Positions 1-44,367 of a DNA stretch of 44,367 nucleotides are shown in pieces. A model generated the notes under the pieces. It had not been told where the DNA came from. It saw only the letters and a list, made by a program, of their open reading frames with translations, and did no database searches. Every line of letters starts with the position of its first letter. Position 1 is the stretch's first letter. Source of the DNA: a virus. The position numbers and the translations under genes are program-made. The stretch lies in the UHGV virus genome UHGV-0245551; one strand, 5' to 3'.

Positions 1-285
1 AAGGAACAATTATTAGAATTCATTAGAAACAATGAGTTAGATTTAGACGAAAGCTATCCACGTAGTGATTGGTGGAAGTTTAGAAATGAACGTGACTCAT
101 ACAAGAAACAACGTGATGAACTCATCAATGATATGGCAGAAATTAAAAAGAAGGCAGAGGCGTTTGATGAGATAGATGATTTAATCGTTAACGGGACATT
201 AAAAGATAGAGAACCGGATGCAATATTTCAAAACATCTGTCATGTGATTATAAATTTTAAGGAGCGTGCAGATAATGAAAGATAA
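1..285 (+). CDS. 3' part of a hypothetical early protein; frame open from base 1 to TAA at 283-285. Appears to be continuous with the ORF that starts at 44353.
   Basis: Open frame from position 1 (KEQLLEFIRNNELDLDES...NER*); no start codon in window; frame-consistent with 44353..44367 if the record is circular. Confidence 0.4.
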   Translation, partial: KEQLLEFIRNNELDLDESYPRSDWWKFRNERDSYKKQRDELINDMAEIKKKAEAFDEIDDLIVNGTLKDREPDAIFQNICHVIINFKERADNER

Positions 286-523
286 AGATTATAAAAGTTT
301 ATGGATAAAGTTGAAAGAGAAGAAATTAAAAGAATATGTGGAAGTACATCGCTCAGTAAATCAAATTATAACACCATACAATCAATATCATTTATTTGAG
401 ATAGCTAACGAAATGGTAAGTGAAAACGAATTAAAGCGAGATTTAAAATATATGGACCAACTAGACGGAACGCATGAGTTCCAAAATTTATTAAGTGATT
501 TGGAGGCTTGCAATGGACAATAG
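275..523 (+). CDS. hypothetical protein (about 82 aa)
   Basis: ORF track 266..523; AAGGAG at 259-264 followed by ATG 275 makes 275 the likelier start. Confidence 0.45.
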   Translation: MKDKDYKSLWIKLKEKKLKEYVEVHRSVNQIITPYNQYHLFEIANEMVSENELKRDLKYMDQLDGTHEFQNLLSDLEACNGQ

Positions 524-692
524 AGAGTTTATCCAACGCTGCATAGTATCATCTACAGCTTTTACAGGACACGATGGGTGTTTACTAATCAAAGAGCTTA
601 ACGAAGTATATCGCAAGGCGGAGTTGTACGACAAAATAGTGGAAAGTAATTCAAAGAGTTTAGTAGAAAATGGAGGAACAATAAATGACTAA
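495..692 (+). CDS. hypothetical protein (65 aa)
   Basis: ORF in tight overlap series with neighbours; no recognisable motif. Confidence 0.35.
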   Translation: MIWRLAMDNREFIQRCIVSSTAFTGHDGCLLIKELNEVYRKAELYDKIVESNSKSLVENGGTIND

Positions 693-1008
693 TCAATTAA
701 CAGTAGATCAATTAATTAAACAGGTAGAACAATGGAGTAAGGATAAAGATTTGCACAATGGCAATCCGGATAGACAAGCGTTGAAGTTTTATGAAGAGGC
801 AGGAGAAGTCGGCGCAGCATTATCACGTAGTAATTTAGAGGCATTAAAAGACGGTATAGGCGATACAGTCGTTACATTAATCATATTAGCACAACAACAT
901 GATATGACGTTACAGGAGTGTTTACAGTTTGCATATGATGAGATTAAAGGAAGAAAAGGAAAGACAATCAATGGAACATTCATCAAAGAAGCAGACCTTA
1001 AAGAGTAA
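685..1008 (+). CDS. MazG-like nucleotide pyrophosphohydrolase
   Basis: 107 aa all-alpha protein with EEAGEVGAA (EExxE-type) motif typical of small phage MazG proteins; position in early region before small membrane proteins. Confidence 0.5.
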   Translation: MTNQLTVDQLIKQVEQWSKDKDLHNGNPDRQALKFYEEAGEVGAALSRSNLEALKDGIGDTVVTLIILAQQHDMTLQECLQFAYDEIKGRKGKTINGTFIKEADLKE

Positions 1009-1044
1009 GGACATAGTAGAAAAAGTAAAAGAGGTGTTGAAAAA

Positions 1045-1248
1045 GTGAAAGACTTTGAACAACCGACAATAAAAATATTAAAAAGATTATTTAACGGAAA
1101 AGATGAAACTAATATTCATATATCTTATCTGAACCTAGTAGATTATGAAGTTATTGAAATGATAACTAATTATAAACTTTCAGAAACTCATACAAGAAAC
1201 CAACATTTTAGAGATGTAGTGACTTTGAAATTTAAAAAGAAAGAGTAA
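1045..1248 (+). CDS. hypothetical protein (67 aa)
   Basis: ORF preceded by AAAGAGGTG; GTG start. Confidence 0.35.
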   Translation: MKDFEQPTIKILKRLFNGKDETNIHISYLNLVDYEVIEMITNYKLSETHTRNQHFRDVVTLKFKKKE

Positions 1249-1263
1249 AGAGGTGCTTGGTAA

Positions 1264-1578
1264 GTGACACAATACTTAATCACAACATTCACAGATTCAA
1301 CAGGTATACAACACAGACATGTAGCAAAGCTTAAAGATAATCAGACGGCAACTGTGATTAATGCAGAGAGTAAAGAAAAGGCAATGAAGATATATGAGGA
1401 GGATAAGATGATTAAACGAATATTAAAAATTTGGTTCACTATCGCAATGTACGAGTTAGGTAAGTGGATTGGCAGAGAAGTTTATTACAAGTTGACTGCA
1501 AACGATGAGGTGGAAGTGCCTAAGGACTTCGACGAACACGACCACGCTCATTTAAATGGCATATACGGAGGTTATTAA
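1264..1578 (+). CDS. hypothetical protein (104 aa)
   Basis: ORF preceded by AGAGGTG; no motif recognised. Confidence 0.45.
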   Translation: MTQYLITTFTDSTGIQHRHVAKLKDNQTATVINAESKEKAMKIYEEDKMIKRILKIWFTIAMYELGKWIGREVYYKLTANDEVEVPKDFDEHDHAHLNGIYGGY

Positions 1579-1581
1579 ATA

Positions 1582-1782
1582 TTGGGTGAAATTATATATA
1601 TGATTACAATTATAACATTGTCTATAGTCTTTGTTTTAATGGAGATATTTATAATATATCTTTTTGTTGAAGGAATTAAATACAAGGAATATGTAACGAT
1701 TGGGTTTTCCGTTACCATGTTTTTACTTTCTATCTTGCTATTTTTACACTTTTTATATTTTGGGATTTTAGGAGGTTATTAA
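1582..1782 (+). CDS. small membrane protein (two hydrophobic helices)
   Basis: 66 aa, almost entirely hydrophobic (ITIITLSIVFVLMEIFIIYLF ... LLSILLFLHFLYFGIL); GGAGG upstream. Confidence 0.45.
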   Translation: MGEIIYMITIITLSIVFVLMEIFIIYLFVEGIKYKEYVTIGFSVTMFLLSILLFLHFLYFGILGGY

Positions 1783-1783
1783 T

Positions 1784-2182
1784 GTGATTTGGATAAGTTT
1801 TTCATCGGTAATAATTGTGTTAGTACTGTGTATTTTTGCTATATATAAGTGGATTAAAGCAGAGAAAAGAGTTAATGAGTTACAGGAAGATAAACATGGA
1901 TTGCAATTAGATAAGTTACATTTAGAAAGAGAGGTATCTTGGTTGAAAAATAAGGATAATAAAAACAACATAGGCAAATACGTGGTTGAGTTAAAAAAAG
2001 GAGTATATTTAGTGAAAAAATATATAGGTAGTTATGGAAACACATGCATAATCACTGACAATGTATTTGAAGCTTTATCTTACGACGATTTATATTCAGC
2101 TAAAGAAGATGCATGTAGTTTTAACGGACGTGTACTAGAACACAAACCTAATTTAGAGGTGGTCAAACAATGTGGGGCGTAA
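1784..2182 (+). CDS. membrane-anchored coiled-coil protein
   Basis: N-terminal TM helix (ISFSSVIIVLVLCIFAIY) followed by a charged coiled-coil-like region; GGAGG upstream. Confidence 0.45.
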   Translation: MIWISFSSVIIVLVLCIFAIYKWIKAEKRVNELQEDKHGLQLDKLHLEREVSWLKNKDNKNNIGKYVVELKKGVYLVKKYIGSYGNTCIITDNVFEALSYDDLYSAKEDACSFNGRVLEHKPNLEVVKQCGA

Positions 2183-2310
2183 TAGCAATCATTATATTAG
2201 TTTTACTACTATTTGGCTCTATACTTGAACAGAATGATCTAAAACATCAGTTAGAAGTGAAAGAGTATGAAATTGAAGTGTTAAGAGATAAGTTGGAGAA
2301 TGGAGGGTAA
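2170..2310 (+). CDS. small membrane peptide (46 aa; TM plus coiled coil)
   Basis: ATG 2170; MWGVIAIIILVLLLFGSIL...EYEIEVLRDKLENGG*; below the ORF-track size cutoff; overlaps end of preceding gene. Confidence 0.3.
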   Translation: MWGVIAIIILVLLLFGSILEQNDLKHQLEVKEYEIEVLRDKLENGG

Positions 2311-2312
2311 GT

Positions 2313-2729
2313 ATGATAACGATTGAACGACACGATATAAAGAAGTTAGAAGATTATATCAAGAACATAGAACGCTACAGACGAGAGTTAAAAGTAAGAG
2401 AGTATGAATTGTTAGAGAACCACGAACCCGAAAATGTAGGTGCAGGTAAAAGTAATATACCAGGTAATCCTATTGAGAAAGAATCAATCAAGAAGTTAAG
2501 TGACAATCGTTATAACAACTTACGTAACATTGTAAAGGGTGTAGATAAGCTCATTTATGAATCAGACGAAGATACACAAGACTTAATGCGTTTGAGATAC
2601 TGGGAATGTCCTATAGGTTGTAGTGAGTGGGAGGATATAGCTGACTACTTCGGAACAAGTAAGACGAGTATATTAAGACGACGTGACGCGATGATAAATA
2701 GATTGGCAGAATTCATAGGTTATGTGTAA
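2313..2729 (+). CDS. rinA: late-gene transcriptional activator, RinA/ArpU family
   Basis: 138 aa, immediately upstream of packaging module; C-terminal ...DIADYFGTSKTSILRRRDAMINRLAEFIG resembles ArpU/RinA sigma-like HTH; gene order matches staphylococcal siphoviruses. Confidence 0.6.
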   Translation: MITIERHDIKKLEDYIKNIERYRRELKVREYELLENHEPENVGAGKSNIPGNPIEKESIKKLSDNRYNNLRNIVKGVDKLIYESDEDTQDLMRLRYWECPIGCSEWEDIADYFGTSKTSILRRRDAMINRLAEFIGYV

Positions 2730-3069
2730 GGTGGACTTTTGAAGTGTGTAAGTCCGTTTATAATCGGTGTATTATGATATTGTAAGAATTACCTCACAAG
2801 ACATAGTGTTTATCCTTTCGCACTATGGTGGGGTATTCAATATCGAAGTGATTGGATAAGTGTTTATCGTCCTTGATTAGACGTTGCGCATCCGATTGCT
2901 TAACTATCCGTCAGAGTGGCGGGTAGTTTTATTGAATCTTACAAATATGAATTTTATATTCATTACCATTTTCATCAGTATCGTCTTTTATATCACCATA
3001 TATAGAAGCACAGTGATACTTCTTATGTTTAATTAGTTTGTAATATAGCTTTTTTTGTCTTTCTTGTTA

Positions 3070-3101
3070 GTTATCCGTGAGAACACACGGGTAACTTTTT
3101 T
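3070..3101 (+). terminator. rho-independent terminator-like hairpin
   Basis: GTTATCCGTG-agaaca-CACGGGTAAC (10 bp stem, one G-U) followed by TTTTTT. Confidence 0.5.
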
Positions 3102-3171
3102 ATGTATTGATGTGACATAGAGGTGTGACATGAGTACATAAACTCAAATAAATAACAAAACATAATCATTA

Positions 3172-3198
3172 GGCACTGTTTACGCAGTGTCTTTTTTT
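3172..3198 (+). terminator. rho-independent terminator-like hairpin just upstream of terS
   Basis: GGCACTG-tttacg-CAGTGTC stem followed by TTTTTTT. Confidence 0.5.
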
Positions 3199-3240
3199 AA
3201 ATATAAAGAGTGTATAACGTAAAGTAGGTGGTAATATACG

Positions 3241-3621
3241 ATGACTAACATGCAAAATAACGCAACATTCGGGGCGTACTTAGAATTAACTAAGAAACAA
3301 CAAGAATATATACGTTTGAAGAACGAAACAGATTTAGCAGAGGGAGAGATAGCAGTAGAAATTGACGTTAATCGTTCTACTATATCCCGTTGGAAGCATA
3401 ATGATAAATTCAGAGAGGGTTTTAAAGGTTACCAAGCAGAGCATTTATCTAAGCAGGTACCGAAAGCCTTACAAACGATGATTAACTTGTTAGACGCTAA
3501 AAGCGAACTAGTACGCTACCAAGCCTCTAAAGATATATTAGATCGTACAGGATATACACCTGTAGAAAGACAACAAATCGAAACGACTGCGACGGTACAG
3601 TTCAATGACGATATCGATTAA
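3241..3621 (+). CDS. terS: terminase small subunit
   Basis: 126 aa with HTH-like segment (NRSTISRWKHN), overlaps start of large terminase; RBS AGGTGG upstream. Confidence 0.7.
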   Translation: MTNMQNNATFGAYLELTKKQQEYIRLKNETDLAEGEIAVEIDVNRSTISRWKHNDKFREGFKGYQAEHLSKQVPKALQTMINLLDAKSELVRYQASKDILDRTGYTPVERQQIETTATVQFNDDID

Positions 3622-4870
3622 CCTATCTGAACTGTTACCTAAACACTTCCATAGCTTATGGAAAGCGACTAAAGATAGAGAGAAGCTTAACATAGTAGCT
3701 AAAGGTGGACGTGGTAGTGGTAAGTCCTCAGATATATCTATCATCATTACACAGTTAATCATGCGCTATCCTATGAATGCAGTTGTAGTACGTAAGACAG
3801 ATAATACATTAGCTACATCAGTATTTGAGCAAATTAAGTGGGCGATAGAAGAACAAAAGGTGTCGCACCTGTTCAAAGTTAAAGTGTCGCCAATGGAAAT
3901 CACGTATGTTCCTAGAGGGAATCGGATTATCTTTAGAGGGGCGCAGAACCCTGAGCGATTAAAGTCGTTAAAAGATAGTCGGTTCCCTTTTTCTATCATG
4001 TGGATAGAGGAGTTGGCAGAATTTAAGACAGAAGATGAAGTCACAACAATTACTAACTCTATGTTACGTGGAGAACTAGACGACGGGTTATTTTACAAGT
4101 TTTTCTTTAGTTACAACCCACCTAAGAGAAAACAATCGTGGGTTAACAAAAAATACGAAACCTCATTCCAACCGGATAATACGTTTGTACATCATTCAAC
4201 GTACTTAGATAATCCTTTTATATCTAAACAATTCATACAAGAGGCAGAGAGTGCTAAAGAACGTAACGAACAACGTTATCGTTGGGAATATATGGGTGAA
4301 GCTATCGGTAGTGGCGTTGTGCCGTTTAACAACTTGCAAATAGAGAAGATACCTGATGACTTATACAAGACATTCGATAATATACGTAATGCAGTTGACT
4401 TTGGTTATGCTACTGATCCACTAGCATTTGTACGTTGGCACTATGATAAGAAGAAACGTATTATCTACGCAGTTGATGAACACTATGGTGTACAAATAAG
4501 CAATAGAGAGTTTGCTAACTGGTTAAAACGTAGAGGTTATCAATCTGATGAGATATACGCAGATAGCGCTGAACCGAAGTCTATTGCAGAGCTGAAACAA
4601 GAACACGGTATCAAGAGAATTAAAGGTGTGAAAAAAGGTCCTGACAGTGTAGAACACGGGGAACAATGGCTTGATGATTTAACTGCTATTGTGATAGATC
4701 CTAACAGAACGCCTAATATAGCGAGAGAATTTGAGAATATCGACTATGAAACTGACAAAGACGGCAACGTCAAACCGAGATTAGAAGATAAAGACAACCA
4801 TACGATAGACGCCACTAGATACGCCCTAGAGCGTGACATGAGGCAGAATAAACTTAGCATACTTACGTAA
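3605..4870 (+). CDS. terL: terminase large subunit
   Basis: 421 aa; Walker A KGGRGSGKS near N-terminus; C-terminal nuclease-like region; precedes portal. Confidence 0.85.
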   Translation: MTISINLSELLPKHFHSLWKATKDREKLNIVAKGGRGSGKSSDISIIITQLIMRYPMNAVVVRKTDNTLATSVFEQIKWAIEEQKVSHLFKVKVSPMEITYVPRGNRIIFRGAQNPERLKSLKDSRFPFSIMWIEELAEFKTEDEVTTITNSMLRGELDDGLFYKFFFSYNPPKRKQSWVNKKYETSFQPDNTFVHHSTYLDNPFISKQFIQEAESAKERNEQRYRWEYMGEAIGSGVVPFNNLQIEKIPDDLYKTFDNIRNAVDFGYATDPLAFVRWHYDKKKRIIYAVDEHYGVQISNREFANWLKRRGYQSDEIYADSAEPKSIAELKQEHGIKRIKGVKKGPDSVEHGEQWLDDLTAIVIDPNRTPNIAREFENIDYETDKDGNVKPRLEDKDNHTIDATRYALERDMRQNKLSILT

Positions 4871-4875
4871 ACGAG

Positions 4876-6300
4876 GTGATTAGCATTAACTGGCCATGGG
4901 ATAAACCATATCACGAACAAGTGGTAGAACAAATCAAACCGAAGTATGAAACGCAAGAAGAAATGATATTGCGCTTAGTTAGAGAGCATAAAGAGAACAT
5001 AGACAATATTACAATGGGTGAAAGATATTATAATCATCACCCAGATATATTAGACGCTCCTTTCAAAAGAGATGTGAACGGCGACTACGACGAAACTAAA
5101 CCAGACTGGCGCATGTATACTAACTACCATCAAAACTTAGTAGACCAGAAAGTAGCATATGCAGTTGCTAATCCTGTGACATTTGGTGTAGATAATGACA
5201 AAGCATTAAAACAAATACAACATACACTTAATCACAAGTGGGATGACAAATTAGTGGATATATTAACTGCTGCAAGTAATAAAGGTATCGAATGGGTTCA
5301 ACCTTATGTAGATGAAGAGGGAGAGTTTAAAACGTTTCGTGTACCTGCAGAACAAGCTGTACCTATTTGGACTAATAAAGAAAGAGATGAACTGCAAGCG
5401 TTTATCCGTGTATATGAATTAGACGGAGCAGAACGCGTTGAGTATTGGACTAAAGATGATGTGACATTCTATGAGTTGAAAGAAGGACAACTTATCCCTG
5501 ATTTCTACCGTAGTGAAGATCATATACAACCTCATTATTATCAAGGTAATAAATTGATGAGTTGGGGACGTGTTCCTTTTATTCCGTTCAAGAACAACCC
5601 GCAAGAAGTATCTGACTTATTCATGTATAAGACAATCATAGATGCGTTAGATAAGCGATTATCAGATACACAAAACACTTTTGACGAATCAGTAGAGTTA
5701 ATCTATATCTTAAAAGGTTATGAAGGCGAAGATATGAAAGATTTCATGCATAACCTTAAATACTATAAAGCGATTAGTGTTGCAGGGGAAAGTGGCTCCG
5801 GTGTAGATACTATCAAAGTAGAAGTGCCTATTGACTCTGTTAAGGAATACACGAAGATGTTACGTGATTACATTATAGAGTTTGGACAAGGTGTAGACTT
5901 CCAACAAGATAAGTTTGGTAATAGCCCAAGTGGTATTGCACTTAAATTTATGTACAGTAACTTAGACTTAAAAGCTAATAAGTTAAAGAATAAAACACTT
6001 ACTGCATTACAAGAGTTACTGCAGTACATTATCGACTTCTACAGATTGGATGTGAAAGTGCAAGACATCGAGATTACATTCAACTTCAATATCATGGTAA
6101 ATGAGTTAGAAAACTCTCAAATCGCTATGAATTCAACTGCTATCTTATCTAAAGAAACAGTTATTGCTAATCATGCATGGGTTGATGATCCAGTCGCAGA
6201 AATGGAAAGAATTGAGCAAGAGAATATTGAACTTAATCAACAACTCCCTAATATTGAGGAGGGTTTGAATGGCGAACAAAGACGATCCGAAAATAAATAA
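4876..6300 (+). CDS. portal protein
   Basis: 474 aa directly after terL; size and acidic C-terminus typical of SPP1-type portals. Confidence 0.75.
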   Translation: MISINWPWDKPYHEQVVEQIKPKYETQEEMILRLVREHKENIDNITMGERYYNHHPDILDAPFKRDVNGDYDETKPDWRMYTNYHQNLVDQKVAYAVANPVTFGVDNDKALKQIQHTLNHKWDDKLVDILTAASNKGIEWVQPYVDEEGEFKTFRVPAEQAVPIWTNKERDELQAFIRVYELDGAERVEYWTKDDVTFYELKEGQLIPDFYRSEDHIQPHYYQGNKLMSWGRVPFIPFKNNPQEVSDLFMYKTIIDALDKRLSDTQNTFDESVELIYILKGYEGEDMKDFMHNLKYYKAISVAGESGSGVDTIKVEVPIDSVKEYTKMLRDYIIEFGQGVDFQQDKFGNSPSGIALKFMYSNLDLKANKLKNKTLTALQELLQYIIDFYRLDVKVQDIEITFNFNIMVNELENSQIAMNSTAILSKETVIANHAWVDDPVAEMERIEQENIELNQQLPNIEEGLNGEQRRSENK

Positions 6301-7246
6301 TCAAGAAGATATTGATAGATATATTAATGCACTAATAAAGAAAGCTGAAGATGAAATTGAAATACTTTTCTCAAGACGCTTAAAACAAATTAAGCAAGAA
6401 ATTGAAGAGATGTTCTCTAAATACCAATCTGATGACGTATATGTAACATGGACTGAATTTAATAAGTATAACAGGCTCAATAAGGAACTTAATCGCATAG
6501 CACAGATGTTGACGCAAGATTATAGAGGAGTTGCTAAGATTATTAAACAATCTCAACAGAATGCTTATATTGAAAAGTTCATGATGAGCCTTTTCTTATA
6601 TGAAATGGCAAGTCAAACGCCAATGCAGTTTGATGTTCCAACTCAAGCAATTATACAAAAAGCAATAGAGCAACCTATCGAACTAATTCAGTTAATACCA
6701 ACATTAGACCGTCATAGAAGTAATGTTCTTAAAAAGATACGTTTAGAAATCACTAGAGGCATCATAAATGGCAAAGGTTACACACATATAGCCAAAGCCT
6801 TACGTGATGATTTAGGCATGTCTAAAGCACAAGCGCAACGTGTAGCACGTACTGAAGCTGGTAGAGCAATGTCACAAGCTGGTTTAGATAGCGCAAAAGT
6901 AGCACAGCGTAATGGACTTGATATGTATAAGTATTGGTTTGCAGTTAAAGATACTCGCACTAGACATACGCACAGACATTTAGATGGTGCTAAAAAGAAA
7001 ATAAATGAACCGTTTAAATCAAGCGGATGCGAAGGACAAGCGCCTAAATTGTTTGAAGGTGATGACAGTGCAAAAGAAAATATCAATTGTCGTTGCAAAC
7101 TTCTATATTACATAAGTGAAGATGAATTACCTGATGTAATGAGAGTTAAAAATGATGATGGTTCAACTCAGATCATTCCTTTAGTTCGTTACAGATACTG
7201 GGAGCGATTGAAAAGAGAACAATCTAAACAGAAAGGTAGTGCTTGA
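6269..7246 (+). CDS. minor head protein (SPP1 gp7 / Mu F-like head morphogenesis)
   Basis: 325 aa following portal with overlap; position and composition match head morphogenesis proteins. Confidence 0.6.
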   Translation: MANKDDPKINNQEDIDRYINALIKKAEDEIEILFSRRLKQIKQEIEEMFSKYQSDDVYVTWTEFNKYNRLNKELNRIAQMLTQDYRGVAKIIKQSQQNAYIEKFMMSLFLYEMASQTPMQFDVPTQAIIQKAIEQPIELIQLIPTLDRHRSNVLKKIRLEITRGIINGKGYTHIAKALRDDLGMSKAQAQRVARTEAGRAMSQAGLDSAKVAQRNGLDMYKYWFAVKDTRTRHTHRHLDGAKKKINEPFKSSGCEGQAPKLFEGDDSAKENINCRCKLLYYISEDELPDVMRVKNDDGSTQIIPLVRYRYWERLKREQSKQKGSA

Positions 7247-7353
7247 TTATGAGTGAAGATAATTTAATTAAGTTGTATTTCTTGAAAGATTACATTCTTG
7301 TTATTCACTCAGACGGTAGTGAAGAAAGAAGAAAGTATAAAGAAGGTGTTTAG

Positions 7354-7560
7354 ATGGAGTTTAGTGTAAAGGTTAATGTCGATGCTGATGAAGCAATTGA
7401 GAAATTAGAACGTATCAAACAACTATACGAAGAAATTAATCAATTAAAGAATGATAGACCAGTTGTAAAGGTAGGAATAAGCAACGAAGCTGATACAGAA
7501 ATAATTAGAAATTATATTAATGAGAAAAATGCTGAAAATGCAAATTTTAACTTATTATAG
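7354..7560 (+). CDS. hypothetical protein (68 aa)
   Basis: small ORF between minor head and scaffold genes. Confidence 0.4.
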   Translation: MEFSVKVNVDADEAIEKLERIKQLYEEINQLKNDRPVVKVGISNEADTEIIRNYINEKNAENANFNLL

Positions 7561-7588
7561 CTAACACTTAAATGTTGGCTATTTTTTA
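7556..7588 (+). terminator. intrinsic terminator-like hairpin inside the late operon
   Basis: ATAGCTAACA-cttaaa-TGTTGGCTAT followed by TTTTT. Confidence 0.45.
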
Positions 7589-7673
7589 TGCCCAAAATAT
7601 GCTCAAGGCGTTAAAAGGTGCAAACTCATGGTGGAAAAGACCACCGTAATAAAAAAAGTGAGGAGTAGTAATA

Positions 7674-8270
7674 ATGAAAAGAGAATTTTTACGTGGTTTA
7701 GGTGTCGAAGAAGATGCTATTCAAAAGATTATCGACGAACATCATGAAGGTTTGCAATCATATAAAGAGAAGGCAGAGAAAGTTGATTCACTAAAAGAAC
7801 AATTAGACACTGCTAACGAAGAAATTAGAAATCGTGATAATCAAATTGAAGAACTCAAAAATAATGTTGGTGATAACGATGAACTTAAACAAGAGTTAGA
7901 AAAATATAAAGAGCAAAACGCCAACTACGATCAAAAACTCAAAGACGTTCAGTTAAATAAAGCTATCGAAGTATCTTTAGCTAAAGAAAAAGCAATTAAA
8001 CCTGAACAAGTAATCAAACTAATCGATAAAGGTAATTTAGAAGTAGACGACAACGGAAATGTTAAAGGGTTAGATGATTACATGAGTGAGTTTAAAAAAG
8101 AGAATGAGCATTTATTTGAACAATCTAAACCAAGTGGACGCACACCGGATGACGGTAAAAACGTAAATGGTGGGATTACACAAGAAGAATTTAACAATAT
8201 GAGTGTCGCAGAGAGAACTAATCTATTCGTTAACGATAGAAAAACTTACGACACTCTAATAAACAATTAG
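7674..8270 (+). CDS. scaffolding protein
   Basis: 198 aa, highly charged coiled-coil protein immediately upstream of major capsid gene. Confidence 0.6.
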   Translation: MKREFLRGLGVEEDAIQKIIDEHHEGLQSYKEKAEKVDSLKEQLDTANEEIRNRDNQIEELKNNVGDNDELKQELEKYKEQNANYDQKLKDVQLNKAIEVSLAKEKAIKPEQVIKLIDKGNLEVDDNGNVKGLDDYMSEFKKENEHLFEQSKPSGRTPDDGKNVNGGITQEEFNNMSVAERTNLFVNDRKTYDTLINN

Positions 8271-8287
8271 AAAAGAGGTAATAACAT

Positions 8288-9118
8288 ATGGCACAAGGAA
8301 CAACAACTAAAAGTACACAAATCGTTCCAGAAGTATTAAAACCTATGATGCAAGCAGAATTAGATAAGAAATTGAGATTTGCACAATTTGCAGACATTGA
8401 CAGTACATTAGTAGGACAACCAGGTGACACTTTAACTTTCCCTGCATTTGTTTACAGTGGTGACGCTACAGTAGTACCTGAAGGACAAAAAATTCCTGTA
8501 GACAAAATTGAAACTAACAGACGTGAAGCTAAAATTCATAAAATTGGTAAAGGTACTGATATTACTGACGAAGCTTTATTGTCTGGTTATGGTGATCCTC
8601 AAGGCGAAGCAGTACGTCAACATGGTTTAGCTATTGCTAACAAAGTAGACAATGACGTATTAGAAGCTTTACGAGGTACGAAATTAACTGTAAGTGCAGA
8701 CATCGGCACATTAGCAGGTTTAGAAGCTGCTATCGATACATTCGATGACGAAGATTTAGAACCAATGGTATTATTCATTAATCCTAAAGACGCTGGTAAG
8801 TTACGTTCTAGCGCTTCAGATAACTTCACTCGCGCTACTGAATTAGGCGATAACATTATCGTTAAAGGTGCGTTTGGCGAAGCGTTAGGTGCTATCATTG
8901 TACGTTCTAAGAAATTAGATGAGGGCGAAGCTATTTTAGCTAAACGTGGTGCAGTTAAATTAATCACTAAACGTGATTTCTTCTTAGAAACTGACCGTGA
9001 TCCTTCAACTAAAACAACTGCTTTATACAGTGATAAACATTATGTAGCATACTTATATGATGAATCTAAAGCAGTTAAGGTTACTAAAGGCGCAGGAACT
9101 ACAGACTCAGGCGCATAA
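8288..9118 (+). CDS. major capsid protein
   Basis: 276 aa after scaffold; strong RBS GAGGTAATAACATATG; position in head module. Confidence 0.7.
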   Translation: MAQGTTTKSTQIVPEVLKPMMQAELDKKLRFAQFADIDSTLVGQPGDTLTFPAFVYSGDATVVPEGQKIPVDKIETNRREAKIHKIGKGTDITDEALLSGYGDPQGEAVRQHGLAIANKVDNDVLEALRGTKLTVSADIGTLAGLEAAIDTFDDEDLEPMVLFINPKDAGKLRSSASDNFTRATELGDNIIVKGAFGEALGAIIVRSKKLDEGEAILAKRGAVKLITKRDFFLETDRDPSTKTTALYSDKHYVAYLYDESKAVKVTKGAGTTDSGA

Positions 9119-9134
9119 AAGGAGGTAGTGACGT

Positions 9135-9425
9135 ATGTATAAAGTAATCGAATACTTCACAGACTTACAAGATAACAACCACGAATATAACGTTGGAGAT
9201 ACGTTCCCTCGTAAAGGTTTAAATGTAAGTGATGAACGATTAACTGAACTATCCACAAAAGAGAACCGTCAAAACAAGCCCCTTATTGAGCGTGTAGAGA
9301 GCGACAAAGACTTAAAAGGTATGAAAGTATCAGAATTAAGAGAACTCGCTAAAGAACGTGAAATAGAGGGCTTTTCTAGTATGAAAAAAGATGAACTCAT
9401 TGAAGCATTAGGAAGTGTTGAGTAA
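9135..9425 (+). CDS. head-associated hypothetical protein with Rho-N-like helical motif
   Basis: 96 aa; C-terminal SELRELAKEREIEGFSSMKKDELIEAL resembles Rho N-terminal/SAP-like motif; RBS AAGGAGG. Confidence 0.4.
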   Translation: MYKVIEYFTDLQDNNHEYNVGDTFPRKGLNVSDERLTELSTKENRQNKPLIERVESDKDLKGMKVSELRELAKEREIEGFSSMKKDELIEALGSVE

Positions 9426-9739
9426 TGAACGCACAAGACGTTAAATTATTAAACAATCTCTCGCTCGATGATACTTCAAATGACGAAACAATCGAATTAC
9501 TTATTGAAAAGTATCTGAATGTAGCTGAAGAATATTGTAATCAAACATTCAATAGGAAGTCATTACCTAGTAATGTAGAGAAATTCATTGCTAACTGTAT
9601 TAAACAAGGTACGACTAGCAATATTTCTTCACGTACTATGGGTACTGTGAGCTACACTTTCGTTACTGATCTACCTAAGGAAACATACGGTTACCTTAAA
9701 CCATTTAGACGCTTACGTTGGACTGGTTATCATGTTTAA
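9425..9739 (+). CDS. head-tail connector protein (gp6-like)
   Basis: 104 aa, start overlaps previous stop (ATGA); position. Confidence 0.5.
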   Translation: MNAQDVKLLNNLSLDDTSNDETIELLIEKYLNVAEEYCNQTFNRKSLPSNVEKFIANCIKQGTTSNISSRTMGTVSYTFVTDLPKETYGYLKPFRRLRWTGYHV

Positions 9740-10061
9740 TCCATTAAATGAGTTTCCTCATACAATCGAATTAGGCTCAAGAGAGGTTGTAGGAGAGTAT
9801 CCACGTGAACAAGAGCGCTTTAAGAGCGAAAAAACAATACAAGGATTTATGGATACGCCTACTTCATCTGAACAACTCAAGTTTCATCAAATGAACCAAT
9901 CATACGACAGAAACCTATATACGCCGTACAGCCTGCCAATAACTAACACAAACTTATTTAAATACAACGGTAAAACTTACGAAGTAGTAGGAGAACCTGT
10001 CGACCAAGGCGGGCAACAAGAAATCAACTTAACAAGATTGAGAGAATGTCCTATTGGCTAA
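9732..10061 (+). CDS. head-tail adaptor / head closure protein
   Basis: 109 aa; overlapping gene series typical of connector genes. Confidence 0.45.
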   Translation: MFNPLNEFPHTIELGSREVVGEYPREQERFKSEKTIQGFMDTPTSSEQLKFHQMNQSYDRNLYTPYSLPITNTNLFKYNGKTYEVVGEPVDQGGQQEINLTRLRECPIG

Positions 10062-10467
10062 GGTTAAATACGGAAATTGGGATTTAGTTAAGGAACTTGA
10101 GGAGTTTGAAAAAGAAACGATTAGATGGGCTAAAAAAGGTATAGCCAAGACAACAACAATTATTCACAATTCAATAGTTAGTAACATGCCTGTTGATACC
10201 GGTTATCTTAGAGAAAGTGTTTCTATGGACTTTAAGAAGGGCGGATTAACAGGCGTTATTAATATCGGCAGTGAGTACGCAGTTTACGTCAACTACGGTA
10301 CAGGGATATACGCAGTTGGTCCGGGTGGTAGTCGTGCAAAGAATATCCCGTGGCGTTACAAAGACGCAGACGGACATTGGCACACAACTAAAGGGCAACA
10401 TGCACAGCCTTTTTGGGAACCTGCAATCGATGAAGGTAGAGCGTTTTTCAATAAGTATTTTTCATAA
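10054..10467 (+). CDS. tail component, HK97 gp10-like
   Basis: 137 aa; position between head closure and tail completion genes. Confidence 0.45.
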   Translation: MAKVKYGNWDLVKELEEFEKETIRWAKKGIAKTTTIIHNSIVSNMPVDTGYLRESVSMDFKKGGLTGVINIGSEYAVYVNYGTGIYAVGPGGSRAKNIPWRYKDADGHWHTTKGQHAQPFWEPAIDEGRAFFNKYFS

Positions 10468-10479
10468 GGTGGTTAAGAT

Positions 10480-10917
10480 ATGTGGGTATCAGTAGAACGG
10501 TATCTGTTTAACAAGATATATAACAAATTAAAAAGCAACCCTATCATCAAAAAACAGCTTGGTGGTAGGGTTTTTGATTGCGTTCAAAAAGACGCTGTTT
10601 ACCCATATATCGTTGTGGGTGAAACAAACGTCACTAATAAAGAAACGACAACGAGTATGTTTGAAGATGTAGGCGTAACCTTACACGTGTATAGTCAAGC
10701 GAGAAATCGTGATGAAGTAGCACAAATCATTCAGTTTTTAGGTCATGTACTTAATACTGAATTTGAAATCGAACATTACTCATTCATTAAAAGTCGGATT
10801 GATACACAAGAAGTGATAACTGACATAGATCAGTACACGAAACACGGTATCATCCGGCTTGTTTTTAAATACAGACACAATACTTTACAAAGGAGTGTAA
10901 CGAATAGTGCAGAATAA
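10480..10917 (+). CDS. tail completion protein
   Basis: 145 aa immediately upstream of major tail gene. Confidence 0.45.
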   Translation: MWVSVERYLFNKIYNKLKSNPIIKKQLGGRVFDCVQKDAVYPYIVVGETNVTNKETTTSMFEDVGVTLHVYSQARNRDEVAQIIQFLGHVLNTEFEIEHYSFIKSRIDTQEVITDIDQYTKHGIIRLVFKYRHNTLQRSVTNSAE

Positions 10918-11443
10918 ATACATTGCAGCGTTACAAATCGCTGACAAAGATTTAGCAAGCAAGCTGAAAGAAGAAGATGCTATTCTGTTAGCTAGTTTAG
11001 CTGAAGGTGGACACACAATCAGTAATGACTTAGCTGAAATGATTACAGGTGGCAAAAAAGACTATAGTCGTAACTCTGTAGAAGAAGAAATCAAGTTAAC
11101 TGTTGACCGTGTACCTGGCGACAAAGGTCAAGAAGCTTTAGATGAGTCAGTTAAAAACTTCAAACAGTTACGATTATGGATTTGGGAAGTTAAAAAACGT
11201 GATGGTAAACATCATGGTATTTTCGCTTATGTAATTATAGAAGAGCAAGAATGGTCATTTGATGATGAGGATGACAAAATCGAAATCACTGCAAAAGTTA
11301 AATTTAACAGTGCTAACGGTTCTGTTGATTCATTGCCACCAGAATGGCTCAATCCTAGTGCTGCTGCTCCTACAGTTGAATGGGAAGATATGGGAGCTTA
11401 TACAGACTCATATGAAAATCGTACACCTAGTGCTGGTGCATAA
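10907..11443 (+). CDS. major tail protein
   Basis: 178 aa; followed by strong terminator and then the G/GT chaperones and tape measure. Confidence 0.6.
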   Translation: MQNKYIAALQIADKDLASKLKEEDAILLASLAEGGHTISNDLAEMITGGKKDYSRNSVEEEIKLTVDRVPGDKGQEALDESVKNFKQLRLWIWEVKKRDGKHHGIFAYVIIEEQEWSFDDEDDKIEITAKVKFNSANGSVDSLPPEWLNPSAAAPTVEWEDMGAYTDSYENRTPSAGA

Positions 11444-11449
11444 CTTTAC

Positions 11450-11475
11450 GAGGGCATTAAGCCCTCTATTTTTTT
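11450..11475 (+). terminator. intrinsic terminator/attenuator after major tail gene
   Basis: GAGGGC-attaa-GCCCTC followed by TATTTTTTT. Confidence 0.6.
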
Positions 11476-11502
11476 GTAAAAATAACAGAAAGAGGTTAAA
11501 GA

Positions 11503-11997
11503 ATGACTGAAAATACAATCAACCCTATTACTGAATTAGAAATCAACGGAGAAGAAGTAGAAGCAAAAGCTACTTTCTTATTTGATAAAGCGGCTAAGAA
11601 ATTCGCTAAAGACGAGCAAGATGAAAATGGTAAAACTACTAAAGTATCTGGTTTTAATGCTATTTATAACGGTATTTTAGAACGTGATCCAATCGCAATT
11701 GCAGACTTTTGGGAATGTGCAACGGCTTATTTAGGTAAAAATGCACCTAAACGTGAAGATATCGAACAAACACTAATGGAAATTATTGATGAAAAACAAG
11801 ACTCTATCGAATTATTACAAGGTGCATTGCAAGTTTTAAATCATAGTGGTTTTTTCAAGCAGAAATCACGTCTATTCTGGACACAAATGAATTCAGCGCC
11901 ATCTATGGTCAAAGAAGAAGAGAAAGAGTCTACGAAGAACGGTATCGAGTTCATGAAGAACAATTACAAAGAAATCATGGGCGAGCTACCTTACTAG
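11503..11997 (+). CDS. tail assembly chaperone (gpG-like)
   Basis: 164 aa acidic protein directly upstream of tape measure; contains slippery heptamer near its 3' third. Confidence 0.65.
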   Translation: MTENTINPITELEINGEEVEAKATFLFDKAAKKFAKDEQDENGKTTKVSGFNAIYNGILERDPIAIADFWECATAYLGKNAPKREDIEQTLMEIIDEKQDSIELLQGALQVLNHSGFFKQKSRLFWTQMNSAPSMVKEEEKESTKNGIEFMKNNYKEIMGELPY

Positions 11998-12362
11998 ATT
12001 ATTCAGAAATACGGCAGATAACCAGTCAATACATAGGCTATCTTCCTTATGATGAATTAATGAGTTTGACGCCTAATGAATGGAAAGACTGGGTTGTAGG
12101 TCGTAGATTGGCGTTACTTGATGAACAAGAAACTTTATTATTTGGTGCTCAAGCTAACGGTCTTGTGCAAGCTGGTAAATCACTTAAACGATTACAGAAG
12201 CAATTAGAACGTGCAAGATACGAGGTACGTGGACAGTCAGAAGAATACGAACGTATGAAAGAACGTAAGTTAGCACATAACAAACGCATTAGAAATGTTC
12301 AGAAACAAGGTACACGACGCTTTATGAATTCATTACGCAATACTAGTCAAAAAGGAGGTTAG
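11503..12362 (+). CDS. tail assembly chaperone G-T fusion produced by programmed -1 frameshift (slip at 11850-11856)
   Basis: The -1 frame is open from 11847 through the 12060..12362 ORF. T TTT TTC heptamer lies in the 0 frame of gpG at 11850-11856; arrangement is canonical for siphovirus G/GT. Confidence 0.5.
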
Positions 12363-12364
12363 CC

Positions 12365-15300
12365 ATGAATAAAAACTTTATGGCTCGTATATCGGCGATC
12401 ATTACAGATTTCCAACGGAATATCAGAAAAGCTCAACGTATGGCAAAAACTGAAATACCCGATGAAATCGAAACACAAGTCGATGCGAATATCAGTAAGT
12501 TTAAACGAGCCTTAAACACTGCAAAAGCAATGGCTCAACGTTGGCGAGAACATACCGTTGATATAGACGGTAACAACAACCCTATCAAACGAGCAATTGC
12601 AGTAGTTAAAGAGAAATTACAGCAATTAAGAGATAAAGAAGTAGACATAAAAGGGAATAACAATCCCTTAAAACGTTCAGTATTAGGTGCTAAGGCTATG
12701 TTGGCAACCTTACATGATAAAACGGTAAAAGTTAACTTTGATACAAGGGGAATGACAAGAGCTCAAGTATTAACTAGAGCTTTAAGTCTGTCTTTAGACG
12801 AATATGGCGATAAAATGGATAGATTAGCTACTCGTATTCGTACATTTGGTACTGTGTTTGGACAACAAATCAAAGGTGTGCTAATCGCTAGTTTTCAAGG
12901 TCTTATTCCTATTATAGCTGGTTTAGTACCCGCCATCATGGCAGTAGCTAACGCATTAGGTGTAGTTGCTGGTGGTGCATTAGGTGTAGCTGGTGCATTT
13001 GGTATTGCTGCAAGTGGTGCGTTTGCATTTGGCGCTATGGCAGTAAGTGCAATTAAAATGTTGAATGACGGAACATTACAAGCTACTGCGCAAACAAGAA
13101 GATACCAAGCGTCTTTAGAACAAGTTAAATCAACTTGGGAAGGTATTATCAAGCAAAATCAATCTCAAATATTCAATACGTTATCTAACGCTTTAGACAC
13201 TGTTAACGTAGCTTTAGGACGCATGAAACCATTCTTAGCAGGTATCTCTAAAGGAATGGAACAAGCTTCACAGAGTGTCTTAAAATGGGCTCAAAACAGC
13301 CAAACTGCTAGCAAGTTCTTTAACATGATGAATACAACAGGTGTTAAGACATTCAACACATTATTAAGTGCTGCAGGACGTTTTGGTGACGGACTTATTA
13401 ATGTATTCACTCAATTAGGTCCACTATTCTTATGGACTGCTAAAGGCTTAGATAATCTAGGTAAAAAGTTCCAAAACTGGGCTAACAGTGTAGCAGGTCA
13501 GAACGCTATTAAGTCGTTTATTGAATACACTAAAACTAATTTACCTAAAATAGGTCAAATATTTGGCAATGTATTCATGGGTATTGGTAACTTGATGAAA
13601 GCGTTCGCTCAAAACAGTTCTAATATCTTTGATTGGCTAGTTAAAATGACTGCTAAGTTTAGAGAATGGTCTGAACAAGTTGGTAAATCTGAAGGGTTTA
13701 AAAAGTTTGTTCAGTATGTACAAGAGAATGGCCCAGTCATTATGGATCTAATCGGTAATATCGTAAGAGTTTTGGTTGCATTCGGCACTGCAATGGCACC
13801 AATAGCAAGCGTGATATTAAAAGTAGTAACAGCATTAGCTGGTTTCATAGCTAAGTTGTTCGAAACACACCCAGCTATAGCTCGAATGGTTGGTATAGGT
13901 ATGATACTCGGTGGTATGTTGTGGGCTTTACTAGCACCAATCATCGCAGTAAGTACAATGCTATCTAATGTGTTCGGTGTAGGTTTAATCCAAGCTATCG
14001 GTAAAATGTTAGCTTTTGCTAGAAACACTCAAATACTTAGAAGTGCATTAAACTTAGTAAAAATAGCTTTCAGGCTCCTTATGAGCCCTATTAGTACAAT
14101 TATGCGTATCTTACCTATGTTAAGTGGTGCTTTCCAAACATTGGGTGTAGCTATAGGCGCGATTTCATGGCCTGTATTGGCTATCATAGGCGTTATCGTT
14201 GCTTTAATAGGTATTATTGTTTGGTTATGGAAAACGAACGAGAATTTCAGAAAAACTTGTGTTGAAGCTTGGAACACAATTAAAGATACGATAATGAACG
14301 CTGTAAAAACAGTGATTAACTGGTTTAATCAGTTCAGAGCGTCTATCGAACAAACGCTACAACCAATTATGCCTATCTTACAAATGTTAGGACAAGTTGC
14401 AAACCAAGTTCTCGGCTTCTTATTCATCAGCCTTATCAATGGTTTAGTAACTGCTTTCCAATCTCTTTGGACTGTGATTTCAGTAGTATTCACTGCGATA
14501 GGTGGAATACTACAAGCTGCTACGCAATTGATTTTCGGTTTGTTTACTGCATTAATACAGCTCCTTACCGGAGATTTTTCTGGCGCTTGGCAAACATTAC
14601 AAACTACGATTTCTAATGTAATGAGTACGATTTGGAATACCATATTGTCAATTTGGGGCCAAATTTCTAACTTCATATTCAATGTTTTGAACAGAATACT
14701 TGGTACTAATATTACAAGTTGGAACCAAATTTGGTCTGCGATTTCAGGTGCAGTTACTAGAATATGGAATACAGTATCAAGTTGGTTTTCACGTGTAGTT
14801 TCAACTGTTGCTCAAAAAATGATGCAAGCATTAAGTCGCATCATTTCTGGTGGTGCTCGTTGGGTTTCAAGTATCATTTCTGCGATGAGTAGATTTGTTC
14901 AAGGCGTGGTTAGTGGTTTTGTTAGAGTTGTATCACAAGTGGCTTCTGGTATGGGTAGAGCTGTTTCCAAAGTCAGAAGTTTCTTCGGAAAAATGGTATC
15001 TGCAGGATTGCATATTGCTTCAGGTATTGCACGAGGTATTGCGAATGGCGCAAGTAGAGTTATAAATGCTGCCGCAAACATTGCTAAAAAAGCAGTTAGT
15101 GCAGCTAAAAACGTACTAGGTATTCACTCACCTTCACGTGTATTCAGAGGCATAGGTGGATACATTTCTCAAGGTTTAGGCATCGGTATTATGGAACAAA
15201 GCAATAGTGCTATTAATGCCAGTCGTCGTTTAGCGAAAGATGTAACTAACGCATTTAGCCCTGATTTAAACACTGATTTAACATCAGACTTAACAGGTGG

Positions 15301-15469
15301 ATTAAATAGCGATGTGAATGCGCATATGAGTAAAGACGTGCGCCATAGCATGCAAGAGAACAATAAACCTATCGTTAATGTGACTGTTCGCAACGAGTCG
15401 GATATACCAGCTATTAAATCTTACATTGAAGATTCCAACTCAAAAGACGCAAGTTTCGGATTATTTTAA
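12365..15469 (+). CDS. tail tape measure protein
   Basis: 1034 aa; long helical/hydrophobic Ala-Gly-rich central region; conserved C-terminal ...GIHSPSRVF... motif. Confidence 0.85.
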   Translation: MNKNFMARISAIITDFQRNIRKAQRMAKTEIPDEIETQVDANISKFKRALNTAKAMAQRWREHTVDIDGNNNPIKRAIAVVKEKLQQLRDKEVDIKGNNNPLKRSVLGAKAMLATLHDKTVKVNFDTRGMTRAQVLTRALSLSLDEYGDKMDRLATRIRTFGTVFGQQIKGVLIASFQGLIPIIAGLVPAIMAVANALGVVAGGALGVAGAFGIAASGAFAFGAMAVSAIKMLNDGTLQATAQTRRYQASLEQVKSTWEGIIKQNQSQIFNTLSNALDTVNVALGRMKPFLAGISKGMEQASQSVLKWAQNSQTASKFFNMMNTTGVKTFNTLLSAAGRFGDGLINVFTQLGPLFLWTAKGLDNLGKKFQNWANSVAGQNAIKSFIEYTKTNLPKIGQIFGNVFMGIGNLMKAFAQNSSNIFDWLVKMTAKFREWSEQVGKSEGFKKFVQYVQENGPVIMDLIGNIVRVLVAFGTAMAPIASVILKVVTALAGFIAKLFETHPAIARMVGIGMILGGMLWALLAPIIAVSTMLSNVFGVGLIQAIGKMLAFARNTQILRSALNLVKIAFRLLMSPISTIMRILPMLSGAFQTLGVAIGAISWPVLAIIGVIVALIGIIVWLWKTNENFRKTCVEAWNTIKDTIMNAVKTVINWFNQFRASIEQTLQPIMPILQMLGQVANQVLGFLFISLINGLVTAFQSLWTVISVVFTAIGGILQAATQLIFGLFTALIQLLTGDFSGAWQTLQTTISNVMSTIWNTILSIWGQISNFIFNVLNRILGTNITSWNQIWSAISGAVTRIWNTVSSWFSRVVSTVAQKMMQALSRIISGGARWVSSIISAMSRFVQGVVSGFVRVVSQVASGMGRAVSKVRSFFGKMVSAGLHIASGIARGIANGASRVINAAANIAKKAVSAAKNVLGIHSPSRVFRGIGGYISQGLGIGIMEQSNSAINASRRLAKDVTNAFSPDLNTDLTSDLTGGLNSDVNAHMSKDVRHSMQENNKPIVNVTVRNESDIPAIKSYIEDSNSKDASFGLF

Positions 15470-15484
15470 AGGAGTGATTGTTAA

Positions 15485-16423
15485 TTGATATTACATGATG
15501 TTGAAGTTTACAAAGATAAAGAACGTTTGCGTATTAGTGACAATCGCTTCACTGGTACTGCGTTGAGAGTTGTTTCTTACGACGTTAAAGGTGCTGGCTA
15601 TGACCGAAAGTTTGATGAAATTGATCGTGTTAACGGTAGATTTCATAATGCTACTAAAGAAGAAAAGAAAAGTATATCTATGACGGTTAGATACGATGTA
15701 GAAAAGATAGCTTATGCTTCTCATTTAAAAGCGAACATACAAGCTATGCTCAGAGGTCATTTTTATCTTAGAGAATTAGCAGCGTCTGAAAGTGAAATTA
15801 AATTCGAGAATATATTCGAACCTAAGGAACAATCTTTTGAACTAGAATATGTTGACGGCAGGCAGATACTTGTTGGCTTAGTTAATGAAGTGTCATTCGA
15901 TACTACTAAAACGTCAGGTGAATTCACACTAGATTTCGAAACGATTGAATTACCATACTTTGAGAGTATTGGGTATAGTACAGATTTAGAAAAAGAGAGT
16001 GGTAACTTGAATAAATGGGGTATTCCAGACAAAAACCCGTTCAACACATCTCATAAAGAACGTAGATACACATTCTATGACACTAAAGTGGGCGATGTAT
16101 ATTACGGTGGTACAGCTGAAATTAACCAATTTAACCAAGATAGTGTTGTAGAAATGACACTTGGAGAAAATGTCAGTAAAAATGATAGCGATGGTTTTAA
16201 CTTCTATATGACACATAGTGACATTATGAAAATAAGTGGATTAGAATTGAGAGCCGGTGATGTTATCAAATTTGACGGCATTCATGTATATCGTAATAAC
16301 TTACGCATTGATGATTACAACAAGACAAAACAACAACCTGTATTAATGCCTGGTTGGAATACCTTCCATACTACTAAGAAACTTCAAAAAATTACGTTTA
16401 AACATAAAAGATATTACTTGTAA
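15485..16423 (+). CDS. distal tail protein (Dit)
   Basis: 312 aa directly after tape measure; RBS GGAGTG. Confidence 0.6.
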   Translation: MILHDVEVYKDKERLRISDNRFTGTALRVVSYDVKGAGYDRKFDEIDRVNGRFHNATKEEKKSISMTVRYDVEKIAYASHLKANIQAMLRGHFYLRELAASESEIKFENIFEPKEQSFELEYVDGRQILVGLVNEVSFDTTKTSGEFTLDFETIELPYFESIGYSTDLEKESGNLNKWGIPDKNPFNTSHKERRYTFYDTKVGDVYYGGTAEINQFNQDSVVEMTLGENVSKNDSDGFNFYMTHSDIMKISGLELRAGDVIKFDGIHVYRNNLRIDDYNKTKQQPVLMPGWNTFHTTKKLQKITFKHKRYYL

Positions 16424-16436
16424 GGAGGTTGCTTAA

Positions 16437-18293
16437 TTGCCAATATTATTAAAAACGTTACAGGGCATTGGGCAATCCCTACCTGTAGAAACAAAATTAA
16501 ACGAGAAATTAAATGAAGATGGCTCCTTAGAAATAGAAATGGTAGAAAACAAAGCTACATTTGACGCTATAGGGGCTATTACTAAAATGTGGACGATTAC
16601 AGGTGTTGGTGGTGCTGATGACCTAAACGAATACCGTATCGTTATGTTAGACAAAACAACTGTAGGTCAAAAGGAAAAGTTAACAATCAAAGCGCGTCCT
16701 GTCGAATTAGATGATCTAAACAATTTAAGAGTATACGAAGTATATAACGGTAGTTTTACAGGAAAAAGCTACTTCGATTTAGTTTTTAAAGATACCGGTT
16801 ATAAGTATGAATTACACGCTAAGGTTTCATCTTCCAAATTTGAAAATCTAGGTAACCACGATACCAATTTAGAATTATTCAAAAAAGGTTTGGAAAGATA
16901 TAACTTAGAATATGAATATAACGCCAAAACAAAGACATTTCATTTATATGATATTGTTCAAAGAAAAGCTAACTATTACATTAAAGCAGGTGTCAATGCT
17001 AATAATGTAAAAGTCCAAGAAGATGCTTCTAAGTGTTACACATACATCAGAGGTTATGGTGGCTTTGATGAGCAACAAACTTTCAACGAAGCCAGCTTGC
17101 AATATGAGTATACACACCCCTTAGCTGACTTAATAGGCAAACGCCATGCACCACCTGTTGTAGATGGACGCATAACTAAAGGGGATACACTCAAAAAAGC
17201 TATGGAGTTAGTTATACAAGAAAGTTTAAAAACGTCTGTAACACTAGATTTTATTTCTTTGCAAAAACATTTTAAAGAAGCAGTACCTAGAGTTGGGGAT
17301 ATTGTGAATGTGATTGATGATTTAATAGGTTTAAATGAGTTTGTTAGAATTATCGAAATCACTACGCAACGAGATATTAACAACAAGATTATCAAACAAG
17401 ACGTAGTGCTTGGGGAATTTAGATTACAAGATAGATACATGAAAGCAGTAAACACTGCTGCAAATTATGTTAAAGCTATTAAGTCTAACAAATCTGATCC
17501 AGCTAAAGACTTAAGGATGATTCAAGCTCAAAACAACGCAAATACTAAGACTGCACAAGATTTGCAGAAGAAAACCGATGAAATAAAAAGAAGATTAGAA
17601 AGCGCGCATGCTAAGAGTGTTACAACTGCAAACGGTACTATTGTTCACGACTTTACACCTAAGTCTAAGATTAGGAAAGTTAAAACAATAGGTACTATTG
17701 GAGATTCTGTAGCTAAAGGTACTGGCGCTAAAACTAACTTTACGCAAATGTTAGCTAAGAAGATAAAGGCTAAATCAACAAACTTAGCTGTTAGTGGTGC
17801 GACAATGAGCACAAACAAAGATAATAGCATATATGAACAAGCGACTAAAATTAAAGGTGATTTAATCATTGTTCAAGGTACAGATGACGACTGGACAAAC
17901 GATATTAAGATAGGCACTGATAAAACGGATACTAAAACGTTTTACGGTGCCTTTTATAGTGCTATCACTAAAATCAAGAGTAATAACCCTAACTCTAAAA
18001 TAATTGTTATGACACCTACTAAACAATGTTATATAAAAGACGGCAAAACCGTAAGAAAAGACACTACTAAGAACGATTTAGGTCATACTTTAGCTGATTA
18101 TGTAGATGTTCAAATAGACGCTTGTAACGAACTGGATATACCTGTGTATGACGCTTATCATTCAACACAATTCAAACCCAATATACCTTCGTACAGAAAA
18201 TCGAGTATGCCTGACGGGGTACACCCTAATGAAAAAGGGCACGAGGTCATTATGTATGAATTGATTAAAAACTTTTATGGTTTTTATGGCTAA
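16437..18293 (+). CDS. tail-associated protein (Tal-like) with C-terminal SGNH/GDSL hydrolase domain
   Basis: 618 aa; C-terminal GTIGDSVAKGTGA (GDS(L) motif) ... DGVHPNEKGH (catalytic His block) typical of SGNH esterases; follows Dit. Confidence 0.6.
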   Translation: MPILLKTLQGIGQSLPVETKLNEKLNEDGSLEIEMVENKATFDAIGAITKMWTITGVGGADDLNEYRIVMLDKTTVGQKEKLTIKARPVELDDLNNLRVYEVYNGSFTGKSYFDLVFKDTGYKYELHAKVSSSKFENLGNHDTNLELFKKGLERYNLEYEYNAKTKTFHLYDIVQRKANYYIKAGVNANNVKVQEDASKCYTYIRGYGGFDEQQTFNEASLQYEYTHPLADLIGKRHAPPVVDGRITKGDTLKKAMELVIQESLKTSVTLDFISLQKHFKEAVPRVGDIVNVIDDLIGLNEFVRIIEITTQRDINNKIIKQDVVLGEFRLQDRYMKAVNTAANYVKAIKSNKSDPAKDLRMIQAQNNANTKTAQDLQKKTDEIKRRLESAHAKSVTTANGTIVHDFTPKSKIRKVKTIGTIGDSVAKGTGAKTNFTQMLAKKIKAKSTNLAVSGATMSTNKDNSIYEQATKIKGDLIIVQGTDDDWTNDIKIGTDKTDTKTFYGAFYSAITKIKSNNPNSKIIVMTPTKQCYIKDGKTVRKDTTKNDLGHTLADYVDVQIDACNELDIPVYDAYHSTQFKPNIPSYRKSSMPDGVHPNEKGHEVIMYELIKNFYGFYG

Positions 18294-18307
18294 GGAGGTC
18301 AAAAAAA

Positions 18308-20974
18308 TTGAAATTAGATAACTTAATTACGAAACTTCACTCGTACTTTAGTCAAAAGTTTGTAAGTCAACTTGAGAATAACTTCGAACAAATAAAATAC
18401 TGGACTAATAAAAGTGATGATAGCTTTAACGAGCATTTAACCACTCAAAAAAATGCGCATACAACTGATCAAATCAAACACAAAACTACAAAAGGTAAAG
18501 ATGTTGTATTATCTAATCATGAAAATTATCAAGATGAACTTATTGAACATCTTGTGTTAGGACATAATGGAGATGGAATACAAGAATTAAGAGCAAGTCA
18601 CACATCAATGGACGCTCAAAGTTTCGATTCTTTACACCAACGTCTATATCACGACTTTTTAAGAGAAAGTAACGCTAGAGAAGAACTAAGAGCCGACTTA
18701 ACCAAGAAAATACAACGTATTGTTAATGTTGATGATTTCGGAGGAGATCCAACAGGACAAAAAGACAGTACAAAGGCATTTCAAGACGCATTAGGTAACG
18801 GCAATGTACAGGTAACTATGAGTGGCGGTACTTACCTTACAACAGGTATTAAAATGCCTAACAACTCTCGTTTGGTAGGACAAGGTAAAGACATTACTAC
18901 TATTAAGCTAATGGATAAAACACCAGCAGAGAACATAGGTATCACTAACTTAAAAATGAGTGGCGGAGCTGAAAACATTTCTTTAGAAAGTTTTTCGTTC
19001 AATGGGAATAAGTTTAGACAAAATAAAACACTTAAAGCTACCGGTGGCTCTCGTTCATCTAACATTAGATTTGCGGGTGTAACTAATGGATATATCTATA
19101 ACGTTAAATCATATGACGCTTTACTACACTGTATCGATGTAACATATGCAAATGACAATTATTACTACGAAGGCGATGGAAACAGAGTGCCTTACGCATT
19201 AGAAAGTAAGCATATTCATATTGATAATTGTGAGGCATATGGTTGCGGAGATGATGGTATCACTACCCATCACTCTCGTTACATTACAATTTCTAATTGT
19301 TATGCACATACACCAACAGGTGGAAGTAATAACAATGGTATAGAAATTGACGATGGCTCACAATATGTGTTCTTATCAAACAACAGAACCAAAGGTAACT
19401 TCGGTGGTTTAGAAATCAAAGCACACAGTAACACAAGTGCTGCAAGTGGCGTATTCGTTAACGGTCACGTATCAATCGAAGATACAAGAGCTTACAACAT
19501 TCGACACATCGGTCATCATAGAGCTAAAACGGACAATAAAAGTTTGACTGCTTATGACGTGGTGCTAAATAATTGCTTAGCTTTAAACCCTAAATACAAT
19601 GGTGTGTATCCAGGCTCAACACCTAGAGCATTATTAATCAGTGCTTATAGAAATGTTTCTGTAAATAACTTTACAGCTATAGGTGATAGTGATTTCGGAA
19701 AATTAGAAGGTGGAAAACTAGATAAAAAACAACCAGCAATAGCCATCCAATTCATGTCCGAAAACATCTCGCTTAATAATATTAATGTGCGTAACTTTAA
19801 AAATGCAGAAGTAGATATTAGATTATTTGGCGGAGATAATAGACCGTCTAGAGTATCACTAAATAACATAAATATTTGGAATTCATCTAACAATATCGGT
19901 ATCGGTGTTGGAAGTAAAATATACGACACTAAAATAACTAATTGTAACTTACACGGCAATGGTTCAGGTATAGGATTACGTTTGACAAATAACCACGCTA
20001 TGATTAGCGGCGTCACAGCTGATAATTATTCAACTTCTGCATGGATAGCAGGAGAAAAGTACGACACACCACCTACAGTAGGAAAAGGCGGCGCTAGTAT
20101 AGCGTCTACAGGAAGTGCTGGTGTAGCAAACGCTAGTGCAGTTATTGCATCTACAGGTGGTTCGAAAGCATACAGTAATCGTAGCTTTGTATTAGGTTCT
20201 GGTGCTAACTCCAAATCTTATGGTTCACGTAGCGGTATTATCAATTCACTTAATTCTGAAACTGATAAAAAAGGCCATACACAACTGATTATGAATAGTA
20301 ATCGTGTTAAGTCACCTGGTAACTATCATGTTGTCGCTGGATATGGTTCTAGTGGTAATGCTTCTACATCTAACATTAAATTTGATTTAAGCACTTATTC
20401 AGGAAACTTAACTTTAGCCGGTCAACTTAAACAAGATAGTGCCGATATCGCAGAGTTATTTGAGTCACAAAATGGATTAGCAATCGATTTAGGAACTATC
20501 GTTACATTAGACGGCGATAAGATAAGAAAAGCGCAACCTAATGACACACCAATTGGCGTTATATCTGGAACTGCCGCGTTGGTAGCGAACGAAAAAACGT
20601 TCCACCACAAAGATAGATTTCTTAAAAACGAATATGGTGTGACTATCACGAATAGAAAACAAGTTGAATTTGTAGATGATGAGGGCAACGTTTCTTTCGA
20701 ATGGCGTGACATACCAGTAGAAAACCCTGAATATAACGACAAAATCGATTATCAATCACGTTCAGAAAGACCTGAATGGAATGTAGTCGGATTATTAGGT
20801 CAAATCTACACAAACATTGAGAAAGACGTTATACCAGGCGACTATATCAACGGTAGAGCAGGTGTAGGATATAAAGATAATGTGAATGGTAAAGGCAGAG
20901 TCATGAAGATAACTTCTGAATACACTGAAGAACGTGGCTGTGCAATAGCATTAGTATTGTGGGGTGCTAAATAA
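18308..20974 (+). CDS. tail fibre / beta-helix (pectin-lyase-fold) protein, probable receptor-binding or depolymerase protein
   Basis: 888 aa; repetitive N-x-G/I-x-I beta-helix-like segments (NCEAYGCGDDGITTHHS, NNGIEIDDGS, NGSGIGLRLTNN); Gly/Ser-rich C-terminal region. Confidence 0.5.
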   Translation: MKLDNLITKLHSYFSQKFVSQLENNFEQIKYWTNKSDDSFNEHLTTQKNAHTTDQIKHKTTKGKDVVLSNHENYQDELIEHLVLGHNGDGIQELRASHTSMDAQSFDSLHQRLYHDFLRESNAREELRADLTKKIQRIVNVDDFGGDPTGQKDSTKAFQDALGNGNVQVTMSGGTYLTTGIKMPNNSRLVGQGKDITTIKLMDKTPAENIGITNLKMSGGAENISLESFSFNGNKFRQNKTLKATGGSRSSNIRFAGVTNGYIYNVKSYDALLHCIDVTYANDNYYYEGDGNRVPYALESKHIHIDNCEAYGCGDDGITTHHSRYITISNCYAHTPTGGSNNNGIEIDDGSQYVFLSNNRTKGNFGGLEIKAHSNTSAASGVFVNGHVSIEDTRAYNIRHIGHHRAKTDNKSLTAYDVVLNNCLALNPKYNGVYPGSTPRALLISAYRNVSVNNFTAIGDSDFGKLEGGKLDKKQPAIAIQFMSENISLNNINVRNFKNAEVDIRLFGGDNRPSRVSLNNINIWNSSNNIGIGVGSKIYDTKITNCNLHGNGSGIGLRLTNNHAMISGVTADNYSTSAWIAGEKYDTPPTVGKGGASIASTGSAGVANASAVIASTGGSKAYSNRSFVLGSGANSKSYGSRSGIINSLNSETDKKGHTQLIMNSNRVKSPGNYHVVAGYGSSGNASTSNIKFDLSTYSGNLTLAGQLKQDSADIAELFESQNGLAIDLGTIVTLDGDKIRKAQPNDTPIGVISGTAALVANEKTFHHKDRFLKNEYGVTITNRKQVEFVDDEGNVSFEWRDIPVENPEYNDKIDYQSRSERPEWNVVGLLGQIYTNIEKDVIPGDYINGRAGVGYKDNVNGKGRVMKITSEYTEERGCAIALVLWGAK

Positions 20975-22506
20975 TGGAATTAGAAAAAGTAGGTAAACTT
21001 GATTTAAATGAAGAACCATATTTACAACCGATATCTAATAGAGGTATCGGTTTTTATAATCTCGATAAAAATACTGCTAAATTTCAATTTGTAGTACAAA
21101 AAGACAACAAACCTTTGTTAATCAGCGATAAGAACGTTAAAGGTTATGCTTTCTTTAAAGCTGCGAACGGAACAGAAGAAAAACGACCTAGTACATCGGG
21201 TGTATTAGACGTAGAGTTCATTGATCCAATGAAAGGATTAATAGGCATTACGGTACCTCAATGGTTTCTGAAAAATGTTGTCGATTCTGAAGTGTTGGGT
21301 GAAATTTACTTATCACTCAATGATGTGAATAACGTAGGGAAAGACGACACTGTTGTGTTAGGTACTTTTAAATTCACGGTACGCGACAGTCTTATCAATC
21401 AAATAGAAAGCGACATTAAAGTATCTTATATTCGCATGTTTGATGATTTGCGTTCGGAATTAGAAAAGAAAGTGCAACAACTTAAGCAAGATATAGGCGA
21501 TACACAAACGTTGATTGAATCTATTAAGCAAACAGCTGAAGAATACCTCATTAAAATAAACAAGGCTCAAGCAGACGCTATTGTTTCAATTACAGACGCA
21601 TTATTGTCGTCTAACCAAAGCATTGACTTAGAGAGAGAAGAAGCGTTAAGACAAATAGATGCTAAACGTGACGCTATCAAGACGGATTATGATTTAGCTT
21701 CAGATACATTCCAAAAAATTTATGATAGCAATGTGGACGCTTTTAATTCAAATGTTAATCAAGCTAACACAACAATTGATGAAAAGCTACAAACATTTAA
21801 TGAAACCCTTGAAAGAGATGGCTTTACTACTCCTGAATATGTAGAAAGTAAGTTTACAGAAAAGGATTGGCAAAAATTTAAATTAACAAATGATGATGGT
21901 ACTAATTTTTATGATGCTAACCTACAAATAGATTTCGATAATAACGAACAATTAATGTCTTTACCGATAGGAACTAGATATGTTGTTCTTACTTTGAACA
22001 ACCCAACTGGAACAAATAATAATGGGTGGTTAACAAAGTATAAAAGAAATGGAGATGCAGTTCTAATACAATACCAACCTTACAATTCAACTGTAATCTA
22101 CCAAAAAAGATTTTATAAGAGTTGGAGTGGTTGGGAACGTGTCGGTTCAGATGTTGTAGATACTGGTTGGATTGATTTACAACTAGTGAACAGTGCATCA
22201 CCTCATAACGACTTAGTTACTAAGGGTGGCTTCACTAGTGCGTACAGAACAATTACACAAAATGGAGTTACTAAGAAAATGTTACGCATTAATGCTACAA
22301 CGATTAAACATGGACAGACCATTGCACTTTTACCTAAAGAATTCGTCAAAAACTTAATGTTTTTCTCAATAAGTGCACCTAGAAACAAAAATAGTGGACG
22401 TATTTCGTTGAACACATCAGGAACAGTGAATTTTGACGCTACTGTAGATCCATCAGCGTGGACTGATACAGATTATATTTACGGTCAATATGAATGGACG
22501 GAGTGA
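20974..22506 (+). CDS. tail fibre / receptor-binding protein candidate
   Basis: 510 aa; central coiled-coil region; C-terminal beta-rich domain; position after beta-helix protein. Confidence 0.45.
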   Translation: MELEKVGKLDLNEEPYLQPISNRGIGFYNLDKNTAKFQFVVQKDNKPLLISDKNVKGYAFFKAANGTEEKRPSTSGVLDVEFIDPMKGLIGITVPQWFLKNVVDSEVLGEIYLSLNDVNNVGKDDTVVLGTFKFTVRDSLINQIESDIKVSYIRMFDDLRSELEKKVQQLKQDIGDTQTLIESIKQTAEEYLIKINKAQADAIVSITDALLSSNQSIDLEREEALRQIDAKRDAIKTDYDLASDTFQKIYDSNVDAFNSNVNQANTTIDEKLQTFNETLERDGFTTPEYVESKFTEKDWQKFKLTNDDGTNFYDANLQIDFDNNEQLMSLPIGTRYVVLTLNNPTGTNNNGWLTKYKRNGDAVLIQYQPYNSTVIYQKRFYKSWSGWERVGSDVVDTGWIDLQLVNSASPHNDLVTKGGFTSAYRTITQNGVTKKMLRINATTIKHGQTIALLPKEFVKNLMFFSISAPRNKNSGRISLNTSGTVNFDATVDPSAWTDTDYIYGQYEWTE

Positions 22507-22510
22507 TGAA

Positions 22511-22849
22511 ATGAAAGTAGTTTATTTATGGAAAAATGGACAAGCAATTATTGTTCACAAAAACGAAGAAGATGAATATGTTTATCCTGATGAAAAATGG
22601 ACTGAGAACAAACCTCCTCAAGGTATTATCTTACCTTGCTATTATGACGGTAAACAATGGGTTGGACAAACCCAAGATGAGCTAGAAAAGATGTTGCCTG
22701 AAGTAGAAATTCCTGTTGATGACAAAGATATTGCTATAGCTAAATTAACTAGCTTAGTTGTCGATTTACAAGAAGAAGTTATGAGTTTGAAGCAGAACAT
22801 CGCACTAATAAATGAAGAACAAGCAAATCAAAAATTGGGGGAAGCATAA
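22511..22849 (+). CDS. hypothetical tail-module protein
   Basis: ORF track 22490..22849; ATG 22511 preceded by GGAGTG is the likelier start. Confidence 0.4.
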   Translation: MKVVYLWKNGQAIIVHKNEEDEYVYPDEKWTENKPPQGIILPCYYDGKQWVGQTQDELEKMLPEVEIPVDDKDIAIAKLTSLVVDLQEEVMSLKQNIALINEEQANQKLGEA

Positions 22850-22850
22850 T

Positions 22851-22991
22851 ATGGACAAAGTAGTAATCGATTTATATAAGAAGAAATTATACACTGACGA
22901 AACTTTCAAAAAGTTTGTTAGAGTTGGTTGGATTACTCCGGAGCAATTTAAAGAAACTACAGGTAAAGATTACGAACCACAAGTTAAATAG
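22851..22991 (+). CDS. XkdX-like small phage protein (46 aa)
   Basis: MDKVVIDLYKKKLYTDETFKKFVRVGWITPEQFKETTGKDYEPQVK*; below ORF-track cutoff; XkdX-family proteins commonly sit next to XhlA/holin genes. Confidence 0.4.
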   Translation: MDKVVIDLYKKKLYTDETFKKFVRVGWITPEQFKETTGKDYEPQVK

Positions 22992-23028
22992 CTTGTGGTT
23001 TTTATTTTAAGTGAAGTAGGTGTTTATA

Positions 23029-23327
23029 TGACAGAAAGTAGCCAAAGAGGGGATTACGAAAGACGTATAAAAAGATTGGAAGATAACGACGAAAAAATCT
23101 TCAACTCTTTGGAACAGATAAAAGACGGACAACACAATCAAAATTTGATTAATCAAAAAATGAATTTCACTTTGGACTCTATCAACAGAGAGAGAGAATT
23201 AGAATCTCAAAACAAAAAAGAAAATCAAAAAAACATCAAAGACATTAAAATGTGGGTTTTAGGATTGGTTGGCACTATAGCTGGTTCTTTAATCGTAGCA
23301 GTATTAAGAATGTTTTTCGGTGTTTAA
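23029..23327 (+). CDS. XhlA-like membrane protein (coiled coil plus C-terminal TM)
   Basis: ORF track 22995..23327; ATG 23029 (MTESSQ...); C-terminal WVLGLVGTIAGSLIVAVLRMFFGV transmembrane helix; RBS-like AGTAGGTG upstream. Confidence 0.4.
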
Positions 23328-23414
23328 AGGAGGTGAGTTACCATGTTCGGATTATTTTTAGGTGCAAGTTTTTGGGAATGTTTCTGGTTTGGTAAATGTA
23401 AATAATTGAGAAAC

Positions 23415-23445
23415 AAAGCCGGCTTTTTAGTCGGCTTTTTATTAT
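23415..23445 (+). terminator. intrinsic terminator after tail/XhlA module
   Basis: AAAGCCG-gctttttagt-CGGCTTT followed by TTATT. Confidence 0.5.
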
Positions 23446-23465
23446 GCCGGAAATGAGGTGGATAT

Positions 23466-23812
23466 ATGGGATTACCTAGTCCTAAAAGAAGAAAACCTAC
23501 TGCTTCGGAAGTTGCAGCATGGGCAAAAAGGATGATTGGCAGAAGAGTTGATGTAGACGGTTATTATGGCGCCCAGTGTTGGGATTTACCAAACTACATT
23601 TTCAATAGATATTGGCATTTTAAAACAACAGGAAATGCGATTGCTATGGCATGGTATAGATATCCTAAAGGCTTCAAATTCTATAGGAACACTAGAAACT
23701 TTGTTCCGAAACCTGGTGACATGGCAGTTTGGGGAAAGGGCTCCTTTAATAACGGTGTTGGGCATACTGCTGTTGTCATAGGTCCATCTACCAAAAGTTA
23801 CTTTACAAGCGT
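23466..23812 (+). CDS. virion-associated peptidoglycan hydrolase, exon 1 (CHAP domain N-terminal part)
   Basis: CHAP catalytic Cys (GAQCWDLPNYIF) and His (GVGHTAVVIG); frame is terminated 18 nt later by intron sequence; RBS GAGGTGG upstream. Confidence 0.6.
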
Positions 23813-24742
23813 TGAATGTAATTGGATATAGTTGTATAATAGACTCAAAGAGGTGTGTTATATGGCTAAAAAAATAGATAAAGAAAGCTTGATCGGGAAG
23901 ACAAAAGGAATATATACATTGATTGAAAACGTCAGTGTTACTCATTCGATTTTTAAGTGTGAAAAATGTGGTAAAACATATAAAATGAATTTTTATTCTT
24001 GGTATCGCAGAGGTAGGCAAATTTGTAAATGTATGTATAAAAATACTCATCACAAACTGTATGGTAGATATGATAAAATGCTTTATCGTTGCTATAATTC
24101 TAATTCAGATAATTATCAATATTATGGTGGTAGGGGCATAAAGGTTTGTGAACGTTGGAAAAATAACTTCAAAAATTTTCTAGAAGATATGCAACCTACT
24201 TATTTTGAAGGTGCTGAATTAGATAGAATTGATAACGATTCAGACTACTCTCCTAGTAATTGCAGATGGGTAACACATTCACATAATATGCATAATAGAA
24301 AGAATTTCAAGAACAAAACTAATTTTCCAGGCATTAAAAAGAATAAAAACGGATATGTTGGTAGAATTCAAATTAACAAAATTAGTTATGCCACTAGACA
24401 ATATCCAACCCCCGAAGAGGCTTTCGAGAAATTACAATTACTAAAACAGCGCCTATATTCAGAAATGAATATAAGCAAACCTCTCTAATTCATGGGATCC
24501 CCTAACGTAAAGACGAGGGCAATCATGAGCGAAGCCTATAAATAGGAACGTGCAACGACTATCGAAAGCGCACTAGACACTCTTTTGAGTGTCTTTTTTA
24601 GTGCAAGCAAGTAGAGTACATTCAAGTGAATGGAAACGAGAGGCAACCTAACAGGTTGATGATATAGTCTAGTCTATATGGAAACATATAGCAGTTCATA
24701 AGAGAACGGACAATGATTAACGACCATTGTTGAATATAAACG
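23813..24742 (+). mobile_element. group I intron (about 930 nt) interrupting the tail hydrolase gene
   Basis: 5' exon ends in U (23812). The intron ends in G (24742) immediately before open exon-2 frame that lacks any start codon for 270 nt. Core motifs: GACTA (24557-24561) and GATATAGTC (24661-24669, P7-like) lie downstream of the intron ORF. Splicing gives in-frame ...TSV|DQNWIGANSYTGSP... Confidence 0.6.
23832..24488 (+). CDS. HNH homing endonuclease encoded within the intron
   Basis: 218 aa; Cys-rich zinc-finger segment CEKCGKTYK...CKC; HNH motif ELDRIDNDSDYSPSNCRWVTHSHNMHN. Confidence 0.65.
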   Translation: MYNRLKEVCYMAKKIDKESLIGKTKGIYTLIENVSVTHSIFKCEKCGKTYKMNFYSWYRRGRQICKCMYKNTHHKLYGRYDKMLYRCYNSNSDNYQYYGGRGIKVCERWKNNFKNFLEDMQPTYFEGAELDRIDNDSDYSPSNCRWVTHSHNMHNRKNFKNKTNFPGIKKNKNGYVGRIQINKISYATRQYPTPEEAFEKLQLLKQRLYSEMNISKPL

Positions 24743-26297
24743 AGATCAAAATTGGATTGGTGCAAATAGTTATACAGGCTCACCTGGTGCGAAAATTAAA
24801 CATAGTTATAACGGTATAAGTGGGTTCGTCAGACCTCCCTACCACGCAGAAACTAAGAAACCATCGAAACCAAGTAGTACACCGTCCAAACCTTCTAATG
24901 ACAACACTCCTAAAAACACAAAAGAACAAACAAAACCTATAACTAAAGAGATTACCAAAGTTTCCTATACATCATTCGCATACGATTTAGACGATGATTT
25001 GGAATATATTTATCATTACATGGTTGAAGGGCAAAAGTTGATAGGGAAGGTAAAAGGTATATATATCAAAGAGAGTACACATATGCGTTCTGTTGAAGAA
25101 TTGTATTTACAACGTAATAAATATGTGAACGAAGATGAATACCCTCATGTATATATAGACCGAGAGCGTGTATGGACGCCTAGACCTGATTCAGAAGAAG
25201 CGCCAGAACATCCAGGTTGGCTTGTTATGGAAGTTTGTGGAGGACAAACAGAGAGTAAACGCCAATTCATGCTCAATCAAATCAGAGCGTTAATCTACGG
25301 CGTTTGGTTGCTAAGTTGGAGTAAGGTAAAACTATCTGAATCATCAATCAAAGCAGACCCTAATATATGGCGTTCTATGAAAGATTTAATTAATTACGAC
25401 TTAATCAAAAACGGTATTCCTGATGAAAGTAAATATAAAGAAGTAGAAAAGAAAATTATCGGTTTATATTTGAAAAGAGATAAATTACTTACAGAAACAA
25501 TTACTACAACAACTACAAAGACAACGATAAAAATTAAACCTAAAACTTCGGTCGACAATCCTTCACAGAACGATAAGTCGACAGGCAAAACGACAAACAG
25601 AACTTCAAATAAACCTCGTGTAGTTGTAGAGAAAAGTAAATATACTTTCCAACAAGCGCTTAATGCACAAATGGCTCATGGCATGCCTCAAAAATCTTAT
25701 AGTTGGGGTTGGGGCAATGCTTCTAGGTCACAAACAAGTAAGTATATGAATCCTAACACTATATGGAATAGTTCAACTCAACGCTATCAAATGCTAGATT
25801 TAGGAAAATATCAAGGTATATCAGTAAGTAAGTTGAATAAGATACTTAAAGGTAAAGGCACTTTATCTGGACAAGGTAAAGCTTTTGCAGACGGTTGTAA
25901 GAAGTACAATGTAAATGAAATTTACTTAATCGCTCACGCTTTCTTAGAGAGTGGATATGGCCGTAGTAACTTTGCTAGTGGACGTTATGGTATCTACAAC
26001 TACTTTGGTATTGCAGCTTACGACAACAACCCTAACGCTTCTATAGCATACGCTAGACGTCAAGGGTGGACGAGTCCACGTAATGGTATTATAGGTGGCG
26101 CTAAGTTCGTTAGAAAACAATTCTTCAACAAAGGTAAAAACACATTATACAGAATGCGTTGGAACCCTAAAAACCCTGGACATATGCAATACGCTACTGC
26201 GATTGAATGGTGTAACTTCCAAGCTACAACTATTAGTAGCTTATACAAAAAAGTAGGTGCAAAAGGTATGTACTACATTAGAGATAAATATAGATAA
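24743..26297 (+). CDS. virion-associated peptidoglycan hydrolase, exon 2 (CHAP C-terminal part, linker, GH73 glucosaminidase domain)
   Basis: Frame open from 24726 with no start codon until 24999; PSKPSSTPSKPS linker; YNVNEIYLIAHAFLESGYGRSNFA glucosaminidase motif. Confidence 0.6.
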
Positions 26298-26352
26298 CAA
26301 GGCTATTCACTGTGAGTGGGTAGCCTTTAATAACTAGAAAAGGTGGTTTCTA

Positions 26353-26862
26353 ATGCTAATAAATGTACTTAATTTAAATGACTCACAAGACGGCAATCGC
26401 ATTAAACAAGGTGACTTATCGCACATGCGATACATCTTGTCTGACACTAACAACGATGATTTAAAACTAGATGGATTACCTGCAAAAGTTTTTCTCACTG
26501 ACAGTACAGGTGTCAAATATATCTACGACACTACAGTTAGGCAATATGACAATGCCTATGTGTGCGATGTTGTAATCAATCAGATTATTCCTGCAAACAC
26601 GTATTCATTAGAAATATGGGTGGATAACAAGTATGTATTCCCGTCTGACAATAAAGCGAAAATTCAAGTGACAGAGAGTGTGATTGGTAGACAATTAATC
26701 AACACACAAAACCATGATTTATGGCAAGAAATGATTGAATACGGTGTAAAAAACGGATTAATTAAGAACCAAACTGAAAGCGAAGAAAATTTTGTCATTG
26801 GAGAAAACGAACCGACTGACACAACTAAAATTTGGATTGACACTACTGGAGGTAATGAATAA
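26353..26862 (+). CDS. hypothetical tail/baseplate-associated protein
   Basis: 169 aa; RBS AAAAGGTGG; overlaps next gene start (ATGA). Confidence 0.4.
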   Translation: MLINVLNLNDSQDGNRIKQGDLSHMRYILSDTNNDDLKLDGLPAKVFLTDSTGVKYIYDTTVRQYDNAYVCDVVINQIIPANTYSLEIWVDNKYVFPSDNKAKIQVTESVIGRQLINTQNHDLWQEMIEYGVKNGLIKNQTESEENFVIGENEPTDTTKIWIDTTGGNE

Positions 26863-27392
26863 TGAAAGCTATACCTAAAATTTTTGACAAGGAAAAAGGG
26901 CAATGGATTGAATTAATGGCTAAACCTATAGCAGAGGAAGTAGTTAAAATTATGAAAGAAGATTGGTTGTCTAATAAAAAAACGATTGATTATTGGTTGC
27001 TAAGCTATAAAGAACAAGGTATGGCTGAACCTATTCAACTTGCTATATTTACTGATGGCAATGAAGTTGATGAAACATTAAAAAGTAATTTAGAGTGGAG
27101 TTTTAACGGTTATGTATCTAATCTACAAAACAAAAAACTCTTTAATTTACAGGGTTTTATAAACGATTGCTATAGTAGAAAAATAGAATTACCTAAACAA
27201 TTCAAAGTCAACGCTACTGTAAATTTCGATAGTTTAGATGAGCCTATTTACTTACAGGAAATCGACAATATAACTACTAATGTTGATGTAATAGGTATGT
27301 TAGATGAATCTTCTAAAGGTTCGATTGAAGTTAAGTATATTTATAACGATCACCCTATAGAAGAGAAGAAATTAATAAAAGAGAACAAGTAA
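26862..27392 (+). CDS. hypothetical tail/baseplate-associated protein
   Basis: 176 aa; translationally coupled with previous ORF. Confidence 0.4.
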   Translation: MKAIPKIFDKEKGQWIELMAKPIAEEVVKIMKEDWLSNKKTIDYWLLSYKEQGMAEPIQLAIFTDGNEVDETLKSNLEWSFNGYVSNLQNKKLFNLQGFINDCYSRKIELPKQFKVNATVNFDSLDEPIYLQEIDNITTNVDVIGMLDESSKGSIEVKYIYNDHPIEEKKLIKENK

Positions 27393-27446
27393 TTTAAGTC
27401 AACGCATTGCGTTGGCTTTTTAATTTAACTAAAAGGAGTGTTATAT

Positions 27447-27734
27447 TTGAGAAATTTCTTAGGAATAAATTGGCATGTAAGATTTAATAATCCTATAGCT
27501 ATTATTCAATTAATTGTAGGTGCATTTATGCCTATTCTTGTTTATTTAGGAATTGATTGGCATTCATTAACTACTTGGGGTGCTGTTGGAGAAGCTTTAT
27601 TAAAATTTATTAGCAATCCAATTGCTGTAATTGGTGTGTTGGTAAGTCTATATATGTCGGCAGTAGACGGTACAAGTGCTGGTTTGTCCGATAGTTTAAT
27701 GGCTCAAGAATATAAGAAACCTAATAAGGAATAG
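27447..27734 (+). CDS. holin
   Basis: ORF track 27438..27734; TTG 27447 eight nt after AAGGAG is the likelier start; two to three TM helices and charged C-terminal tail (EYKKPNKE); immediately upstream of endolysin. Confidence 0.6.
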   Translation: MRNFLGINWHVRFNNPIAIIQLIVGAFMPILVYLGIDWHSLTTWGAVGEALLKFISNPIAVIGVLVSLYMSAVDGTSAGLSDSLMAQEYKKPNKE

Positions 27735-27746
27735 GAGGCCTATAAA

Positions 27747-29471
27747 ATGGCAGAAAAATGGAATGGAGTACCAGTGCGTTACGATTTGTTGCCTATTGGA
27801 ACACGTCGTAGTGGAGAAGCATTACACACTAAAAATGGAAAGCCTAGTTTTGCAGTTATTCATGATACTGGGAATCCAAATACTACTGCACAAGATAATG
27901 TGAATTATTATAAAAATACTTATAATATCGCTTGGAGTATGGTAGCGAGCGCTCATATTTTTGTTGATGACAAAGAAGCAATTATATGTATTCCAGTTAC
28001 AGAGGTAGCATGGCATGTTATGTTGAATACTACTATAGATAATCAGTGGTATAATGCTGATGCTGACTATGCGGCATTTGGTGTAGAAGCATGTTACTTC
28101 ACAGATAAGAAACGTAGTTTAAAGTCGTTAGATAACGCAGCGCGTATCATGGCTTATCTTACTAAATTTTGGAAGATTAACTATAAAAATGAAATGCCAG
28201 GTCATCAAGACATACAGTATGACAAGCAAGATCCTGGAAACTTATTAGAAGCTTGTGGCTTAGGTCGTAATACGAGTATCTTTGATGGGTATGTAGCTAA
28301 ATATATTGACGTCGTTAAAGTTCCCAAAGTTAGCAAGAAGAAAGCCGGAAACAAAGGTAAAAACAAAGAAAAACCTAAATCTAAACCAACAACTAAAGAT
28401 TACCAAAGTGCAATCAATTATATGTATAGCCTGAAAGGTAAGTTTGTTGACTTTGATAATCGTTGGGCATATCAGTGTATGGACTTAGCAGTTGATTACG
28501 TATATCACATAACTAATGGCAAAGTTAGAATGTGGGGTAATGCGAAAGACAGTATCCTCAACATATTCCCTAAAGGTTGGAAGATTGTTAAAAATACATC
28601 AGATTATATACCTCCAGTTGGAGCAATTGGTGTATGTACGTATGGTATATATCAAAGATACGGTCACATCTATTTAGTTTGGGATAATAGTGGAGGAACT
28701 AACACACAAACTGTATTAGAACAAAACTTTGATGGTAACGCAGATACACCTGCAAAACTACGTGTAGATAATTTTTATGGAACAACACATTACATCGTGC
28801 CATCGTTTGTTGACGAAGACTATGACGTTAATAAAATTAAAACAGTCACGACACGTAAGGCTACAAATAAATATAATGGTAAACGAGTACCTAAAAACCT
28901 AGTATGGAGTAAAACGCCGCATTACATTGCAAAAGCAGACAGTGCAGGTGTCACTATCTGCAAAGATGTTAAAAACGGATATATGAAGAAAACTAATCTG
29001 GTATACAAAGCAGGTTATAGTCCGTTTTACGTATATGAAGTACGTGAAGGTTGGGCGCGTGTTTATTCTGAAAGTAGTAATTACTGGGTATGGCATGAGC
29101 GTTTGATCATCACTAAAGAATATAAACACAATGAAACAAGAGATGGTAAAAAAGCTAGTAAGCAAACAAAAGAAATGAAGAAAATAGCAAAAAAATCTAA
29201 AAACAAGCTTTCTATAGGTCAAATACCACCTAAAAGATTAAGTTGGCAACGTAAAAAGTACTTTGCAGCACGTGCAGATAGCTTTGGTGCAACGATACTT
29301 AACAGACATGGTGGTAAAGGTAATTACTCATGGAATATGACTAATACAACATATGGTAAAGGTCAATTATTCTATGTTTACGAGATTATCGACGGTTGGT
29401 GTCGTGTACACGGTCCTAGTGATAACTACTGGGTATGGCACGAAAGACTTAGAATTACAAAAGTATATTAA
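27747..29471 (+). CDS. endolysin: N-terminal Amidase_2 (PlyL-like), central CHAP, two C-terminal SH3b-like repeats
   Basis: FAVIHDTGNP...AHIFVDDKEAIICIP...AWHV (Amidase_2 pattern); WAYQCMDLAVDY...RYGHIYLV (CHAP Cys/His); tandem repeats ending YWVWHERLIITKEY / YWVWHERLRITKVY; RBS AGGAGG. Confidence 0.8.
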   Translation: MAEKWNGVPVRYDLLPIGTRRSGEALHTKNGKPSFAVIHDTGNPNTTAQDNVNYYKNTYNIAWSMVASAHIFVDDKEAIICIPVTEVAWHVMLNTTIDNQWYNADADYAAFGVEACYFTDKKRSLKSLDNAARIMAYLTKFWKINYKNEMPGHQDIQYDKQDPGNLLEACGLGRNTSIFDGYVAKYIDVVKVPKVSKKKAGNKGKNKEKPKSKPTTKDYQSAINYMYSLKGKFVDFDNRWAYQCMDLAVDYVYHITNGKVRMWGNAKDSILNIFPKGWKIVKNTSDYIPPVGAIGVCTYGIYQRYGHIYLVWDNSGGTNTQTVLEQNFDGNADTPAKLRVDNFYGTTHYIVPSFVDEDYDVNKIKTVTTRKATNKYNGKRVPKNLVWSKTPHYIAKADSAGVTICKDVKNGYMKKTNLVYKAGYSPFYVYEVREGWARVYSESSNYWVWHERLIITKEYKHNETRDGKKASKQTKEMKKIAKKSKNKLSIGQIPPKRLSWQRKKYFAARADSFGATILNRHGGKGNYSWNMTNTTYGKGQLFYVYEIIDGWCRVHGPSDNYWVWHERLRITKVY

Positions 29472-29830
29472 ATTATGTGGTATAATGCAGGTACCACGTC
29501 ATTATACAAGGGGAGTCGCTATGACTACCCTATTTTTTATTGTATAATATTCTTTGTTCCTGATTTCAAACTAATACTATATTCTAAACCGCGTTCTTTA
29601 TGAGCGTGGTTTTTTGTGTACACGTGTCAAATACGTGTCAAAATAGTTATAATCTTTTAGTTCTATTTAGAAAATAAATCTTTTAAAACACTGTACTTAT
29701 GGCTATTTAGTTTTATTTAGAAATTTATTTTTATCCCTCCGTTTCCGTACTATACCGTTGATATGACGGGATTTCGAGAGAGTAAGTGTCAAATAAGTGT
29801 CAAGAGAATATTTCTCTGACACGTTGACCT
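29472..29830. other. attP-like region between lysis genes and integrase, with arm-type repeats
   Basis: ACGTGTCAAATA / ACGTGTCAAAATA at 29622-29645; AAGTGTCAAATA / AAGTGTCAAGAG at 29784-29806; inverted CGTGTCAGA at 29815-29823; about 25 nt direct repeat TTTAGTTyTATTTAGAAA at 29655-29684 and 29706-29733. Confidence 0.45.
29586..29615 (+). terminator. intrinsic terminator after endolysin
   Basis: AAACCGCGTTC-tttat-GAGCGTGGTTT (11 bp stem with two G-U) followed by TTTTGTG. Confidence 0.6.
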
Positions 29831-30849
29831 TGCTCTTTTTTATGTTCTTCTAATAAATGTGAATACGTGTCTAGCGTTTGTGATATAGTAGCGTGACCTA
29901 AACGTTTACTTATATACTCGATTGGTATGCCTTTAGATAGTAAGTAAGATGTGTGCGTATGTCTGAGTGAATAGGGAGTTATATTATTATCGTTTAATCC
30001 TATCACTTCTTTTGCTTTTCTAAATGCTTTACTTACTGATGTATGACTAACCGAGAATAGCTTGCCATCAATTCTACGCGGCATTTTAGCTAATTTTGAA
30101 TTTATGTGCATGATATCTTTTGAATTAACTTCTACATCACGTTTTGAATTCTTTGTTTTCGTTCCAGGCAAATGAATTATGCCATTCGCTTTGTTTAGAT
30201 CTTTGTAAGTCATATTGATGACATCGCTATATCTTGCGCCAGTAATGCCTAATAGATATAGCAAAACATAACTTTCTTCATCTCTTTTCTTGAAATAATC
30301 TAGCAAGTTTAAATAGTCTTTTATTGTAATAAACTTAAATTTCTCATCTTTAGCTTTTTCAGTCCCTTTGATATTTACATTATAAGTAGGGTCTTTCTTC
30401 AAATAGCCATCGTATAACGCGTCTCTAATACATCTAGCAAGACAACCGTGAACTTTTCTTACTGTTTCATCAGTGTGACCTTGTGCGTATTGATTTAAAA
30501 ACTTTTGATACTCACTACGTGTGATATTTTTAACTAACATATTTTCTCCGAAATACTCACTGAATAATTTAATCGATCTTTCATACCAGTAGAATTGTTT
30601 GCTAGATAACTGTTTCTTGTTCTTAATTTTTATCCAGTCATCGTAGTAGTCAATGAATTTTTTATTATCTTCAATGTTGTTGCCATCTTCTAAATCTCTA
30701 ATAAATTGTTGTGCTGCGTTTGTAGCCTCAGCTTTTGTTTTAAATCCAGATTTACGTTTTTTGCCAGATTTCAAACTAGGGTGTTTAACATCATATTGCC
30801 ATGATGAGCTTTTCTTATTTTTGCGTTTGGTTACTGTAAATGTTGCCAT
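29800..30849 (-). CDS. int: tyrosine integrase with N-terminal arm-binding (AP2-like) domain
   Basis: 349 aa; N-terminal KRKNKKSSSWQYDVKHP...GFKTKAEA arm-binding-like; C-terminal catalytic R...HxxR...Y (LRHTHTSYLLSKG...LGHATISQTLDTYSHL). Confidence 0.85.
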   Translation of the reverse strand: MATFTVTKRKNKKSSSWQYDVKHPSLKSGKKRKSGFKTKAEATNAAQQFIRDLEDGNNIEDNKKFIDYYDDWIKIKNKKQLSSKQFYWYERSIKLFSEYFGENMLVKNITRSEYQKFLNQYAQGHTDETVRKVHGCLARCIRDALYDGYLKKDPTYNVNIKGTEKAKDEKFKFITIKDYLNLLDYFKKRDEESYVLLYLLGITGARYSDVINMTYKDLNKANGIIHLPGTKTKNSKRDVEVNSKDIMHINSKLAKMPRRIDGKLFSVSHTSVSKAFRKAKEVIGLNDNNITPYSLRHTHTSYLLSKGIPIEYISKRLGHATISQTLDTYSHLLEEHKKEQGQRVREIFS

Positions 30850-30909
30850 TTTCTGTGTTCCTCCTTAAAAAGGTAAAAAATAATAAGGGTAGGCGAGCTA
30901 CCCGTAAAA

Positions 30910-31491
30910 TTATTCTGCTGGTGTATTTTGAACTTCTTGTTGTCGTTTAGCCCAACTGTCGTAACCTTCATTTTTTCCTACCCAACCTGGACCACCTACA
31001 TGTGCGTTTGGATTGTTCCAAACCTTTTCGCTTGCTTTACGAGCCTCCTCATACTCTGAACGTCCATATCCCATTTGTGACTCATCGTGTGTGGTAGGTT
31101 TTGTTCTATTCCATTCATCGATTTCAGCTTGCGACATATAACCGTTATTATTTTGTGGTTGTTGGTTATCGCTTTGTTGAGTGGTTTGCTTGCCTTGTAT
31201 GCGTTCATTGTTTCCATTATTGCTTTGTGATTTACCATTATCGTTTTTAGATGTGCTTTCTGATTCGTTGTTAGTAGTGTCATCACTATTGTTTTTTGAT
31301 TCAGATTGTTTCTCGTCTTTAGAATCAACTTTCTTATCATCTGATTTTTTATCTTTCTTTGGATCGTTAGATTTCTTATCTGATTTACTTTCCGACTTCT
31401 TATTATCATCCTTATTTGGTTTGTGTTCGTCTTGACCACATGCACCTAACACTAATAAACTTGCAAATATTAAAAATAGGACCTTTTTCAT
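30910..31491 (-). CDS. lipoprotein, low-complexity K/D/S/N/Q-rich with a roughly 70 aa C-terminal domain
   Basis: Signal peptide MKKVLFLIFASLLVLGAC (lipobox LGAC); long charged low-complexity linker; ordered aromatic-rich C-terminal domain. Confidence 0.55.
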   Translation of the reverse strand: MKKVLFLIFASLLVLGACGQDEHKPNKDDNKKSESKSDKKSNDPKKDKKSDDKKVDSKDEKQSESKNNSDDTTNNESESTSKNDNGKSQSNNGNNERIQGKQTTQQSDNQQPQNNNGYMSQAEIDEWNRTKPTTHDESQMGYGRSEYEEARKASEKVWNNPNAHVGGPGWVGKNEGYDSWAKRQQEVQNTPAE

Positions 31492-31514
31492 TTTACATTT
31501 CCCCTTTGTTATAT

Positions 31515-32078
31515 TTAATTGTTAGCTATATCATCTGCAGCTGAATAATCTACAGTTTTTAATTTACTGACATCTATTTTCTTGTTGCCAAGTTTTTTAC
31601 CTTCTGTTCCTTTAGTAGCTTTAAGTGTCACTTGCTTATCATTTTCTAATTCATAAGTGATAATACCTTTAGCAGTTTTACCTTTTTTAATTACATCGCC
31701 GTTATGTTTATCCCATTCTTCAAATTTACCAGTGTTTGGAGTAGGACCGACTTCAAGTTTACTTTCGGTGTTCTCACTATCTTGAACAGCCTCCATTGAC
31801 GCTATCCATACATTCATTGGCGTTATTTGTTCGTTTCCATCTTTACTTTTAACTTCATATTTAAAGGCTAATAATTTCTTTCCGTTATCTAAATCTTTAT
31901 CGTTTACCAAAAAAGTATCTTTTATTTTTAAAACGGCTTGATCAAGGACTAAAGTATCGTTAGTGAACTGCACTTTATTTTCATCAACGGAAGTTGATTT
32001 TTTTGAGTTGTTATTGTTGTTACTACATGCCACTAAAACTAAAAAACAAGATAATAAAATAAATAAAACTTTTTTCAT
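31515..32078 (-). CDS. lipoprotein (moron)
   Basis: MKKVLFILLSCFLVLVACSNNNNN (lipobox LVAC); beta-rich mature domain; sits between int and cI on the lysogeny strand. Confidence 0.6.
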   Translation of the reverse strand: MKKVLFILLSCFLVLVACSNNNNNSKKSTSVDENKVQFTNDTLVLDQAVLKIKDTFLVNDKDLDNGKKLLAFKYEVKSKDGNEQITPMNVWIASMEAVQDSENTESKLEVGPTPNTGKFEEWDKHNGDVIKKGKTAKGIITYELENDKQVTLKATKGTEGKKLGNKKIDVSKLKTVDYSAADDIANN

Positions 32079-32129
32079 TCTACATTTCTCCTTTAAATTA
32101 ATTTATATTAAAGCGCCACTAGGACGCTA

Positions 32130-32768
32130 TTAATCGAACTTTTGATAGTTATATATAACTTTACCGATAACTTCTATTTCGTTAGTATTTTCAATGTCAT
32201 ATGTATTTGTTTTGAATTCATCAAAATAGCTAACTGGTTCTAAATGTAATTTGGTTTCCGTAAGTCTTACACGTTTTACTGTATATTCTCCACCTAATCG
32301 TAAAACTAAAATATCATTACTGTTTAATTTATAATCTTGATTAATTCTATAGTCATGTACGATTATATACGAACCATTAGCAAGTATTTTATTCATGCTA
32401 TCGCCGTTAACTTGTAAAGCTATACATTCGCTAGGTTTGCGACCACTGAAAACAAAAGATGGCGCTTTGAGAGTCTTATTATCAACCGTCATTTCTTCGA
32501 AGTTACCAGCAGAAACTTTACCATAATAAGGAATATCAATTTCGTTATCGATTTCTGGGATTGTAGCTTCTTCGATTTCTCCTAATAGATATCCTTTTGA
32601 AACATGAAACAAACTAGAAATTTTCTCAATCATACCCATTCTAGGTTCGTTTTTGCCGTTTTCCCACATTCTAATAGTACCTTCGGAAACATCTAATTTT
32701 TTTGCCATTTCAACTTTTGATAATCTATTGTTCAGTCTAATTTCTTTGATGGAATGTTTGAAAGCCAT
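32130..32768 (-). CDS. cI: CI-like repressor (XRE HTH plus S24 LexA-type peptidase domain)
   Basis: N-terminal HTH (LSKVEMAKKLDVSEGTIRMWENGKNEP); C-terminal GDSM ... VKRV Ser/Lys dyad region; divergent from cro. Confidence 0.8.
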   Translation of the reverse strand: MAFKHSIKEIRLNNRLSKVEMAKKLDVSEGTIRMWENGKNEPRMGMIEKISSLFHVSKGYLLGEIEEATIPEIDNEIDIPYYGKVSAGNFEEMTVDNKTLKAPSFVFSGRKPSECIALQVNGDSMNKILANGSYIIVHDYRINQDYKLNSNDILVLRLGGEYTVKRVRLTETKLHLEPVSYFDEFKTNTYDIENTNEIEVIGKVIYNYQKFD

Positions 32769-32960
32769 TTTAATTACCTTCCTTATATATATGATGTTTT
32801 GACACTTATTATTATACTATGAAAAATCGTAATTGCAACATCTAAAATACGATTTATTAAATTAAAGTTACGCATTTTTTAAAATAAATTACGAAAAATA
32901 CTTGCAATCGTATTTATAATTCGATATACTCTAATCAGAGCTTAACAAGGAGGTAAAAAA
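32769..32960. promoter_or_regulatory. cI-cro intergenic switch region with operator-like inverted repeats
   Basis: Repeated CGTAATTGCAA / TTGCAATCGTA half-sites and AAATACGATTT repeats; -10-like TATAAT/TATACT upstream of cro; RBS AGGAGG before 32961. Confidence 0.5.
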
Positions 32961-33221
32961 ATGAATCACATAAAACAAAACTTGAAGTTAGATGAATGGC
33001 GAAAAAGAAAAGGTTATACTCAATCATCTTTCGCTTATAAATTAGGAATTTCTCCATCAACTTATAACATTTGGGAGAATAATCCAGAAATCATCAAACC
33101 TAAAGACGCATTTAAAATTGCAAAAGTTTTAGAAGTCTCTATCGACGAGATTATTTTTTTAAAAGATGAATCGTATTTTAAATACGTTTTAGTCGAAGAA
33201 AAACAACACCAAACAATTTAA
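32961..33221 (+). CDS. cro: Cro-like HTH regulator
   Basis: 86 aa XRE-type HTH (KGYTQSSFAYKLGISPSTYNIWEN); divergent from cI. Confidence 0.7.
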   Translation: MNHIKQNLKLDEWRKRKGYTQSSFAYKLGISPSTYNIWENNPEIIKPKDAFKIAKVLEVSIDEIIFLKDESYFKYVLVEEKQHQTI

Positions 33222-33236
33222 TAAGGAGGAAATCAA

Positions 33237-33950
33237 ATGCGAGATTTACAAGTATTTAATTTCGAAGAATTACCAGTAAGAACATTAACAGTAAACGAGG
33301 AACCATGTTTTGTAGGGAAAGATGTTGCAGACATTTTAGGTTACAAAAGAACGGCAGACGCAATCAGAGAACATGTTGATGCTGAAGATAAAGGGGTCGG
33401 TAAAATACAGACACCTGGAGGAATGCAAAATGTAACGCTAATAAATGAATCAGGATTATATAGTTTAATCTTCTCATCAAAATTAGAATCAGCTAAACGT
33501 TTCAAACGTTGGGTGACATCAGAAGTTTTACCGACTTTAAGAAAGACTGGAACTTACCAAGTGCCAAGCGATCCAATGCAAGCACTCAAGTTGATGTTTA
33601 AAGCGACGGAACAAACTAAAGAAGAAATTGCGACAGTGAAAGCAGATGTTATCGATTTGAAAGAAAACCAAAAGTTAGACACAGGAGATTACAACTTATT
33701 GTCTAGAACGATTAATCAACGAGTTGCTCACATTCAAAAGATACATGCAATAACAAATCAAAAACAACGCAGTGAATTATTCCGAGACATCAATTCAGAA
33801 GTCAAAAAGATGACAGGCGCAACATCAAGAACAAATGTAAGACAAAAACACTTTGATGATGTTTTATCAATGGTTGCTAACTGGTTCCCGTCACAAGCGA
33901 CATTATACAAAATAAAGCAACTAGAAATGGACTTTGAAAACGAAGTATAA
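33237..33950 (+). CDS. antirepressor (Bro-N domain)
   Basis: N-terminal ...ELPVRTLTVNEEPCFVGKDVADILGY... Bro-N pattern; 237 aa; immediately downstream of cro. Confidence 0.6.
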   Translation: MRDLQVFNFEELPVRTLTVNEEPCFVGKDVADILGYKRTADAIREHVDAEDKGVGKIQTPGGMQNVTLINESGLYSLIFSSKLESAKRFKRWVTSEVLPTLRKTGTYQVPSDPMQALKLMFKATEQTKEEIATVKADVIDLKENQKLDTGDYNLLSRTINQRVAHIQKIHAITNQKQRSELFRDINSEVKKMTGATSRTNVRQKHFDDVLSMVANWFPSQATLYKIKQLEMDFENEV

Positions 33951-33953
33951 GGA

Positions 33954-34172
33954 GTGATAGCAATGGAATACATTGGGTTCGCAGACGCCAAAGAATTCGT
34001 AAAAGTAAGTGGCATTTCTAAAAATGATTTAGAAAAGCACGTTTATAGCAACAAAGAATTTCAAGAACAATGTATGTACCGATTTGGTAAGAATCATAAA
34101 CGTTACATCAAGATTAGACCAGCAATTGACTTTATAGAACAAAATTTAATGATGTCAGAAACGGCACTTTAG
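33954..34172 (+). CDS. hypothetical small DNA-binding-like protein (72 aa; possible excisionase-type)
   Basis: small basic protein after antirepressor; no firm motif. Confidence 0.35.
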   Translation: MIAMEYIGFADAKEFVKVSGISKNDLEKHVYSNKEFQEQCMYRFGKNHKRYIKIRPAIDFIEQNLMMSETAL

Positions 34173-34187
34173 AGGAGGCCAAACAAA

Positions 34188-34337
34188 ATGAACAAGCTAC
34201 AACTCATTAAAATAGCACTCCTAACAGCGCTTTTGGTAGAGGAAGTTAGGAATGCTATGGGAAATGAAACGATCGAATTAATCACTAAAAAAGTTAATCA
34301 AGCAAACGCCGATAACGCGGAAAAGCACTTATTCTAG
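34188..34337 (+). CDS. hypothetical small protein (49 aa)
   Basis: ATG 34188 preceded by GGAGG; below ORF-track cutoff. Confidence 0.3.
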   Translation: MNKLQLIKIALLTALLVEEVRNAMGNETIELITKKVNQANADNAEKHLF

Positions 34338-34401
34338 CAGCAAGATGAAACAGTTTCTTGAGGATAATTTCAAAAACATATTTGGATAGGAAGGTGTAAA
34401 A

Positions 34402-34578
34402 GATGAAATATCTATTAAGTTATATGACGATGTTCATCGCAATGATTATCACATTACTTTTAGGAGGTGGTTTCTTTACGGTAATAGCATTTTCAATGTT
34501 AACGCTTATTTTCAGTAGCTTCTTTTGGGAAAAGTGGCTTGAGATAACAAAAAAGACTGAAAGACGCGCCAACGCCTA
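34402..34578 (+). CDS. small membrane protein (58 aa)
   Basis: ATG 34402 after AGGAAGGTG; MKYLLSYMTMFIAMIITLLLGGGFFTVIAFSMLTLIFSSFFW... Confidence 0.3.
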
Positions 34579-34640
34579 ACAGTCAAACACTAATCAAAAT
34601 ATACAACTTAATTTAATCAAAATATACGGAGGTAGTCAAT

Positions 34641-34913
34641 ATGAAACATAAACTTTTAAAAATAGCCAATGATTTAAACAAATTAATTTTGCATAGTGAT
34701 GAAGAAGTGAAAGTAGAATTTAGAAATTTTATCGACGGGAAAGTTGACATTTCCATTTGGCACTACTCTCAAAAATATGAATATAAATGTAGTTCTCTAA
34801 GTTTCTATGAAACTCATACAGATGAAGAACTACAAAGAAGTTTTGAATTAGCAAAAGATGTCATTGCAGGGGAGTGTTTGATTGATGAAAGAAACAGTGA
34901 CATATCTAATTAA
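34641..34913 (+). CDS. hypothetical protein (90 aa)
   Basis: RBS GGAGG before ATG 34641. Confidence 0.4.
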   Translation: MKHKLLKIANDLNKLILHSDEEVKVEFRNFIDGKVDISIWHYSQKYEYKCSSLSFYETHTDEELQRSFELAKDVIAGECLIDERNSDISN

Positions 34914-35112
34914 ACTGAAAGACGCTCCTTTTGACTTGTATATCACTAATAAACCTAGTGCGAACTTTCCTACAATCAAATATTCAACAAGTAGTGGAGA
35001 TGCTAAAGATTTTGACGGTTTAGATAAAACTGTTATTGACATGACAAAACACATAGCAATTAAAAAGACGGTAACTGAAACAACTAAATTTGAGGAGGTT
35101 GAGTATGACTGA
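34882..35112 (+). CDS. hypothetical protein (76 aa)
   Basis: overlapping ORF series upstream of recombination module. Confidence 0.35.
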   Translation: MMKETVTYLIKLKDAPFDLYITNKPSANFPTIKYSTSSGDAKDFDGLDKTVIDMTKHIAIKKTVTETTKFEEVEYD

Positions 35113-35776
35113 AGAACTTAATTTATACCAAAAAATAGCTGACGTTAAAGCTAATATCGAAGGGTTTACAAAAGACACTAAAGGCTACAACTACAGTTAC
35201 GTAAGTGGATCTCAAGTATTACACAGAATTAGAAACAAGATGATTGAACATAATCTATTACTCGTACCAAAAACATCAGATGAAAACTACAAGCAAATCG
35301 AGGTTACTAGATTTAACAAAAAAGCGTCTCGAGAAGTTACAACATCAGAGTTTGTTGTTGAGATGAAATTAACTTATTTATGGATTAATGCAGATAAACC
35401 AGAAGAACAACTTGAAGTGAACTTTTATTCTGTAGGTCAACAAGATGATGTATCGAAAGCACATGGTACGGCATTAACGTACGCAGAACGTTATTTCTTA
35501 ATGAAATTCTTCAATATCCCAACTGATGAAGATGACGCAGACGCAAAACAAAAGCAAGAAAAGTACAACAAAGTAAGTAGTCAAACAGTCAGCGTTCTAA
35601 AAGAAGAAATACTTAAATTTGTCGACTTGATGAAATCGTTAGGAAAAGAAGTATCTCAACAACAAGCAGAACAAACTTTTGGCATACAAAACTATTCGTC
35701 AATGTCAGAACAACAAGCAATCAATACAATCAACAAAATTCAAACAATGGCTAAAAAATATACGGAGGCGAAATAA
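35105..35776 (+). CDS. ssDNA-annealing recombinase, ERF-family-like
   Basis: ORF track 35090..35776; GGAGG then ATG 35105 (MTEELNLYQKIADVKANIEG...); directly upstream of SSB; size and position match phage ERF/Sak-type annealing proteins. Confidence 0.45.
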   Translation: MTEELNLYQKIADVKANIEGFTKDTKGYNYSYVSGSQVLHRIRNKMIEHNLLLVPKTSDENYKQIEVTRFNKKASREVTTSEFVVEMKLTYLWINADKPEEQLEVNFYSVGQQDDVSKAHGTALTYAERYFLMKFFNIPTDEDDADAKQKQEKYNKVSSQTVSVLKEEILKFVDLMKSLGKEVSQQQAEQTFGIQNYSSMSEQQAINTINKIQTMAKKYTEAK

Positions 35777-36195
35777 TGACTAACTTAACGATTTTGACAG
35801 GACGTATCACTAAAGATTTAGAACTTAAACAAGCAGGACAAACACAAGTAACTAACTTCTCTATGGCAGTGGACAATCCATTCAAAAAAGATGACACATC
35901 ATTCTTTGACATCGTAGCGTTTGGCAAAACTGCACAACTATTAAACGACTATTGCGGTAAGGGAAGCAAAGTTTTAATCGAAGGCAACTTGAAGCAAGAC
36001 CGTTTCCAAGATAAAGAAGGTAACAATCGTTCAGTAGTACGAGTAATTGCTAACAGAATTGAATTTTTAGATAGCAAAGGTAGTAATCAACAAAATAGTC
36101 AATCTCAACAACAAAGAGGACAAGCACCAGCAGGCAATAACCCGTTTGCAAATAACAACAATTCGAATATAGAAGATGACGATTTACCCTTTTGA
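35776..36195 (+). CDS. ssb: single-stranded DNA-binding protein
   Basis: OB-fold N-terminal region, Gln/Gly/Asn-rich tail and canonical acidic C-terminus ...EDDDLPF. Confidence 0.8.
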   Translation: MTNLTILTGRITKDLELKQAGQTQVTNFSMAVDNPFKKDDTSFFDIVAFGKTAQLLNDYCGKGSKVLIEGNLKQDRFQDKEGNNRSVVRVIANRIEFLDSKGSNQQNSQSQQQRGQAPAGNNPFANNNNSNIEDDDLPF

Positions 36196-36370
36196 TAAGC
36201 CTACAATAAGACAAATTGAGTACGCCGAATACTTGCAATCATTTTTAAGAATAGATGACGACTTATCAAAAATGAATAAGAGAGAAATAAGTAACTATAT
36301 TAATTTAATAAAACCTGAGGCAGAAAATATTATTGATGAATTGCAATCGCATACAGATATTGTTTGGTAG
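36176..36370 (+). CDS. hypothetical protein (64 aa)
   Basis: small ORF overlapping ssb end. Confidence 0.3.
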   Translation: MTIYPFDKPTIRQIEYAEYLQSFLRIDDDLSKMNKREISNYINLIKPEAENIIDELQSHTDIVW

Positions 36371-36378
36371 GTGATTGA

Positions 36379-37068
36379 GTGCCAATTATTAAAAATTACA
36401 TCACTGAAGATGACGGTACAACGACTGTAGTCATCAAAGGAGTAGAACTAGATAACAAAACATCATTGCTTTTAGACAACGGTTACGAAGTAGAAGCAGA
36501 TGTAAGAGTTGTAGATCCATTCAAGATTACAGATAAGCAGCGTAGAAAAGTATTTGCTCTCTGTAACGACATAGAAGCTTACACAGGACAACCACGCGAC
36601 TATATGAGGTATTTGTTCATGGATTACGTAGAAGTTCTCTATGGCTATGAAAAACACCTCTCATTGAGCGACTGCACAAGAGAACAAGCTAAACAAGTTA
36701 TAGAAGTTATTCTCGACTGGGTGTTTCACAACAATATACCACTTAATTATAAGACGAGTGACTTACTCAAAAATGATAAAGCGTTCCTTTACTGGTCAAC
36801 AGTCAATCGTAACTGTGTAATATGCGGAACACCACGTGCCGAACTTGCACATTATCACGCAGTAGGTCGAGGACGTAACAGACGAAAGATAGATCACACA
36901 GATAACAAAGTATTAGCGCTATGTTCAAGACATCATAAAGAGCAGCACCAAATAGGAATGGACAGTTTTAATGAGAAATACAAATTACATGACAGTTGGG
37001 TGTCCGTAGATGAACGACTCAACCGAATGTTGAAAGGAGAAGTAAATGGCAGAAGTATCGTGGATTAA
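36379..37068 (+). CDS. Cys/His-cluster protein, putative HNH-like nuclease
   Basis: CVICG...HYHAVGRGRNRRKIDHTDNKVLALCSRHHKEQH metal-binding/HNH-like cluster; 229 aa. Confidence 0.4.
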   Translation: MPIIKNYITEDDGTTTVVIKGVELDNKTSLLLDNGYEVEADVRVVDPFKITDKQRRKVFALCNDIEAYTGQPRDYMRYLFMDYVEVLYGYEKHLSLSDCTREQAKQVIEVILDWVFHNNIPLNYKTSDLLKNDKAFLYWSTVNRNCVICGTPRAELAHYHAVGRGRNRRKIDHTDNKVLALCSRHHKEQHQIGMDSFNEKYKLHDSWVSVDERLNRMLKGEVNGRSIVD

Positions 37069-37846
37069 ATTAAAAGTCGGAATGTTCGATGATAGCAAAA
37101 TCAAGTATATAGAAGCATTGCCAGAACGAGATACAATCATCACTTTATGGGTTAAGTTACTGACATTAGCTGGAAAGTACAACGAACAAGGATACATTAT
37201 GTTATCCGAAAGTCTACCCTATAACGAAGAAATGTTAGCTAACGAATTTAATAGACCTATCAATTCAATAAGATTAGCGTTACAAACATTCGAAAAGCTA
37301 AGCATGATTGAAGAAGTGAATGGTGTCTTTAAAGTAACTAATTGGGAAAAACATCAAAGCTTAGATAGTAAAAGTAAGCACAGAGAAAAGAACCGACTTC
37401 GACAACAAAGATATAGAGAAAGACAAAAACAACTAGAGAATAACGTTACAGTAACGTTACGTAACGATACAGAAGAAGAATTAGAAGAAGAATATAAGAA
37501 TAAGAAAAAGAATAAAGAAGATAGAAGTGACGACGTCTTTAAAAATTCAATTAATTACATCATGAATAACCTTGATAATAACTTAACTCCTCATCAGATG
37601 GAACAGATAGGATATGCAGTTGATGATATTGGGGAACATGCAGATGAAGTTGTTGAGGTAGCTACTAATTATACAAAAGACAAAGGTTGTCATGCAGGTT
37701 ACCTAATCAAAGTGTTAAACAACTGGGCTAAAGAGAACGTTAAGAATAAAAAAGAGGCTGAAAATAAAATTGAACCTAAAAATAAAAAATCTGTAACAGA
37801 TGATGTAATTGCTCAAATGGAGAAAGAGCTAGGAGATGAAAGTTAA
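37046..37846 (+). CDS. phage replisome organiser (DnaD-like N-terminal domain)
   Basis: N-terminal WIKLKVGMFDDSKIKYIEALPERDTIITLWVKLLTLAGK pattern of replisome organiser proteins; precedes DnaB-like helicase. Confidence 0.6.
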   Translation: MAEVSWIKLKVGMFDDSKIKYIEALPERDTIITLWVKLLTLAGKYNEQGYIMLSESLPYNEEMLANEFNRPINSIRLALQTFEKLSMIEEVNGVFKVTNWEKHQSLDSKSKHREKNRLRQQRYRERQKQLENNVTVTLRNDTEEELEEEYKNKKKNKEDRSDDVFKNSINYIMNNLDNNLTPHQMEQIGYAVDDIGEHADEVVEVATNYTKDKGCHAGYLIKVLNNWAKENVKNKKEAENKIEPKNKKSVTDDVIAQMEKELGDES

Positions 37847-38205
37847 TGCCTATGACTAAACAACAAGCCCTAGAAGTAATTAAGACAATTAGACATGTAT
37901 ACAACATTGACTTTGACAGACCTAAATTAGAAACATGGGTTAACATTTTGAGCCAAAACGGGGATTATGAACCGACTAAAAAAACAGTAATGCAATATAT
38001 CAATGATGCTAATCCTTATCCACCTAGTATTCCAAACATAATGAGGAAAGAAGTCAAAGTCGTAAAAGAAGAACCTGTCGACGAAAAAACTGCTAGACAT
38101 CGTTGGAGAATGAAAAATGATCCAGAATACGTAGCACAACGTAAAAAGATATTAGACGACTTCAGAAAGAAGTTAAGTGAGTTTGGAGTGAGTGACGATG
38201 AATGA
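37846..38205 (+). CDS. hypothetical protein (119 aa)
   Basis: translationally coupled between organiser and helicase; may be a helicase loader-type accessory protein. Confidence 0.4.
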   Translation: MPMTKQQALEVIKTIRHVYNIDFDRPKLETWVNILSQNGDYEPTKKTVMQYINDANPYPPSIPNIMRKEVKVVKEEPVDEKTARHRWRMKNDPEYVAQRKKILDDFRKKLSEFGVSDDE

Positions 38206-39433
38206 ACGTCATGAAATCGAAAGTACAATCGTTGCTAGTTTACTTCAAAAACCGGACATAATTGAGAAGTTACGTGTGAGACCGGAAATGTTCTCACATG
38301 ATGGTATGAAGTCATTTATGGAATATGTATTCGAAGTCGGTAAGGTAGATCATAACGAAATCTATTTAAAAACCACAAAAGATAAGTCATTCCTAGATAT
38401 GGACACCATTTCAAATTTGTATAACTCAAAATTTATAGGTTACGGATTCTTTGAAAGATATCAACAAGATTTGCTCAATCTTTATCAAATAGAGCGTACG
38501 CAAAACGTATTACAAGAATTCAATTCTGATCCGAATATACAAAATTTTGATGAAATGCTTAACAAACTACAAAAGGTCAGTTTAATTAGTGCAAGTGAAG
38601 AAAGTGGGACTAAAAAAATTGTAGATCACTTTGTCGAAGAATTATATAGCGAAGAACCAAAACAAAAAATCAATACAGGTTATAAACTGGTGGATTACAA
38701 AATAGGTGGTTTAGAGCCTACACAGTTGATTGTAATCGCTGCGAGACCGTCAGTAGGTAAAACGGGGTTTGCGCTTAATATGATGCTTAATATAGCGTCT
38801 CAAGGCTATAAAACTTCATTCTTCAGTCTAGAGACAACTGGCGTGTCTGTATTGAAAAGGATGTTATCAGCAGAAACTGGGATAGAACTAACTCGTATCA
38901 AAGAAATTAAAGATTTAGAACCGGATGAATTAACACGTTTAACAACTGCAGCAGACAAAATACTCAAACTTGATATAGATATACACGATAAAAGCAATAT
39001 TACTACACATGATATACGTAAACAAGCGATGAAAAACAAAGATGTGCAACAGGTTATCTTCATTGACTACTTACAACTTATGCAGACAGACAGTAAGTTA
39101 GATCGTCGTAATGGTATCGAAAAGATATCGCGAGATTTGAAGATTATTGCAAATGAAACAGGTGCAATTATTGTGTTGCTATCTCAATTGAGCAGAGGTG
39201 TAGAAACAAGAAATGACAAAAGGCCTATGCTATCTGACATGAAAGAAGCAGGTGGAATTGAAGCAGATGCAAGTTTAGCTATGTTGTTATATCGAGATGA
39301 TTACTACAACCGTGATGATGTTGATGACTCAGGCAAGTCAATTGTTGAATGTAACATCGCAAAGAATAAAGACGGAGAAACAGGTGTAGTTGAGTTTGAA
39401 TACTACAAGAAAACGCAGAGGTTCTTCACATGA
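38192..39433 (+). CDS. DnaB-family replicative helicase
   Basis: Walker A IAARPSVGKTGFALNM; RecA-like C-terminal region with QLSRG; 413 aa. Confidence 0.8.
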   Translation: MTMNERHEIESTIVASLLQKPDIIEKLRVRPEMFSHDGMKSFMEYVFEVGKVDHNEIYLKTTKDKSFLDMDTISNLYNSKFIGYGFFERYQQDLLNLYQIERTQNVLQEFNSDPNIQNFDEMLNKLQKVSLISASEESGTKKIVDHFVEELYSEEPKQKINTGYKLVDYKIGGLEPTQLIVIAARPSVGKTGFALNMMLNIASQGYKTSFFSLETTGVSVLKRMLSAETGIELTRIKEIKDLEPDELTRLTTAADKILKLDIDIHDKSNITTHDIRKQAMKNKDVQQVIFIDYLQLMQTDSKLDRRNGIEKISRDLKIIANETGAIIVLLSQLSRGVETRNDKRPMLSDMKEAGGIEADASLAMLLYRDDYYNRDDVDDSGKSIVECNIAKNKDGETGVVEFEYYKKTQRFFT

Positions 39434-39651
39434 AAGTAGTTGAATATCAAAAGTTGTTAGGCGTTATGTATCGAGAAGATTATCAAAACGACCCATTAAT
39501 AGCTAAGACGCTTATTGAGTCAGGCTGGGCAGTTAAACGTTTGTTAGAAAACAAAACGATATCACCATTTGACGAATATGAAAAAGTTCAGGAGTTAATC
39601 ATGAATGAAACGAAGTGGAGGCAACCAGATGGGACTTATCGACGGACTTAA
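39430..39651 (+). CDS. hypothetical protein (73 aa)
   Basis: overlaps helicase stop (ATGA). Confidence 0.4.
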   Translation: MKVVEYQKLLGVMYREDYQNDPLIAKTLIESGWAVKRLLENKTISPFDEYEKVQELIMNETKWRQPDGTYRRT

Positions 39652-39874
39652 AAAACAATATACGTTATATCAGATTGACGGTTGGAAGATGTGCAGTGTA
39701 ACGCCGTTAGGAGAAGATACATTCAAACTAGGTAACTATGCAGGCATACATTTTCGAAACACATTCTCAGGAACAGTAACGAAAGATGAACTAGAAAAAC
39801 TGAAACGCAAACATAAGCTTTTCAGAAAAGAAGAATTGCAACAACAGATGACAATTAACGAATTATTATTTTGA
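39605..39874 (+). CDS. hypothetical protein
   Basis: ORF track; internal ATG 39627 may be the true start. Confidence 0.35.
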   Translation: MKRSGGNQMGLIDGLKKQYTLYQIDGWKMCSVTPLGEDTFKLGNYAGIHFRNTFSGTVTKDELEKLKRKHKLFRKEELQQQMTINELLF

Positions 39875-39883
39875 GGTGGAGTT

Positions 39884-40297
39884 TTGAGTAAATACAATTC
39901 TAAAAAAGTTGAATATAAAGGTTTTGTGTTCGATAGCAAAATTGAATGCGACTACTACCAACATTTAGAACGTAACTTAGGTGATGGATATGATCGTATC
40001 GAGTTGCAACCTAAGTATGAATTACAACCTAAATTTGATGGAAACAAACCTATTTATTATGTAGCAGATTTTGCTTTATGGAAAGACGACAAGTTGCTGG
40101 AAGTTATAGATGTAAAAGGTATGCCGACACCAGTAGCGAAGATGAAAGCGAAGATGTTCAGGTATCAAAACAGAGATATACCACTTACATGGATATGTGA
40201 AGCACCTAAATATACAGGTCAAGAGTGGATAACGTATGAAGAACTATTAAAAGCACGCAGAAAGCGCAAAAAGGAGAAGAAGAATGGTAAAGATTAA
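39884..40297 (+). CDS. DUF1064-like PD-(D/E)XK-type nuclease
   Basis: MSKYNSKKVEYKGFVFDSKIECDYYQHL...VIDVKG pattern resembling staphylococcal phage DUF1064 proteins; GGAGGTGG upstream. Confidence 0.4.
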   Translation: MSKYNSKKVEYKGFVFDSKIECDYYQHLERNLGDGYDRIELQPKYELQPKFDGNKPIYYVADFALWKDDKLLEVIDVKGMPTPVAKMKAKMFRYQNRDIPLTWICEAPKYTGQEWITYEELLKARRKRKKEKKNGKD

Positions 40298-40748
40298 ACG
40301 AAAAGTAGCATTAGAACCTAAAGAATTTTTAAAGTATTTATTAAAAAAAGAAGAAACAACAGTAGAGTTAAACGGTTATACGAGTGATGGTGAAATATTT
40401 TCATTCGAACCAGAAGTAACTATAAATGAATTTGTGAGTTATTACCCATATGACAATACTTACACGGTAGAAATCGAAGAAGAAGTTACGGAAGAAACAA
40501 AACTCCCTAAATGTTTAGAAATTTCTTTTGATCGAAAAAGTGGCAGAGACGTGGCGGTCGTTCATGAAAATTGCTCGGTTAAACAATTAACTGATAGAAA
40601 TCCTGAACATTCACTAGATATAAGAACTATCCATCTAGTAAACGATGACGGAACGGTTGAACTCATCTGGAAAGATGGCGAAATGGTAGGTGATGAGCAA
40701 TGGCTAACAGAGAAGAAACAATTGAAGTTGAAGCGACACTCAAAGTGA
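40284..40748 (+). CDS. hypothetical protein (154 aa)
   Basis: ORF with RBS AAGGAG. Confidence 0.4.
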   Translation: MVKIKRKVALEPKEFLKYLLKKEETTVELNGYTSDGEIFSFEPEVTINEFVSYYPYDNTYTVEIEEEVTEETKLPKCLEISFDRKSGRDVAVVHENCSVKQLTDRNPEHSLDIRTIHLVNDDGTVELIWKDGEMVGDEQWLTEKKQLKLKRHSK

Positions 40749-40891
40749 GATGTAAATATCCAGTATGGATAAATAATCGTATTACGAAAGAAGAAGAAAA
40801 AGAGCGCATTTTAGATTTAATCAGTAACAACCCTGACAAAGAGTTGATGAATGAAGATTTTGAACTAGTTGAATTAATAGAGGTGGAGTAA
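40700..40891 (+). CDS. hypothetical protein (63 aa)
   Basis: small acidic ORF. Confidence 0.3.
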   Translation: MANREETIEVEATLKVRCKYPVWINNRITKEEEKERILDLISNNPDKELMNEDFELVELIEVE

Positions 40892-41251
40892 ATGGAAGCG
40901 ACAAAAATGAGAGTTAAAAATAAATACTTCTCTATTACACCAGATGTAGTAGAGAAAATGAAAGAAGCAGATATCAATCCCGATATCTTAAGACAAAGAT
41001 TAGCTTCTGGTTGGAAATTTGAAGATGCAATAGAAGCACCTATTGGAGTAAGACGTAGTGAGTGGGATAGTTTAAAACCTAAAGAGGACGAAATCGCTAG
41101 TTATAAGGAAAGAATGAAACAACGAAGATTACAAGAGTTGAAACGTAAGAAACCACATTTATTCACAGTGCCTCAAAAACACCCTCGTGGTGAATGGTGC
41201 AAGCATCTTATGGAGAATGACATATTCCCTAGAAAGGTGGTTAGATCATGA
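40892..41251 (+). CDS. hypothetical protein (119 aa)
   Basis: RBS GAGGTGGAG. Confidence 0.4.
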   Translation: MEATKMRVKNKYFSITPDVVEKMKEADINPDILRQRLASGWKFEDAIEAPIGVRRSEWDSLKPKEDEIASYKERMKQRRLQELKRKKPHLFTVPQKHPRGEWCKHLMENDIFPRKVVRS

Positions 41252-41691
41252 GCGTTAAGGACTTGAGTAGAGGTAACACAATTAGAATGCATGGACTTAA
41301 CGGTGTGGAAGTTACAGCAAAGGTTAAAAATGTATATCGTTTAGTTCATTCAAGACGTGGTGCGGCTAAATGGGTTGCTGATGTAAAAGCGATTGATGGG
41401 AAAACTTGGACTATTGATGATAATTACGATTTTTACTCATTACCAGATGAAAATGAAGAAAACAAAAAGACGTTATATGACAAGATTAACCACCCGTCGC
41501 ATTATACGTATGGAGATATAGAAATAATGGATTTTATAGAACAGGTCACTAAAGATTATAAACCAGAGTTAGCATTTGCGATTGGTAATGCAATTAAATA
41601 TATCAGTCGAGCTAATCGTAAGAACGGAAAAGAAGATTTAGACAAAGCGCGTTGGTATCTAAACAGAGCATTTGAGAAGTGGGAGGCATAA
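41248..41691 (+). CDS. DUF3310-like protein
   Basis: C-terminal HPSHYTYGDIEIMDFIEQV...AIKYISRANRKNGKEDLDKARWYL matches the conserved pattern of phage DUF3310 proteins. Confidence 0.4.
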   Translation: MSVKDLSRGNTIRMHGLNGVEVTAKVKNVYRLVHSRRGAAKWVADVKAIDGKTWTIDDNYDFYSLPDENEENKKTLYDKINHPSHYTYGDIEIMDFIEQVTKDYKPELAFAIGNAIKYISRANRKNGKEDLDKARWYLNRAFEKWEA

Positions 41692-41983
41692 GAAAATGGC
41701 ATATGATGTGGACTTTTGGTATCAATCACAAAATGCTTGTCAAATAACTACAACGTTTACTCCGTTTTCTGACGATAAAGAAGAAAGTATTTATATGGAT
41801 AACGAAGATTTCTTTGCGATGGTAGATCAATTTAGTGATGCTAGTTTGATGTATGAAGCTTGGAGAATATTAAGAAGTCAATTAGAAGGGGAAAGTAAAC
41901 AAAAAATGTTGGAACTCGAAAAAAATTTAGGAATTGATGTAGATAAGGAATTAAAAAATATATACGAAAGGTCAATAGAATGA
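41672..41983 (+). CDS. hypothetical protein
   Basis: ATG 41696 after GGGAGG may be the true start. Confidence 0.35.
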   Translation: MRSGRHKKMAYDVDFWYQSQNACQITTTFTPFSDDKEESIYMDNEDFFAMVDQFSDASLMYEAWRILRSQLEGESKQKMLELEKNLGIDVDKELKNIYERSIE

Positions 41984-41998
41984 TAAGGAGGACTAATT

Positions 41999-42679
41999 AT
42001 GGTGTATATGTATGAACCATTCACTCACACAGTGACTAAGACAGACCTATCTCATTTGCACAACATTACAGGTATTCCACTAAACACACTGTGGTATCAA
42101 AAGGAACGTGGCACATATAACGATAAATTGAAGTGCTTCTTTACTGACACAATGCCGAGAATGAATAAGAAACAGGAGTTTAACGAAAGAGTTGTAGCAA
42201 AAGATGAAATTTGGAAGTACAGCGAGAAGTATGATCTATACGTAAGTAACTTAGGCAGAATGAAAAGACCTGATGGTAAATATAAATTTGCGAATGGTTG
42301 TAACGGTATTTCCACAGTTATTTATAAGAATAAGAAGTATCGTGCAGCAGATATTGTATATGAAACGTTTATCGGTAACTTAAAAAACGGATCACACGCA
42401 TATCCGAAAGATAGTAGATACAACAACTTTATTGCAGATAACCTATTCCAATCTACATTACAAAAATATAGAGTGTATCGCAGAAATAAAGGTGTATCTA
42501 AACCAGTATATCTAGTAGATAGCGACAACCAAATTGTTGAAGAATTCGCAAGTACAGTAGAAGCTCAAAAATTATTGTTCATAGACAGACGGAATATCGC
42601 AAGGAAGTGCAACCGTAAACATGTAAGTGACGGATTGATGTATATGTGGGCAGACGAATACGAGGGGTTGAACGCATGA
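41999..42679 (+). CDS. free-standing homing-endonuclease-like protein (NUMOD4-type N-terminal motif, HNH-like core, NUMOD1-like C-terminal tail)
   Basis: YDLYVSNLGRMKRPDGK (NUMOD4-like YxVSNxGRV); C-terminal PVYLVDSDNQIVEEFASTVEAQKLL resembling homing-endonuclease DNA-binding modules. Confidence 0.45.
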   Translation: MVYMYEPFTHTVTKTDLSHLHNITGIPLNTLWYQKERGTYNDKLKCFFTDTMPRMNKKQEFNERVVAKDEIWKYSEKYDLYVSNLGRMKRPDGKYKFANGCNGISTVIYKNKKYRAADIVYETFIGNLKNGSHAYPKDSRYNNFIADNLFQSTLQKYRVYRRNKGVSKPVYLVDSDNQIVEEFASTVEAQKLLFIDRRNIARKCNRKHVSDGLMYMWADEYEGLNA

Positions 42680-42873
42680 TACTGTCCGACACGGTATCTC
42701 AACGATACAAATACAAAACACAAGGCAAAACACCTACCCAGATACAACAGGAGTTACGACAGATAGGTGTTAAAGGCTTTGTGGTTAAGATAGCAGGAAA
42801 CAGAGTGACGATGAAAGTTGATGAGAATGATATTAAAAAGAACAGGGAGTGTATGAGAAATGGCAACAGATAA
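42646..42873 (+). CDS. hypothetical protein
   Basis: ATG 42676 likely start. Confidence 0.3.
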   Translation: MGRRIRGVERMILSDTVSQRYKYKTQGKTPTQIQQELRQIGVKGFVVKIAGNRVTMKVDENDIKKNRECMRNGNR

Positions 42874-43039
42874 GCAAGTAGAATATGTTAGAAGTTTACA
42901 AAATCAAACTTCACTTACTGATTATAGTCGTAAAGAAATAAAAGCTATGACACATAAAGAAGTAAGTAATTTAATAAGTGAATTACAAGATGACATATTA
43001 TATAACGAGTTAATGAGTTACGGATTACCAAACCAATAA
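42860..43039 (+). CDS. hypothetical small protein (59 aa)
   Basis: ATG 42860 after GGGAGTG; MATDKQVEYVRSLQNQ...; below ORF-track cutoff. Confidence 0.3.
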   Translation: MATDKQVEYVRSLQNQTSLTDYSRKEIKAMTHKEVSNLISELQDDILYNELMSYGLPNQ

Positions 43040-43047
43040 GAAAAGGA

Positions 43048-43455
43048 GTGTTTGAGATAATGATTAAATTTAGAGTTTGGGATAAAGAAGAAAAGAAAAT
43101 GCATAAAGTAAAAACTATTGAATTCAGTCGCAGAGGTGCAAGAATTATACATTTAGCCGAAGTAAATTCTAACGGTAAAGGAGATCATAAAAGATGGCAT
43201 TCATCTGTTGAACTTATGCAATCAACAGGACTTAAAGATAAGAACGGCGTTGAGATTTATGAGGGAGATATTGTTCAACATTCAGAGAAACCTAATCCAT
43301 GTTTTAGTTACCCCTTTGAAGTTGTACAAGCTAGAACTGGAGAATGGAGATTAGATAATTTTAGATGTGGCACAGTGTTAGCATTTAGTAATCAAGATGA
43401 GTTGGAAGTATTAGGGAATGTGTTTGAAAATAAAAATTTATTAAGTGAGGAGTGA
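43048..43455 (+). CDS. YopX-family protein
   Basis: MIKFRVWDKEEKKMH...STGLKDKNGVEIYEGDIV matches the YopX signature (KFRAWDK..KKM...TGLKDKNGKEIYEGDI). Confidence 0.6.
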   Translation: MFEIMIKFRVWDKEEKKMHKVKTIEFSRRGARIIHLAEVNSNGKGDHKRWHSSVELMQSTGLKDKNGVEIYEGDIVQHSEKPNPCFSYPFEVVQARTGEWRLDNFRCGTVLAFSNQDELEVLGNVFENKNLLSEE

Positions 43456-44006
43456 GAAAATTGATTGTTAATTCACAAAAAAGCATAAATTTTAGAAATG
43501 AATGTAATTGCAAAGTTGATTATAAAGAATTAGAAAAAGCTATATTATGGGTTCAAAGCAAACCCACTTCAAGTAATAAAAAAATTTATATGCATGGTCT
43601 TTACCCTTGTGTTTCTGTACACGATAAAAAATACCATGTACATAGATTATTAATGATGTATTGGTTAGGTGGAAAATTGGGGAAGGACGAACACGTTCAT
43701 CATATTAATGGCGACAAATCGGATGCTTCAAAATCAAACCTTACAATCTTAACAGCAAGTCAACACTTGTCAGGTCATAATAAAGGGAAATCTCTTACGC
43801 AAAGTCATAGAGATAAAATTGCTGAAGCTGGTCGTAAAAGAAAAGGGATGAAGATGAAACGTAAGTATAATATTGATTCAAAGGAATTAAAACAACACTT
43901 GGGAAACGGTCTGAGCATTAGCAAAATAGCTAGGATATACAATTGTGATTGGACAGTTATAAAACAAAGAATTAACGAAAACCCAGAGTTATTGGAGGAT
44001 AACTAA
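43452..44006 (+). CDS. HNH endonuclease with C-terminal HTH
   Basis: VHHINGDKSDASKSNLTILTASQH HNH motif; C-terminal LSISKIARIYNCDWTVIKQRI HTH-like. Confidence 0.6.
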   Translation: MRKLIVNSQKSINFRNECNCKVDYKELEKAILWVQSKPTSSNKKIYMHGLYPCVSVHDKKYHVHRLLMMYWLGGKLGKDEHVHHINGDKSDASKSNLTILTASQHLSGHNKGKSLTQSHRDKIAEAGRKRKGMKMKRKYNIDSKELKQHLGNGLSISKIARIYNCDWTVIKQRINENPELLEDN

Positions 44007-44350
44007 TGGACATCAACAATCTCTACACCTACAAAGCAACATGCACCAATGTTGTGGACGGGGATACGATAGATATATTACTCGATTATGGCTTTGATAC
44101 CTACGCTAAACGTCGTGTACGTTTGCTAGGTGTCGATACGCCAGAAAGAGGACAGGATAAGTTTAAAGAGGCAACAGCGTTCACTAGAGAATGTGTAGAA
44201 CATAAAGATATCTACGTTCAGACGTACAAGAGCGATGTGTTTGGTAGGTATCTTGCAAATGTATGGTACGAGGACGGGACACGTAGTTTGAATGATGATC
44301 TAAGGGACTCAGGGCTATTGAAACAAAATTCTAAATGGAATGAGGGGTAG
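44006..44350 (+). CDS. SNase-like (staphylococcal-nuclease-fold) nuclease
   Basis: VVDGDTIDIL...RRVRLLGVDTPE...FGRYLANVW pattern parallels the thermonuclease DGDT / R.RL.G.DTPE / YGR.LA blocks. Confidence 0.55.
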   Translation: MDINNLYTYKATCTNVVDGDTIDILLDYGFDTYAKRRVRLLGVDTPERGQDKFKEATAFTRECVEHKDIYVQTYKSDVFGRYLANVWYEDGTRSLNDDLRDSGLLKQNSKWNEG

Positions 44351-44352
44351 GA

Positions 44353-44367
44353 ATGGCAGAAGTAACT
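44353..44367 (+). CDS. 5' end (MAEVT) of an ORF running off the window; frame-continuous with 1..285
   Basis: ATG 44353 preceded by GAGGGGTAGG; 15 nt to window end keeps frame with codon 1 of the window. Confidence 0.3.

Follow-up and report, generated by a model that had tools for sequence, protein, structure and literature searches.

Introns in hyd, the tail-associated hydrolase gene of staphylococcal siphoviruses, are already known from phage PH15. Its ph24 intron, which also occurs in E72, BE21 and phiIPLA5, is 246 nt long, carries no open reading frame (ORF) and sits between the Cys38 and Trp39 codons (QC|WD), and the PH15 hydrolase CDS is annotated as joined across it. The BE21 copy, inserted at the same point, scores 93.8 bits with the Rfam model RF00028. 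For the hyd gene of E72 a non-coding intron has been predicted, and in vivo splicing of both PH15 introns, one of them in hyd, is reported in a passage of PMC7235722 citing Daniel et al. 2007. In the S. hominis phage StB12, the hydrolase is split into gp64, gp65 and gp66. This phage has a QC|WD intron and a second break at ..TSV|DQNW, the same codon as in the DNA analysed here, and its record lists three separate proteins with no intron annotated.

Related introns also occupy endolysin genes. In IME1367_01 and CF5 of S. warneri, introns of the endolysin CHAP domain share 71-73% nucleotide identity with the ribozyme described here and 51-53% amino acid identity with its HNH ORF, which likewise lies upstream of the core. 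They are inserted at the homologous CHAP site before the catalytic acid (..TVL|EQNW), while the host gene is an endolysin instead of a tail hydrolase and the exon and guide sequences differ. The SPO1 I-HmuI, Twort orf142 and phage K lysK/I-KsaI introns similarly join a modular nuclease to an intron of the self-splicing type, the host being a conserved phage gene, and the match of Twort and K-like introns to the present core is 72-85% across stretches of roughly 130-290 nt. The lysK intron of phage K was considered for the same CHAP position and ruled out, as it sits between the CHAP and amidase domains (bioRxiv 10.64898/2026.06.13.732091).

The window, i.e. the whole 44,367-nt stretch of viral DNA that was analysed (UHGV-0245551), contains the tail-associated peptidoglycan hydrolase gene hyd of a temperate siphovirus of Staphylococcus epidermidis, genus Rockefellervirus. 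Its intron shares host gene, phage genus and RNA family with that of PH15, whereas the QC|WD site is empty and a 930-nt, ORF-bearing intron lies 233 nt further on, at Val116|Asp117. No intron at this tail hydrolase position was described in the literature searched, and the element is thus of a known phage type at a site new to that literature. The preliminary description had called the placement worth documenting, which is fair, although the value is modest because PH15 was already reported to carry an intron at another site of the same gene. The window's own endolysin gene (27747-29471, ..TVLEQNF..) is uninterrupted. Positions 23813-24742 very probably represent a mobile, phage-type group I intron with the extra hairpins P7.1 and P7.2, interrupting a single hyd gene, and the locus is laid out accordingly:

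23466..23812, plus strand: hyd exon 1, CHAP residues 1-115 and the first two bases of the Val116 codon, with catalytic Cys38 and His101
23813..24742, plus strand: proposed group I intron of 930 nt, first base U23813, last base the terminal G (omega-G) 24742
23829..23831, plus strand: in-frame TAG closing exon 1 translation in unspliced RNA (product ending ...SVECNWI, 121 aa)
24743..26297, plus strand: hyd exon 2, third base of Val116, Asp117-Gln-Asn119-Trp, a Pro/Ser/Thr/Lys-rich linker, a middle region and a C-terminal glucosaminidase domain

The reading frames largely agree with the preliminary description. The CHAP frame opens at ATG 23466 and is broken early by the TAG at 23829-23831, 18 nt past the Val codon 23811-23813, and exact copies of the resulting 121-aa product were found in 42 blocks of a public assembly collection. 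The downstream glucosaminidase frame does lack any ATG, GTG or TTG until TTG 24999, while its opening had been placed at 24726 and lies at 24717, after TGA 24714-16, a minor shift that gives a start-less stretch of 282 nt (24717-24998). A T at 23812 and a G at 24742 are present as described, and joining 23466-23812 to 24743-26297 gives 1902 nt with the reading frame kept.

An uninterrupted hyd gene of the same 1902 nt occurs in more than 20 sister phages, and the exact 930-nt block is the sole difference in layout between these homologues and the window. Compared with the uninterrupted gene of phiIPLA7 (97.6% nucleotide identity), the intron is a precise insertion between intact exons, with the first 341 nt of exon 1 being 100% identical to phiIPLA7 gp22 and exon 2 showing 97% nucleotide identity. 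Intronless homologues whose CHAP domain ends at this point, followed by a gene with its own start, had been named as grounds for abandoning the intron; in the homologues found, CHAP does not stop here and no separate downstream start exists. The proposed splice sites, U23812|U23813 and G24742|A24743, are the sole pair that fits a 930-nt insertion, a U at position -1 and a terminal G, and the 3' end ...AACG| is kept in all copies at this site. Two shifted pairs were rejected: G24744 as the terminal G would force 5' cleavage after G23814 and lose the U at -1, and with 23813/24743 the intron would end in A. The predicted ligated junction is the 24-mer ...TTTACAAGCGT|AGATCAAAATTGG..., the intron-free phiIPLA7-type junction reads ...TACTTTACTAGTGTGGATCAAAATTGGATTGG..., and the predicted spliced product across the junction is ...SYFTSVDQNWIGANSYTGSPGAK....

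With the intron removed, a CHAP and glucosaminidase protein of 633 aa results. This conceptual product, for which one continuous hit had been expected, aligns with phiIPLA7 gp22 from end to end without gaps (623/633 identical, 98%), and Pfam places CHAP at 31-119 and Glucosaminidase at 495-615. Cys38, His101, Asp117 and Asn119 align with LysK Cys54, His117, Glu134 and Asn136, of which Cys, His and Glu134 are catalytic and Asn contributes the oxyanion hole (PMC4126393). The intron splits the codon directly before Asp117, the residue aligned with the catalytic Glu134, and the predicted Cys-His-acid triad and both catalytic domains would come together in one polypeptide only once the intron is removed. 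Before TTG 24999, the first 85 codons of exon 2 are 100% conserved with the uninterrupted gene. The product is a putative virion protein, given the "tail associated cell-wall hydrolase" annotation of its relatives and the place of the gene among tail and baseplate genes.

The intron interpretation is supported by this gap-free product, by the intronless homologues and by the ribozyme itself. In the covariance-model check that had been proposed, RF00028 (Intron_gpI) matched 24430-24691 at 95.2 bits (E=2e-23), the gathering score being 50, and the match spans the whole model (1-253). GACTA at 24557 and GATATAGTC at 24661, pointed out in the preliminary description as resembling the core, are both present and together form the two strands of P7. 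The elements of the fold are the following:

23809..23814, plus strand: 5' strand of P1, GCGU|UG, six base pairs with 24447-24452, with a U23812-G24449 wobble at the 5' splice site
24447..24452, plus strand: internal guide sequence, 3' strand of P1, CAGCGC, pairing with the end of exon 1
24454..24473, plus strand: P2 hairpin with GAAA loop, six inner pairs invariant and two outer pairs broken in some lineages
24480..24669, plus strand: catalytic core, RF00028 consensus match including GACUA and GAUAUAGUC
24480-85/24638-43, plus strand: P3, compensated changes at 3 pairs
24490-95/24523-28, plus strand: P4, with compensated change
24500-03/24516-19, plus strand: P5, with compensated change
24506-07/24514-15, plus strand: P5a, 100% paired in 8 sequences
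24529-31/24551-53, plus strand: P6, 100% paired in 8 sequences
24535-38/24543-46, plus strand: P6a, with compensated change
24557-61/24665-69, plus strand: P7, 100% paired in 8 sequences
24568-24608, plus strand: P7.1, with compensated change
24619-24632, plus strand: P7.2, 100% paired in 8 sequences
24644-24658, plus strand: P8, 100% paired in 8 sequences
24674..24742, plus strand: 3' domain with P9, P9.1, P9.2, the tail GAAUAUAAAC and the terminal G 24742
24674-80/24685-91, plus strand: P9 with GAAA loop, compensated
24694-97/24704-07, plus strand: P9.1, compensated
24709-15/24725-31, plus strand: P9.2, compensated

The model from P1 to P9.2, including the P7 pseudoknot, was counted on 8 intron copies from 4 staphylococcal phage lineages at the same site. 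Across these, 98.7% of cells were paired and 14 pairs had changed on both sides, with all core helices 100% paired in 8/8 sequences. None of 500 shuffles was as good, and sliding the partners reduced pairing to 32-44%. As P7 is invariant, it is uninformative on covariation. The StB12 copy, 88% identical to the window core and of the same architecture, is ORF-less and 309 nt long, with a 10-nt P1 loop and a guide adapted to CCGU. The resulting compensated change at position -4 of P1 (GCGU/GCGC in the window, CCGU/GCGG in StB12) supports the chosen splice sites. Other staphylococcal phage introns resemble the present one from 24448-24451 onward.

Between GACUA (P7) and GAGAGG (P3'), two extra hairpins, P7.1 and P7.2, are conserved among the copies. 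These helices are the defining trait of subgroup IA, and their presence places the intron in this phage-type subgroup. By sequence inspection, P10, the pairing of the guide with the 3' exon, is essentially absent, with at most 1-2 isolated pairs between AAAACA, 5' of G24449, and AGAUCA. Many group I introns can do without P10, so its lack does not exclude membership of the group. P1 must also close over a 632-nt loop, which counts against the proposed reading. Another guide candidate, GUGUU in the 5' part of the intron (about 23853-23857), was rejected: it overlaps the ribosome-binding site, offers only 5 pairs including 3 wobbles and is not homologous to the StB12 guide.

On this architecture, the 930-nt intron is probably self-splicing. 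The hyd gene would be transcribed as a single RNA, in which the 5' exon end GCGU and the guide at 24449-24452, 640 nt downstream, would form P1. Free guanosine bound in P7 would attack after U23812, and the terminal G24742 would then move into the guanosine site for exon ligation. This would restore the codon GU|A (Val116) before the catalytic Asp117-Gln-Asn-Trp and yield one 633-aa protein.

The P1 loop accommodates the start of the intron ORF, which extends across the guide and P2 as far as P3. The preliminary description had assigned it to 23832-24488. Its end was kept, while the TTG start at 23832, a mechanical call, was replaced by ATG 23862. This start is likelier as GAGGTG lies upstream at 23850-23855 and gene callers made the same choice on public contigs (208 aa). 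Exact look-ups of the ORF product from GTG 23853 or TTG 23832 returned no match. The coding features are:

23812..23840, plus strand: promoter-like site, TTGAAT-17 nt-TATAAT, upstream of the intron ORF
23850-23855, plus strand: ribosome-binding site GAGGTG preceding ATG 23862
23862..24488, plus strand: intron ORF of 208 aa, zinc ribbon (C33, C36, C55, C57), HNH-like core LDRIDN...NCRW...N and C-terminal AP2-type DNA-binding domain

The promoter-like site agrees with 10/12 consensus positions and ranks joint top among 12 sites; shuffled sequence yields at least as many such sites. The S. pettenkoferi-type and S. chromogenes copies and the IME1367_01 intron all have TATAAT in the same place.

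The 208-aa gene in the P1 loop would be expressed from its own promoter-like and ribosome-binding sites. On an encounter between two phages or prophages, its product most likely nicks or cleaves hyd alleles that lack the intron, around ...AGTGTG|GATCAAAATTGG..., and repair of such an allele would copy the intron in. The ORF carries an attached modular DNA-binding domain (AP2-type), as expected of an HNH homing endonuclease. Among 26 homologues, 21 columns are invariant, including Asp121, Asn133, Asn145 and the zinc-ribbon residues C33 and C36. The HNH motif announced in the preliminary description holds as an HNH-like core and lacks the canonical histidine, the general base of the active site. 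An Arg at position 122, invariant in the 26 homologues, takes the place of the I-HmuI catalytic His (LDRID vs VVDHKD) in a weak alignment (E=0.037-0.3). I-HmuI, from which the intron ORF differs by this Arg and by its AP2 domain for DNA binding, is the sole solved nuclease matched at the sequence level. No Pfam or NCBIfam model matched the ORF, even at E up to 10, and a Foldseek search of the PDB gave nothing significant; together with the missing His, this leaves nuclease activity uncertain. The active-site His has been called absolutely conserved in HNH enzymes (PMC3943268), and no tested member of the ORF family with Arg at this position was found in the literature. The best nuclease match by fold was PacI. 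PacI is an HNH enzyme with Tyr in place of His, and the missing His of the ORF therefore need not mean lost activity.

Prophages of S. pasteuri, S. pettenkoferi and S. chromogenes, like phage StB12, carry the same intron in this codon. Identity with the S. pasteuri copy is 96% for the intron and 74-81% for the exons; with the S. pettenkoferi type it is 92% for the intron core and 58-66% for the exons. An intron better conserved than its host exons is as expected for homing. On viral contigs, copies at the same site range from those with a full ORF through frameshifted and internally deleted ones (516 nt) to ORF-less ones (318 nt). A scan for the guide-P2 pattern matched 13 viral contigs and found no copy in one representative genome per species, the latter pointing to an element confined to particular prophages. 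In hyd of staphylococcal siphoviruses, three intron sites are used: GA|QC and QC|WD, at or at most 2 codons from the catalytic Cys codon, and SV|DQ, at the catalytic acid codon. Such a choice of sites agrees with the wider notion that homing elements settle in codons which the host is not free to alter. As the homologous CHAP position of endolysin genes also holds related introns, movement between paralogous domains is suggested.

It is possible, though unlikely, that the intron splices while its ORF encodes no DNA endonuclease, whether the activity was lost or never existed; the element would then be passed on vertically or moved by ordinary phage recombination, and the protein would be inert, DNA-binding or a helper of RNA folding. 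The family-invariant Arg122 at the I-HmuI His position, the lack of a matching curated HNH model and the persistence of ORF-less and decayed copies at the same site would agree with this. Against it, the 208-aa frame is kept at 64-97% identity in several staphylococcal lineages, with Asp121, Asn133, Asn145, C33 and C36 invariant and the promoter-like and ribosome-binding sites in place; between species, the intron is clearly more alike than the flanking exons, and PacI serves as an HNH precedent with Tyr for His.

The first approximately 30 nt of the intron (UGAAUGUAAUUGGAUAUAG...) might do more than open the P1 loop. A conserved multi-purpose control segment, acting as a switch between translation of exon 1, expression of the endonuclease and splice-site choice, is a rather doubtful proposal. 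Such a segment would hold the -35 box of the endonuclease gene's promoter and, at an equal offset, mimic how exon 2 begins (AAUUGGAU), by which the enzyme could still bind its own intron-containing allele, as I-HmuI reportedly does. It would also provide, at 23813-23819, one of three UGAAU(R)UAA copies that could each pair with 24454-24461, the 5' strand of P2; the remaining copies are the 3' strand of P2 at 24466-24473 and the intron tail at 24732-24738, shortly ahead of the 3' splice site. The 121-aa unspliced product, with its tail E-C-N-W mimicking D-Q-N-W, is unlikely to be a working CHAP protein, the frame being broken in other copies. AAUUGG is kept in copy L030 despite its broken frame (GAA TGA), and S. 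chromogenes copies read E-stop; the region is thus conserved at the nucleotide, not the protein, level.

A decayed, non-splicing relic, leaving hyd split or dead in the prophage, is very improbable. The missing P10 and the 632-nt loop to be closed by P1 speak for it, and tail hydrolases of the hyd kind are not always essential. However, none of the core helices is disrupted, lineages differ by compensated changes, and the P7 and J8/7 sequences fit the Rfam consensus. Both exons are intact, their protein is 98% identical to a functional-looking relative, and the same allele recurs in the 42 assembly blocks. That no intron exists and a small CHAP gene, a free-standing HNH gene and a glucosaminidase gene with an internal start lie side by side, as called by automatic annotation of StB12, BE28 and public contigs, can hardly be upheld against the 95-bit ribozyme match with its helix covariation, an insertion of exactly 930 nt in phase within a codon of an otherwise continuous gene, an exon 2 frame start-less for 282 nt in which 85 codons show 100% conservation relative to the uninterrupted gene, and the parting of the CHAP catalytic acid from Cys and His that it would entail.

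With the mobile group I intron as the preferred reading, annotation of this locus changes. In StB12, BE28 and many assembled prophages, it is listed as three genes with no link to one another, for a "CHAP protein" of 121 aa, a "hypothetical protein" and a "glucosaminidase" that is truncated, and recognising the intron restores one putative virion hydrolase of 633 aa. Hydrolases of this class are under development as anti-staphylococcal agents. The full, frameshifted, internally deleted and ORF-less copies form a compact natural example of the gain, decay and loss cycle of homing endonuclease genes, and the large ORF family with Arg for the HNH histidine and without a curated model deserves biochemical attention.

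Searched in full against Rfam, the window returned a single above-threshold match, the Group I catalytic intron at 24430-24691, with 95.2 bits (threshold 50 bits) and E=2e-23. The match lies in hyd, which is present as an uninterrupted gene of 1902 nt, annotated as tail-associated cell-wall hydrolase, in more than 20 related phages (e.g., phiIPLA7, CNPH82, IME1348_01, and vB_SepS_48). Compared with phiIPLA7 (97.6% identical), the window carries one extra block of exactly 930 nt. Its sole placement with an exon-final U and an intron-final G is between U23812 and U23813 and between G24742 and A24743, the splice sites proposed in the preliminary description. Joining the exons there restores the codon GU/A of Val116 (slash, intron position), and the conceptually spliced product of 633 aa aligns continuously with gp22 of phiIPLA7 (623/633 identical, no gaps) and contains the Pfam domains CHAP (31-119) and Glucosaminidase (495-615). 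By the Rfam match, the 930-nt insertion, and the gapless product, the earlier reading of a hydrolase gene split by a group I intron was right in observation and interpretation. Splicing of the intron and endonuclease activity of its ORF are predicted from the sequence.

The first part of CHAP is encoded from ATG 23466, and its frame is cut by a TAG at 23829-31, as first described. A second ORF at the locus extends to 24488. The frame of the glucosaminidase end indeed lacks a start codon before TTG 24999, while it is open from 24717 and not from 24726 as first given. Exon 1 matches phiIPLA7 perfectly (100%) over 341 nt, and the insertion point is flanked by three synonymous differences from that phage at -6, -3, and +1 (ACT AGT GTG to ACA AGC GT/A), the change at -3 replacing G-U with G-C in P1. 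In the intron-free relatives examined, the sequence here is AC(T/C) AGT GTG.

The window is a temperate siphovirus of Staphylococcus epidermidis (genus Rockefellervirus) with a complete-looking genome that shares 94-95% identity with BE01, IME1348_01, E72, phiIPLA5, and phiIPLA7 over most of its length. Two further genes are referred to here:
29800-30849, minus strand: tyrosine-recombinase integrase
27747-29471: endolysin of 574 aa with an amidase, a CHAP with ..TVLEQNF.., and a conserved C-terminal segment present as two repeats; uninterrupted

At 23415-23445, 20 nt ahead of the hyd start, is a strong terminator-like hairpin, AAAGCCGGCU-UUUU-AGUCGGCUUU, with a run of T after it. Transcription of hyd may therefore begin at its own start or depend on read-through. 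A search of the window for GTNGAYCARAAYTGG that tolerated up to one mismatch gave no further match.

The helices were mapped to window coordinates with the ORF-less copy of phage StB12 as a guide:
23809-14 with 24447-52: P1, with a U23812-G24449 wobble
24454-73: P2, with a GAAA loop
24480-85 with 24638-43: P3
24490-95 with 24523-28: P4
24500-03 with 24516-19: P5
24529-31 with 24551-53: P6
24557-61 with 24665-69: P7
24568-24608: P7.1
24619-32: P7.2
24644-58: P8
24674-91: P9
24694-24707: P9.1
24709-31: P9.2
24742: terminal G

GACTA (24557) and GATATAGTC (24661), initially likened to the P7 region, supply the two strands of P7. The presence of two helices between P7 and P3' is a mark of the phage-typical IA subgroup, and P10 was essentially absent on inspection of the sequence. 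When the model was applied to eight same-site copies from four lineages, standard pairs occurred in 98.7% of cells and both-sided changes at 14 pairs. The observed pairing values were equalled by 0/500 shuffles, and pairing fell to 32-44% once the 3' partners were slid. In P1, exon GCGU and guide GCGC of the window correspond to the compensated exon CCGU and guide GCGG of StB12. The P7.1 hairpin (24575-24599, AGACACUC-UUUU-GAGUGUCU followed by UUUUU) scores like an intrinsic terminator inside the ribozyme, and hairpin and U run are kept in all same-site copies.

The motif UGAAU(R)UAA occurs three times, each copy able to pair with the 5' strand of P2 (24454-61):
23813-21: intron start
24466-73: 3' strand of P2
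24730-39: tail, 4 nt before the terminal G

Comparison of the lineages shows the local outer pairs of P2 disrupted but both long-range pairings, to the intron start and to the 3' tail, preserved; each of the latter includes one compensated pair, and the statistics are weak. RNAalifold preferred pairing of the P2 5' strand with the 3' tail. The triple motif could be a conformational switch or a duplication remnant. Over its first 14 nt, the intron resembles the beginning of exon 2, sharing AAUUGGAU (AATTGGAT) at the same offset (23813-23831 versus 24743-24760), so that the unspliced product reads ...SV-ECNWI-stop and the spliced one ...SV-DQNWIG. As these nucleotides are kept in S. pettenkoferi-type copies and in one copy with a broken frame (L030), any function would be at the DNA or RNA level and not in the protein.

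The ORF sits in the P1 loop, and its 3' end overlaps the guide sequence and P2 and reaches P3. It likely starts at ATG 23862, preceded by GAGGTG at 23850-55, and public gene calls choose the same start, giving 208 aa. A promoter-like sigma-70-type site (TTGAAT-17-TATAAT, 23812-23840) begins at the last exon base and precedes the ORF just upstream of its ribosome-binding site and ATG; TATAAT is kept in S. pettenkoferi-type copies, S. chromogenes copies, and the endolysin intron of IME1367_01. Transcripts begun at this promoter-like site might end at the terminator-like site of P7.1.

The initial assignment of an HNH endonuclease holds as far as HNH-like: PHROGs family 374 ('HNH endonuclease') matches the ORF with E=2e-56, and, searched by sequence against solved structures, a profile of 26 homologues matched AP2 domains (E=0.017) as well as I-HmuI, an HNH enzyme (E=0.037). 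No Pfam or NCBIfam model matched the ORF. The alignment with I-HmuI places LDRID on VVDHKD, and an Arg thus replaces the general-base His, which a review calls absolutely conserved in HNH enzymes (PMC3943268). This Arg, D121, N133, and N145 are invariant in 26/26 homologues. Variants of the His exist, since PacI uses a Tyr. From the Arg-for-His replacement and the AP2 and I-HmuI matches, the product is considered a putative HNH-like endonuclease that carries an AP2 DNA-binding domain. Protein search counts more than 4,000 members in the family. In the region of ORF residues 121-145 (24223-24300), the family has an invariant Asp-Arg versus the Asp-His of HNH enzymes, with a further invariant motif, YGGRGIxVCxRW, upstream.

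In an alignment of the hyd and LysK CHAP domains, C38, H101, D117, and N119 match C54, H117, E134, and N136. The LysK crystal structure has a Cys54-His117-Glu134 catalytic triad and Asn136 in the oxyanion hole (PMC4126393). With D117 equivalent to E134, the intron interrupts the codon immediately preceding the catalytic acid, which is missing from exon 1 alone.

The hyd gene is an intron hot spot. An ORF-less intron of 246 nt lies between Cys38 and Trp39 (QC/WD) in PH15, BE21, E72, phiIPLA5, and StB12, while BE28 and PG-2021_93 carry an intron of about 1 kb with a different HNH gene two codons upstream (GA/QC), its ribozyme split by the ORF and scoring 39 and 21 bits, below the Rfam threshold. 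Both sites adjoin the catalytic Cys codon (window 23577-23582; relatives' loci L002, L003, L006, and L020) and are empty in the window. The PH15 intron is likewise a group I intron in hyd but differs in site, size, and lack of an ORF; ph24 of PH15 is annotated as a joined CDS, and in vivo splicing has been reported for both PH15 introns (Daniel et al. 2007, as cited in PMC7235722). For the hyd of E72, a non-coding intron has been predicted. StB12 is interrupted at the same codon as the window, but by an ORF-less 309-nt copy, and its record annotates three separate proteins. Related introns with ORFs 51-53% identical occur at the homologous CHAP position (..TVL/EQNW) in endolysin genes of two S. 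warneri phages, whereas the window's endolysin is uninterrupted:
L005, about 2195-3150: IME1367_01 endolysin intron with HNH-ORF
L007, about 1783-2700: CF5 endolysin intron with HNH-ORF

The CF5 endolysin gene has a second group I intron farther downstream.

As an element the intron is ordinary and its kind well understood, and introns in this gene were known before. Public records include its site without annotating it, and no description of an intron at this hyd site was found in the searchable literature. The unspliced exon 1 product (121 aa) occurred in 42 blocks of a public assembly collection, all 42 with the order CHAP, 208-aa ORF, glucosaminidase. ORF homologues of 64-97% identity have the same arrangement in prophages from S. 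pasteuri, S. pettenkoferi, and S. chromogenes, as named in the source records. The guide-P2 sequence is common to 13 IMG/VR contigs; among them are full-ORF copies, a copy of 934 nt whose ORF is broken (longest frame 97 aa), one internally deleted (516 nt), and two without ORF (318 nt). Identity to the S. pasteuri copy is 96% for the intron and 74-81% for the exons; with the S. pettenkoferi type, it is 92% for the ribozyme core and 58-66% for the exons. Judged by these identities, the intron is more conserved than its host gene, and the pattern of copies is that expected for a homing element that would invade, decay, and be lost.

Follow-up and report, generated by a model that had tools for sequence, protein, structure and literature searches.

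A LysIPLA5-like endolysin gene with amidase-first domain order and two SH3b_T repeats in a staphylococcal phage genome

The gene following the holin gene in the virus genome UHGV-0245551 raises the question whether its product, in which an amidase precedes a CHAP domain and two wall-binding repeats follow, is a new type of staphylococcal lysin. A preliminary description made from the DNA alone had noted that canonical staphylococcal lysins are built as CHAP, amidase and one SH3b module, and had read the swapped, duplicated architecture as a sign of domain shuffling and possibly of altered wall-binding specificity or avidity. Our analysis of the window (the whole stretch of 44,367 nt) supports this interpretation, yet the interpretation is not new. 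Very probably, the gene encodes a holin-dependent endolysin which is an allele of LysIPLA5, in a temperate Staphylococcus epidermidis siphovirus of the Rockefellervirus type.

Identity of the gene and its genomic setting

The ORF starts with ATG and occupies exactly the interval given in Table 1. All sequence motifs quoted in the preliminary description are present in the translation, among them IHDTGNP (aa 38-44), AHIFVDDKEAIICIP (aa 69-83) and AWHV (aa 88-91) in the amidase region, and YQCMD (aa 242-246) and GHIYLV (aa 306-311) in the CHAP region. The protein is exactly identical to an NCBI entry found on 411 contigs. Its closest characterized counterpart is LysIPLA5 (gp29 of phage vB_SepiS-phiIPLA5; YP_006560970.1, UniProt I6T7G5), which has the same length of 574 aa, the same Amidase_2:CHAP:SH3b_T:SH3b_T layout, the same host species and the same gene slot between holin and integrase. 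The two proteins share 562 of 574 residues (98%) without gaps, corresponding to 12 substitutions, and their genes are 95% identical at the nucleotide level. The Pfam family SH3b_T was founded on LysIPLA5. That its enzyme domains stand in reversed order, that it carries two repeats and that it binds preferentially to S. epidermidis and other coagulase-negative staphylococci has been on record since 2024. This type of endolysin is therefore already known, described and partly tested, and the lysin of the window is an ordinary representative. PHROGs assigned it to endolysin families, and a scan against NCBIfam matched 0 families.

Table 1. Features of the lysin gene, the encoded domains and the neighbouring region (positions in the window)
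Feature	Residues (aa)	Position (nt)	Strand	Basis or property
Mosaic block: holin, endolysin, attP region and integrase, ~3.5 kb		27390..30914	.	blastn, 95.8% identical to phiIPLA5
Holin gene, Phage_holin_1 (PF04531)	98 aa	27438..27734	+	Pfam E 2.2e-16
Lysin ribosome-binding site AGGAGG		27733..27738	+	read from sequence; overlaps holin stop, 8 nt before ATG
Endolysin gene	574 aa	27747..29471	+	LysIPLA5 allele, = WP_049388137.1
Amidase_2 (PF01510)	31-165	27837..28241	+	Pfam E 1.7e-16, 61.2 bits
Linker 1, lysine-rich, flexible	186-218	28302..28400	+	K+R 36%
CHAP (PF05257)	Pfam core 238-327; structural span ~219-352	28401..28802	+	E 3.5e-7, 31.1 bits
SH3b_T repeat 1	384-456	28896..29114	+	E 8.5e-37, 125.7 bits (scanned alone)
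Linker 3, lysine-rich, between repeats	457-497	29115..29237	+	K+R 35%
SH3b_T repeat 2	498-571	29238..29459	+	E 1.3e-37, 128.4 bits (scanned alone); model pLDDT ~84-93
Terminator-like hairpin with T-run, downstream of lysin		29586..29612	+	consensus scan
Tyrosine integrase, convergent with lysin		29800..30849	-	Phage_integrase Pfam E 2.4e-18; synteny with phiIPLA5 gp30

The holin gene lies directly upstream, with 12 nt between its stop codon and the start of the lysin gene, and its counterpart gp28 in phiIPLA5 is annotated as a holin. The order holin, lysin, integrase is syntenic with phiIPLA5 gp28 to gp30. This resemblance is local: the left flank of the mosaic block (to 27438) and the rest of the backbone are phiIPLA7-like, and thus differ from the backbone of phiIPLA5. 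The attachment site attP is presumably located within 29472-29799. The hairpin downstream of the lysin gene is probably where the late operon ends, an assignment made from its position, given that the terminator scan returned 2 sites versus a shuffle expectation of 1.4; neither for promoters nor for terminators did the counts in our scans exceed the shuffle expectation. An antisense ORF of 107 aa within the lysin gene (28899..29222) was rejected as a mechanical, unsupported ORF in AT-rich DNA.

One name used by a source within the protein cluster is "N-acetylmuramoyl-L-alanine amidase CwlA", and many bacterial assemblies contain the protein, as could be expected of a host autolysin; a virion-associated hydrolase was considered along with it. 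We regard both as extremely unlikely compared with a phage endolysin. The gene is situated in a phage genome right after the holin, at the end of the late operon and beside the integrase, its product has no signal peptide and falls into PHROGs endolysin families, and prophages explain its occurrence in bacterial genomes. Furthermore, the window harbours a separate gene for a tail-associated hydrolase with CHAP and glucosaminidase domains (23466-26297), which argues that the lysin gene does not encode the virion enzyme. This tail hydrolase gene is interrupted by an HNH-carrying group I intron. It is the single group I intron detected by an Rfam scan of the whole window; in the endolysin gene no intron was found.

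Internal in-frame starts leading to shorter products are known from the 2638A lysin and from some enterococcal and clostridial lysins. In-frame methionines in the linker (M477) and before the CHAP domain (M226) could in principle give rise to a CBD-only or a CHAP-CBD product in addition to the full-length endolysin, but there is nothing positive in favour of this, and we consider it very unlikely. A scan of the lysin gene for in-frame ATG, GTG or TTG codons that follow a Shine-Dalgarno-like motif of 5 nt or more recovered two sites, the true start and M92 within the amidase domain, and none at a domain boundary. Prediction of secondary ribosome-binding sites gave no clear answer to the authors of a recent study of such lysins either (bioRxiv 10.1101/2025.02.06.636829).

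Two enzyme domains in reversed order

The Pfam scan (gathering cut-offs of 26 bits for Amidase_2, 26 for CHAP and 27 for SH3b_T) placed all four domains on a single polypeptide in the order of LysIPLA5, so that the amidase, the CHAP domain and the two SH3b-like wall-binding repeats that had been proposed all hold. The Amidase_2 domain is a predicted zinc-dependent N-acetylmuramoyl-L-alanine amidase with H39, H153 and D162 as predicted ligands and E114 as the predicted catalytic residue. Of these, H39, E114 and H153 align with residues of a solved N-acetylmuramoyl-L-alanine amidase (PDB 2l47), while D162 is presumably the third zinc ligand, judging from a DPG motif in place of the usual CPG. 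For the CHAP domain, the solved CHAP-domain structures 4olk and 4csh (LysK) gave matches with E-values of 7.5e-29 and 1.8e-28, in which the Cys, His, Glu and Asn are aligned. Its catalytic residues C244, H307, E325 and N327 and the calcium-site residues D235, D237 and D246 correspond to those of LysK.

For the conservation analysis, the window lysin was aligned with 28 representatives of the family (n = 29). All four amidase residues are invariant in 29 of 29 sequences and the catalytic and calcium-site residues of CHAP are kept in 28-29, so that the catalytic and metal-binding residues of both enzyme domains persist in 28-29 of the 29 sequences, down to 53% identity. Of all modules, the amidase is conserved best, with a mean identity to the window lysin of 75%, followed by CHAP with 67%, while the linkers reach about 35%. 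Linker 1, with a mean identity of 35% across the family, has a pLDDT below 50 at aa 196-214. The full-length model, built from the shallow alignment of 29 sequences, has a pLDDT of 72 and a pTM of 0.39, and parts of the amidase are below 50.

These data bear on the question whether both domains work. In some canonical staphylococcal lysins of the LysK type the amidase is reported to be nearly silent or auxiliary. Similarly, the lysin described here could have a single working enzyme domain, the other being nearly silent or auxiliary, which would refine rather than replace its assignment as a LysIPLA5-type endolysin. In many relatives from other host species CHAP even falls below Pfam detection, though it aligns well. 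On the other hand, the conserved catalytic residues and the high conservation of both modules, with the amidase in the first place, argue for selection on both domains. Among the published LysIPLA5 constructs, a CHAP+CBD fusion was the only one with activity, with a MIC of 0.75 uM, while CHAP alone was inactive at ~6 uM, and no activity was reported for the amidase domain (PMC12634807). Altogether, a single working domain appears possible to us, but is the less probable reading.

The domain order is indeed the reverse of that in the canonical lysins. In the phi11 lysin, Pfam gives CHAP (28-113), Amidase_2 (197-323) and SH3_5 (395-460), and the alignment with the window lysin is non-colinear: aa 23-144 correspond to phi11 aa 190-303 and aa 223-332 to phi11 aa 11-118. 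The term "swapped" is thus appropriate for the order, but it should not be taken to mean that a canonical lysin was literally rearranged, since each enzyme domain shares only some 25% of its residues with its phi11 counterpart. We therefore rejected the idea that a LysK-type lysin had simply exchanged its domains. The amidase, with ~25% identity to the central one in phi11, stands closer to PlyL, XlyA and Atl-type amidases. The latter were recovered in PDB sequence searches with the N-terminal amidase, in which no central amidase of the LysK/LysGH15 type was listed even at E <= 10. The CHAP domains of LysK and LysGH15, by contrast, are closely related to that of the window lysin (E ~1e-28). 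The canonical lysins (phi11 LytA, LysK, LysGH15) thus share with it the two enzyme families, an SH3-type wall-binding module and the logic of the holin-lysin cassette, but they have the enzymes in reverse order and a single SH3_5 instead of SH3b_T twice, and the window lysin does not belong to their class. In line with this, SH3_5 (PF08460) had no match in the window lysin even at E <= 1.

Domain shuffling is corroborated by relatives which carry the same N-terminal amidase or the same CHAP in other combinations. The CHAP:SH3b_T lysins of S. pseudintermedius phages (e.g. SP197) have homologous CHAP and SH3b_T domains, with ~42% identity over aa 219-574 of the window lysin, but the SP197-type protein of 251 aa is without amidase and has a single repeat. 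The endolysin usual in the sister Rockefellervirus phages phiIPLA7, PH15 and CNPH82 occupies the same genomic slot and is likewise bicatalytic with a C-terminal SH3b-type module; however, it is built as CHAP:Amidase_3:SH3b_P2, and only its CHAP can be aligned, at 32% identity. The lysins of StB27 (S. hominis) and of IME-SA4, IME1365_01 and IME1318_01 (S. haemolyticus), on the other hand, align over 100% of the window lysin with 54-74% identity. Full-length prophage lysins of other coagulase-negative staphylococci form clusters that are 51-83% identical to it; the database relatives are 550-580 aa long, and the full-length ones amount to ~90 clusters across these staphylococci. According to a 2025 preprint, Amidase_2:CHAP lysins always have two SH3b_T repeats (bioRxiv 10.1101/2025.02.06.636829). 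The view of the architecture as a departure from the common one is thus partly valid: only a minority of the sequenced Rockefellervirus phages have it, but it is standard for bicatalytic SH3b_T lysins and widespread in prophages of coagulase-negative staphylococci.

Two long-diverged SH3b_T repeats

SH3b_T (PF24246) matches two stretches of the window lysin with an E-value of 4.3e-72, and the Pfam borders lie within ~25 nt of the approximate repeat coordinates in the preliminary description. The repeats have an SH3b-like beta-barrel fold, and the model of the wall-binding region has an overall pLDDT of 78, with values of 80-93 within the repeats. In linker 3, a helix was predicted at about aa 465-483 in this model and in the full-length model, with low confidence. 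When the protein was aligned locally with itself, aa 370-459 paired with aa 482-574, with 44 of 89 positions identical (49%) and a score of 198 versus 30.6 +/- 6.0 for 500 shuffles; with z = 27.7, the repeat is far above chance.

The near-identical repeat ends noticed at the outset are real, with 12 of 14 residues identical between YWVWHERLIITKEY (aa 446-459) and YWVWHERLRITKVY (aa 561-574). Near-identity is confined to these C-terminal 14-mers, and in a codon alignment the repeats share 54% of their nucleotides, which together show that the duplication is old. In comparisons across species, repeat 1 is 66% identical to repeat 1 and repeat 2 is 60% identical to repeat 2, while a repeat is 50% identical to its own partner. 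A recent tandem duplication is ruled out by the nucleotide identity and by this greater closeness to the cross-species counterparts, which also implies that the repeats have long been maintained as separate units.

Such a long separation, together with the mutual identity of 49%, could mean that the repeats have diverged to bind two different wall ligands instead of merely providing avidity for one. We consider this dual specificity unlikely. The family-conserved positions (the DS-G-T motif, F/YVYE, DGW-RV and WVWHERL) are mostly shared by both repeats, and single-repeat CHAP:SH3b_T lysins exist, the CBDs of which bind as well. CBDs with two repeats were reported to give a higher binding signal, for which avidity was offered as an explanation (bioRxiv 10.1101/2025.02.06.636829). 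The suggested alteration of wall-binding specificity is borne out by the 98%-identical protein: a GFP fusion of its two-repeat region (GFP-IPLA5_CBD) binds preferentially to S. epidermidis and other coagulase-negative staphylococci rather than to S. aureus, unlike the canonical lysins (PMC12634807).

Model of lysis and the natural LysIPLA5 allele

Based on gene order and established lysis biology, the following model can be proposed. The window lysin, in the sequence of which there is no signal sequence, would accumulate in the cytoplasm late in infection and would reach the wall once the adjacent Phage_holin_1 holin opens the membrane. There the two SH3b_T beta-barrels would anchor it to the coagulase-negative staphylococcal wall, as binding of the corresponding LysIPLA5 region suggests; a glycopolymer such as wall teichoic acid has been suggested as the ligand. 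The zinc amidase, according to its conserved catalytic residues and homology, would cut the MurNAc-L-Ala bond, and the Cys-His CHAP peptidase, according to its conserved residues and its similarity to the LysK/LysGH15 CHAP, would cut the peptide cross-link. The lysine-rich linkers are predicted to join the domains flexibly. In line with a proposal in the literature, the old repeat duplication likely serves to raise affinity or avidity.

In vitro, neither full-length LysIPLA5 nor any of its single domains showed activity, for which the authors blame poor yield (PMC12634807). Three of the substitutions in LysIPLA5 (Y186H, G401D and W564R) hit positions at which all 29 aligned sequences agree, and the window lysin has the consensus residue at all three. 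G401 and W564 are, moreover, shared between the repeats themselves (G401/G514 and W449/W564). It is tempting to speculate that the published LysIPLA5 is a compromised laboratory allele, and that the two repeats, after their long divergence, might in addition bind wall ligands that differ from each other, although we judge this combined proposal to be rather improbable. If the allele is compromised, wall binding and lysis by the natural protein may be markedly stronger than the published work indicates.

In summary, the literature and Pfam already cover the architecture, the wall-binding family and the preference for coagulase-negative staphylococci, leaving little discovery value. The window lysin is the common natural LysIPLA5 allele and has the consensus where the studied allele deviates, which is of modest practical value: it could be a better base for engineering lysins against S. 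epidermidis. With respect to phage evolution, the holin-lysin-integrase block moves as a unit between related phage backbones.

Domain layout of the endolysin

The endolysin gene begins with ATG and encodes 574 aa, and its coordinates are exactly those assigned in the preliminary description. All motifs quoted there were found in the translation, and the order claimed, Amidase_2 followed by CHAP and two SH3b-like repeats, was borne out by a Pfam domain scan, which that description had itself proposed as a check. PHROGs assigned the protein to endolysin families (top family phrog_635, E 7e-94), while a scan with NCBIfam gave no matching model. The full-length structure model (pLDDT 72, pTM 0.39), in which the lysine-rich linkers are disordered, is consistent with domains strung like beads on a string.

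Features of the endolysin region and of the insertion in the tail hydrolase gene
Feature	Window (nt)	Protein (aa)	Strand	Evidence or remark
HNH endonuclease ORF	23832..24488			inside insertion; phrog_374, E 4e-56
Group I intron core	24430-24691			inside insertion; Rfam RF00028, 95.2 bits, E 2e-23
Phage_holin_1 holin	27438..27734		+	
Ribosome-binding site AGGAGG			+	overlaps holin stop codon; 8 nt before lysin ATG
Endolysin ORF	27747..29471		+	
Amidase_2		31-165	+	Pfam, E 1.7e-16
CHAP		238-327	+	Pfam, E 3.5e-7
SH3b_T (PF24246), two stretches			+	Pfam, E 4.3e-72
SH3b_T repeat 1	28896-29114	384-456	+	separate Pfam scan, E 8.5e-37
SH3b_T repeat 2	29238-29459	498-571	+	separate Pfam scan, E 1.3e-37
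Codon 186	28302-28304	186	+	
Codon 401	28947-28949	401	+	
Codon 564	29436-29438	564	+	
Terminator-like hairpin	29586-29612			scan; site count no higher than chance, assignment weak
Tyrosine integrase	29800..30849			convergent with lysin

The amidase catalytic residues H39, E114, H153 and D162 are kept in 28-29 of 29 aligned sequences (the window protein and 28 family representatives), including relatives down to 53% identity. The same holds for C244, H307, E325 and N327 of the CHAP domain and its calcium-site residues D235, D237 and D246; in this domain the residues line up with those of the solved CHAP structures 4olk and 4csh (LysK; E about 1e-28). Judged from conserved residues and homology, the amidase would perform zinc-dependent MurNAc-L-Ala cleavage and the CHAP domain would cut the cross-link as in LysK. 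Export is probably holin-dependent, as suggested by the gene order and the absence of a signal sequence.

The enzyme order is reversed when compared to the phi11 lysin (CHAP:Amidase_2:SH3_5): aa 23-144 of the amidase pair with phi11 aa 190-303, and aa 223-332 of the CHAP domain with phi11 aa 11-118, both at about 25% identity. In this sense the architecture can be called swapped, but a literal rearrangement of a canonical lysin was rejected, since among solved structures the N-terminal amidase matches the PlyL, XlyA and Atl amidases and no LysK/LysGH15-type central amidase is listed even at E <= 10. Judged from these matches, the protein is a separate assembly of modules.

LysIPLA5 and the two wall-binding repeats

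The gene shows 95% DNA identity along its entire length to the one encoding the endolysin of vB_SepiS-phiIPLA5, a phage of S. epidermidis, and the protein is identical to LysIPLA5 at 562 of 574 positions without gaps. Vazquez et al. 2024 (PMC12634807) termed LysIPLA5 atypical because of the reversed order of Amidase_2 and CHAP, described its C-terminal region as two SH3-like repeats with 44% identity to each other, and defined from it the new family SH3b_T (PF24246). In their work the two-repeat region fused to GFP bound staphylococcal walls and favoured those of S. epidermidis and further coagulase-negative species, which supports the earlier interpretation of altered wall binding. The two-repeat region also enabled killing by CHAP: a CHAP+CBD fusion had a MIC of 0.75 uM, whereas no activity was seen with CHAP by itself at about 6 uM. 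Full-length LysIPLA5 was inactive, for which the authors blame low yield. They suggested a glycan or teichoic-acid ligand, based on fold likeness to PSA_CBD and PBC5_CBD. Thus, the preliminary finding is correct but already described in the literature, and its interest is therefore low.

Three of the 12 differences, Y186H, G401D (repeat 1) and W564R (repeat 2) in LysIPLA5, hit columns that do not vary among the 29 aligned sequences. The window allele has the consensus residue at all three, and G401 and W564 match the conserved positions G514 and W449 of the opposite repeat. These substitutions may bear on the reported poor yield and activity of LysIPLA5.

Local self-alignment paired aa 370-459 with aa 482-574 (44/89 identical, z = 27.7, 500 shuffles). 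At the nucleotide level the repeats are only 54% identical, so the duplication is old. Further, identity to the counterparts in other species is 66% for repeat 1 and 60% for repeat 2, as compared to 50% between the two repeats; the duplication therefore mostly antedates the spread of the family. The comparison with known proteins listed values of 6.8 for the SlpA teichoic-acid-binding domains, 6.7 for LytB, 6.4 for the LysPBC5 CBD, 6.3 for the TagH C-terminal domain, 5.7 for PlySb, 5.2 for Lysostaphin SH3b, 5.0 for the 2638A CBD and 4.7 for PlyPSA; Foldseek gave no significant match.

Lysis cassette and genome mosaicism

The neighbourhood of the gene is a classic lysis cassette with the gene order of phiIPLA5, located in a Rockefellervirus-like temperate siphovirus genome. 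Positions 27390-30914 (holin, lysin, attP region and integrase) are 95.8% identical to phiIPLA5, whereas the backbone is phiIPLA7-like up to 27438 (96.5% identity at 20001-23827 and 93.6% at 24744-27438). The left junction of the block lies within a short intergenic stretch with a hairpin (27396-27418). With a phiIPLA5-like block on a phiIPLA7-like backbone, lysis and integration genes thus seem to move as one cassette. That phiIPLA5 has a holin, a lysin and an integrase unlike those of phiIPLA7, PH15 and CNPH82 was already noted in 2012 in the genome paper (PMC3505474).

The gene for the tail-associated cell-wall hydrolase (CHAP + glucosaminidase, 23466-26297) is split by a 930-nt insertion at about 23816-24745. 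With the insertion removed, a 633-aa ORF is restored, and 624/633 of its residues are identical in phiIPLA7 gp22, which is uninterrupted. The whole insertion was found in no phage record of the collection; the best match had 71% coverage and 71.5% identity, the others being core fragments only. A related intron core is present in the same CHAP-coding region of phiIPLA5, apparently at another site. Just upstream of the hydrolase gene, an ORF of 110 aa (22995-23327) matches DUF2951 (E 2e-32) and gives a weak XhlA-like signal below the cut-off (E 0.0033).

Occurrence and module exchange

The exact protein is already public as WP_049388137.1 (S. epidermidis), is present on 411 contigs and falls in a cluster, drawn at 90% identity, with 374 member sequences. 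One member, P0129 (WP_365161614.1), is annotated as Streptomyces anulatus on a 42.9-kb contig and most probably reflects contamination of that assembly by a staphylococcal phage. Of 50,697 phage records, nine cover 80% or more of the protein; they correspond to six distinct phages: phiIPLA5, StB27, IME1365_01, IME-SA4, IME1318_01 and, matched in several pieces, Mammaliicoccus phage MSShimriz1.

In a survey of 182 staphylococcal lysins (2025 preprint, 10.1101/2025.02.06.636829), two SH3b_T repeats always occurred with Amidase_2:CHAP and one with CHAP:SH3b_T, and the second repeat was proposed to raise affinity. In line with the domain shuffling suggested previously, relatives combine the same amidase or CHAP with other modules: Amidase_2:CHAP:SH3b_P2 with a single SH3b_P2 (P0101; aa 30-164, 258-344 and 394-483), Amidase_2:SH3b_T:LysM:CHAP (P0105), Amidase_2:LysM:SH3b_T (P0113), Amidase_2:SH3_5 (P0104), Amidase_2:SH3b_P2 (P0110) and two SH3b_T after CHAP, without amidase (P0095). 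Amidase_2:CHAP followed by a single SH3b_P2 is the layout of some staphylococcal relatives among P0096-P0103, for example P0101. P0101-type proteins, P0095 and P0105 seem to depart from the rule that ties Amidase_2:CHAP to two SH3b_T in every case, although P0095 may be a gene that is split or truncated.

Whether the architecture is the common one in its group depends on the group considered. Sister Rockefellervirus phages use another lysin (CHAP:Amidase_3:SH3b_P2 in phiIPLA7). The large protein collection, on the other hand, has full-length relatives that group at 90% identity into about 90 clusters, with hosts including S. epidermidis, S. saprophyticus, S. gallinarum, S. simulans, S. carnosus, S. 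haemolyticus, S. borealis, S. felis, S. hyicus and others. The architecture is unusual when compared to S. aureus phage lysins, yet among prophages of coagulase-negative staphylococci such a lysin is standard.
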